Shown here: in pieces, positions 1-64,000 of the stretch
How positions within the stretch are numbered: position 1 is the first letter of the stretch
Layout of the letters: each line of letters opens with the position of its first letter
NCBI GenBank assembly: GCA_976226885.1
Contig: OZ320313.1
Location: 136,710,001 to 136,774,000 of the forward strand
Length of the DNA stretch: 64,000 nt
Direction of reading: 5' to 3'
DNA from: Iphione sp. A-MEVVRFRX5
Lineage: Eukaryota
The notes under the pieces: model-generated
The model's database searches: none
What the model was told of the DNA's origin: nothing
Seen by the model: the letters and a program-made list of their open reading frames with translations, nothing else
Position numbers and translations under genes: made by a program

Positions 1-399
1 TTGATGTCGCTACCAGTATAGAGATTCTAGCGCGGTGAACCCTCGACCTGGGAAGATCCCTTGTTGTATGACCCTATGCGCACGGTAGAAAGAATGGGCC
101 GCACGTGATGTTTTGGGCAGGCCGACCTATGGCGGAGGCAGCCCGGTCGGGTCTCGTCTGTGCCACTGGGCCACTGCCTCCTCCGGCTCAAAAGGCCATC
201 CCGCTCAGTGCAAGTGCACTCCATCGTGCACTCGGGTCTCCCCTCACTTCCCCCCAGTTAGTCCTCTGTTTATTCATTGTTTTAGTTTTCACGGGAATTC
301 TAGGGCTGGTAGCGATGAGTAGGGGAGATGCGCGGGGGGGGGGGTCTATATGTGATAAGACTGATAACCAGTTAATTGCTCCTGGGTTATATACCTAAG

Positions 400-2460
400 C
401 TGCAGTGGACCTTTCACAAGTATATATTTACCCACCTGGACTACTGCTGCATGTATATATATGCATATCTTTTTGATAATTTTAATTTGGTTAAATAAAT
501 TTGGATATAAAATGTCCCAGAACCTTGAAGTTTACACTGTGTTTTTCTTTGTTGATTATTAAAACAAACACTATTTGAGGATGCTAGGGTAGAAAAATGG
601 AGAAGCCGGTAGTACATTGCTGTCTACATTTTGTCATTGTCAGACTACTAAGGCATGAGCGTAGGTGCCTCTATACTAGAGGGAACCTGAACCATGCTTG
701 TCAAATTTTGTCACTTTGTATCATACCATTTGCTTCAACACAGTTTACCAAAGATTCACCATTCTGAATAACTAATCGCCATTCACCAGATAATGCCTCC
801 TATTCTCCTCCCCATGAGTTCCATTTCTTGGTGGTGGACATTCCTTTATGGTCTGTGACTTAATCGTGTTCAGTGGCTCAGGACGGATCACCAAGGTTCC
901 TAAGTGGGAAGTATATTTGAACAAGACTCCATAGAGAGAAACAACATATATAAAAAATCAGAGCATTTAATGCAATAGTTTAGAAGGGGATAGACCCACA
1001 ATGTTGTGACGGAAGGTCAGATGGTCAGACAACATTCCCAAGTTTCCCCACTCCTCTCGGAGGTGGGGCACAATAATCCAAGAATAAATACAACACGCCA
1101 TTAGACAAGACTTTAACCATGTGATTGGTCTAATTCAACAAACAGACTAATTTGCAGAAGTTACTCGGGGTGACCATAGGGCAGACTTGACTGTCTGTCA
1201 GCTGACTGACATCTAATCTTTTATAAGAATGCTAACTTTTGCTTACATGCTCATCACAATGTATTTTGCAGCTCCGACTGAAAGCAGCCATTAGGCTGAT
1301 ACCGGTCTGCTGTTTTTAAATTAAAAAATTATTCTAGCTTCCCCCAAAAGCTGGAACTCTCTCTTGATGGTGTTCATGATCTCTGCACATTAGGTTATAT
1401 TCTCTCTAAATTTTTTTGCACCCCAGCTATAGTGGGAGTACAAAGAATAGGTTTATCCGACTATAAAATTCCATACATTCAACTGTCTATTCAGACATTA
1501 TTTTCTTAATGATTTTACGTAAAATGAATATAGCTCTCTCTGATATTTTAGAGGAAGACATCCATCATAAACGTTCTAAAGGCCCATAACCAGTGGATTT
1601 CGGTATTTTGAACCCCCTGCTGGGATGTTTAGCCTGATGCAAGGTAGAGAGAATGCAAAAACCAAAATGTTGACTCTATGATAGACGCCGGTGGACAAAA
1701 GATTGAGATGGATTTGTTTTATGATGGCGGGAAACTATATATGTTGCCATGAGGTTCCTTCCCCGGATACAGAATGTCACGGATACAGAATGTCATCTTT
1801 GCGGTGGCAGTGATGGTTAATGGAGGTGGGGGGGGGGAGGGCGGTCGAGAACTTGCAGCGTAACGATCAGTGGCCATGGGTCACCCTCCCCGTCACCTCG
1901 GTACAGGAGGAGTAGGCGGAACCCAGGTGGATTAGCCGTAGATATAAGAATATCTATCGAGGGACCAAAGGAGCAAACCTTCGCCCCATATTTATATAAC
2001 CCTGCTTATCAGTCATGTGCTGATCCGGTGCTGTAAGACAAAGCAACGGTCACCCACTGTGATAGGCCGGAGTGAAGACCATCGATATTGAACGTTGGGT
2101 GATGGGGAGGAGGACGAAGGGAGGGTCCAGGAGGAGGTAGTCTGGACGTGCTAGAGAAGATAGTACCACAGGTGGATGGTGTAAGGTTCTGCACGGGAAC
2201 CGGTACGAAATCCAGACGCCAACCCATGTATAAGGAAGAAGCGCCTGTGACTGACCTCTGTTTCCAAAATCTGGACGAAAGTGCAAACAGGGAAGATTGT
2301 TGTGATGTGGTTCGATAGGGAATTGGCAATGTCATGATTAATCAGTGTGAACGTATATAATGTTAATTTCTGTGATACTGATGTGTGATGTAGATTTATG
2401 TGATGTAACCGTGAAAAGATACGTGTAAGACTGTAAGGACGACAACGAAGGATAACCACC
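400..2460 (-). mobile_element. Highly degenerate DIRS/Ngaro-like retroelement RT remnant
   Basis: Minus-strand FLIHGLASGFRTG (2200-2238) resembles the GLxxGFxIG motif preceding DIRS/Ngaro RT. DRQSSLPYG (1174-1202) and a decayed YLDD-like segment near 1085 follow in the expected order. Many stops and frameshifts; boundaries approximate. Confidence 0.4.
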
Positions 2461-4057
2461 TACTCAAGGACCCCCCAAAGAGTGATAAGATGTCTAGAAA
2501 CTCTAGATTGAGTATTTCATGGGCATACAGTGTAATTGGGTCTAATGGTTAAATTAGACGGATGCAATTGATAAATTTCAATTACTATTATGTACATTGT
2601 AATAAAGGAAAGCTCCATCGGTCTTTTCTAATGCCATAGACGAGTATTAATGGAAAATTGAGAAATCAATCGAGGAAATATACAAAAAAGAAATGAACAT
2701 TCCTAGAGTACAAGCTGCAGTAAAAATTCAACGTAGTCCAGTACCAACAATTTTGAGGTTCGTTTCCAGTATAAACGATCCAATAGGCAGACATTTGTAG
2801 AATATATGCAGCTGAATTCGTACTCTGGCGACACACATCTACCGCAGACCATCCATCAAGATGATAACAGTAAATTAGTTGACAAAATACAAATTCATAC
2901 TGCGCACGTAAAACTCAAAGGTGCGTAGTCTCCAAGTAGATATCGTTACACTATATAATATTGTAGCATTGCACACATTTCAGAGATTGATAGAATATGG
3001 CACATGCACTTTCAGATTCTGCCTTATGCCTCTAACAGAGAGACTCGAGAATGTTGCTACTTCTGTTTCTTTGTCCTGATGGAAAGGAACTGCTCGTCAT
3101 ACTAGTATCCTTATATTCATATTATCTGATGTCAGATAAGTGGTGTTTTTAATGACGTAAAAAACTAAACAAAGCACGAGTGATGGTCATATTCAAACGT
3201 TTCGATGCTTTGATCCTTGACGCCATGCAAGACCTTGCACCTTTAAATTTGGCTAGGCGTCAAACGACCAAATAATATACATATATGTAGATATACATAT
3301 ATACGTATAATTTCCATATTCCTGATATCGTAGCAAATGGTTACAGATCGTGAAGTGATTTGAAAATCTCCGCAGCCCCACTATACTTAATAGATTTCTG
3401 AACTGTTGACTATACCCTGCGGTCTTATGCATGATCCTAAGTGCGACTATGTGGGACATGTACGTCATTAATCTATACGTAAGCTTGATATAGATAACAA
3501 AAATTATCTCCACACGCGATAGGGGTACGAGCAGACCATGCGCAGTGTGAAAGAATAGTGCCAGTATAAGAAATATCTTAGCAAATGCACTTGACAGTAC
3601 ATGTTTGTGTCCATAGGTTATGTCACTACTTACATGACACTTTTGACAATGTGTACTTTAATACATGTATATAATTTTTTTGTGTAAAATTCACAATTTC
3701 TGTCATAAATGATTAGACCTAAGACAAATCTGGTATGTGTATGCCTGTTTCTGCAGGGCAGAGAGACAGACAGGTTTCCAGACATATTTTTTTTGCATGT
3801 ATATTTGTGCTCATTACATATACACACTACCCATGTATACACAGCACTAACTACATGTAGTTTGCTTCTGCCATGCTTCACCAGCATGCCCACTGCCATA
3901 ACCACTCGCGTAGGTAAACGCGTTGTCCTCAGAAACACTTGGTAACAGTTTGTCCATTGAGATCGTGGACCTTATGCCGGCATATCCATTTCTGGATTAA
4001 ATGCCACAAGTATAATATGTACAGTGAGTGTGACTTGTCAGCGAACATTTAACGTGG

Positions 4058-4402
4058 TGGGGTAGCTAGCTTATTTGCTAAGACTGTTGACTAGCATTGG
4101 TTTACTGATCTAGAGGTCGCAGATTCAATCCAAGGCATGGCACTCTTGATCATAACCAGCTAGATTTACAGTAGCTCGAACCTAGAGTGGTCCACAACTT
4201 GTGACAAAGGCTGCGGGCATATAAGACTGTATCTCTAGTAGAAGAAAGAAACCCCAGAAACTTGTTCAGTATAAGAGTAGGAGAGAACCCTGGATTTTTT
4301 TGGTCTCAGTTCCTAATAACAGATGGTAGTATGCTACCCTAAGAGGATATGAAAGAACAACTAAGACGATAGCTGAATCTAGATCCTCGTGAATATACTA
4401 TG
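4058..4402 (+). mobile_element. tRNA-derived SINE, copy A (diverged)
   Basis: Colinear similarity with copies at 8097 and 42434: box A/B-like head, CTCTTGATC-ACCAG core, AAGAGTAGG...CCC and AGATGGTAGTATGCTACCC tail blocks. Confidence 0.75.
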
Positions 4403-5929
4403 CCCCCCAAAAAACATGAATTGGTGAACCTTGCCAGCCAGTGTCTAGTGAGCTTTGTTCATCAGTTAACCGTTTTTCAGCAGAGTGGGCGGAATAAAAT
4501 AAGTCCTGAAGAGGAGGGGAGGGTAGTTCTCATGTCTTTACGCCCGCCTATAGTGGGTACATGTAGTTAAATGTAATGTAACGTAAGCCTAGCCAAAGAG
4601 GAGTACTACTCTTGTGACAGTAAAAATATTGTTCCTCTATATCAGTCGATATCAATGTTCGATTGATAACGTCGAAAGCTTCCTGCATCGCCTGGGTTCT
4701 CGTCATGGTTGCTGACTGCAGAATTACTACAGGGTTACTTCCTACAGGGTTATTTCCGGCCAAGCCAGACCTTCGGGGCTCTCTTAATTTGTTCTAACCA
4801 GTATAATTAGCACACTAGCTTTCCCCTTTTCATTTCTTCTCGTCGGAGTTTTGGTGGAAATGAGAAAAGATAAAGAAAGGACAGAAGCCAGTTTATAAAA
4901 AAAATACATGTGTATCATCTATGCAATCCACTGCCTGTCCTGTATTCGACAAAAGATGCTAACAGCCATGCATTGTCACGGTTTAGTGATTGGTCAGTTT
5001 TTGTTATAGCAGTGGAACTTATCGTTTTAATATGTACTGTGATGAATAAAGGGGGAACTGGCAACTCGGGGAAACAGTTAAAGATCTGGCTCATTTATTC
5101 GGTTTGACTGAAATACATTAGCTCTAATCACTAGCTTTTGGGATATCACTACTCCTTCATCAGGTGAAGCATAATGAGGTGAACGTTCGTTCATTCGTTT
5201 GTTGGCGATTTGCGGTATTGGGGACCTCTGGGGTTCGCCGGTCAGGCAGCCCAGTTCTGAGTCGGAGTATCTTCCATCTCCGTGTGTCGTTGTCAAGAGT
5301 CACTCATCTGTCAGAGCTGCTCTGCGGCAGTGAGGATGGCCGTTGTCTTTGGGAGTGAACCGTTCAAGGAGCAGTCCTCTTATAGGAGAGCGTTGCTATG
5401 AGAATCGTTGTATAGAAACCAATCAGAGTGGCTGCACATAGCATCTGCTGAACAACAGCAACATTTAATGAAATGGTGATATGTGATTGGTTGACAGTGC
5501 ATCAATAACTGAAAAGAACCCCAGAGAGGATATGATCAAATGTAGAAGTGTATGTAATTGATGATAAAGAGAACTAATCAAAACTTGTGTTCAGTATTAT
5601 GTAAAAGTCCATTAAAAATGTACTGTGCTCTTCTGAGACGTAATGTATAAATATATTGTCGTCACTATCAATGAGCCATCATGTTCGTGCTTTACTTTGT
5701 AGGAGGAGAAACTATGGTACATGCATAATTTATATTTGAAACATAAGTGCCTTATATGAACTAGATCTAGATGAATGTATTAGATATTATTGTTTCCTAC
5801 TTCCAAGAGGAGTGAGGGATCTTAGGATCGCTGCTATCCAACTGTCCAACCCTCCGTCATGGTTTTATCTCCTCCTAAACTAGTGTGTCTAATGATTTTT
5901 GGATATGATAATTTCCTAACTGGCTTGAT

Positions 5930-5930
<1 letters not shown>

Positions 5931-5965
<35 letters not shown>

Positions 5966-6019
5966 AGAGAGGGAGGGAGGGAGGGAGGGAGGGAGGGAGG
6001 GAGGGAGAGAGAGAGAGAG
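5931..6019 (+). repeat. (GA)n/(GGGA)n compound microsatellite
   Basis: Direct reading of the sequence. Confidence 0.95.
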
Positions 6020-6021
6020 TA

Positions 6022-7149
6022 TGTAAGAGGGGAGCACATTGTGAGGCAAATGCATTGAAGCATAGAAAAACTACACCAGTGTCATTCTGCCACCGTTAGA
6101 GGATGTCACACCTGTTAGTAAACAGGTCGCAAAAATTACTTNNNNNNNNNNNNNNNNNNNNNNNNNNNNNNNNNNNNNNNNNNNNNNNNNNNNNNNNNNN
6201 NNNNNNNNNNNNNNNNNNNNNNNNNNNNNNNNNNNNNNNNNNNNNNNNNNNNNNNNNNNNNNNNNNNNNNNNTTGTGAGGCAAATGCATTGAAGCATAGA
6301 AAAACTACACCAGTGTCATTCTGCCACCGTTAGAGGATGTCACACCTGTTAGTAAACAGGTCGCGAAAATTACTTTCTACANNNNNNNNNNNNNNNNNNN
6401 NNNNNNNNNNNNNNNNNNNNNNNNNNNNNNNNNNNNNNNNNNNNNNNNNNNNNNNNNNNNNNNNNNNNNNNNNNNNNNNNNNNNNNNNNNNNNNNNNNNN
6501 NNNNNNNNNNNNNNNNNNNNNNNNNNNNNNNNNNNNNNNNNNNNNNNNNNNNNNNNNNNNNNTTGTGAGGCAAATGCATTGAAGCATAGAAAAACTACAC
6601 CAGTGTCATTCTGCCACCGTTAGAGGATGTCACACCTGTTAGTAAACAGGTCGTGAAAATTACTTTCTACANNNNNNNNNNNNNNNNNNNNNNNNNNNNN
6701 NNNNNNNNNNNNNNNNNNNNNNNNNNNNNNNNNNNNNNNNNNNNNNNNNNNNNNNNNNNNNNNNNNNNNNNNNNNNNNNNNNNNNNNNNNNNNNNNNNNN
6801 NNNNNNNNNNNNNNNNNNNNNNNNNNNNNNNNNNNNNNNNNNNNNNNNNNNNNNNNNNNTTGTGAGGCAAATGCATTGAAGCATAGAAAAACTACACCGG
6901 TGTCATTCTGCCACCGTTAGAGGATGTCACACCTGTTAGTAAACAGGTCGCGAAAATTACTTTCTACANNNNNNNNNNNNNNNNNNNNNNNNNNNNNNNN
7001 NNNNNNNNNNNNNNNNNNNNNNNNNNNNNNNNNNNNNNNNNNNNNNNNNNNNNNNNNNNNNNNNNNNNNNNNNNNNNNNNNNNNNNNNNNNNNNNNNNNN
7101 NNNNNNNNNNNNNNNNNNNNNNNNNNNNNNNNNNNNNNNNNNNNNNNNN
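6022..7149 (+). repeat. Gapped tandem array, at least 4 copies, period ~234-297 bp
   Basis: Near-identical ~105-110 bp blocks TTGTGAGGCAAATGCATT...GAAAATTACTT start at 6039, 6273, 6563 and 6860, separated by N runs of 131, 181, 188 and 181 nt. Copies differ at single bases. Confidence 0.9.
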
Positions 7150-8096
7150 AAGTAAGGCTTAATTATAGAATTTTGAAAGCCTGCACTTGTTTTACCACAT
7201 GTTTGTCTGTGCACTGAAAATAGTAATTAGTATTGATCTGATATGTTTTATCCAAGACACTAACGTAGGTCTTTATTATGATACTTGTCTGATATCATGT
7301 CTTCGTGTCTGGTGTGCTGTGGCAGTCAGACGCATCTGTATTGACATTCCTTAATGTGTCAACGCAGCAGTTTGTGCGGACAGATAGGGCTTGTGCATAT
7401 AGGTGCGTGTTTTCCTGTTGATGTCAAATCAGCATGTGATTGGGTACACCGTTCTAAATGTTGCTGGCTGGGTTTGACATGTTCATCATGTTAATATTTC
7501 CAGCATGTAAATCTGTCGTGTCTTCTCACTACCATAGGTACAGCTTGATGTGTTCAGTGGAATTCTGATTTAACGCACCAGTGCACATATATCTCTAATG
7601 CAGACTTCCCTTTGTGAGGCGGATTGCTAGTGTTGCGGTAGGCATATGGAAGGGACAATTGGCAAGGGCTTTGGCACTGGAATAGCAATTCATGGTGACA
7701 GGCAGTGGCAGGAGGTGGCGAATGGTGTGCAGTGGTTGGTAGTAGGGCAGGAGCTTTGGTTAGAGGTCTGACGCAGGTGATGGTGGCTGACAGTGAAAGT
7801 CAGTGGGAGATGGGAAGGAAGTGGGGGCAGGTCAGCACGAGTATGTAGTGGTTATTTATGGTAAACGGGGGTGATCGTTCTGGCTGTGGACATTGAAGGG
7901 TTGTGGTCTGTGGCTGGTGATCGAGGGAGTGGTCGCTAGCAGTGGTAGGTGGTGGTGGGATGGTGTTTAGCAGGGGTGTATGGTGCCTGGCAGGGGCAGG
8001 TGTTGAGAGAGGTGGTTTGCTAGGGGTGTGTGTTGGATCGTGGTGGCAGACGGTTGTTATTGGTGGTAGTGGGGGTATTTGCTGATGGAATATAGA

Positions 8097-8677
8097 TGGG
8101 GAATTAGCTCAGTTGGTAAGAGTGCTGACTAGCACTGGTCTACTGATTGAGAGGTCACAGGTTCAGTCCTGCACCTGGGGCTCTTGATCAAGACCAGATA
8201 GGTTTACTGTAGCCCTAATCCATAGTGGTCCATGACTTGTAATAAAGGTTGTGGGTGTATAGGATTCTGTCTCCTATGCAGAAAAAGATCTCAGAAACCT
8301 GTTCAAAGTATGAGTAGGAGGCAACCCTGGGTATTCCAGTCTCTCAGTCTTTAATAATAGACAAGCGCCTTCGGCGCCTGCACTGGTTGGTAAGAGTGTG
8401 TGTGTAGTTTGGTGGATGGTGTGTCAGAGATGGAGGGGGTAGGGGTCAAAGTACAGACTCATCTGGCTTTTTACAGCCTCAGTTCTGCTTCAGTGAACAG
8501 AGGGGAGTAGGAATATACCTCTCTGTGCAGAAAATAGGGCCACACATGTCAGCTCCCATGGCCAGACTACTTTCTGGCAACGTTTTATATAGGTAGTGTA
8601 ATGATAATATGCAGGGGGTATGGAAGCACAACTATAAAAGATAGCTCAATATCTAGTTCCTGGTTAAAGATACAGTG
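8097..8677 (+). mobile_element. tRNA-derived SINE, copy B, split by a ~230-bp insertion (about 8363-8590)
   Basis: Head GGGAATTAGCTCAGTTGGTAAGAGTG...GGTTCAGTCC. Body matches copy C to ~8362; tail ATATCTAGTTCCTGGTTAAAGATACA at ~8650-8674 matches copy C tail. Confidence 0.8.
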
Positions 8678-9240
8678 TTAAAAAATGTTTAAATAGTGGT
8701 CGTTGGTGATCAACATTGGGATGGTTGGATGGAAAGGGGGCTGCTAGTAGTGGTGGATAGTGGAATCGGTGGTTTGCGGTGATGGTGGACATAGTGGTTA
8801 AGTTTGTTTTCCATATGTGGTGGCCAGGATTGACAATTGAGGTGGAGTGCTGATAGGCCCAAGGGAAAGGGAGTTAATCTTCAGGACTACGCACCAACAC
8901 TAGGACTAACATTTGTTCTAAAGCTACATGCATAACTTCTTACCATATGCCAGTTATTAGAGAGCTCCCATGTGCAGTTATCAGCTGTAATGGCAATGTC
9001 AACAAATGATCAACTGTGCCTTGATCTAACTGTTGTGGGCAGAGTTAGATAATTATATCTGTACTTCCAAAGTAATCGGAACATGGGAACTGTTTTAGGC
9101 TGAGTGGGACATGTTTATATTTTGAGGCAGTCTTACAAGTAACTGTGCCTTGTTCTATCGGTTGTGCACAGAGCTTGACATGTTTTTGTTTGAAGCAATA
9201 TCAACATGCTCCTAAGCACACATTGTTCGAATTCTTACAG

Positions 9241-12200
9241 GCGAAGTTGAATGAAGAGCCAGGCCACTGTGTGTGGTATGGTGAATGTGGCCGCGACCCA
9301 ACCACACACAAGCCCCTCAACTGTTTGTACAACGGCCCCGCCCGCCAGCTGAACGACAGTGATGCTATCAAAATCCTCCAAGATCTCTGTCCGCAATATG
9401 TGGATCCGAACAACAGTAAGTGTGTGTGTGTGTAGATGGGTGGGGGGTAGGTGGGTTGGATGTGCAGGCATGAGTGAGTGCAGCCAGGAAAGGAAATTGT
9501 ACAGGGATGCTTGGTATATATGCTGCATATACATGTATGTGTTTTTTACAGTAAGACAGGATCTCGATGTATTCATGTATCATGTTTGGTGGCCTTGAAG
9601 TGCCATGAAAAGCTTGACTGTGCCACCGTGCTCACATGTTTGCATGTAGAATTATGTATAATCTCAGTAGATAAGCATAGTACCCATTGAAAACATTTTT
9701 TCATGGCCACTGAAACACAGCAGAATTGGAGACTTCCCAATTTGAAAACATGGCACATGCACACATGCTACACCTATACATGGAGACACTTCTCCTGTTA
9801 TCCTGTGTATCCAAAACTCACCATGAAAACACAGCACCACAGCCTTGAAGATATGTGTACATGGAGATCCTACCTTAAAAAATTCTCACTGGAAGATTTG
9901 TTCTCTGATTTATGTTGTATAGTTCCTCATAAAAATCGCTTTAACATCTTCAGTAGCAACATCAGTAAATTAAACTGAATGATATCTGAATGATGTGCTT
10001 CACAAATTTTGGTTTTCAGTTATCCATTCTTAACTTTCGTAGTAAACAATAAATTGATGAAAAAGGCTGGGAACTCCAGAACTTCGTAGTAAACGTTCAT
10101 TTAGTACGAGTAGAATTTGTTCATTTGACATCACTAAGTTCAATTTCCCTTCTCCTATACAGGATAAGGCTTGCTAAATCTTTCTCTTCGGAATGTCTTG
10201 AGTCCTGATGTTATATGTTGTTGTTCTGGCAGATGAGAAGCCTCGCACCTGCTGTAGCGCTTCCCAGCTGCAGACCATGGATGCGAGCATGGCCCTGCCC
10301 AAGCAGCTACTGTCTCGGTGTCCAGCCTGCTCCCAAAACTTAATCAACCTCTATTGTGCCTTCACCTGCGATCCGCATCACAGTCGCTTTGTTCGAGTCG
10401 CCACCAACAACACCGAGAGCATCACCGCTGTCAACTATACGGTCTCCTCCGACTTCGCCAACAACATGTACAACTCGTGCCAGGACGTGCAGATGCCCAG
10501 CAACAACCAGCTCGCCCTTGGCACCCTCTGTGGCCGCGAGGCCTCCCAGTGCTCGCCTAAACGCCTGCTTGACTACATGGGTAATCCCGCGAACCAACAA
10601 ACGCCCTTCAGAATCTCCTTTACTTTAAGCAATAAACCTGTCACTATCGACAACACGACGCTCTACCCGATGAACCAGTCGACGACGCCGTGCTCCGAGT
10701 CCTGCAGCTGCCAGGACTGCCGTGCCTCCTGCGGTGCCCCACTTCCTCCCGTAGAACCAACCAAGCCCTGCAGGATCATTGGCCTCGACTGTGGCGTCTT
10801 CATCGGCTCGTCCCTGTATTTGGCGTTCGTCCTGCTGTTCGGCACGTACCTCATCTGGACATACCTGTACTGTCGCAGGACTCCCCAATGCGCCGATCTG
10901 CCAAAGCGCACGGGAACTGCCTCGGTTGACAACACGCCCATCAATGGACCCATTAATGCGCATGCTGGTGACAGTGGCCGGCCACGCGTTCGCTTCCTCC
11001 AACCATCGCTACTGGAGCGACTGGGCGCGCGACTGGAGCAGCAGCTCGAGCGGGTCTTCTCGGCCTGGGGCCGACTGTGTGCGCGTCGCCCAGTCGTTGT
11101 CCTCGTTATTGGGATCATCGTGTGCATTGTGCTCGTGTCGGGTATCGCCTTATTCAAGGTGACGACAGATCCAGTCGAGCTGTGGTCAGCACCCAACAGC
11201 CGAGCACGGCGTGAGAAGGAATACTTCGACAAGAACTTCACGTGAGTCAGAGACTCCTTCTATTCTGCTTCCCGTTCCGGTGTNNNNNNNNNNNNNNNNN
11301 NNNNNNNNNNNNNNNNNNNNNNNNNNNNNNNNNNNNNNNNNNNNNNNNNNNNNNNNNNNNNNNNNNNNNNNNNNNNNNNNNNNNNNNNNNNNNNNNNNNN
11401 NNNNNNNNNNNNNNNNNNNNNNNNNNNNNNNNNNNNNNNNNNNNNNNNNNNNNNNNNNNNNNNNNNNNNNNNNNNNNNNNNNNNNNNNNNNNNNNNNNNN
11501 NNNNNNNNNNNNNNNNNNNNNNNNNNNNNNNNNNNNNNNNNNNNNNNNNNNNNNNNNNNNNNNNNNNNNNNNNNNNNNNNNNNNNNNNNNNNNNNNNNNN
11601 NNNNNNNNNNNNNNNNNNNNNNNNNNNNNNNNNNNNNNNNNNNNNNNNNNNNNNNNNNNNNNNNNNNNNNNNNNNNNNNNNNNNNNNNNNNNNNNNNNNN
11701 NNNNNNNAAGTAATTTTCGCGACCTGTTTACTCACAGGTGTGACATCCTCTAACGGTGGCAGAATGACACCGGTGTAGTTTTTCTATGCTTCAATGCATT
11801 TGCCTCACAATGTGCTCCCCTCTTACAGACCCTTCTACCGGACAGAAATGCTGATTATCACAGCCACAGATGGTTCCCGATGGCAGCGACCAAATTCGGC
11901 CCCTGCTGAAGGCTTTGATTGGTATGGTCCCGTGCTACGGAAGGAAATCCTTACCCAGGTGCGTCCCCTAGTCAAATGGCCAGTAGTTGGCAGTCTCTCT
12001 GGCAGATATTTTAAATCGCTGCATTAACATTTTAATTTTTCTATTTATTGTCAATGTGTATCGAAGAACAATCATTCAATATTAGAACAAAGTTTAACTG
12101 TTGTGGTTTGGAGAGCATAGATGGCACCAAGGTTGTTCTTGGGATAGAGTAGAGCTGGTAAATTATGAAGTCCAGTAGGATTCCTCACGTTAAGCCAGAT

Positions 12201-15200
12201 GCCTTCTTGCTTTTAACCAGGTACTGGAGCTTCAGAATCGGATAGCTGGGTTGACGGTGTATGATAGTGAGCTGAAGATGAACATTACGCTACAAGACAT
12301 CTGTTTTGCCCCGCTGTCGCCAGGGAACAAGAACTGTACTATTATGAGCGTCCTGAACTATTACCAGAACAGCAAGGCCAACCTTGATCGCATCATCAGC
12401 GATGGCTTCGACACGATTGCAGACTACATTGACCATTTTAATTACTGCGTCGAGTAAGTTGTGCTGTCTTGTATCTTTCATCACATTCGACTAAATGCAG
12501 AATGTTTGGCTATCAGCGTTTACCAGTTGCTGGGACAGATTATTCACATGAACAAGTTATCAAGCTGAAAAGCCGATGCTTTCCGCCAAATTACTCATGT
12601 GGTGTTTAATACACAACTTTAGGGATGTAGTGATATCGGTGTCAACATTAATACATAGTCTATGAATGCCCAGTTCCGTTATGTTTATATATTTTGCCAC
12701 TGCAAATACCTACAAGAACTACAAATGTCCCTGCAGCTGACCAACTTGTTTATGACTCGTACTATAGAAACAAGTGGCAAGTGCCTGGAAATCATGCATG
12801 TACATCGGTTGCCCGCTGGAGGCATGTAGTGTAAAATGTGGAAGGAATCCAGAGAGCATCCTCAGAGTAACAGGCTTGGTAACTATGTGAACGAAAGGCA
12901 GATTTGACTCCAGTGTTGAGCAGCAACATTACCCTGACCTTCTGATACTGTTTTCGTTGGAGGTCAGTGGACTCGCCTCCATTAGTTGGAACCATGGTAC
13001 ATGCCAGCTGGAGGGCCTTTACTTTCAATCCCGAGCCAGCCTTGAAGGTCGTGCAATCAACAAGGAAATGTGAGGCAAAATCAGTTTGGAGGGGGCAGCA
13101 CAGCCAGCATTGGCGAGGGGAGGGGAGGTGATGCTACAGACTGGGAGCTGGCCTCTACGAAGGTTTTGCAGGGAATGAGGAAAAGGGAGGGAGAGAACTG
13201 GGAGGGAGTAGCCTGGTGATGAGCATTGGGGATGGAGAGGTTAAGCCGGGTACCAGGTGGAACAGCGATGGGAAGGGAGCAGTGCTGGTGGCAGTTAGCG
13301 GGGAATGTCGGTGGTTGTAGATAATGCAGACCTTCCGATTGCAGCTCTGAGCAGGGGCTGCATGAGGACACCACCGTCAGCTCGCTCACCACCATCTGAT
13401 TAGCACTGGGCAGCTGGGCAGGGATGGCTGGGAGGGTGAGAGCTTGCGAGTACAGAACAATCAGCTTGCTTGCCCCCACCCTGATGGACACCAGGCAGCT
13501 GGATGGGTAGGGATACATGAAGGGAAGGCACATAACCTATTTTAGAATATGAAAATATTTCTCATTTGCATATAAACCACACAGATGTATGGTTATGGAG
13601 GGAAACTGCACAAATTGTGGACGTTTGGGGGGGGCACACATTTGCCACAATGTGCTCTCCACCTTGCTGTTCACTGCTGCACCTTCTGCTAGGCTGTGCG
13701 GTTCTAGCATTTCAATACCCTACAGCAAGACCGAGATGCCTCAAATGAATCAAAAGAAATCCTTTAAAACAATCTGAAACTTCATATCTGTTTATCAAGT
13801 TGAAATGGATCAAGCCCACTTTATTTTCTAATTTATTTGGAAGATTTGTAACTTAACTGCAATCCATGTAGTGATTTAGAAAATCCTTATTGCATGCTCA
13901 TGTTCACTAGCGTACAGTATACTCTCTCCATTCCACACACCCTCTGATCTGCTTCAAAACGTCCGCATTTGAGACACGTCCGCATTGGAGATCGGACCAG
14001 GTTTTGTAGGGGGTGTGGGATGGAAGCAATATCCCTTTCTCTCTCTCTCTCTAGTAACATGTGTATACTCTCTGAAACGTCCAAAAAGTGCTGAATTTGA
14101 TGACTTTAAGTCCAAAAAGTGCTGAATTTGATGACTAAAAGTCCAACAAGTGCTGAATTTGATGACTAAAAGTCCAAAAAGTGCTGAATTTGATGACTAA
14201 AAGTCCGAAAAGTGCTGAATTTGATGACTAATAGAGGTGTGAGATACAGTCCCTCCAGGGTGTGAGAGACATCAGAGAGGTCGCCATTGACACTCCATAC
14301 CTCTCCCACCTCCCTCTCCAGGGTGTGAGAGACATCAGAGAGGTCGCTGTTGACGCCCCCAGCAGGTATAGACTGCGAATCGGCCGGTTTAGACTGCGAA
14401 TTGGGGGGTTTAGACCAAGAATAGATTGGTTTAGACTGATTTCAAGGTGTGAATTCGCATTTCAAGGTGTGAATTCAAGGTGTCCAGAGGGAGACGCTCT
14501 CAAAAATTAGCTGTCCTGATTAGAGAAGTCCCCTTATAATGGTTAACAACAGGAAACATTTCCGTTCTGCTTCAAATCGTCCGCATTAGAGATGCGTCCG
14601 CTTCCGAGACGCATCCGCAGGCAGAGAGTGTACTGTATTTACAAATGCATGCACTAGTTTCTAATAATTGGCACAAAGAAGACTCATCCATCAGAAAAAC
14701 TGGTACAAAAAAAATAGGTCTTGTAAGTCACTCTTTGTCATTGCTCTGTGTTTCATCTCTTTCTCTCACAGTTCACCTACGTCAGTTGCGGACACTACCC
14801 AATTGCATCTGCCATGTCTCGCTGCATTTGGTGGGCCTGTTCTACCCTGGGTAGCACTTGGCGGTTACCCTGGTGAGTAAATTACAATCTATATCGCCCA
14901 GCTTTTATTGTTTCTAGTAAAGTAGGAAAATTGTTGATTTGGCATTATGTTATAATGATAGTATACACTTTTTTCAGATCTGTCAATCTCTCTTGCTCTT
15001 GCATACCAGATAATAGAGGACCAATTTCCCTGGTGCATCATGTACAGCCGCCTTACCAACCTACCTGCCTACCCACCCACCCTCCCACCAAAACGACCAC
15101 ACACCCATCTACTTGACTGGCTGACCGACAGACAGACCCACTGACTGTAATCATATTTAACAAAACTAATGTGGAGGTGCTGTGGCTATGTTACAGGGGA

Positions 15201-18200
15201 CAACTATGCAAATGCCACGGCGCTTGTGGTGACATTCACGGTGAACAACTTCCAGAACGACACCTTCCAGAAGATGGCTCTGGCCTGGGAGAAAGGCTTC
15301 CTTGAATTGATCAGCCAGTACAGGAACAAGAATATCTCCATTGCCCACTCAGCTGAGGTGTGTGTACTCCTGGCTTCCACTTTGAGAGCCACACAATTCC
15401 CCTACAAGTACAAGTCTTTATACTGTATTTATCCTCGTGCTTCATGCTGTGTGCAATAACAAAGGGTGGTTCAAGATGAGATCAGGCACAAGAACCGTGC
15501 AGACATATCGACGCTCTGTGAATGTATTGCATGTATTGCATTATTTATAAATTTCATGGCTTAATGTTTCTCTTTGTTCTGCTCTCTCCTATACAGAGGT
15601 CAGTTCAGGATGAGATAAATCGCGAGAGTAACTCGGACATAGCCACCATAGTAATCAGCTATATGGTCATGTTCCTCTATGTGACCCTTATGTTGGGCCA
15701 GTACCACTCGCTACGCACTCTCCTAGTAAGTCTTTTTAACATGAATTACTCTAAATGTTAACTTGAAAGTTAAATTGCATGGCTTTATTCTAAATTTTTC
15801 CTTGTGTAATTCCCGTTTCGCGCAGAAATGTACCATGGAAAACTGTTGTTTTACAATATGGTCTCACGAAGTTGAAATTACTGTATGTGTCCGCAGTTCC
15901 CTATACTGTAGCTCTGCCAATCAAGTCTTCGTACTTTTCTTGAATGTAGGTCTTTTTTTGCTGACGACAAAAGGTCAGTTGACATAATACCAGACAGCAG
16001 AAAGACATTCCTAACCACCAAATGACACACGTTTTATCTTGATGTCAACAATGGAGTCAACATTGTCAGTTGTAGTGAGGAATAGGGAACTGCAGACACG
16101 TATTCAGAGGAGGTCAGACCAACCTGCAGAGTTGTCTTGGTGGCCATCGGACCTCATCTGTATGAGATGGGTAGGCATGCGCCTGTACTCGTCGATGTGT
16201 AGGTTGGCCTACTGTGCCTATCGGGCAGTCAGGATGGGTGCCAAGCTGCATTGCTGGCTGAAGGTGAGGTGGTCAGTATGTACATAGCCACTGGTGTCCC
16301 TGACACCTCCTGCCTCACCACCACCTTCTGATAACCACCTCCCTGTTATAACAGGTATAGACGCAGGTAGGCATAGGCCTGCACTCTCTGATATGTAGGC
16401 CAACCTACTGGGCCTATTGGGCAGTCAATGTGGGTGACGCATCCCACTGCCTGTGGGTGTGGGTAGCTGCAGCTGCATTTTCCTTTAGTGAAATGATTTC
16501 ACTGTGGTGAATGATGGATTAAATTTGATAGCTCAGCAAAGGGACTACCGACATTGTTAAATATTTTTTTTTATAATCTAATATATACATTGTACCTGCA
16601 TTTTTATAGAAACATGACTCACTACCTGAAAAAAAAAGAAATGCCGTGAAACTGTGACCATTTAGTTTGGATCACTCATATATTCCGCATCAAATATGAC
16701 CAGGTTGTTCCCCCTCATTGTTTCTAAACAGGTGGACTCTAAGATTGTCTTGGGCCTGGCTGGTGTGCTCATCGTGCTCTTCTCAGTGTGCTCAGCTGTG
16801 GGTTTCTACAGCTACATTGGTGTGCCCGGAACCCTAATCATCATTGAAGTGGTGCCTTTCCTTGTGCTTGCTGTGGGCGTTGACAACATCTTCATCCTTG
16901 TGCAGGCCTATCAGGTGTGTAGTTAATCCGGAATGAGGGTTCTTTTTCATGGAAGCAACAGATATCACTAAGAAACACCAACAACGATGCATCACTCAAC
17001 ACTGACAATACACACGTGCAACAGTCTCATCAGTTGACCAAATGATGATTTATGGTTGTACTGAAGTAGATTTATATATAAATGTTTTTAGAAGAGTACG
17101 TCGTACTGTATACCATTCGCATTTAATCATTGAGTGGGGAGAGATAAAGAAGTTTGACAAGACAACATTCACTCTGACACTTGATTGATACAATGTAAAT
17201 AAATTGTCAGCGCGAGGAGCGGAGCTCATCAGCTGACATCCCTGAGGTGATTGGCCGCGTGGTTGGCAAAGTTGGCCCCAGCATGCTTCTCACCAGTCTA
17301 TCAGAGTCACTTGCATTCTTCATCGGTAAGCACATTACCCAAAGTAGATGTATTCTTCATCAGTGGATATCTCTCCAACAGTGGCTTTTAGCAAGTGGCA
17401 GTTGCTCATAGCCAGCTACAGCTCAACTTGTCTGTATCATGCTTTGTGGTCTCGATTGTTTTATGCATGGATTTTAGCTGAAGATGCCTCAGTTAAAAAT
17501 ATGGTAAAAAATTGTAATCCAAAACAAGATATAGTACTTTTAAACCGATACACATCATTGCTACTCTTATGTGGTAACAACTATCATTTGGTTAGCTTCA
17601 GAGGCCTATCAACCAGGTAGTCATAGCCTACTATCTTTTTTTTTTTAAATACTATTTTTTTGTGGGTGTTTAAGAATCGACCGCAGGCTGCTTCCGTCCG
17701 CCTGTTTCTGTTCATATATATTTAACTGATATGTTTTATCCCTGACTATAGGTGCAATGACACCAATGCCAGCAGTACGTGTCTTCTCACTGTATGCAGC
17801 CATGGCAGTCCTCTTCGACTTCCTACTACAAATCTCCTGCTTTGTCGGACTGCTCGCTCTGGATGCACGGAGACAGTATGTAAGTATTGACCCTCCCACT
17901 CCTTCCTTCAACACCCTGCCGAACATGAAACTCTTCATTGGCTTACTTGTTAGGGATGAGAGCTAATCACGAACGTTTGTACAAGCTTCTTCTCTGGACA
18001 GAAATCTTTGAGCTAGCCACGTTGTGCCTCCGAATTAAGACTGACTCAGTTGTCACTAATTTTCCAGGGAAGCCATATCCATTTTGATAAACTAGAAGAT
18101 GCCTTGTCAGTTTGGATTTTTCCAAAGTGCTTTTTTGTCTCCTGTCTCATGGAGGGGGGGGGGACCTTAGGAATGCTGCTGGCCAGTTTCCCGACCTTCC

Positions 18201-21200
18201 GTCACACTCTTGTGGGTCATATAACTCTGAAACCCTTCACTCAAAAGAACTGATTTTAATATATATTATTTGTATACATGGCCCATGGCACTGGGTAATT
18301 TTGGTAGTAATTAAAGTATTTTAAAGGTGAAATTATTTGCTAACACACAAACATACCTGGTTTAGGGATTCCTAAGTCTGACAATGCATACACATGCACA
18401 CACACACACACACTTACCAGTACCTCTCTTCTACCAGTATCAGCTTGTAGCAGTCTGGTGCTCAGAACTGGGCAGAACTGAGGGTGGTGTGCTCAGTCAA
18501 GCAGAACCGAGGGTTGTGTTCTCAGTCAGGCAGAATAGAGGGTTTTAAACCTGGAGGATATCAACAAGCCCACCCAACTGCCCCCAAAACAAGGTGCCAA
18601 TCAAGGTGGCTGTAAAGAGACAGCAACACCACACACACAAACACGCACACTGTCTGTCTCTCTCTCTCTCTTTCTCTCTCTATCTCTCTATCTCTCTCCC
18701 CCATCCACCTGGGCAGTTGATGGCGGGGGACAATAGACCTCACAGGTCCACACTCTTGTCGGATTTGGTATTACCACAAACTTTAAAAAAAACTGCCCCT
18801 TCTATCCTGTAACCCGCTTGTCACCATCTGATGTAATGTGTGGTCTTTCTGTTCGTGACACCAGTCAAGGAGGCTCGAGTGCTGTTGCTGTATCCAGCAA
18901 GAGGCAGATCCAGATGAACAACGAGGCTTTGAGAAAGATGATATCCTCTTCATGGTTTTCAAAGAGTACTACTCACGCTTCGTGCTCCACGATGTCGTCC
19001 GCATTCTTGTGGTTAGAGCTTTTTTATCTTGACAATCTCAAAATTTACCCACCACATGTTTGTCATTGACATATTGTTTATTAATAAAAATGTAGGTATT
19101 AGAATTATGCTGTTAACTTAAAGATATAGGTACAGGCATTAGACGAACATGTAATGGATAATTACCAGACTACTGTAAGACCCCATTCAAATGAAGGCCA
19201 TATCTTAATGTTCGTAAGAAGATAAATGTTGACATTTTGTGTTGTTTCCTTATTTCTGTAGATGTTCTTGTTCTTCGGTTGGGCTTGTACCTGTATAGGC
19301 TTAGTCCCCAAAATAGAAGTCGGGTTGGACCAAAAACTCTCAATGCCAATGGTGAGTTGCTTTAGCTTTATGGTGATAACAGTGTTGGTTAAGCTTATAT
19401 AATTGCCCGTAAAAATGCAAAAAAAAATATCTCAGTTCAGTGCCATTTAATACTTGCTATATGTATTCGATGTCGACTTATCTCTCACTCACCTATTTCC
19501 CATTATAATTTTGGCACACACAGGACTCCTACGTATTGACGTACTTTGAAAAAATGAACAAGTACCTATCAGTAGGTGCTCCTGTACACTTTGTCGTGGA
19601 GAAAGGGCACAACTACACCGACACAGAGGGCCAGAACAAGATCTGCGGTGGTAGTGGCTGTCCCGAGTTCTCTCTTTTGGGACAGGTGTACAAGGCCTCC
19701 CAGCAACCCAACAGGTGTGTGCTCACGCTGTTTCTGTCTGCCATATAGGTATACATGAGAAAGTTAAAAATGCTCTTTGACATGGAATTGACCTACTGCT
19801 GAACTGTCAGAAGTGTGTTGCTATTTACCACGTAGGAATGCGTATGTCTAGAGTTCCCCCATCTTTTACCAATGTGTGTTATGTGACTCCATTGTTGCAG
19901 CACACGGATTGCTCACCCGGCCTCCTCGTGGCTCGACGACTACTTTGATTGGGTGGCTCCAGGTGGTAACCCACCGTGCTGTCGCCAGTATAAGAAATCC
20001 AAGCAGTTCTGTCCGTCTACAGGTAAATATTTTGTGAATATGTATCGTTCAATCCACGCAGCTGAAAGTGTAACCCATGCATACTTTTCATGAATTGAAG
20101 AACTCTTTAGCATATCCCACAGTAAATGCCACATATTTTCATAAACTTCAGTATCAGGAGTGGGCAAAGGTGTCTACCTGAGATACAGTATAGGTGGCGC
20201 CACCATAGCCAACCCCACACACTACACTCTCTTTACTTCAGCAGTCACAATCACCCCTGCTCTGCCTGGCTAATATCACGAACAGAGAAGTGCTGCTGGC
20301 ACCCAGACATCTAGCCCCCTCAAAGCTGGCCACCAAATACAACGACTACAGCTCACTAGACCACCAACTACTCTGTGGGACTGAAGCCCACAAACATCAG
20401 AATTGTTCTGGCATAAGCCAAAGAACCCTTGCCCAAAGGGCATAAACTGCAGTCAAGTCAAGTCAAGTCTCTGTGGTCAGACGTCTACACACTAGTCTCT
20501 CAGTTACCTTCTGTCTGTGTTATGCTTATGTGTACTGGATCCCTTTTAGACACCGTGGAACAAAGTCATGACTACATTTCATTGGTAATTTCATGAAATC
20601 TACTAATCAAAGACATCCTTTGCAGGCTTGAAGAAATGTGTTGAAATGTGTAACATGCATACAAATATATTTATATCCATACATGCACTATCTGATTTAA
20701 CCTTATCTTTGATGTAAGTACTGTTTCATATGGCTATGTGAATTATGTGAATTTGGGAAACTTATGGGCATTGCTTAAAACAGAACAATGCACAAATGCA
20801 GGGTCAGACAAGCACATTTATGCAACACAGGTATAGGAACTGTCACATTCATTATAATGTGTATATTCTAAACGCACGAGAGATGCAACACAAACACAAG
20901 TATGAAAAACCAGGGCTAAGTATGGGTATGGTTACCATAAACCTTTAATGCACTAAATTCTCTGCTTGTCTTACCAAAGTCAGCATGTAGTTCAGCTATT
21001 TTGGTATCAGCCTGTGTTAGCAACCGTTTGATTTTGCCAAATTGTCCACACTTCGTTAATCTACGTAAGGAAGCCGTAATGGTTATCTTAAATGCCTTCC
21101 TTTTTGAAATGAGTTCTGACTGGAGATGTTTTGACAGTAGCTTCTAACTGTGCAGCCATCCTTGGTCAACTAAACGAGGTTGCTTTCTAGGTTGTTACGG

Positions 21201-24159
21201 CAATGTTGCTTCCGCCCATTAGGGGGGCTATATAGTGTCCCCGGTCAGAGAGTGAGAGACAGACAGACAGACAGTCAGACAGACAGACAGAATGTGGTCC
21301 TAGGTTTAACCAAACAAAGGGGAGGGTTGTGGTGGTTATGTACTGTTAGTATGGAGTGTACATGTATACATGAATATGTGTAAATATATGTAAACTCCAT
21401 GGCTTTCACTCATGCGGTTCTCTGTCTGTTTATGCTCATAGTAAATGACTCGCACCATGAGCTTTGCGAGGCTTGCCCAGTGTCAGAGGTTGATGGACGG
21501 CCTGTTCGGGAGGACTTCTTGCACTACCTGCCCTGGTATCTAACTGATAATCCTGGCCTCAAGTGCGCCAAAGGGTAAGATAGACAACACCTTCCATATT
21601 TTATCCCATAGATTTTCATACTCGAACCTCACTACAAGAGTAATGGAAACTTAGAAAAGGACCCCAACCAAAATATGGGCAGATAATATGTGAGATGACC
21701 TCACCTGAGCTCATTTTGTCTTCCTGTGCTCCCTTTCGCCAGGGGTCATGCAGCGTACGGTTCAGCTGTGCAGCTGCTCCATAACAAGACAGCAGTAGGA
21801 GCCACCTACTTCCGCACCTACCACACCATCCTGCGCAACTCCAGTGACTACGTCGATGCACTGCGCTGGGCACGCAAGATAGCAGACAACATCACACGCA
21901 CCCTGAACCAATGGCCTGGTCAGAGTGCGTCAGGCCTCAGCAACATTACTGACAGCCACCAACATGAGAAAGTTTTCCCCTACAGGCAGGTGTAGTTTGT
22001 CCCATCTCATAGTAAATCACCTTTGTAAGTGTGAATTGCCAGGTGTACCAAAGTGTCACAGTGCAGCAATGATCCGCAAGACAACAGAGAACACTCCTTT
22101 TGACAAAACGAAATGCAGCATGCTGTTATTTTTATCCTGAAGCCAGTGTATTAACTCTTGTAGAAGTTTTAGCTGAAATACCTATGATTGATAAATATGA
22201 ACATTACGAATGCTCTGTATTAGAGCTTTAACTGAGATACTCAAGCTTCACCTCTTGGTTAATCCCTGTATTTCTTTTTTATTTTACAGCGTGTTCTATG
22301 TGTTCTACGAGCAGTACTTGACTATTGAGCACGACACCATAATCAATCTGACCTGGGTACTGGGCGCCGTCTTTGTGGTGACGATAATCCTTCTCGGCTT
22401 TGACATTTGGACTGCGCTAGTGATCACGTTCACCATCTTGCTGATCATTGCCAACATGCTGGGTATGATGGCGCTTTGGGGTATCAGTCTGAACGCCATC
22501 TCACTCGTCAACCTTGTGATGGTAAGCACAGCCATTTTTAAGAACGAAAAGTCGCTACGCCATATTTGAAGTTCATATGACGATTTTCCTACACCCAAGG
22601 ACCGGCTTTTCCTGTTCACATATCTACATTTTGGCCAGTTGCAGCGAATTCGCTCCCAAGGATGAATTATAGTTGAATCGACATATATGTTTCCTTTTGA
22701 AAATATTGATATGGTATTTGGTATGGAAAGGTAATCAAACTCTGTTTTGATTGATATGACTTTAGGTCAGTGACATGGAACTACTTATTCGCAGAAAGAA
22801 ATATTCAGAGAAATGAAATGTCCCCACAACTGATTAAAATAGTTCACCAGGACGCTGCTTTCATTTTATCTTTTAAAAGAACCTCTTTTATGTGCATATG
22901 AGGGTCCACTAGGGCGCTTCAATGTTTCTGCCTAGTGGAAGTATCACACTAAATAATCACCAAAGTACATGTCATAGTCTATCATTTAGGTGCATTTGTC
23001 TTTGTATCCTTAAGTGCTATAATTTCCTTATGTATGGTTTCAGACGGTGGGTATATCGGTGGAGTTCTGCTCACACATTGCTCGCGCCTTTGCTGTCAGC
23101 ACAGAAACAACTAGAGTGGCACGTGCCAAGGAGGCACTCACTCACATGGGCAGTTCGGTGAGTATTCAATGCTGCTGGCATTAGTTATGAGACCTTGGTC
23201 TTAAAGGGTGGACAGGAATCTTTTTCCTTTGTCTTTACATCATGGTATTTCTATTTGTTATTGGTGTGTGCGCATGTGAGTGTGTATCTGCTGGCGTGTG
23301 TGCTGATATGATTGAGGTTGTATGCTTTATAATTGTACATGCAGATTTTTAAGGATAGATTGAAATCTTTGTCGTCCACGGTTCCGTACAAAATTGATCT
23401 GTGATTTTCAGGAAAACAAAGACTGTATTTAGTATGAGAAGCACGCTGTTGTCTGTTAAGACAATTTTATTCTTTATCCCCATGTGTATTGATCTTTTCA
23501 GGTCCTAAGTGGAATCACATTAACCAAGCTCGGTGGTATCGTTGTGCTGTTCTTCTCCAAGTCGCAGCTTTTCCAAATCTTCTACTTCAGAATGTACTTA
23601 GGAATCGTATTGTTTGGTGCTTCACATGGCCTCATCTTCCTCCCAGTCTTCCTCAGTTACTTTGGTGAGTCACCGCTCAACTTTCTTGTCGATACCAATA
23701 ATACTTTCTTCAGTCCATTACCTCTAAAGAAATATCCACCGCAGGCTAGCTGGAGTGGTTTGTGAAATGTATACATTCCATTTTTTATTGGGGGGGGGGG
23801 GGGGTAGAGATTTGAGCTTTACTAACTGCTAAGAAGACTGACTTATGGGGTCTCTGCGACTTGTGTAAATGTTACATGCACTATATCTGCCGTTGATTTC
23901 CCCAGGCCCAAGTGTCAACAAGGCCACCGTGCTACGGAAGCGTGACAGTGGCAACTTCTCCAGGCCACAGGTCACTAATGAGGATGAGGATGATGATATG
24001 TACGGTGTGCCACACATTGACCGTGCACCTATCCTACGGAGTGCTCAGCCTCCAGGCTATGACCAGTTGTACAACCAGCCGGAGGAAAGTACTACCACCA
24101 ACAACCTACCCCAGCAGCAGCCTAGCGACTCCCGAAGTAGTACCTGTGTTGTACAATAG
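9241..24159 (+). CDS. NPC1: Niemann-Pick C1-type lysosomal cholesterol transporter (5'-partial, signal-peptide exon not located; ~1350 aa from the visible exons)
   Basis: Frame-consistent exon chain: 9241-9415, 10233-11241, 11829-11958, 12221-12453, 14772-14872, 15197-15357, 15597-15725, 16732-16914, 17211-17325, 17752-17879, 18865-19011, 19262-19351, 19524-19714, 19901-20022, 21442-21574, 21743-21985, 22290-22521, 23044-23157, 23502-23664, 23906-24159 (sum 4053 nt, stop TAG 24157-24159). All introns GT-AG except one GC-AG. Hallmark motifs: [37 protein letters not shown], sterol-sensing domain [90 protein letters not shown]1 vs NPC1L1 orthology not tested. Confidence 0.96.
11708..11827 (-). 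repeat. Inverted copy of the 6022-7149 repeat unit, ending at the NPC1 exon acceptor
   Basis: 11708-11827 is the reverse complement of 6022-6141 with only a few mismatches; preceded by a 424-nt N gap (11284-11707). Confidence 0.92.
13915..14635. mobile_element. Non-autonomous Tc1/mariner/pogo-type MITE (721 bp) carrying minisatellites
   Basis: TIRs CAGTATACTCTCT / AGAGAGTGTACTG (12/13 match), TA on both flanks (13913-13914, 14636-14637); CTGCTTCAAA-CGTCCGCATT blocks near both ends. Confidence 0.75.
14079..14231 (+). repeat. 31-bp minisatellite x5
   Basis: Unit GTCCAAAAAGTGCTGAATTTGATGACTAAAA starting at 14079, 14110, 14141, 14172 and 14203. Confidence 0.95.
15463..15591 (+). pseudogene. Dead tandem duplicate (pseudo-exon) of NPC1 exon 15597-15725
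   Basis: Ungapped 129-nt alignment to the next exon: [18 protein letters not shown] vs [18 protein letters not shown], same-register CTCCTA end, acceptor CAG reads CAA, in-frame TAA at 15562-15564. Confidence 0.8.
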
Positions 24160-27100
24160 TTTGTTTTAGTGTGTACTGCTGATGGATGGAGCATCCTGCC
24201 TCCAGCATCATTTTTTTCACTGGCACGAGTTCATCATACATACTTCAGACGACTGTGACTCTTGTCCTGACTCGGAGCCATCCGCATCGTGGTTCATCCC
24301 GCATCAGTCAGCTAGCTGAGAGTAATGCACTATTCCTGCACTCAGAGCCGCCCTCAATGGGGACTTCTTCGTCATTGGACATAAGCACTATCCTGGATTC
24401 GCCTTTGCCATGGCTTATCGCCTACTGTCAAATCCTGCTGTTGCAGTTATGAACCGCGCTGTTGTTGTCCCTGTTTTAACTTTTGAACATTTCAGGCCTT
24501 GCCCATGGTTATAGTCACGTTTAGGTGATGGACTCAGACAGCCCAGGCTTCATCAGAACAAATACTGCACTTGGCAGGTATCTTTCATCTTTTAAGTTTT
24601 GAGCTGTGTCAGTGGATCATGAGTGATTCCAAGCTGAATATTTGTACGGGTGTGTGTAGATTTAGTTCCTATTACAACCAATTGGCCGATTATGAAGGAG
24701 AAGTCTGCATGGGTTTGACTAGTGCCACTGACAGAGTGGACATTGTCCACCAAGATATGAGATAGCGAACCACAGACATTTTCATTTGGGTGTTTTCATG
24801 AGGCAACTGCCAACAGCTCAGTGAAGAGTCAGTTGACGCGATTGTGACAGCTCAGTAACGAGTCGGTTGACAAAACTGCTACTTACTGCACAGTAAAGAG
24901 TCGGTTGTCAAAACACTGAAATGTGCATCTGCAATTCCCTGTCTTCCATCACTGTTGACAACGTTGGCTGCATCACTGACACAAGACAAACCGATGTAGA
25001 CCAATTCTGCTAATGTACACTAGGTGTCCCCTCAGCTCTACATTGGCTTCTTAATGCGATGTCAAGGATACACCAAGCATCGTGGTAAACCGCTAAATGA
25101 ATGGAATTTTCAGTCTATGACAACTTATCTTTTCTGATCTGTTAGTTTTTTTCTCTGAAGTAGGACTTGATAATACTTTTCAGATGTGTGCCAACAACTA
25201 GAAATATCTTACAAGATATTGTTAGTTGGCCAGATAAGGCTCTGCGTTCAATCCACTGCGTATTCTTGTAGAGTAGAGAAATTGTATTATTTATATAGAT
25301 ATTTTAAGGCCCTTAATGATCAATATTTCGAAGTCATATGGGCGCTGCGTCTTGCAGAGTATGTCTTTATGTATATATGTGGATTTAAGACTGTAGAGCC
25401 TTGTTAATATTAACACGCTTTTATAAACTCCATACGGAAAGAGAGCAGTGAGTTTGATATCAACTTCAAACTTGAAGAGTTTGAAAAGGTTTCCGTATTT
25501 TTTATGAACACATCGACACATCATACATCACCAACTTGGATAAAGCACACAGCTTTGCAAAAAGGAAGCATTGTATATAAATACATACTCACTTCTCTCC
25601 CTCTATTTAGAAAATGTCTTTATCTGACCAGTAGGTAGATATATGTGTACACGTGTGTGTGTGCGTGTGCGTGTGTGCATGTTCAGTGTAACGGGAGGGG
25701 GAAGGGTTGAGGCCTGGGACTCGGGATGTCTAGGTTATGTAGTTAACGGCCTGGAATACACCAAGTGTCCGTTATGTGTGCCAAGTTATGAACTGGGGCT
25801 AGCTGTACATTTATAGCATATATCTAGTATATTTTTTTGTCGTGATGGCAACAACAATGCACTTTCTGTTCCGAGTTGACGGATCCTTTGAGACATGAAG
25901 TGAAGTCTTAAACAACTGTTTATGTTGTTAATTGTAAACCTTGCCAGGAATGTTACTTCTGTAATTCTTTCTTCACCTGCCAATTCTTGTGGTGTACGTG
26001 TGTGTGACTTGGGATTATGTACACTTCTGTGTTTACCTTTACCAGTTCCCAAGGAATGATAAGACATGATAATGGGTTCTTTACATCTGTGTTTAGCTAC
26101 ACCACTTCCCAAGGCATAATGGTTATGTAACTGTATATTATATACCTATATGTTTAACCGTACTGCTTACTGTGGAATGACGTTGGCACCAGAAAAGTAA
26201 ATCTGCAAGAGAAGTTTTAAATATGGCATGTGCTGTTCATAGAAGAAGTGACGCACAAACTGAATAAGGATTCATTCTAAAATTCTAGGCTGTTTGAACT
26301 CATTTTCGTTTTTGATGGTGACTTGAAAGATTTACCAATCGCTTGGAGACTTGGATATCGTCCATCCGCGCTTCTCTTTGACTTCTGAAGCCACTTAGCG
26401 CTTGTCCATTTCCTATCTTGAGACAAACCATTATGATTTAGCAAGGATTTGTAATGGTGTAGTGGCTGCAACAGTCAAAACGAGTGAAGTTGGGCAGTAT
26501 ACAAGCGTCAAAGAGGTAGATCAGTTCACTTAGATGGAGGTTTACGATCAAATGTGTGCATACAAGAAAAGCATTGCTGGAAAACCGTAGCCAGAATAAG
26601 CTTGTCAAAATATACCAGATCTGGAACAAGACTGTCTTGATTATGCTCCTGGTACTGGCTGCAGCTCATGTTCACCCTAGTCTAAGGTATCAAGATAAGA
26701 CTGCTATGAAGTAAGACTTATATCTGCATGCTGGTTCTATTATCCTATACCCAACATTCACAACCTAACAGCACACACAGTGCACAGTTGTGTACCAGCC
26801 TTGTATGTTCAATGGAGGTCATATCCTCTATGGTTGGTATTTGTTAGAGGATATTATGACCTCCATTAACTGAGCTGGGTAAAGCATGGTGTTGTGGGAG
26901 GGGCCTATTCTTTGATGTGTGAGCCGGCTTGTAGGCAGCTGATCAGATAGTAGCTTCTCACAAAGTTTGGCTGTTTTCCTATGGGAGCTGCAATGCTAAA
27001 AGGGATGAGGGGTGGAGTCTCTACCCAGACAAAGTATTTGTCAATCACCCACACTCCTGGGCAGGAGGCCAGCAGGTGGGGTTATCACTCATGCTGGGTT

Positions 27101-30100
27101 CAGAGTCGGAGGGAAGCAGGTGGGAGCGTTGAGCACGCTGAGCCGGCTTGCTCACTGGTGGTACTCCCCCCCCCCCCCCCCCCCCCCAGCTGCTAGACAC
27201 TCAGCAAGCTGGCAGGCTCACTAGCAGTCCATCTCCCTTCTCTAAGGGCCCCCTGTAGCTGCTAGACGCTCAGCCAGCCAGCCTGCTCACTAGTGGTCCA
27301 TCCCTAACGTCTAAGGATCACCCCCCCCCCAGCCGCCCTGGCCACAATTAGCAAGAGAACCACTGGGGAACAGCCAGGACTTCTTTAGAAGTGACAAAAG
27401 TCATCGTTTTGCGCGAAATTAGCGTAAGAACCACCAGGGAGCAGCCAGGACCTCTCTAGAGGTGACAAAGTTGGTGTTTTGCATGCTCTCATGTTCTCAT
27501 TGATCGTCATGCTCTCACTCATTTTCTCTCTGACACTCATGTTCTCACACATATTCTTAGTCATATTCTCACTCACACTCATTATTTGAGAGAATATGAC
27601 CTCCATATATGCAGCGTTCGCTCCAGTGTTGCTTGTTATATTGAAACACAGAATGAAAAGCATTTTTATGCTGGTAGTTGGTTTGCTATGACTTATCAGC
27701 GACTTCAAAGTACTCTGTGGCACTGAGCACTGCTGCCAAGATAAGACTACACATCATCCTAATCTGAGAAAACCTATAAACTGTCTTGACAATGCAATTT
27801 TCAGAGCATTTCTGAAACTGACCTTAACGTGAAGTCGTCAAGCCATATTGCAATAAGTCCTTGGTCCAGTGAGGTTCAGATTGGTCTTGTTCTGTGTGAT
27901 ACAAGTTGTGCAATATGTAATGCCGAATCTCGTCTCTCTCTCTCTGTCTCATGCGTCTCATGGTAATACAGTGCTGATGCTCAGGTGAGCTTTTTTTGAT
28001 GGAACGATACTGTTTACTGTCAACGGTTTAGTTGTGCATAGGACTGTACATATCAGAGGGATCGAACCATACAAATAGGTGCAAGCCCTAGGCAGTCAGA
28101 ATAATTTCTTGTCTTTGTTACTGGGACTGACACTAGGTGAACCACAAAGCAGCCTCAGACTATATTTGAGATTGAGTTGCCGCAGTGTGAAATGGCATAT
28201 TCCCACGTACACATACATTGTAAATACATAGCATTTTATGAAGTACACTTCGGTGTTTATGTGGTTTTAGTGCAGGGAAATGCAGAAAAGTGATTCCTCA
28301 TTGGTTTTGTTGTGATTGGTTTGGTCGAGTCTTAGTCTGTCATAAACATGTTAAGGATATTTGGCCAGCAGGGACCACAGTTTTATTATCAGTCAAACTG
28401 CCCTGTGATTCGGCAGCAGTGTTTGTATCAGTAATGGGTAGCAAGGGTTTATTGAACACCTAGGCTATATTGTGTTCATACGTCAGTTGTAGTTGACCGA
28501 TCCATAAGTGTCAAAAACAAAACAAAAAAACCTTTGCAATCTTGAAATGAACAATGTTTTGAAAGGGACTAATACTCGCCAGAGGTGAAGGAGGGGAGCC
28601 CAGACATGCACGTTTAGATTTACAACAACTTACAACTATCAAGGACTCAGCGATACCTCAGTTATCACCACCACACCTACACTAGCTGTAGGTCGGGCCA
28701 CAGGGTGTCTATAACCATAAACTCATTCTGCTGCCACCTTGTTTCAAAACCAACTGGCACCATTTCTAATGCTCCCCATCGCCATTTTAAATTCACTTCG
28801 CCTGCTGAACATGTAGTGGAGGGGTAACCTTGGAAAGATGCTCTCCTACCGACTGCATTTGTAGATCTAAATATGTGACAGTGAAATTATGTACATCTAC
28901 ATTATCGTCTATTCATTGGACTCGTGTTCATGTCCGATGTCGGGAAATGCAGGACTTGATTAAGGTGTAGAAACTGACTTAAAAGGGAAAAACGATAGTT
29001 ATAGATACGACTGCTGCAGTACATGTCTACTTATCTTGCATGTAATAAACTCACCTTCTGACATAATAATCCATATGCCCCTTGTCACTGTTCCAAGTTC
29101 CAGGTAAATCTATGAATGAGGTTAAATCTGAACATTAGCAAACGATTTGTTAGGATTTGTGCTCCACTTAGAGAATGTGTGCTGTAAATATGACTTATTT
29201 GTGTTTCAGCTGGTGGGAGGCCAGTCCATTATCATATTTACAGTCAGTTTCAGAAAGTTTCAGCAAATCTATGTATATGTACTTGCCCCAGCGTCTTGTA
29301 TTTCTGTCGTAATTTTCTTTCTGAGTTCAACCCTGAAACAAGATGTATATATTTATCTCAACATGTTTACCACATCCCATAATCGCTGTCATATGTTTGC
29401 TATTAGAATACCTGAAGATACGCGATTATAATTTGCTAGCAGGTGCATTTGAGGAAAGACCTCTACTGAAAGTAACACAAATTTCAGGATTTCCCCATGG
29501 CAGTTTTGTAGACAATGGTCTCGTACATCTTTTTTTCTTTTGAAAGGAAATCACCTTCTTACCCCTCTGTCCGACTTTTTCCTTCGTATGAGTCTTATCT
29601 GAATTGGGTAGGTTCGCCTTTCCCACTCTGATTGCCTATACTTGGGAACATCCTCGCCTATGGCCCTTCCACAAGGATGAGTAAGGGGTCGTCTAGATAA
29701 TATGTCAATAACATCAAAAACATCACAGGCTGAGTTACAGTGAGGGATGTTTTGACAATTCATTATGGATTTACTTCACATTGGTTGACATCAACTATAA
29801 TTCCTCTGGGTGTACTTTCTGTTGTATGCCCAAGAACTATCCACCTGCTTTCACCTAGGCTGAATAACTTTTACATATAACTGCGTTTTGGGAAGCACAT
29901 TTGGATGCCAGGTGGGTTTGTTCTGAAACTTGAAAATTAACTTATATAGTCCGTTGAGCCTTGAGTAAAGAATTTTTTATAGGTGGGTTTCATAGTGGTG
30001 GTGGTTGGAGTCACGTGATGCCTCATCTAATGACTGGTACCCCATATTAGTCATGATATTCAGGAATACATGTATATCAGAGCACACTTACAGTATAAAT

Positions 30101-30675
30101 ATATGCCAGTGTAAATAAATGAAAATAAATGAATACGAACAAAAATGAATCCGTTTTGTACAAATGCAGATCTGATCACAAACGTATGATTATATATAAA
30201 GTGATTTACGCCAGTTAAAGATATCGCTTATGGAAAAAAAATGTTTGCTGAACTATTATTTTGAGCAGGTATCGAGCATCTCAGAAAAGAACAAGGGGTT
30301 ACTGTACTTATTCTTGATCATTACAAACAGGTTTATCAGCCATGTTAACAAGAGAAGACCGGGATAAACTACAATACCACTGAAAATACCATAAAGTAGC
30401 ACAAAGAAAGTACCCCCCCGCCCCAGAGATCGACCAATACTGTTCAAGTGGTGGTGCCCCCTAGAGGATAAAATTGGTACTACAGGGTGCTTATTTGCTC
30501 GCGCCCTGTGGGTCAGACAATGTCATTAGTACTTGGATCGTGAACGTGCTGATTAGCCCCCCCCCCCCCCAAAAAAAAAAAAAAAAAAAAAAATCAAACA
30601 TGCTTGGCATGCAGTGGAACGTTGCAGAAGGGAATGAATTCTCTCCCTGCTATTGGAAAAGATCTAAGTAATCGA

Positions 30676-32660
30676 GGAAAGACTGGACACAAAGTCAGAA
30701 CAGCATGAACAGAGGAAGACCAAGAAAAATCTAGCCCCCCCCCCCGGTGACTACACGCTCTGCTGCACCTGAGATGGTGGAACAGCATGAAATGACCTCA
30801 CATACCAACACCCCGACCGCCTCAGATGACAAGGCAACTTCATTCACGCTTGAACCATCGGTTCTTAAGGAAGGAGCGGCATCACAAATACAAGAAGTAT
30901 TCACTCGTTAGTACCTGCAAGCCCTCGAGACCATGGTAAGAAGATTGCCCGCCTTAACCCAACTTCATGATTCTAAAGGACTCTGATAAATCAGACTTAC
31001 AAAATTTCCATTTTCACACTACTTCATTGCCATTACTTCTATGCTACTCGATAAGTTCATTGTCTACCCAGCAGATATCGTTACTCGGAAACCTACTTGA
31101 TACTGCTGAAGAGGTGTATAGGCCCAGTAATCATGTGGTCAGACATAGCCTGCATCGAGTTTATTAGGCATAGGTCAGTTAATGTCCATTGCAGGCCAAA
31201 CAAGGACAGCCCTCATATAATGAAGGACTTTTAACTAGCATGTCCTAGGTGGGCAGTAGCCAAGTGTACTGAACAATCGACCCATCAAATTTCAGAGGTT
31301 TTCGTGTCCCATATGCGTCCGTATTGTCCACAGTAAGCCACTGGAACATAAGACCAGAGTCAAAGAAGAGAGCCCAGCAGCTTCGGGACATCCTAAACGA
31401 GGACGTAGTCTTAGCAGCAGACCAGGGAATCGTGGCAGACCCGCCACGACAAACAGGACTGGTTCTCTATACATGTACATGTTTATGAACACGTCAATAA
31501 CATTCATTCCTCTCATTTTCAGGTCCCTCCCCCCAAAACCACTACCAGATGACGATCCACCGCGTATTCAGGTGGTCTATACCCTCCCTAGTAATGCCTT
31601 CTGACTTAGTACAGATTTCCTCCATCGTAAAATCTTCCGGCCTCCCTAATTTCCTGGAATCTCATGTCATTCTCTCCCCTCAAATCGATATTTCCTCCTC
31701 CAAGATCTTTCTCTAATGATACTCTCTTCCATTAACACTAATTTCCCGTCTATAAAGTCATGAGACCCATTTAGACGACTACATCTGATGTTCCACTCCC
31801 ACAGAGATTTGAAAAAGGCTCCCTGAAATTGCTCATCTCCACCCTCGGTCTACAGCTCGCCTCCGACAAGCTCTGCCCCCTGTGCACCAAAATTACTTGG
31901 CCGGGATGTAATTCAACTCAGCAACAAGATCGATGTCAATCTATCCAGAAAAAATTAAAGACCTAGCTAGTGCAGAAACCCTTGCTCTTACTAGTCCATC
32001 ACATCACATCTCCCAATCTTACAGTTAGAGGCATTCAACTCAGCTGTTGTTGTATATCTATTCAGGGGCCCTCACAATGCAAATACGAGAATTGAGCTCT
32101 TCTCTGATAACATCTCCACAATTTTTTTCCTTTCTACAGGTAGCCCTCTCTAGCCCTTATCCTAAGTGCAGTCTACCAGGATAGAAATTATAGCGGCTGA
32201 TGACCTGTCTAGGCGTCAGCTAGCCCCGAAATTCAAGGCCATCGTGAACAAATTTCTACGCTCTCACCCGGACAACTGTCCCATTAGATTTCCAACATCT
32301 CTAATCAAATATATCCAGTCCTTCTGATTTTGCAGATACTTACCTACAGACATAGCATACTATGGCCTCTTTTTAACAATTCCAAGCAGTCTACCCCTCA
32401 AATAAATCAAAGACGTATGAACCAAACCGTATGGCGATAGCCTTCTTCCACAAGTATGATTTTCCCATTCAAAATCTATCTGCCACATACATATCTACAT
32501 TAAGTACTTCAATGAGCTCAATTATTCTCCAGCAGTATTGTCCCAATATATTTCATCCCTTATAGTTCTCATTAGAACAAGCCCGTTTCAATTTGGATGT
32601 AGCCCGCTCAAAAAAGGTTACCAACGCCCTAGGGCAATCCTGTGACCTCTCAATCAGTGG
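30676..32660 (+). mobile_element. Degenerate DIRS/Ngaro-like tyrosine-recombinase retrotransposon (gag-RT-RNaseH-YR remnants)
   Basis: HLDDY at 31768-31782, then LGLQLASDKLCPLCTKITW and FNSATRSMSIYPEKIKDL (RT). RIELFSDN and AADDLSR at 32193-32213 (RNase H end). IYIKYFNELNYSPAVLSQYISSL from ~32493 (YR N-terminus-like). Multiple stops and frameshifts; boundaries approximate. Confidence 0.7.
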
Positions 32661-35600
32661 AACAGTGTTTCAATTTCAAAGATTTGTTATGTTGCTTATG
32701 TATCAAGCAAGAAACAATTCGTTCAGATTTAATAAATGCATTCCCATTATGTATTGGTTATTATGAGAGTGAAGCACGCCGACAATTGTAACAAAATTCA
32801 AGAATGATGAAAAATAGATGACTGGCGCTAATTGAAGTGAAACAAGAGACGGATGATGTGCAAAATTATCACAAACAAATTTATGGTAATGTTGACATAA
32901 TTAGTAGATAACTTGAACATGAACTTACTAGTTATTGGAAAATAAGATGAGTAGAAAGTGACTACCGGCATATCTGACCAAGACTCCAACTAAACCAAAA
33001 GTGATTACTGTTATTGCTGTCTGCAGTGGTGCCACCTGGGCTGGATCTCAGGTAGACACCTAGCGTCCATTCCCAGTACTAATGTTCACCAAGAAACCAT
33101 GTAAATAGTTTATGTCGAAACAAAGCTTTCAGCTAACAGCCAATCCTTGACTTGAGCAACAACCACTAATCCACGTTAGGCGTTGTCTGGGCTTGATTAC
33201 AATTGTGGGCTCAAATGACAGGCCAACTCACCCACCTCGAGATGTTGGTACTACTTCAACTGTCTACGGCCAGTAGGCTTGAGGATTCTTATTGCACTTT
33301 ATCTACTGCTGGTTTACTAGCTCTGTCGAGGGTCAATTACAGTTATCCCTTACAAAAACCTACTGCAACAGTTTGGAGTAATGATGTTTGTTAGAGTACA
33401 AAATAACTTAAAAAGTCACCAAAAATCATCAGTCCTGAGTCTGAGTGTATTCTTCATAACAATTCAGTGCCTGATGAGACTAACCGTCAAAACCGTATTA
33501 CAGAGGATATGCACAAATCGAACACTCATTTCTGAATTTAGGTACTCGTATAACCGAAATATTCGATTTCCGAATCCGAACGCTCATATTTCATAAAGCC
33601 ATTGAAATTATACTCATAAACCGAATGATAGTAACCACATTAATGCCGGATAATTTATTATCTTCTGATGTCTTCAATATCTCCAAACAACTATTATAAA
33701 GGTGAACCCAATAGGACGTCACCATAGTCATAGTCTGTATGTACCGTATGTGTATTCGACTATATTCATAAATGTTTTGCTGATGAAAATCAAAGGGTTG
33801 AGCTACTGATTGAAGATTTCGAGCCTCCTCCAGGTGTTGGCTGTCCTTAACCACTCTCTCCCAAATTCGTTATGAATCAAAGGGTTAAGCTACTCATTGA
33901 AGAGTTCGCACCTTCTCCAGGTGTTGGCCGCGCTTTACTACTCCCCTCACTATCCGAAAGCCGAAGAAACCGAAATGCAAATGATTTCGGCTGAAACGGC
34001 TATGATTCGGTTTTTGAGTATTGACTGTATAGTGGGCAGAATCACTGCCGTAAACCAATCAGATAAATTCACCATAGACAGACCCATATGTTGCCCCGAC
34101 AACAAGGGCCCTCCTTACATAACGCATAGAAGCCCAGCTGGCAGACCCACAAGTCGGTTGCACCTCGCAAAGTCTAGAACCTTGTAAATCTTCCCCCAAC
34201 TAGTCATCATATATGTGATGTCATATTGGAATGGGATTTGTCGACTTGCAGTTTGCCTGTGAGGTCTTTGCATGATTTCACCAATGGATTGCAAGGTTAC
34301 TTTGTTTGCCCAAAGTGCTTACCACCTCTAACCCCTGGGGTCCCCGGACAAAGGCACATTGCTTTGAAGTCTCAAGTGGACATTTAGTGTATGAGGAATG
34401 AACTTAAGTTAGAAGACACTCAAGTGAAAGTACGATATTGACGCTATGATTTTCTCATACACTGATGGCTACCTGCCGTTTCCTACCTCTCCTATCACTG
34501 TCGTGTAGTCTGTTCAACTTTGAATTGCTGATTGTGTCAGTGTATGTCTAGCTTGACCACGTGACATATCTCATGCAGCTGCTAGTATATAAAGAAATCA
34601 TAGAAGGACATATTTCACTTGGTGCGTTTATTTCGTGTTTTTTTTTCTTCTAAAAATCAGCGAATGGGTAAAACTTCAGGATTTAGTTTGAAAAGAACCA
34701 GGACAGGAAGAAACAAATGTATTTTGGAAAATATTTTTCCAAGTAAAATAATTCTGCTGCTTAATCACACAAGAAACTATTCACAATCACTTCAGTCCTC
34801 TCAGGTTTTTGTTGTTTTCTACCTTTTTAACGATTTTTGTCCACTAGTTCTGGTTCCATGCCGTTCATCCTTGCTATTCTTTTTGACATTTTGAAAATTT
34901 TACTTTTTATACTTAGGCCGGAGAAATACCAGTCTGATCAGCCTTGTTACTGAATACACCAAGTCTTTGGATTGCAAATCCTGGTTGCTAGTTTGCTAGC
35001 ACCAACAGTATGAGGAATTTCTTTTGTCTTTATTTTCCATAATTATATCATATATTATGGACAGATTGACAAAGGAATAAACCAATATTAAAGCTGTCGT
35101 CGCTGCTTTCCGATCTTCTGTGTCATTAAACTATTACTCCAGTAGTTAGATATACAGTAAATTTCTTATGGGAAATTAAGCTTAGGGCACGCCACTTTAC
35201 CCTCCTAGCCTCATTCAAACTAAATGCAGCTATATGTAGTGTACCGGTATCACCCGATAACATGCTAGGGATGAATATTCAGTGAAACACCACCACCCAG
35301 GAGCCAATTAAATCTTGTCTTATTATTACCCAGCAAGAGAATATTACAGTATACATATGCCAGAGGGGGGCTTTCCGACCATGTCAATCTGCTTAGCCCC
35401 TGTGTTCAACGAAGTCCTATTTAGTTAAGGTCATATTTCACTGGTAAGTTCACATAACTTACTAATTAAATGTTTATCATTGTCCAACCTATGTGGCTCA
35501 AGCCTACACAACAAGCAGCACGTTTCCCCACAGGACACATCTTTGACCCCAGAAGTAGGCAAACTTTTCATGTAAAAACCAAATTTCAAGATATAAATAT

Positions 35601-38600
35601 AGGTTTTTCCACCGGTATTTCTTAGCTTTTACTATTTCTAATATTATCCCAGGGAATCTTCAACTTATATCCAATATCCAACTTTAAGACATGATATGCC
35701 AAGCTACAAAACAAACTGGTCAGAGTGAAGTTCAAGTCAAAATGGAAGTATTGTAGAGATGGAGGTATTTTTCATTACTTAATTTCTATTGGTACCAGTG
35801 TAGTTTGTTTGTAATCGTTATAAAATTAAAGCTTTAAAACTTCTCTGTATAGCTTTATAATGTTTATTTTATTATTTATTAAAGTTTAGGGCTATTTATC
35901 TCAAGATTTACACAAAAATGTGGCGAGAGCAAGTAATGCTGCCGGTTACCTTCCTTAAAGGCTGGAACAAGAGTCGAAACAGATAGTGAGGACAGTGTTT
36001 AGTGCAAGATGTACATCATATATAATGAACATAGCATTGCTGGGCAAAAAAGTGTACATGTGAACAATTACATGATACACAAGTGCATGGAATGCATGTG
36101 GATTCCCCGCTAAACTAACAACGACGACACATTTAGCTGAGAATTTATCTTCCATCAGCATACTGCAAAGTATATGAAATGAGGTTTAATTCATACTATA
36201 CATATCATGACAGTTTCTGACGGAAGAGTACGAATTATGTTCTTCATAAAGTTTGATACTATGAAAATATCAAACAACTGGATGGTTAACCATCATAAAT
36301 ATAAATTGCCTTAGATCACTTCTCCTGCTGACGTCATCAATTCACGTGACCAGCAACATCTGGCAACATACAGAAGTGCCTCAAAATACGGGTATTCAAT
36401 CACAATCAATAGAGCAACATCAGCTCCTTTTCAGCGTTAAACACTATTGACTGATCAATGCAGCTGTAAAAAATGTTAGAACAACCATGTCCAGTTCTGG
36501 AAGGAGTGAAAATCACAATTCTCAGTTGTCAAGCTCCTCTCAATCGAGGAGTATAGTAATACTAACCGTATGTGACTAGCCGGTTCGCTTCATATGAATT
36601 CTTCATCCAAAGAGATGAAAGGGATGAATATTCCTAAGTCATCCCTTGCCCTGCTCCAATAAAGCACAAGAATCGTACTTACTTACGATTGTAAACATTT
36701 GAAGTGGCAGTCAACAAAATACTGTGCAGTAAACGTTCTGTTTTCTAATATCATGTAAGACAACCAATTGCAAACCTGACCGTCACATCGGTTTTGAATC
36801 AATATTAGATCAGATATATATGTAAGGGTAATTAAATACGATTCAAAATATACAAATTAATATTGTAAAACAAGAGATCTGTATTTACGTATGACAACGA
36901 CTGTAAAATGCATCCTCTGTCCGATTTTGAATCACCAGCATGACAAATATGATTAAAAGTGGTAATTACTGTTAAAATTAGACAGTAATGTAATGATCTG
37001 TTGTAAGCATAAAAGTCATTTAAAATACAACCTCTTCCGGCTATGATTCACTAACAAATCTGTGCTTACGTTGGTACAATACTTTAAAAACAAGCTAATA
37101 TCACAAAAAAGTCAGTGATAACATTTAAGTAAATCCTTGCTCGATGACAGAAGTTCTGCATGTAAATAAATCACAGAAAAAACAATACACTGGCGAGAAC
37201 AGGAACCAGACGCACCCCGTTAAGTTGTGCATGATCTAAAACGATTTCTTAAACCCACATACCATGAAGCTTTTTGATTGGAATCTTTCCAATACTTTAT
37301 CAGTAGGGTATGTATACGACACAGCGATGATTTACATGTAATGCTTAATTGTTTGCTTTGGGCAAGCAGTACATACACTGTGTGCAGAGGACGTCGACAC
37401 AACTAGACATACGAACACTTTGATATGCATGTACTTTGTGCATGGCGGAGTGCGAACAAATATTGGTTGATAGGCACGCAAGGCAACATTGCTGGCTCGT
37501 AAAAAACTGCTCCAAGTAATTAAGAATCATGAGATAGGAAAAACAAAGACAACTCGAACAACAAAGCATATGTCATAGGAGTATGTACACACGTATGTTT
37601 ACACGGTTTTGGAGACACCTCTTCATTCGCTCATCTCCCTGAGTACGGGATGGTAGCCTCATAGATCTACAGACAAAGAGAAAAGAATATGCCAAGAAAC
37701 AAATGTGCATCCGAGTGAGTAATCTTTATAGCATCGGACAACTCGGACTGTGGAAATGCACCATCTACTGATCCAGCCACTATCTATTGCAATGGAGCAA
37801 GAACATTCATTGCACGCTTTCGTTGCCTTTCTCAAACTGTGACACCTTTGCAACACATTTGCGAATCTTTGATCGCTGGTAAAATCGAACCCCATCTCTC
37901 CTTAACTCCAGGTTAAACTAGTCTTTTCTCACAGGAACAGCAAGCCTAGTTCAAACAAACAGGGTCTGTTTTTAAGTAAAAGTATCCACATCCCCTACCT
38001 AACAGCCATAACGGAGAAAACATACATTTGTTACTGATAGAACCGTGCAGCTGATCAGAGAACCGACACTTTCTCTGAGTGATTAAAACATCATTGCAAT
38101 GCATTATCTTGTAATAAAATAATAAAAAAAGAGTATGCGATCCCACTGGTTCCCCAAAGCTAGGAGGTGATGCATTTCTACGAGACATATTCCTCACGTA
38201 GATTTTCAACCACTCGGCAATACGTCAATTCGGGTATTTAGGGGTTGGTTGAACAGTTCGGACTGTGTGTGTGCGGGTTGATACCACCCTGGTAAATTGA
38301 ATCAGGTTTTATTTACGTGATAACTCTTAAAACGATAATTAAGTTTGATTATTGACTGTACTGCTTTTATTCCTCCTACAGCAAATGAAACCTTTATTGA
38401 TTTACATGTAAAGGCTTATAATCTTTATTAACCGCAACAAGATATGATGACTGTTCAATTAACCGATCGCCGAAATACAGTCATGATGTTTCTCCCGGTG
38501 AGTCGCTGACTCACAGTAAGCATCATTTTTACTGGGAATCAGCAGCCAAACTTTACATGGTCATAGAATCCTTAATAATGGCCCTAGAGAGACATTCTAT

Positions 38601-40670
38601 GGTTCATCTTTCTTAGAACCTTAACTTTCATTTGACAGAAGTTTCATGAAAATCGGACTACTAGAGCCAGATGTTTTTGGCCTGATAAGACAGACTATCT
38701 TGACTTCTCATACCTAATACTGTTGTAAGCTGATAAACAATTGTCGTAGCCCCTTTACATGAATCACTAAGCGCCCTATGACGTGTTTCGGTGATAGGTT
38801 AATTGGACATATTTGCACTGTGAATTTTCATTTCAATGATTTTTCCCTTGTATACATTTTATTCAATCCCCTTCGACAGCGATGCAGTTATAAAAGATTT
38901 GTTCTATGGAAGATGACCAGATACTTAGATGTGAAATTCAGCAGCGTACATTCAACACTGCCCAGTCGGGTATGAGAATAATTCTAGACGGGACGTCCTC
39001 TCCAGACAACTGAGGCTCGTAGAAATATATGTCATCTTCATAGGAATTTTCACTTACATCTCATCAGTAAGAGTAATCTTACAGAACAAAGCGTACTTTT
39101 ACCTGGAAAGGCACTCCACCCAATAAATTTAGCAAATACAATCAGACAGATTAGGCTTGCACGGCTGGCCTGCAAATATAACGATGATATATGTTTGGAT
39201 TCAATCAATACTAATCTTCCGATGAAACTACTTGAATGTATCACAACCCTGGATGAAATGCCAATAACTACGCAGACATAAATATTGGTACTGAATGAAA
39301 TGCTGCTATCAACACCGAATGCACACTTACTTTAAACGGAAACTGTTCATTGTTTGCGTTCTCCACATTGATGAACAATTATCGTTTTCATTCTAAATAT
39401 CCCTTCTTCCCAATAGCTACGAGATTCCTCTATTTAGACTCCTGAAAATGAAAGTGTCTGATTAAAAAGGTACCACTTTTAGATGAACAGTCACAAAGAC
39501 TAGCAGACAGACAGCAGCCTATCGAGCCATAACAGCGCTTAAAGAGGAGGCGGATTAAGGTGTTTATGGACAATCTGTCACTTGGCAAGACTATGGAAGT
39601 ACCACCTATTCACATGACGAAGCTACGTGCTGCTTGCGATGTGACAGTGCGCTGCACTAATTAGCAGCATGGTAATAATAATTATTGGTGATGCCTCGTG
39701 TGGTTTGGCACTTGTCAGTCCTGACCAAGGCTGTACTACATGGTAAAAATTCACTCAACCACCAGCCTGAATATATGAACAATCTTAATCAAGAACCAAA
39801 TTTACACTCTTATTTTGATTCCACTAACCAAAAAATTAACAAATCCCAAGCGTGGTCCTTATATGGAGGGTTTCTCCTGCATTTAGTACCATAGTATCCA
39901 ATCTGTTAACCTGTACTTTATAGATAACAATGTACTACATACACCACAGACTATCCCAGTTTCATAGGGCTTAAAGAAATAGATGCAACTTTCTTCAGCA
40001 CATACATGTACATTATCGAGAAGTGAATTTATGTACATAAAATATGCGAACATCACAAAAACATCTTTTCATACAACATATATTAAGGAGCCCCATATAC
40101 CAAGAAAATAACCCACAACCAACATCAGCAGAAGACTGAAAAAAGGTTCAGTTTCCTGACGAAAGCACAACATTAGGCAATGTTACTGACACTATTATAT
40201 CTTGAAAATACCTATTTTACCTATGACCTTTGGGAGCAGCTGTATCCAAGATTAAAATTCCGAGACAGACGTTGTTTAAGATTAACCTCTAAATGTATAT
40301 ATATATTCATCACAACCAGACGCAGAACACCAATATACAACAATGACCGACAAAAAAAACTTGCATAATATGCATCATTTTTTGCATGGAAATGGTTATT
40401 CAATATTCTATTCCACATGGGCACAGACATGATTTTAAATGATGACTGCATACTTGGTTCAATGTAATAAAAAATACTGTAGTATGTAAAAATGATGATA
40501 CACATCATTCCAAAAAGTATGAGAAATCAAAAATAGATTTATGAACTAATCATTTCTATTTCAAGATGCACATAAATATGTATATCTATACATATGAATT
40601 AAAATTAGAAGGCTTCTTAACCTTTATATGTATGCATATACATGTAAATGCATAAATAATATATATATTC

Positions 40671-42280
40671 CTATGTTATCATGGAATTTCTTGGTTTCCT
40701 AGAATCATAATGATTTAACTCAGGAACCTTCTCCATCAGCCAAGGCCATAGAACTTTGGCCATATCTACACTTGACTCGAGGCAGAAGGCATGTTCCATC
40801 TTGCGTGTATCCAGACGGATATCCCCCGTTGGATGAGTGCGCTTCATATCCTCATAGTAACTGATGGGACACCATTCATCAGTCGTGCCATAGTAGAAGA
40901 GAAGGCGGTGAAGGTTGGCACGGATTACATCATGGTCAGCATGAACAACACGGTCCATCTCTGAGCGTCCCATTGTGATCACATGGGCCACTGCCCATGG
41001 CTCTATCAGTTTCAAGGTGGCCTTCAGGGTGCACTCTGGCACATTCTTCTGGCCAAAGTACCAGCGTGTGAGCCAATGCTGCACCACTGAGGGAAGCAGG
41101 TAGTACACAGGGTAGACGCTCCAGGAAGCCATCCATCCCACATAGCGTAGTACAGGAGTCATCACGGAGCCCTTTGGTGATGTAGCCATACGTTCAATGG
41201 TAGGGAACAGCAGTGCAGCCATGAGAATGCGATCTTTATCGAAGTGAGTCATCATGTGGAGGATGATGTATGCACCGATCGAGTGACCAATGAGGATCAG
41301 GGGTGTTTCACGTGGCAGATGATCACGTACAAAGTTTATTTTGTGCTTCACTTGACCATCAATCTTATAGAAGTCTTCACGTGCAGCTGTAAAAAAAAAT
41401 TCACAGAAAAAGTTATTAAAATCCATGACAGTTCCCTAAATGATAGTTCGGCAAGGCATGTACTGCGTTATTATGAAACTTTAAAAGAAAAGGTATGCAG
41501 ACAAAAAAAGGTGTTCCAGGAATGTACAATAGCCTAAATGGCGAGACAATGTTACGAATCTTTAACCATAAATTGTTCTACATTTTCTTGACCGGCTATA
41601 ATCAATCCTCTCTAAGACTTACTTGGCCGTGGGGCAGTTGAGGGAAGGCTGGTATGACCTGCATGGGAGAGGCACCATACTGGAAACCGCTTACCGTTCT
41701 CCTCCCACAATGTCACCATGAACTGCTCATAGTAGTCAGCCACACCAGGGTTACCTGTAAGTCGAGAAAAAACACTATATGTGTGTCTTACGTCCATACC
41801 TGCAGCCAGCGCAGAAAGCAGCTACATCGAACGGTAATAAGTCCTGGTTTCAGTCATACCCTCAGGCACCATACACAGTCATTAGTACTGCATGCTTGCT
41901 GGAAGTGGTGGAGTGAACTAGTTTGTTAAGTCTGGTTGACAGTAAAGGTGGAACAGTTATGGCAGCCACTGAAGACTAAAGGTACTAGCTGGATAACACT
42001 ATAAATCTTTATTCAACATAACAATGCTATTCATATGAAGGCAATGGGAGAGATAAGAAAGAAGGGCCAGATTTAATATTAACGCAATCGGATGCTATTA
42101 AAAAAAACAGGATGATTTTATTGTATCAAACTTACCAGGGATGATGAGGATTAGTGGGTGGCCAACCTGCAGTTGGCCACACTTGAGTAAGTAGGAGGGC
42201 ACGCCAGCCACCAGCGGGTAGGATTCCTCCAGTGGGGGATCCATAGACACAGAGACACTGTCCCCGGAGGATGCTGCCAT
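40671..42280 (-). CDS. LDAH: Lipid droplet-associated hydrolase (C2orf43-like alpha/beta hydrolase), 330 aa
   Basis: Exons 42136-42280, 41623-41754, 40671-41386 join in frame via GT-AG introns (993 nt). Motifs ILIIPGNPGVADYY, WCLSHAGH, nucleophile GHSIG, LLFPTIERMATSPKG, FYYGTTDEWCP, HAFCL. The start Met could be the second one (MDPPL). Confidence 0.92.
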
Positions 42281-42433
42281 AGTGATACATATTTAGACAT
42301 CACAGACATAAAAGCTGATCAAATTATTTGTTGGTTTATTTTTTAAAAAGATAACATGCAAATAAAGAATGGATCAACCTTCAAAGTTGTATGTGAATCA
42401 CAACATTGAAATGTACAGTAACGCTTCACTAAT

Positions 42434-42782
42434 CATTTCATTTCATTGTATCTTTTACCAGGAACTAGATATCCCTATCACATGATGAGGCTCTTCTATA
42501 TCCTCCTGGGGTAGCATACTACCATCTATTCTTGAGAATTGGGAGACCAGAATACCCGGGGTTGTCCCCCACTCTTATATTGATTAGGTTTCTGGGGTCT
42601 TTTTGTACATAGGGGACAGAATCCTATACACCCACAGCTTTTTTTTTATAAATTGTGGACCACTCTGGGTTGGGGCTACAGTAAATCTGTCTAGTCTTGA
42701 TCAAGAGTCCCAGGCCCAGAATTGAACCTGCAACCTCTCAGTCAGTGAGCCAGTGCTCTACCACTGAGCTAACTCCCCATCC
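42434..42782 (-). mobile_element. tRNA-derived SINE, copy C (most intact, with (GAAAT)n tail)
   Basis: Reverse complement begins GGGGAGTTAGCTCAGTGGTAGAGCACTGG...GGTTCAATTC (box A/B) and is colinear with copies A and B through to GATACAATGAAATGAAATG. Confidence 0.82.
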
Positions 42783-43417
42783 ATGGGGGTCATGCAATGT
42801 GACAAGCTAATTCAGCCAGCATAGAGAGTGACCACATTGCGGCATGGTCTTAGATGTGTACTGAGTTCTGGGCATAGCAGGTCTATGGATCATCTGAAGG
42901 CATCGGGTCAAGGTGTAAGGAAAGATAATGTAAGTACATGTATGGAATATCTGAAGGTATCAGGATAGGCGTGATGCAGGGCACTGTGAGTAAGGAACAT
43001 TTGAAGGAATCTAGGCAAGGTGTGAGGAAGGCATTGTGAGTATGGAACACCCGTTCGAAGAGAGGTAGGGCAGGCTCAGGAGTGGCAGAGGAACCCCAGG
43101 AAAAGCGTGGCAGATTTAAGGAACATCTGAAGGAATTTGGGAGGGCTGAGGAAAGGTGTAAGGAAGGGTGACCAGAGGGAGAGGGAAATGGCTACAGTCA
43201 TCTAAACTTGACTGGATTATTGCCATCCGGTAATTTGTCCACACTGCAGCATACGTATAATTTTTTTCAGGCGATTTTGAGTATTATATCATTTACATGT
43301 ACTTATTTAGATTAAATGATCATGTCAGAAGTGGGCACATATGGCTTAACAGAAACCATCCTTTTGATCAAAGATAGGAAAAAGTTGCCTTGTAAATCAG
43401 TGTTTTGATCACAGACG

Positions 43418-43670
43418 CTCTATGGTGCTATCCCCACGTATGCGGATTGAAAATCCACGTCAGGGATGTTGATGCATGGACACGCGCCAATACGCACCAG
43501 GGCGTGGACCTTATCCTCATGTACGTGGGCTATATGCACTGTTTTCTCTCTATGGCACTATCCCCATGTATGCAGATTTTCAATCTGTGTCAGGGGGCAT
43601 AATGCATGGACACGTGCCAATACACACAAGAGCATGGACCTTATCCCGATGTACGTGTACATAGGCTATA
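43418..43670 (+). repeat. Two diverged tandem copies of a ~130-bp unit
   Basis: CTCTATGG..CTATCCCCA.GTATGC starts at 43418 and 43548; shared GCATGGACACG.GCCAATAC and TGGACCTTATCC. Confidence 0.85.
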
Positions 43671-43696
43671 TATATTCATGTATGTGTACATACACA

Positions 43697-43698
<2 letters not shown>

Positions 43699-43768
<70 letters not shown>
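43699..43768 (+). repeat. (TC)35 microsatellite
   Basis: Direct reading. Confidence 0.95.
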
Positions 43769-43773
<5 letters not shown>

Positions 43774-45160
43774 CAATCTATTTGTTGAAAGTGGTGCAAA
43801 TCTGGCATCTTTTTGTTCAAAGTGAAGCATATTGACAAAAATTTTGCATCTTTTGTTGCAAGTGAGGCATATTGGCGGAAATTTGTGTTTTTATAAAATG
43901 CAAATGATATTGCAAATAAGGTAATAAATTTTATGGAACTTAAGTTCCCACATGTATGTTCCACACAGAATGGGGCGTGCGCCCAGTCCATCTGTGATCA
44001 GCAATACACTCATGTGCACGTGAGCGTGTAACATGCATGCATGAGGTTAGTCACATTTAAATACACTGGTGCGGTTCTCCAGCTGTCCATGCCCCTGCAG
44101 GCAGGAGCGTGAACACATGTATGTTATACGGCAAACCACTGAACATGGCATGTAACAACTTAAGCTGTCGGAAGTCCCCAATTATAAGTTGTCGCTTTGC
44201 ATACAACGAAGGGCCTCAATTTTATTTCTCGTTGTGCACAAGTACAAACATTGATATCACAGAGAGGAAAAAACTTAGTAAAAAAGACAAGATACATACA
44301 GATACATATGCATGTACAGGGTGAGAGAGATGGACCAGTTAACTTAGCCGGTGTCGTCTTCTACGTGTCACAATACACAGGTATTGTAGGTATATTTCGG
44401 CCAAGCGAAACGGGAATTTCGGTCTAATCATAGACAAACCTAACGTTACCTCTCAGAGGTCACTGGAATACTAAATGTGCACTAATTTACACAAACTTAG
44501 GCAAGTTTGTACCGGTATACCATATCTGTCGTACATATAATAACAGTTTTATATGAGGCTGAACAATAACCGAGTCAGATATATCACTAAATATAAGGAT
44601 GTAAAACTACAAAGGTGTACTTTAGTCTAGAGCTAACAGTGGAGGAAAAATGTATGAACTGCGTGTGTACCTGGTGAATACCGGTGTATCCATTTTACAG
44701 AAATGAAAATCCTATAGAATAAAACAAATGATATACTGAATGCATATTTTTCATGTCGACAAACTTTTGCAGATAACCCAGACAAATATATATCACCCCA
44801 GCTGATCATTCTATCAGTCTAGACTGCATGACATGTATGTCGAGTCCTGAAGTGTGACAAGACAGTTTTAACGTGTTTGAAATTCGCCGAAGCAGGACTG
44901 TCTCCAAATGAGGAAAACCATAGTTGTGTACCTGATAAACCTTTAGCGATAAATGAAACTCACCGGCTTCCATTTTTCATATTAGATTCCAGCCCAATGA
45001 AGTGCCTTGATATGAGTTAACGTTGAAATGACGGTGTGTTGATGTTTGCAAGAGCATAAATAATTCATGTCTTCCCAGACCAGCCTCATTACATGAATAT
45101 GATGGAAGTCGATAATAGGTGCCCTCCGAAATTTTCTAAGTCACTGAAAGCATCACTTAC

Positions 45161-45445
45161 CTTGGACCAAAGATTTCCAGCTATGAACAGTGTTCTTAGA
45201 TACTATAAATTTGATAAGAATTTGCCCTTTGACCCTGACCCTGGCCAGATTTACTTTTGACAGGGCAAGCATGTGGCGACACCTCCCGGTTAACAATACA
45301 CGCGTTTACCCATTTTGATTTTGTTGGAGGTTGGAGCAGAGACGCGAAAATAGTAGACCCAGACAGGATCGACCCTGGAGGCGACAAGTGGTTTGATGAA
45401 CTGTGCATGTCTGTGTCTGCGGGAAAACAAGGAAAATGGGCAAGT
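45161..45445. promoter_or_regulatory. Candidate bidirectional promoter / first exons for LDAH (-) and SNRNP48 (+)
   Basis: Minus-strand donor AAG|GTAAGTG at 45161/45160; plus-strand ATGG|GCAAGT at 45436-45445, which would give the phase 1 needed by exon 47865; CpG-containing interval between them. Inference only. Confidence 0.3.
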
Positions 45446-46078
45446 TTTTGTTGTTTTGTCATTAGCTGATGGTTTTCGTCAACACATTATTCATAAGATA
45501 CTCCTATTATCGCCCGAGTGTATTGGAGGGTAGGTAGCCACCTATTTCACCCAAGTTTACCAATGTCGAAGTTTCATCCATGCAGAATTATTTCTTGATA
45601 ATTCAAAAGACTTTATCGCCAACTGTCCTAACACTCCATGTTAACCATATTCCACGGACCCGTCTCCCCTTGAGTGAATATGACGATCCAACTGACGCAA
45701 AGGGAAAGCTGCAAAGCCGTCGACGTCCAGTGATGTTCTCTGTGTGATTAATATGTAATCTTACATCATCAAAGTATTTTGTCATCCCTAACTAAACTGA
45801 AGAGCCATAAGTGCAATTTTGTTTGTGATTATTATTTTAAATGACATAAATAACAGTAGATACAAGGACATGACTTCCTATCAGTGTGTGGAAGGAGAAA
45901 TTTAATTTCTGTGCTATCCTAGTATGCCCTAAAGAAAATTAAATGATATACTGTAGATGCAGTGTTCCCAAGGTGAGAAGAGGGGATCCCTTGTATCTCA
46001 GTATGGGGTCTTTACTAAATGTAAATTGGTCCAAACAACTACATGTAATTTAATCGTCAGCTGGGTGGCTCAAGCAAG

Positions 46079-46738
46079 AACATCAACTTAATTACCAACT
46101 ATCACTTTTACTTGCCCCCACTATTCATCAGGCACAATAATTCTTAGCGTCCCTGTTTGATAAAGGTCTTAGGTATACATGTACATGGAATCTATNNNNN
46201 NNNNNNNNNNNNNNNNNNNNNNNNNNNNNNNNNNNNNNNNNNNNNNNNNNNNNNNNNNNNNNNNNNNNNNNNNNNNNNNNNNNNNNNNNNNNNNNNNNNN
46301 NNNNNNNNNNNNNNNNNNNNNNNNNTCAAACCTGTTTGTCCTCAGGTCTTTTCATTCTCACCAATAAGTTCTTTTGCTCAATGGCTTCGTACCTATATCA
46401 AAAGGTAACAGGTTGACCAGCCAAGTCGGCCGCCAATTTCTGTCAAGTTTGCTGTACCCCATCCTTCCCCTTATCAACTGCAGACTGTAGTGTCAAGTTG
46501 GCAGTACCCCATCCTTCCCCTCATCTCCCCTGCCCCTGTGGTCTGCACCGGGGACTTGTCACACTTGGTGCCATGGAAATTTGTCGGCTACTGACTGTCA
46601 GCTAGTTGTACCGTTGGCATACCAAGAATGACTGCTGGTTAAAACATCAACTGAATTACCAACTATCACTTTTACTTGCCCCTACCATCCATCAAGCACA
46701 ATGATTTTTAGCATCCCTGTTTGATGAAGGTATTAGGT
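46079..46738 (+). repeat. ~95-bp direct repeats 564 bp apart, enclosing an N gap (46196-46325)
   Basis: AACATCAACT.AATTACCAACTATCACTTTTACTTGCCCC...CCCTGTTTGAT.AAGGT.TTAGGTA at 46079 and 46643. Confidence 0.85.
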
Positions 46739-47864
46739 ACATGTAATCTGTTAAATGTGGCCAGATCTACACTTTCATCACTTCTTTCTTATTACACCAG
46801 TGGCTTAGGCACACATACCTGTGGGAGCCACCCATCCATGGTCCGAATGCTCTAGGGCGTGTTGAGTGTAACCCCCCCCCTCCCCCAGACACATTACATT
46901 CAGACGTGGGACATTAGATTTGGGCCAGCAATATCTAATTATCTTTTAAGTGGTTGTTGTGGAAAACAGTTACATTGTTATTGTTAGCACCATGCGGTAA
47001 AGCACAAACTGTTCATAAAATTAATAGGAACAATGTTCACTTCATCCCATCAGGGACTCGGTTTATTGCCTATAATTGTGTTCTTAAACATTTTTTTTCA
47101 GGTAGGAGGGCAAACCAGGTCACTCCGGAACTATTGCAATCTATATTACTAATTAGTGTCTAGATTTAAATCCTTTTTTAAAATTTGTAATTCAGGAAAA
47201 TTACTACAGAGATGAAGAGTGGGTGATAATCAGGTAGTCCATATTCCAATGCGAACTCTTAAGCCTGGTGAAAACAAACCATTGATAATTTAGACATGTG
47301 CTTAATACAAAGGCGGATCAATATATTTCTTCATTATAATGGCTAATTTTGTACTGAAATCAGTGCCAAATAATTAATATGGGACTAAACAGAACAATAG
47401 GTCAAATAGAGAAGTCCACTTCATTTCACCTCCATACCAGGCACGCTGTCCTATATATAGGTCAGGGTACCAGTCTTAACCACCGCTGTGATTTTACCCC
47501 CACTTGAAGAATAGTAGATTATAGAGGAGAAAATTCCGGTCTATACCTGCCTGACAACATACCGGGGCTGACATAATTCGTCGTATCAACGGCTTTTGCT
47601 GCAGTCTCCCTCAGACTCAGAAAGGGTTCTTGATTATAGAGGAACATATTCCAGTCCACCTCTGCCTGACCATATACATGGGCTGACATAAACTGATTGA
47701 AGGATCTACAGGTTTTGGCATTAGTCCCCTTCAGACTCGGAAAGGGTTCCTGGCATAACTGGATTATATGTGCTACCTTCAGAGCTACTTTCGGAGGATT
47801 AGACACAGTTTCAAGACCGCAATCTTCGATTACTATCTCCTAACCTTGCTGGTATGCCTTGCAG

Positions 47865-50800
47865 AGCCTGAACTGACCAGTGAGGAACTTGATGAACGTC
47901 AGCGTCACCTGTCAGAGCTTGGAGAAACATTGGAAGATGCACGAGCTTGGATCCAAGGCGTCTTAGCGGATATAGGATGGACACAGGACCATCTTCTCCA
48001 GAAGGTGAAAGTATAAACAGTTAGCATGGGGCCGGATCATCTGAAGAATCAACAGCACCATCCAAAAGTAGTGGAGGGATAAATGGGCGATATGTACATA
48101 TGATATAAAATGATCTCCGCTACATTTTTCAGAAAAGTTGTGTTTTCGTTTTTCATTTTACGAGTTTTTTCTCCCCAGGATGAAGATTTGGTGGTTTGTC
48201 CGACTGATAAGGGGCATCGGATGCCTGCTAAATCCTTAGAACGACATTCCCGTCTTTGTCCTCTCCTGAAGGATGGGTACAAGAAAGAGGACCTGGTAAA
48301 GTTGACTATTTTAAAACTTATGTCCTTTCTTTAATTCACCGACGGGTTTTGAAACGCTTCCCTCTATGTGCATCTTTTCTTCAAGGCCGAATATTGGATT
48401 TTGTGTGTCTTTTTGGGAAAAAAATCAGTGTTTCTTTATTTGTTTACTTTGAAAGTTATCGTTTGAAAGTCCATATAAGCACGCCAAACCCATTTATGCC
48501 ACAATGAAATATTGTGAGGTTTTCGTATCTTAAATGTACCCAATATATATCCTTGGAATAGGTGGTCGAGCCGAACCATTTTTATGACAAAGCAACGCTG
48601 GTCCAAAATGTGTCACTAGGTAAGTGAATGCCGTTTGTTGAGATTCGTGTCCGGTATTATTTATTTATTACTGCAGACAATGTAGAAATGTAGTGAAGAA
48701 TCCATTTTATACCCAGGTACAAACAACCTATTTCTAAGAATTATGCTGCATAACATTACACTATTAAGGTCACTGTTCCACTGTGTCTGCATCGCACTTA
48801 AGGACAAATCTTACATTCTCTTTCTCTTTTTTACCAGATGATGAAACATTTTTCAGGATTGTCGGCCAGCCTGCAACTGGTAAGAACTAGACGCCTTAAT
48901 CAAGAAAAAATCCTTATTAAAGAAATAATCGAAGATAAGCAATCCACGTACATATTGTAAACCACAAATGTTTTGACGTTAAGTGATAGTGATTTTTATT
49001 AGTAAATTTTGAAGAATTATTGTGATGGAAGTGGTTTAGTTGTGCGACAGTCAGCCCTGATCATCCTGAGCTTTGTGGTCCCTAGATAACGAGAAAGGTT
49101 CACTTAGGTAATCACAGTGAATTGTGGCCTTAGCGCAGTCTGCATTTGGTGCAGCAGATAAGGACATCTGGTTATTGGTTATTCTGTGAACGAAGTCGAA
49201 TATGCTTCTATTAAAAGCGCTGGCAGCTGATGAGACATGATCATGGCTGGGAGGGACTGGTAGCGTGCTTTACCCAAGAAATCCGGCGTGCAGCCCTCAG
49301 CCACAGAACTAGCAACTGGTTCTTTCCTTTCAGGGATGCCTGTGTTACGGCATCAGCCGCAGACAACTGACCGTATGACCACTGACCTCAGCATAGAGCA
49401 GCGAGTCGCTGTATATGAGCACTGTGTGCAACAAGCGAAGGCAGCTGGCAAGCCAGTCACCATGGACGAGGATCAACTGATGCTATTAGAGAAGAAAGGT
49501 TAGTCAGATGACTATGGTGTAACACAACTTGCAAACTGCTTGGTGAGAAATGATTATTCCTGCAATAGCGAGGTATTGAAACATGTTTTTTTAAACATTA
49601 GTACCAGGAGTGGACACAAGGTGTATACTAAAAGTAAGTGTGTACATGCCTGGCTATGGTCACACCATCTGTACGCTATCTCAGTCAGACACCTGTGTCC
49701 ACATCCTGGTACCAAGTCATGATCACATTTCACTGGTAAGTTCATGTAATCCACTGATTTCAATGAAGCTTCAATCCATAATAGGTTAATTTATTACTTC
49801 CTATCTTTAGAGCATTGGAAGAGATGTTAAAATAGCGAGGGGTTATTGTGCATTTTTATGTGCAGTTGGGAGGTAATGATATCGTCTTAGTCTATGAAGC
49901 ATGCTGTGACTGCATGCTGCAGCTGTTTCGATACATGGGCATACATCGCTGTGAAAGTGAGTCAGATCCGCTTGACAGAAACTATACCAGGCATGTTATC
50001 ATGCAATATTGGCATGTTATCATTTTGTATTCTTTGTGTCATTCAACTCTGATAAACTTTTGGTAAAATCCACGCGAGACAGCAGCTGTTTGTTTAGTGT
50101 TTATAGCAGATGAGCAGAGTTTTACAAGAGAAAACACATTTAGATGTCTATGTTGCTTTCAGAGGAGAAGAAGGCTGGTATGACTTTACTGGAGAGACGG
50201 GCTTTGGAGCGTGACATGAAGCGAAGACGGCAAGCTTATCGTGGAAAGAGCACACATACTGGCAAGAAGTCACACCTGGAGGTAAGGCTTCATATTTTTG
50301 TGTCAAAGGAAAGAGAAATATTGTTATCTCCTTACATACTATTTTTTCCTGTAGCACTCTGTCTGTCTGTCCGTCTGTCTGTCTCTTTACGTGCCTCTGT
50401 TTCTTTTCATCTCAGCTCTGTATATTCGTCTGCCTGTGTCTCTCTCTCATTTTGTCCCTTCTATTACTCTTCACCTGTTTCACCTGCTCTCTCTGTGTTG
50501 GTCTCCTGCCACTATCCTATATGTCATTGACACTATAACCCGTGTCATTACTATCATGCAGGTCCTTCGAGAGTTGATTGACACCCAAACTGGCTTGCTT
50601 AGAGAGATGTGGCAAGGAGATCGTGAAGCTTCCAAAGGCACCCTTCCTACCACCCCAGCAGCCGCCGCCAGCAGCAGTAGCAGTCCAAAGCCAGAGGAAT
50701 GGGACAGGTAAGTGAACTTTGATCTATTGAATAAGACTGCAAAACACCACTTGAGCTTAAAAACCATAAAGCCTAATGCTACACTCATCACCAAGCACCG

Positions 50801-53800
50801 GCTACGGAAAGTCGTTGAAGTTTGCTTATTTATAGGACATATTACCCCATGATTCTTAGCACCTTTCCTGTTCAGTTCACTGGAAAGAAAATGAGATTCC
50901 CTTTATGTTTAGGATGCCAATTTATAGAATGACCTTTTTTTATAAAATGAAGTTTTGATCCCACTACCGGCACAAATATCACAACTGAACAAATCCTTTC
51001 CATTAGCGAGATATGAAACCAGAGTTAGTAGAGCCCTTCAAACGAGGGCAGGCTTGGAACCAGCCAGGTTTGATCTCTTCCTTGAGTCAGTCTCCGTTAT
51101 GGGTTGGTAAAACATTGTGGAGACCCAGTTAGATCATAGAGCAGACCCAACCAGGACAGAGACGAAGATCCCTAAGAACGCATCATTCACTTAATACAGT
51201 TTATTTAAACTGTAGAGGAGGCCAAAATCAGCCAGTCCCTAGCTTGGTCTCCAATGCGGGTCTCAACTTTTCATGCAAATGGACTCCTGGTTCTTGAAAA
51301 TTTTGGTCTTAAGCATTGTTTGGTGTTCGATGTGGGTTGCCTTTACTGGAGTTTTGTACTGTATATATACAACATATGCATTTGGTTCTAGAATGGTTCT
51401 TTAGCTTTAGGACAGTTTTGTTGCCATAGCAGTCACAGAAATAAAAAAGAATGGATGGTGCTGATATAGCTGACATTTCGTTGTTTTTCTTTATTGGACC
51501 AATGCCTGACTTTTCTCATCTCTCTCAAACTTTAAAAGAAAATGCCGTTTCTAGCCCTCTAAGGCTCCTAAAATCATGAACCCGGTTGCAGGAGGAGCAC
51601 TGGCCGGAGAGATGACGGAAATTTACAAGGTGGCAGCCGTGTGTCATCCCAGGGTCTGAGCAGACCTGGCCGCCCAGGGTCCCCAGGCACTGACCGAGCA
51701 TCCCCGGGGAGGCCCATGGCTCACATGGATGATCGGCTTAACCAGCGAATCTCTGAGTCACTCAGGGAGTCATATAAAGCTGCTGGGTCGAGCAAAAGAC
51801 GCCAAAATGAAGACTCGGAAGAGGAGGGGACAGTGAGCAAGGTCGACAGGTGAGCATTCTATGTATAAATCAGTAACGTTAGTTCCAGAAGCAGACACTA
51901 GGTGTCTATCTGTGGTGTAGTCCAGATGGCGTTGCGTTCGTCTGTATTGACCTATTGGCAAAATCAAGACCATATTTCACCGATTAAGTTAATGCAATCT
52001 ACTAACTTATCTTAGGAAGTTGCTTTAAAGATGATGCTAAGTTTGAAAATGAAGATGAATAGGCTGAATACTTTTCAACATGGTTACCTCCATAATCAGG
52101 TCACCTCTCTGTACCAGCCAGTATCTAAAGAACCTATGTTTCCTTTAGTAGCTTTTATTCCTTCTACAAACAAGTCACCTCTTAATTGAGGTCACCTTCA
52201 GTCTATCCCAGAGGTCAGCCGGTTTAAGGTCTTCTTAAACACGTGCTTCTGTTGAAGAACTTCATGTATATGATAGGAGCATTAATTTTGTAGCCTCAAT
52301 ACTAAGAAATGTATTCAAGAAAACTGAAAAGCCTACTCAGTTAGTAAAAGAATACTGATAACTATATTTAGCCCCTGTATTCAACGAGTTCTGCTCCAAC
52401 CTTTATATACCAGTGATGTCAATGCCAGATAGACAGGGTTCCCAGCCCATCAGGGAAATCAGGGAAAATTATTATACTTTTTTCCAGTCAGGGAAAAATC
52501 AGGGAATTTGATAAAAATGCCTCAAATCAGGGAAAAATCAGGGAATTTGATTGACCCAAAAGTCGAAAGTGGTCAGTCAGACTTATATTTTGTTGTACAT
52601 CAAAACAACATCCATTGGATGACTGGCTATGGTGGTTTTTTTAGTGTAGCCTCTTTGACTGTAGTACAAGTAGCTGAATTGCCTCATCTAAATAAGGCCT
52701 TTAACTTGAAGCATGATTGTGTACACTAAAATACCAAAAGGGAGTAGTGCCCCTTACCTCCAGAGCTGCTTCTCCTTACACACCATGATGGGGAACTGTA
52801 GATTGTGGCCCAGACCATAGACATACCACCTTGAACTCTATGCCCAGACTGAAGTCTTGGTGTTTTAGGAGAAGACTGCCCATGTCCCTGAGTGGAATAA
52901 AATTATGTACATATCCAAAGCTGCAACTATCAATATTTACAGAGTTCCACTCAATCTGGGCTTTATTAAATATAAATGTCTCAAAAAAGTTCTGCAATTC
53001 GACTTTGACACCAAATAGTTTTTTTGCTTTTCAGTTATCCTTTATTTAAATATTATTTGAAAGCTCATCTATCCCCCTTTACTTGTTCAAGTTTGAGGAT
53101 TATGAGTTAGTGTTTCAATATAGTTTGGACATACTGTTTACACAGGCTATTCCATAACAGAGGTTGATTCAGTTTAATCCTAGGAAGTATTGCAGCCATC
53201 ATTTTCAAATTTGAGATAGGCTTGTGATATCACGATGTACTATAAAACAATATGTCTATATGCAGAATTTTGCTGATATCCTCATTTTTTTTCCATTCAA
53301 ATTATTATGTATTAAAAATGGTTCTAAATGCCAAGAAACTTAAGTAATTTTCATATCATTATAAGTACAGTTGTGCTGATTAAACCATCTACAACATATT
53401 GATCTTCATGTCTGCACATTCCAATATAATCCAGTATTGAAATTGGCACCTTTAACATAGTGTGCTGTGATTCAAGGATGTGTACTTGAATTACCTTGAA
53501 TCAATCTCTGTCTGTATAAGGTGAGGAAAGGATTGCTGTAAGGGGAGAAGGAAGGCCATTATATGCCTGTGTAATAGTACAAATTTGTTTTACATTACAA
53601 TATAGAAAATGCGAAACTAGAAATGAGTTGAAGTAATTATCATGGAATTTTGAGACTTCATCAGGGAAAAATCAGGGAAATATCAGGGAATTTTGTTTTC
53701 TTGAAATGCTGGGAACCCTGATAGAGATAGACGTATTGCCGAGAGATGCATCCGCGACACATTTGAACAGAATCTACAGCCTTTACAAGGCATGTAGTTC

Positions 53801-54721
53801 AACCATGGACAGAGTCAAAAACAGTTCAAAATTGCTGTTGTGGGTAGAATGCAGCAACTATGTTTCTGTGATGCCATCACTTTGTGGAAAAGTTTGGCTT
53901 ACAGTCAAGGTCATGTAAAATCTTTATGGGTTGATTCCTTATAAGTGTGGGCAGTCTCTTACTGATGAGTGAGCATAGCAATGACACTGAGAAATTGAAT
54001 TAATAGTCATTGTGTGCTGATTTAACCTGTATTAAATTTCTTTAGAAAGGGGACCCTTACTAAAAATCACTAACGTAGTGAATGCCTTGAAGCTAAAATA
54101 TGATGCCTGATCAGCCTAATTTGGCGAAACATTGAGTAAGATTCTCCATGTTAGAATACTGTTCCAACATTCCATCCCACATGGATAAACCAAGTAGTAT
54201 TTCAGGGCCATTTGCCTAAAATATACAATTTTTAATGAAATCCCATAGGGAGACCTATGGGTGATTATGGCATCACCCCATGCATGATATGCAATGGCAA
54301 CTAACAGTCAGAAAGAAGCATTTGACTTCATTCCTGAGGGTAGCATCAAAACTGTTGGTGGCTTCGCCAGGCACGTTATATATTATCTGTATTAAAATAT
54401 TGTGGTAGACATGTAGGTCATAACCAGGAGTTTTTATCCAAGATCATAAGCGGTACAGTTGTGGATACTATTGTTTTGTCTTCTAAAGTTGTAATTTAGT
54501 GCATACACGTTAAAAAGCAAAAAGTCTAGTCGTATGCCCTTGTTTATTTATGAGATGAATTCACTTCTTCATACTTCTCCTGCTTTAGGTCTGATGATAC
54601 AGAGGAGAGGTCAGAGAGGAAGCGTCACAAACACAAGAAACATAGGAAACACAAGAAGGACCACAAGAAAGGCCGGGACAAGTCCACGGACAGGTCACCA
54701 CCATGCAGTCCTTCTGTCTAG
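47865..54721 (+). CDS. SNRNP48: U11/U12 small nuclear ribonucleoprotein 48 kDa protein (5'-partial; first exon needs phase 1)
   Basis: Exons 47865-48004, 48179-48295, 48562-48619, 48838-48879, 49334-49498, 50163-50281, 50562-50707, 51592-51849, 54589-54721 are frame-consistent GT-AG. CHHC zinc finger CPTDKGH-x8-H-x3-C. Also DLSIEQRVAVYEH, ERDMKRRRQAYRGKSTHTGKKSHLEVLRELID (family RDYKRRRQSYRAK...KSYTEVIRDVI) and a His/Lys-rich basic tail. Confidence 0.9.
52434..53720. mobile_element. Non-autonomous hAT-like DNA transposon (1287 bp) with 5-bp TSD, in the last SNRNP48 intron
   Basis: Perfect 13-bp TIR CAGGGTTCCCAGC (52434-52446; 53708-53720), ATAGA on both flanks (52429-52433, 53721-53725), nine subterminal TCAGGGAA motifs. 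Confidence 0.8.
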
Positions 54722-57700
54722 GTGTGGTCAGAATGTCTTAAATAACGTTTAATTCTTATTGTAGCCAAATGGAAGAACTAGAGAGAATGCCTAATATTTG
54801 CTGTGAAAATTCAACCTGTACCTTATCATTCAAGAAGTATTAAACCGCCATTTCTCAAACTGTGCGAGTTTCGTGGTTCTTTTCCACCTTCTTTCCCCAT
54901 CTCATTTTCGCATAGTGCTATATTGAGTCTGTAAAGTGATAACTACCGTCGGCCCCCTCTAATTCGATTTAGATACAGGCTACAGATAGAAGCTATGGGA
55001 CATGTATGGCTCAACTTATTACAGTGGAGGTCATATCTGCTTGTAGTGGTGATAAGTGAAAGTGGATGATATGACATCTATTTAATGCAAGGGATAGTGT
55101 AGTGGTAAAAGTTGGAGGAGCTTCTTTGATCTCTGAGCCAGCATGTAAGGGTCTTACATCCTGTAAGTCACAGCCTCCCCAACCTCTCTCCCTCTGCAAC
55201 TTAAGTAAGGAGGTTGGCAGAAGGCTGCTTGGGCCATCACCATCAACCTCAACCTCTCACCACCCCACCAGCTGTGGCAGTGCATTTGACGGAACAGAGA
55301 TTGTGACCTCCACATACAGCATGCGCTGCAGCATTCTTGTAAACACATGCGTGCAGCAACACGAGGCTGAGCTCAATAAATGGAAAATAATAATAACCCA
55401 AAAATGCAGCTGTGAAAGCACCTAGAGAATATGACAAGTTATTGAACTTCAGTTTTTTGCTACACGTTAAGAAAAAAATGCAAATTCTCACTGATAGGTT
55501 CTGAAATATAGTAGAGAAATGTGGCCCAAATATTAATTTCTGATTGATATTTTCTACGAGAAGTAAATAATGGTACCTCCTACCGTTTGTCTGGAAAAGC
55601 AGAAAAATTAAATGTACAACTGAACCTCACCCTAAGTAGCAATGAGACACCAATTTTAGACATTTTTTCTATGACATTTACATTGTATCTAATGGATTCA
55701 GCACACAATCTTCTTTATTTTGCTTTTTGAAGTTTTGAAATTGCACAAGTGGTTGTTCAATTATGAAAGATTTCATACTGTTGGATTCCACCATTGAAGA
55801 CTCCAGCCCAGGTCAAGTTCAAGTGTTTATTACGGATGTGCAAAGATCAAAATACCAACACCAACTGGAGGAAACCCTCCACGAACACACACATAATTAC
55901 ACATAAAACCAATTCCCTCAAACAGGAAAATCCCTCCCCTACCCCTCCGAGAATAAATCCCTCCACGAACAGAACTCCTCCCCCAAAACCTGACATAACC
56001 CCTCTGCCAAAACCTGACATAACCCCTCCGCAAAGATTGAAAACTGCCCCCTCACAGCCACAGCTCACAACATTACCACAAAAAGAGTCTTCTCCCATAG
56101 AAACAAGGCAAACAAATTACTAAAATGTGGATTTTCCAAAACATTTTCCTAAATTATGAAACTTCATACACAGATTTTCTGAAATGACAAATTCACTAGT
56201 AATATTTGTCAAGTATTACCATGAATTATGCATGTATTAGGGATACATTGTACAGTCAAACCTTGTTATCTGGAGTACCTCTGGATATTGAAATATTGTA
56301 TGGATGACGAAACATCCAGTTGTTGAAACGGCTACACATGTGTCTCCTGGTGGGGAAAATTGTTATAATAGTAATGTATTGGTGATCGATTATGTTGAAG
56401 ATATATTGATTTTAACCACTACTGGAGCATCTCTTGGTGGGCAAAATATGCACAATAGTAAAGTATGGCACAAATACTCTAAATTAAATTATTTTCATTC
56501 TTAACAAAAGTGAGTCAAATCAATTCTGAATGTGACAAGCGTTATTTACTAACCTCAGATGCATGCATACAATTGAAAATGGCTGAAAATAATGAAATAT
56601 GTGAAACACTAAATGCACATCACAGAAGAGTCAAAAATAGTTCATTTTCACTTAACAAAGTCTTTAATCAGTGTCTGCCTGGCACTCTTGATAGTTTTTC
56701 TGAGCTTTATGAAGCGATCCCCTGAGGAACTCCACACTAGTCACATCCTGCTGCTCCTTGCAGAATCTGATCAGAGTGTCCACACATGTTGAGACATCCC
56801 TTAGAGTGACAGGAGGTGGGGCAACATCTTCTGTGTCATCCTCTGTCCCCTCTGGCTCTGTTACCTCGGGAGGGGTGACCAGACTCAGAATTGCTGCATC
56901 TGACAGTTCTCCTGTGGTTTCTGCTCCAGAGTTGACCTGAGCATGCTCTTCTGCTGTCATCAGAGATTCCCCCTCTTGACTGGACAGAGACTGGAGAAGG
57001 GTTTGCAGTTCAGATAGAGGGAGATCATCCTCATCTGAAAATTCCTCATCTGTTGGAGATGTGATGGGAGAAGTGGTGTTGTCGGTGTTGGGCAGGATCT
57101 TTGTGTGACTCCAACACCTCTGGATGGTGGTGGTGGTCACTGATCCCCATGCCTCATGTAACATGAGGATGGCCTTGCGAAGATCAGTGGCCACTGGAGA
57201 GTCTCTCTCAATGCAGTCCAGGAAGTGCCTAACAAGCCTTCTGTATTGTGTCTTGAATGATGCTATTATACCAGCATCCAATGGTTGAATATGAGCTGTT
57301 GTGTTGAGAGGGAGGAATTTAATGGATAAATTCAAAAATGTCTCTGATATCTTGTGTGGCCCTGCGTTGTTGCAGAGCAGGAGGTACCTGCACCCTTGAC
57401 CCTTGGCACATTGTTTCAGCATGTTGAGGTATTCCATCCACATGCTCGATGTCATCCAGGCTTTAGCATTGTTCCAATAATGAACGTACATGCCAGGGTC
57501 AAACCCCCATTGGAGAAACATCTAGGCTTGGCAGACTTGCCGATGATGAGGGGACAAGTTTTTTCATCTCCAGTGGCATTACAAGCCAGGACAACTGTAA
57601 TTCTGTCTTTGCTGTGTTTCTTCCCCTTTACTGCTCCAGTTGACAGTGTGGAAGTTGGTTTCAGGCGGTAGAACAGACCCGTCTTGTCGACGTTGAAAAT

Positions 57701-58325
57701 GTCTTTGGGAGTTCCTCTTGAAGAGATGATCTGTCTTAGTCAACCTGGGACTGGTCTGCAGAAGCAGCCTCCCCATGTTGCTTGAACATCTTGATGTTAT
57801 TCCTGGTCTTGAATCATCCCAACCATCCTCTGCTGTAGTCACCCAGGCCTAGCTGACCCCCCCCCCCCCTAGATTCTTGGCTTTCTCTATCATCATGTCA
57901 TCACTGAGGATAGCTCCACAACAATGAACATCATTGAACCAAATCAACAGTGCATGCTTGAGGTTGGCTTGGGCAGGTGACCATTGACAACAGAGATTCC
58001 CATCATTGCTCCACATGGAAGTCCAATGTGCAGACTTTTTCAGGATGTCTGAAATAGTCGAACAGGGTATGGAGAACCCCCGTTTTGATGTGAACTTTTC
58101 AGAAAATTCTGCTTGGGAACATCTAGGGTTGAACGACTTGAACATGCACAGCTCCTTCTTCTGTTAATTCAAAATGCAAATAAGACGGCATTTGATGAAA
58201 GGTTGCAACATCTCAGTGGTTCCTGGAGAATGGATGAATATCATCCTAAGATGTGCTCTTTTAACTGAACCCCCAGATGACCACAACACATAACCACAGG
58301 AAGACATCTACACTGTGAAATAATT

Positions 58326-58464
58326 TAAAATGTTCAAAGAATCCAATAAAACCCAATGTCCTTGCCTCTTTTTATGATGGATGCTTTATTGTAGGTCACA
58401 ATAAAGCATCCATCATGAAAAGAGGCAAGGACATTGGGTTTTCTTGGATTCTTCAAACATTTTA
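58326..58464. repeat. Near-perfect long hairpin / foldback element (65-bp arms, 5-nt loop)
   Basis: 58328-58392 vs reverse complement of 58398-58462: 61/65 identical; loop AGGTC; TA on both outer flanks. Confidence 0.92.
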
Positions 58465-58883
58465 GATTTATCTTCTCCAATATAACATCCTATAATGGGA
58501 TCCCTAATACCTTGCCTAAGTCCAACATATGGGTAGTTGGGTGTAGATTTCGGCAATTTGTGAAATAATTTCCTTTGTCTACCTGTGATGCTTGTGTTTG
58601 ACCAGACTCAACACCCTACCCCTATCCTTTTGTTCATGAGTTCCTCCCTGCCGGCCATCTTCCTATGTTGTTTCAAGGCTTAAGAATTCATGAGCAACTG
58701 CCACTACCATCACTTCAAATAGACCCTACCAGGCATTGTCACAGGCTTGTTAATTCACACATATCCGATAAGCCTTCTCTCAAGTCACCATGATGTCTGA
58801 GTCTGGTTAACTGCATCTATTTCTATATAAATCATATTCAGAATGTCTTAAAATCGACTCCAAATCCAGTTGGCAAATTCAGG

Positions 58884-59260
58884 TTAACCCTTTCACGCCA
58901 GCCCCAGGTGAGGGAGGGGGCCATTTATGCAGGGGTGTATCATGATTTTAGTTCTCTGTGATGCCGGGTGTGTGTGTGTTAGCATATACACATCTAATAA
59001 TCATTATGGAAAAATAGTATAATAAATAAACTATTATTACTTATGAATAGATATAATAAGAATATGATTATTTTCATTAATCAACTACAATTAACCTTAT
59101 TCTTTATAAAATTTGATAATTATAACTTACTATGACAATGTCTGTATCAGTGTATGTATCCTCAGGGATGCACCCTGGCACCCCACGGATGTATCCCTGA
59201 GGATACACCCCGGCATATGCGATGTATCCTCAGGGATACAAGCCATTGCTATAGGGTTAA
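58884..59260. mobile_element. Putative piggyBac-like MITE nested in the Tigger element
   Basis: TTAA|CCCT ... AGGG|TTAA ends (TTAA at 58884-58887 and 59257-59260). The TIR match is short; three internal TGTATCC-N4-GGATACA-like palindromes. Confidence 0.45.
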
Positions 59261-60824
59261 ATAGTACAATTTATACAGAGAAACACTTGGTTATTTAAAA
59301 TCGTGACGGTCATGGAGGAACTCCAGTTGACGAGGTTCGACTGTACATTACAAAAGCAGTCTGCATATGAACAGGGGATAAGTGAGGAGAAAAGCTAATT
59401 TCACTTTATTTTCCTCATAGCTAATTCATGCACAAAATACACATTATACATGTACATGGAATTAAAATGTATTTAATCTTGGTAGCACATGTATTTGTAA
59501 AATGAAAATAGATAAGATAGAAACTTGGTACAAACTTTGCAGGAAAGAGCAAGGTTTATCTATCAGACTAAAAATTTTCAAAAAGATCACTGCATGGGAA
59601 ATAAGGCTTTTTAGTCAAAGTTACTATGTATCCCTCAAGTTTGGACCATAATTGATCCAGGAAACAGGTTGGGTGTCAGTGGTGGGGATGTCCCCTCACA
59701 AAACCGCTCTATGCATATTGCTACCCCAAGTATGATCTTTAAGCCTTAATAATAGCCACTGCATGGCATCTGCTTGATTTCTATTGCAACATTCAGTGGA
59801 GGGATTGACATCTTAATTCTACTGTGCAGTCAAGCCAAAGTATATGCCAGTGATCAGGTAGATGGTTCCTGATGGCAGGTGGAACAGGGACGGGACCTTC
59901 TGATATTTCATATATATCCCTATTCAAATGAATGCTCCCATAAGCAAATTATATAAAGGGTAAAGATGATACAGGTATACCTCCATTGAACACTGAAATT
60001 AACTTTGACAATTCCTGCTGGAATGGTATGCTCTCCACAACGAATTTTCCCAGTCTGTAGGAAATTCACTGAACACATCTTTATCTACTTCGTAAACAGA
60101 GGTATACCTGTAACATCAGCCCTGACCACCAAAATAATGGTAAGTCCAGAATGGACTTCCAGCCTCCTTCCCCAAATAACAAACTACAAATAACTTATGC
60201 GGAAATATTTCCCATCCACAAATTGTCACCAAGAGGGCCATGCAGTCAGAGCAGCAGGAATGAAGACATGGTTCCTACTGTCCAGACATGGTAGCACTTC
60301 ATTAACTGTATTACTCTTCTCTTTATAATAGTGATCTGTGGCCAGATCTGGTACCGGCAAGATTGCCCTGTGATAAGTTCCCTGAGAGAATCGACATTTT
60401 TCACAAAATATGTCTTCTCACAAGATAGCTTGCTTGCAAGGCATTTAGTGTGGGGGCCCTCGAAAATGCAGGGCCCGTAGCATATGCTACTTTTGCTACC
60501 AGAGTAATCCAGCATGGTCCACAGTGATATACTATAACCAAAAGACACAACTATGTATTGCACAACTCAAACTACCCCCGCCATATCTTAAGTGATATTC
60601 TATGCACCAAATGGAGGCAGGCACTGCTGCATGAAAAATGTGAATTGCCTCAGTAGTAAGCTTAACTGTGCAGTCATTTGTGCTACATGTGGGATCCAGA
60701 GTAGTCAGCCATTAGGCCCATAGCCAAGAGGGTATTGGGGTATCATCCGATACCCCCCCCCAACACACACACACACAAAAGCCAAGGGTTCCACCTCTCT
60801 AGGCCTATAGCCAAGGAAGTATCA

Positions 60825-61000
60825 TGAGAAAGAGGAAGAGTGTGTGAGAGAGAGCAAGAGAGAGAAAGGAAGAGAGAGACACAGAGAGAGAAAGACAAAG
60901 AGGGACAGAGCACAGAGAGGGAGACCTCTCTAACCAAGAGTTCCACCTGTCTAACTGGGAGTTGCATCTCTATAACTTGGAGTCGCACCTCTCTAATTTT
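60825..61000 (+). repeat. (GA)-rich low-complexity tract plus short CACCTCTCTA-type repeats
   Basis: Direct reading. Confidence 0.75.
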
Positions 61001-61924
61001 ACATACCCCCAACAAGACTTCCTGGCTACGGATAACTGCCCCACCCCCCGCCCCACTTTCATTAAAGTCACCCAAACTCCAAAGAGAAGAGGACTAAGCC
61101 AAGGGAAAAATGGATAACCACTTCAACACAATGGTCCCGAATGGTCTCACTATCCTGGATTAATCAGCCTTGCCTGATCATGACCCTCGCCCGTCCCATC
61201 CGTTTCAAAATGAATGGTGATTCTGATTGACCCCAAAAACTGCATAGTTCATGCGTTTTTTTAAAATGTACTTTTTATTCAGTTGGAAGAGTTTTAAGAC
61301 CTTTTGTCTCGGAGAGTCAATTTGTCAGCCAGACAGTTTCTTTTATTTCCTTATGGAAATATTAACATCTTTGCTTATGCTCCTTATACATCAGCATACT
61401 ATATCCTACATAACAGAACCGACGATTAGTTACCAAGAAAATGACAGTTGACGTACAGCTTGAGTAGACGTGCGCATGCACATTTTGGGCACATGTTACA
61501 TCAGTGCGCCCGTGCAATGCTCACACGAACCATTCATGATGTCCTGTCCGATATCCATCTTCGTCTTTCTTCACCTTTCCCCTTGGGGCCGTCATTTTCA
61601 ATGCTGATAATTTATCACTGATGCATTTCTCACATATTGTGTGTGTGTAATCTAGAGGCATGCCACCTGAACGGCTATTGTAAGTTCCACGGAAAAGTTA
61701 GGAATCAAGTCCAGCGTAGAAATGAGAAAACAGATTTGAACTTGATAAATGTAGGATCTTCATCATTATCAGGGTAGAGTGGGTTGAAAGTTACTCATTC
61801 TCAGTTTTTCCTGTTTTTTTGTTGGACAAACAAGTGCAATGTTAGCTTTAAAAAAGAACCGATGAAGGAAACAACGAGATGGTCACTTGAGTGGTGCTTC
61901 TTCAGGTCTAATGAAGCCAGATAT

Positions 61925-62750
61925 TCTTTTCTTTCCGTCAGTCTGTTCCTCCTTCAATTTCAATCTCTCCCTCTCTTTCTATGTGCTCTTTCTTTTTAGC
62001 TCTGTTCTCTTTTTATTAATTATGTTGCTTTTTCTACTCTTTTGTGTTCCTGTTCTCCTTTCTTCCTTCTACCTTCATTCTGTTCCTCTTACCCTTTCCC
62101 GCCCCTTCATCTTGATTCCTTTCTCTACCCCTCTTCTCTCCTTCCCTGACCATCTATACTTCTTTCTCACCCTTTTCCTCCGTTTTTCTACACTCCCTAT
62201 GTCTCTCTCCCATTACCATACTCCCTCCAATGTTTGCCTCTCTTTTTGCCTCTCATGTCTCAGTCTCGTTTTGTTTTCTCTATCATTTTCTCTGTCTCTT
62301 ACTTCCTCTCTTGCAATCTTGCTCTCTCCATCTCTACATTCCTACTTTTATCTTCATTTCTCTTCCTCCTCTCCGTTCCTCTATCATTCTTGTCACCTAA
62401 AGTATTCTTTTTGTCACCCTCCTTCCCTTTCCTTCTCTCTCTTCAATCTATTTCCCTCTAACCTGTATTTTACCTAAATCTCCTACCCTCCCTCTTCTTT
62501 TATCCCTCTCCCTCACTATCTTTTTTCCGTCTTTCTCCTACTCTTGCCGTCCCTCTCGCTGTATTTCTTCTTCCTCTCTCTGCGCCCTTCTCCACTTGTC
62601 TCTTTTGCCCTTCCTCTTCTTTCTTTCCTCCCCTCTTTTGTTTCTGACCCTATCCATTTTCCTTCTTTCCTCTATTCGTCTTCCTTGCCTCCTATCTCTT
62701 CCTCCTTCTTCTGTCTTCATCCATCTGTCATCGCTCTTTTTCTTCCCCCC

Positions 62751-62828
<78 letters not shown>
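61925..62828 (+). repeat. ~900-bp polypyrimidine tract ending in (CT)37
   Basis: C/T-dominated + strand throughout; pure CT run 62755-62828. Confidence 0.92.
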
Positions 62829-62832
<4 letters not shown>

Positions 62833-63211
62833 CCTTTACTTTCTGTACTCCCCGCGAAAGCTCTCAAAACACTGTGCGGATGTTTCAATATGTAGAAACC
62901 GTATATGTCAAGCTGCCCAGTTTTGTGTGTGAATAACAGCGGGAAAAACAGATGGTTTTGTCGACGTAGAAGCAGTGAAGGGTATAGATACAACACATCA
63001 GTACACTGGACCTCCGCATACATTTATGCACACATTTTCCACATGATTAACTGACTTTAGCCGCATATGTGCACAATTATCAGTCTGTGAGCTGACAGAT
63101 CTGTGATCAGCTTGATGTCTGTCGGCGCGTCACGGCTGCAGCGTCATCGATCTTTGATGGTCTGCATTGACAAGTAATATCCTTTATACATGTTGGTGAG
63201 CGAGCTGTAGA

Positions 63212-63485
63212 ATGTTGCCGTGTTCCCCTGAATCGCTACAACGTCAAGGTGAGATAAATAAGTTTCCATTACCAGCCTCGAGCATTGAATTACCGGTATT
63301 ACATAAACAAGACGTGATACCAGTGAGACGCTTTAAATATCTCCTTGGGCAAAAAACTGAAGAATCACTGGACAACGCACACTGCAAGACTTTCTCTTCT
63401 TTTGTATAGGATTCGACACTTTTGCTGAAAGTTCAGAACTTGAACGGCATGATTCGGTTGTACTTGAGGAGGAAAATTTGGAAAC
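63212..63485 (+). CDS. Possible first two coding exons of an unidentified gene running off the window
   Basis: ATG 63212, donor AG|GTGAGA after 63248, strong acceptor TTTCTCTTCTTTTGTATAG ending 63409. Joined in frame: MLPCSPESLQRQGFDTFAESSELERHDSVVLEEENLE. No family recognised; second donor weak. Confidence 0.3.
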
Positions 63486-63582
63486 GTGAATATTTTAATA
63501 TAACTTCAAGTTGGAAAAAACCTAAAGGGCTATGTCAGTGCTTTTTCTATGCATTAATGTTCATAACCAGGAGAATCACACA

Positions 63583-63960
63583 GTCCTGTCTGACATGCTG
63601 TGGACTTCACATGAACCACCTTGGAAACATACCTGAAGATCAGCTCCAGCACTTCGTAGTACAACACAGGGAAATCAAAAGAGATACGTATGTGCACATC
63701 TTAGATCCATAAATCTCCCTAACCGGGAATAGCACATAGGTCCTGTCTGACATGCTGTAGATATTATATATTAATCACCTTGGAAATGTCCCTTGTGACT
63801 AGTTACAGCACATCTCCACACACAGATAGTGCATGACTATTTTAGCATAGCATTATTGAGTAAAACATCAAAGTCTGTGACTTTTGAATGCAGTAATGTC
63901 TGCAACTTAGCATATGACATGCTGTAGATGCCACATAAATCTCCCTGGAAACTTACTTGA
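63583..63960 (+). repeat. Degenerate tandem repeat, about 3 copies, period ~157-167 bp
   Basis: TGACATGCTGT at 63591, 63748 and 63915, each followed by a CACC/TCCC-TGGAAA-like block. Confidence 0.7.
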
Positions 63961-64000
63961 AAACTAGCTACTTCACTCCTAAATAACGTGTAAGTACTAT

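Follow-up and report, generated by a model that had tools for sequence, protein, structure and literature searches.

A decayed tandem copy of an NPC1 exon as the likely splice acceptor region of the surviving exon in Iphione sp.

The intron in front of one exon of the NPC1 gene of Iphione sp. holds a second, decayed copy of that exon, lying directly upstream of the intact one. The region was analysed within a window of 64,000 nucleotides of contig OZ320313.1, and all positions given below without the name of another locus refer to this window. The explanation preferred here, to which a probability of roughly 0.6 is assigned, is that this stretch is the decayed upstream half of a 134-nt tandem duplication, and that this upstream copy was intronised and now forms the acceptor region of the live exon.

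The NPC1 locus and the two exon copies

The NPC1 gene lies on the forward strand of the window and extends from approximately position 9250 to beyond position 23700, with 16 exon segments being placed by local tblastn with the database protein P0003. This protein was used only for the local exon map, with the Pfam and PDB searches being run exon by exon. Through the Pfam searches, the domains NPC1_N, NPC1_MLD and Sterol-sensing/Patched were assigned to separate exons, in order. Repetitive and undefined sequence was also found in this gene: an intronic minisatellite at 14075–14231 (31-nt units, 5.1 copies, 93% matches) lying away from the splice junctions, short repeats at 14365–14476 and a run of N at 11284–11707, in the intron just after the large N-terminal exon.

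The live exon (15597–15725) corresponds end to end to residues 607–649 of human NPC1 as represented in the PDB structures (E = 2e-10) and is followed by a GTAAGT donor. It shares 63–86% protein identity with the orthologous exons of relatives, while a word search with the 79-aa open frame around it returned no match. The exon preceding it ends with the residues ...SAE in phase 0, with a GTGTGT donor at 15358, and the first exon matched by the Sterol-sensing model of Pfam is located at 16666–16923, with the live exon sitting between these two. A reading of this DNA made earlier from the sequence alone (hereafter the sequence-only reading) had taken the live exon to encode the entry helix of the sterol-sensing domain, and the assignment to the first helix of this domain is upheld by the match to residues 607–649 and by the matches of the next exons to the Sterol-sensing model. 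The intron before the live exon measures 239 nt (15358–15596). The features of the region are as follows, in order of position.

15184–15357, forward strand: preceding NPC1 exon, end of the middle luminal domain (Pfam NPC1_MLD, E = 1.8e-14; tblastn with P0003)
15358–15462, forward strand: presumed original intron, 105 nt (the orthologous intron of relative L011 is 110 nt in all)
15463–15591, forward strand: dead exon copy, 129 nt with no net indel, 61/129 nt identical to the live exon
15522–15545, forward strand: 9-nt tandem repeat ATGTATTGC, 2.8 copies, inside the dead copy
15561–15565, forward strand: candidate branch-point-like TTAAT (YTNAY), predicted from the sequence
15565–15594, forward strand: predicted pyrimidine tract of the live acceptor, formed by the 3′ end of the dead copy (Y 0.83, T 0.53)
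15592–15596, forward strand: 5-nt spacer TACAG with the acceptor AG of the live exon
15597–15725, forward strand: live exon, 43 codons, ending SLRTLL (PDB NPC1 chains, E = 2e-10)

The dead copy aligns without gaps to the live exon at a period of 134 nt and in one register over all 129 nt. Recalculation gave 33 identical positions in the first 54 nt and nine identical residues in the first 18, as had been reported, and further along the peptide LFINFM stands opposite LYVTLM, with both copies ending in xCT CTC CTA and their last 8 nt being identical. The smaller details on which the sequence-only reading relied, namely the TACAG spacer, a CAA at 15460–62 and a TAA at 15562, are likewise all correct. 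No other in-frame stop occurs in the dead copy. Its end lacks a GT donor, the CAA occupies the position of its acceptor, and only the 5-nt spacer separates it from the live exon. Both copies are equal in length (129 vs 129 nt) and in the same phase as the preceding exon. Copy number at this site is two, with no minisatellite array, and a third copy would fall inside the preceding exon. Homology and register together thus support the central claim of the earlier reading, namely that the live exon is immediately preceded by a full-length tandem duplicate of itself, now dead.

Similarity between the copies is unevenly distributed, with identity being 61% in the 5′ part, 25% in the middle and 47% in the 3′ part. 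The middle 32 nt, exon positions 54–86, are at the level of random similarity (8/32 identical; p = 0.008 against uniform decay), and it is with this stretch that the 9-nt repeat ATGTATTGC coincides. For this repeat to have arisen with no net change in the length of the dead copy, a compensating deletion would be needed. Uneven decay together with a repeat that leaves the length unchanged is unlike what simple neutral decay predicts.

Homology, decay and present role of the upstream copy

That the similarity is a chance resemblance of an ordinary pyrimidine tract and intron to the exon was weighed using several comparisons. The local Smith-Waterman score alone reaches only p ~0.01 among 34 exon-flank comparisons. 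The peptide of the dead copy alone had no Pfam match, and its sole PDB match was a non-significant one to a designed helix bundle (E = 0.71). A nucleotide profile built from eight live exons found the relic of the window only at E = 0.63 and missed a similar relic in the relative L005, described below; the relics resemble the exon of their own species and not the family consensus. All of this would be compatible with chance. The full-length comparison speaks against it, as 61/129 is the best non-self placement of the live exon among ~128,000 placements over both strands of the window (the runner-up being 55) and was equalled by none of 20,000 dinucleotide-shuffled introns (maximum 60) and by none of 20,000 shuffled versions of the exon (maximum 58), which was the shuffle check proposed with the sequence-only reading. 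A full-length gapped test of the dead copy against the live exon gave z = 4.8. The two ends also match independently in the same register. The best ungapped segment, located in the 5′ part, gives p = 0.002–0.005 by itself; once this part has set the register, the 3′ third is 20/43 identical (p = 0.002), and p is ~0.001 for the exact 8-mer with which the copies end. The geometry is exactly tandem. A chance origin of the similarity is thus hardly credible, and the alignments establish both the homology and the tandem geometry of the two copies. Within the NPC1 gene of the window this is the only such case: the 13 other short exons compared with their own flanks gave identities of at most 0.39, vs 0.47 here, and comparison of the other NPC1 exons of the window with their flanks gave no local alignment below p = 0.01. 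A further control, in which random 129-mers were compared with their upstream 239 nt, produced equal local scores in 8% of cases; this control was dropped as a chance null because its matches were genuine minisatellites.

The sequence-only reading had also drawn from an apparent synonymous bias the hint that the two copies had both been translated at one time. Between species, this exon is near saturation at third codon positions (12–23 of 43 identical). With divergence at this level, dN/dS between the copies was replaced by counts of changes per codon position, which were polarised with the live exon of L009, the nearest relative. The branch of the dead copy carries 50 changes, spread 18/19/13 over codon positions 1, 2 and 3, and the live branch of the window carries 10 changes, of which nine are at third positions. 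Within the first 54 nt, the dead branch has counts of 6/5/4 and the live branch counts of 0/0/5. Of the differences that had been cited as evidence, ATC/ATA and ACG/ACC are changes of the live exon, the dead copy keeping the older state. The bias therefore comes from the live copy, and the proposed hint is not supported. The polarised counts indicate that the dead copy decayed without coding constraint.

These counts also bear on the idea that the two copies are a former pair of mutually exclusive exons, both translated before the upstream one died. Such a history would be in keeping with the equal length and frame of the copies and with the several third-position-only differences in their first 18 codons. 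Once polarised, these differences map to the live branch, with the changes on the dead branch being even over codon positions. A transcript with both copies would be out of frame, 134 not being a multiple of 3, and the 5-nt spacer is too short to hold an intron. The copy also ends without a donor and carries the in-frame TAA at 15562. A past as an alternative exon is unlikely given the frame shift, the short spacer and the absence of GT at the end of the copy. Inspection of orthologous introns for an intact or mutually exclusive pair, which had been suggested as a check, also went against this history, as no second match to the exon was found in the five relatives lacking the upstream copy. 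Former mutually exclusive splicing is accordingly held to be highly improbable.

The claim that the live exon now has its pyrimidine tract and acceptor region in the 3′ part of the dead copy agrees with what was found. The candidate branch point TTAAT overlaps the TAA stop of the dead copy, with its A at 15564 lying 33 nt before the live exon, and an AG-free zone of 92 nt (15503–15594) precedes the live acceptor. Over exon positions 90–129, the T content is 0.51 in the dead copy vs 0.28 in the live one. Differences between the dead and live copies in the 3′ part are from purine to pyrimidine in seven cases and the reverse in two, vs five and five in the 5′ part. This gain of T and bias towards pyrimidines fits a reshaping of the 3′ part under selection for acceptor function. 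It is thus suspected that the last 35–40 nt of the dead copy supply both the branch point and the tract. The presumed original intron has a moderately pyrimidine-rich end at 15424–15459 (Y 0.61), followed by the dead acceptor CAA at 15460–62. There is also a cryptic AG at 15463–64, the use of which would give a 261-nt exon with two TGA stops. From the conserved reading frame and the orthologues, normal splicing is expected to use the acceptor at 15596/15597, and it is likely that regular splicing is undisturbed by the dead copy.

Relatives and the origin of the duplication

To place the duplication among relatives, orthologous loci were fetched through open frames called on long exons. The relatives compared were L005, L006, L009/L010, L011, L012 and L013; the loci of L007/L008 and L014 stop short of the exon. 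In all six genomic relatives the exon, both of its neighbours and the intron between ...SAE and RS... occur at the same position, which indicates that the intron is old and was only lengthened here. The orthologous intron of L011 (6468–6577 of that locus) measures 110 nt, and the relic in the window is preceded by 105 nt of intron, which fits the gain of 134 nt by an intron that was originally short. Among the other relatives, the intron measures 301–3309 nt.

The live exon of L009 is identical to that of the window at 101 of 129 positions. The dead copy is equally close to both (61/129 each, with 10 vs 10 informative sites) and shares 41–50 of 129 positions with the other six live exons. Among the sites at which most relatives differ from the exon of the window, the dead copy shares the state of its own exon at 14 and that of the majority at five. 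This combination places the duplication in the present lineage, at about the age of the split from L009. The duplication is thus specific to this lineage on these site patterns, and old, with an estimated age about that of the split from the nearest sampled relative. No relic of the exon was found upstream of it in L009/L010, L006 or L012; in L009/L010, look-alike stretches picked out by eye at offsets of 110–114 were not significant. The lack of a relic in L009/L010, though the estimated age is close to that split, counts against the preferred explanation.

Copies of the same exon were found in three of the seven sampled lineages. In L005, the exon is immediately preceded by a decayed copy of itself at 13944–14038 (Smith-Waterman score 36, vs a null of 19.3 ± 2.7; glocal z = 4.3). 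In this locus TTAATTTAAG at 13944–53 resembles by eye the acceptor tail TTAATTTCAG at 14069–78, so that the copy appears to include at least 10 nt of acceptor tail. In L013, a young copy of approximately 90% identity, provided with a TTTTCAG acceptor of its own, is found 546 nt upstream, with a further exon fragment 113 nt before the live exon. The young copy (3544–3880 of L013) is split after exon position 68 by an element of ~240 nt with inverted ends, probably a small transposon, and resumes at 3853. Exon edges have also been copied into the introns beside neighbouring NPC1 exons, at 183–245, 4924–4997 and 5392–5505 of L012 and at 5293–5404 of L013, two members of one clade (z 20–60), with 5′ edges copied into the upstream intron and 3′ edges into the downstream one, the typical layout of the 'mirage' copies discussed below.

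The mechanism that would account for the arrangement in the window begins with a tandem duplication of 134 nt, comprising the whole 129-nt exon and up to 5 nt of flanking intron, by which a short pre-existing intron would have been lengthened from ~105 to 239 nt. Only the downstream copy was joined to the donor, for which reason only the downstream copy would have stayed an exon. The upstream copy would then have become intron, with its acceptor changing from CAG to CAA, a stop being gained and decay proceeding without coding constraint. Reshaping of its last 35–40 nt would have produced the TTAAT that resembles a branch point, the tract rich in T and the long zone devoid of AG. The likeliest duplicated unit would be the last five nucleotides of the intron (xACAG) together with the exon, that is, a junction-spanning unit of the 'mirage' type taken from the acceptor side. 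It should also be noted that, when the duplication was new, strong competition would have been expected from the upstream acceptor, which still had its original tract and whose product would be frameshifted, and this counts against the proposed explanation.

The source of the five extra nucleotides, and whether the relics of the several lineages go back to one event, allow of other readings. According to the sequence-only reading, the unit consisted of the exon and the donor GTAAG, with microhomology at AG making the join; the AG of the former donor became the acceptor as GTAAG drifted to TACAG. The acceptor AG (15595–96) and the AG within GTAAG (15729–30) are exactly 134 nt apart, which equals the period of the repeat, and such a route would account for the position of both breakpoints no more than 5 nt from a splice junction. 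A microhomology of 2 nt is weak evidence, however, and the spacer matches the donor at 2/5 positions (TACAG vs GTAAG) and the five nucleotides upstream of the dead copy at 3/5 (AACAA vs TACAG), a comparison that with five sites has no real power. The claim that a donor was turned into an acceptor is thus not sustained, as an acceptor tail fits at least as well. Had the donor been co-duplicated, moreover, the upstream copy would have had a good donor as well as its intact acceptor and should have survived, yet it was the downstream one that did. In L005 and L013, too, the younger copies carry acceptor tails, not donors. On the last two grounds the acceptor tail is favoured and is considered the probable source of the extra 5 nt, with descent from a donor being judged unlikely. 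The closeness of the breakpoints to the two splice junctions (within 5 nt at either end), together with the separate copying of this exon in three of the seven sampled lineages, could also suggest exon-precise copying tied to splicing or to spliced RNA, as opposed to random slippage; this, or the alternative that exon sequence was actively selected into branch point, tract and AG-free zone, is regarded as quite improbable.

A single ancient duplication, common to L005 (and L013) and with patches kept similar by gene conversion within each lineage, would agree with the presence of relics upstream of the live exon in three lineages, lying directly before it, and with the patchy similarity seen in both the window and L005. 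The strong similarity of the L005 relic ends at exon position 94, and its last block has an offset of 134, as in the window, which would also fit one event; this shared offset is here taken as a coincidence. Against common descent, third codon positions between species are near saturation, and each relic matches the exon of its own species, that of L005 being 32/38 identical to its own exon and at most 25/38 to that of any other species. The architectures also differ, with at least 10 nt of copied acceptor tail and the early end of similarity in L005, and with the copy of L013 lying 546 nt upstream and being split by an inserted element; four other lineages have no relic, and the intron of L011 is too short for a copy. 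One ancient event is therefore considered very unlikely. From the differing boundaries of the relics, and from the resemblance of each to its own exon, the relics in the window, L005 and L013 are most readily understood as products of one common process acting on separate occasions.

Significance and comparison with known systems

On the alignment evidence, the NPC1 relic is real and is an ordinary leftover of a small tandem duplication, of a kind already described. It offers a clean and datable example of such a duplication lengthening an intron, and an example of what was once coding sequence probably serving now as branch point and pyrimidine tract of a splice acceptor. Duplications that copy splice junctions seem common in this group of animals, and the NPC1 relic is a further case, from a gene that is conserved and essential. 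What is known of NPC1 itself is unchanged, with no evidence here for alternative forms of the sterol-sensing domain protein.

Tandem exon duplication is known to give rise to mutually exclusive exons, and unannotated intronic copies of exons have been reported as well (PMC9013439; see also PMC8373072 and PMC9741552). As in such pairs, the NPC1 case has a neighbouring homologous copy of the same length and frame. Unlike them, its copies have no intron between them, and the dead copy lacks splice sites of its own, contains a stop and is unconstrained.

Exon duplication followed by intronisation of one copy has been described in Drosophila (PMC2891723), and the formation of introns by tandem duplication is treated in PMC3265369 and PMC4974935. 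The present case resembles the Rogers model and the Drosophila cases in that a tandem duplication probably included a splice signal, the mRNA would have remained unchanged, and one copy would have been spliced out, so that coding sequence became intron. It differs from the Rogers model in that those cases create a new intron inside an exon, whereas the intron of NPC1 is old and merely 134 nt longer.

A further comparison is with the 'mirage' copies of the amphioxus gene BflGb6, in which the '3′ end of intron plus 5′ part of exon' is found upstream of the real exon (PMC3087553). The copies there have units of 150–160 bp that are 81–100% identical, and regular splicing is reported to be undisturbed (PMC3087553). 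As with these mirages, a head-to-tail copy of exon sequence lies degenerating in the adjacent intron of NPC1; the splice signal was probably copied with it, the unit here having only five non-exon nucleotides. In contrast to BflGb6, there are two copies only and no minisatellite-like multiplicity, and the unit consists of the whole exon and at most 5 nt of intron. The NPC1 copy is also old, with 47% identity compared with the 81–100% of BflGb6, and appears to have been pressed into service as an acceptor region.
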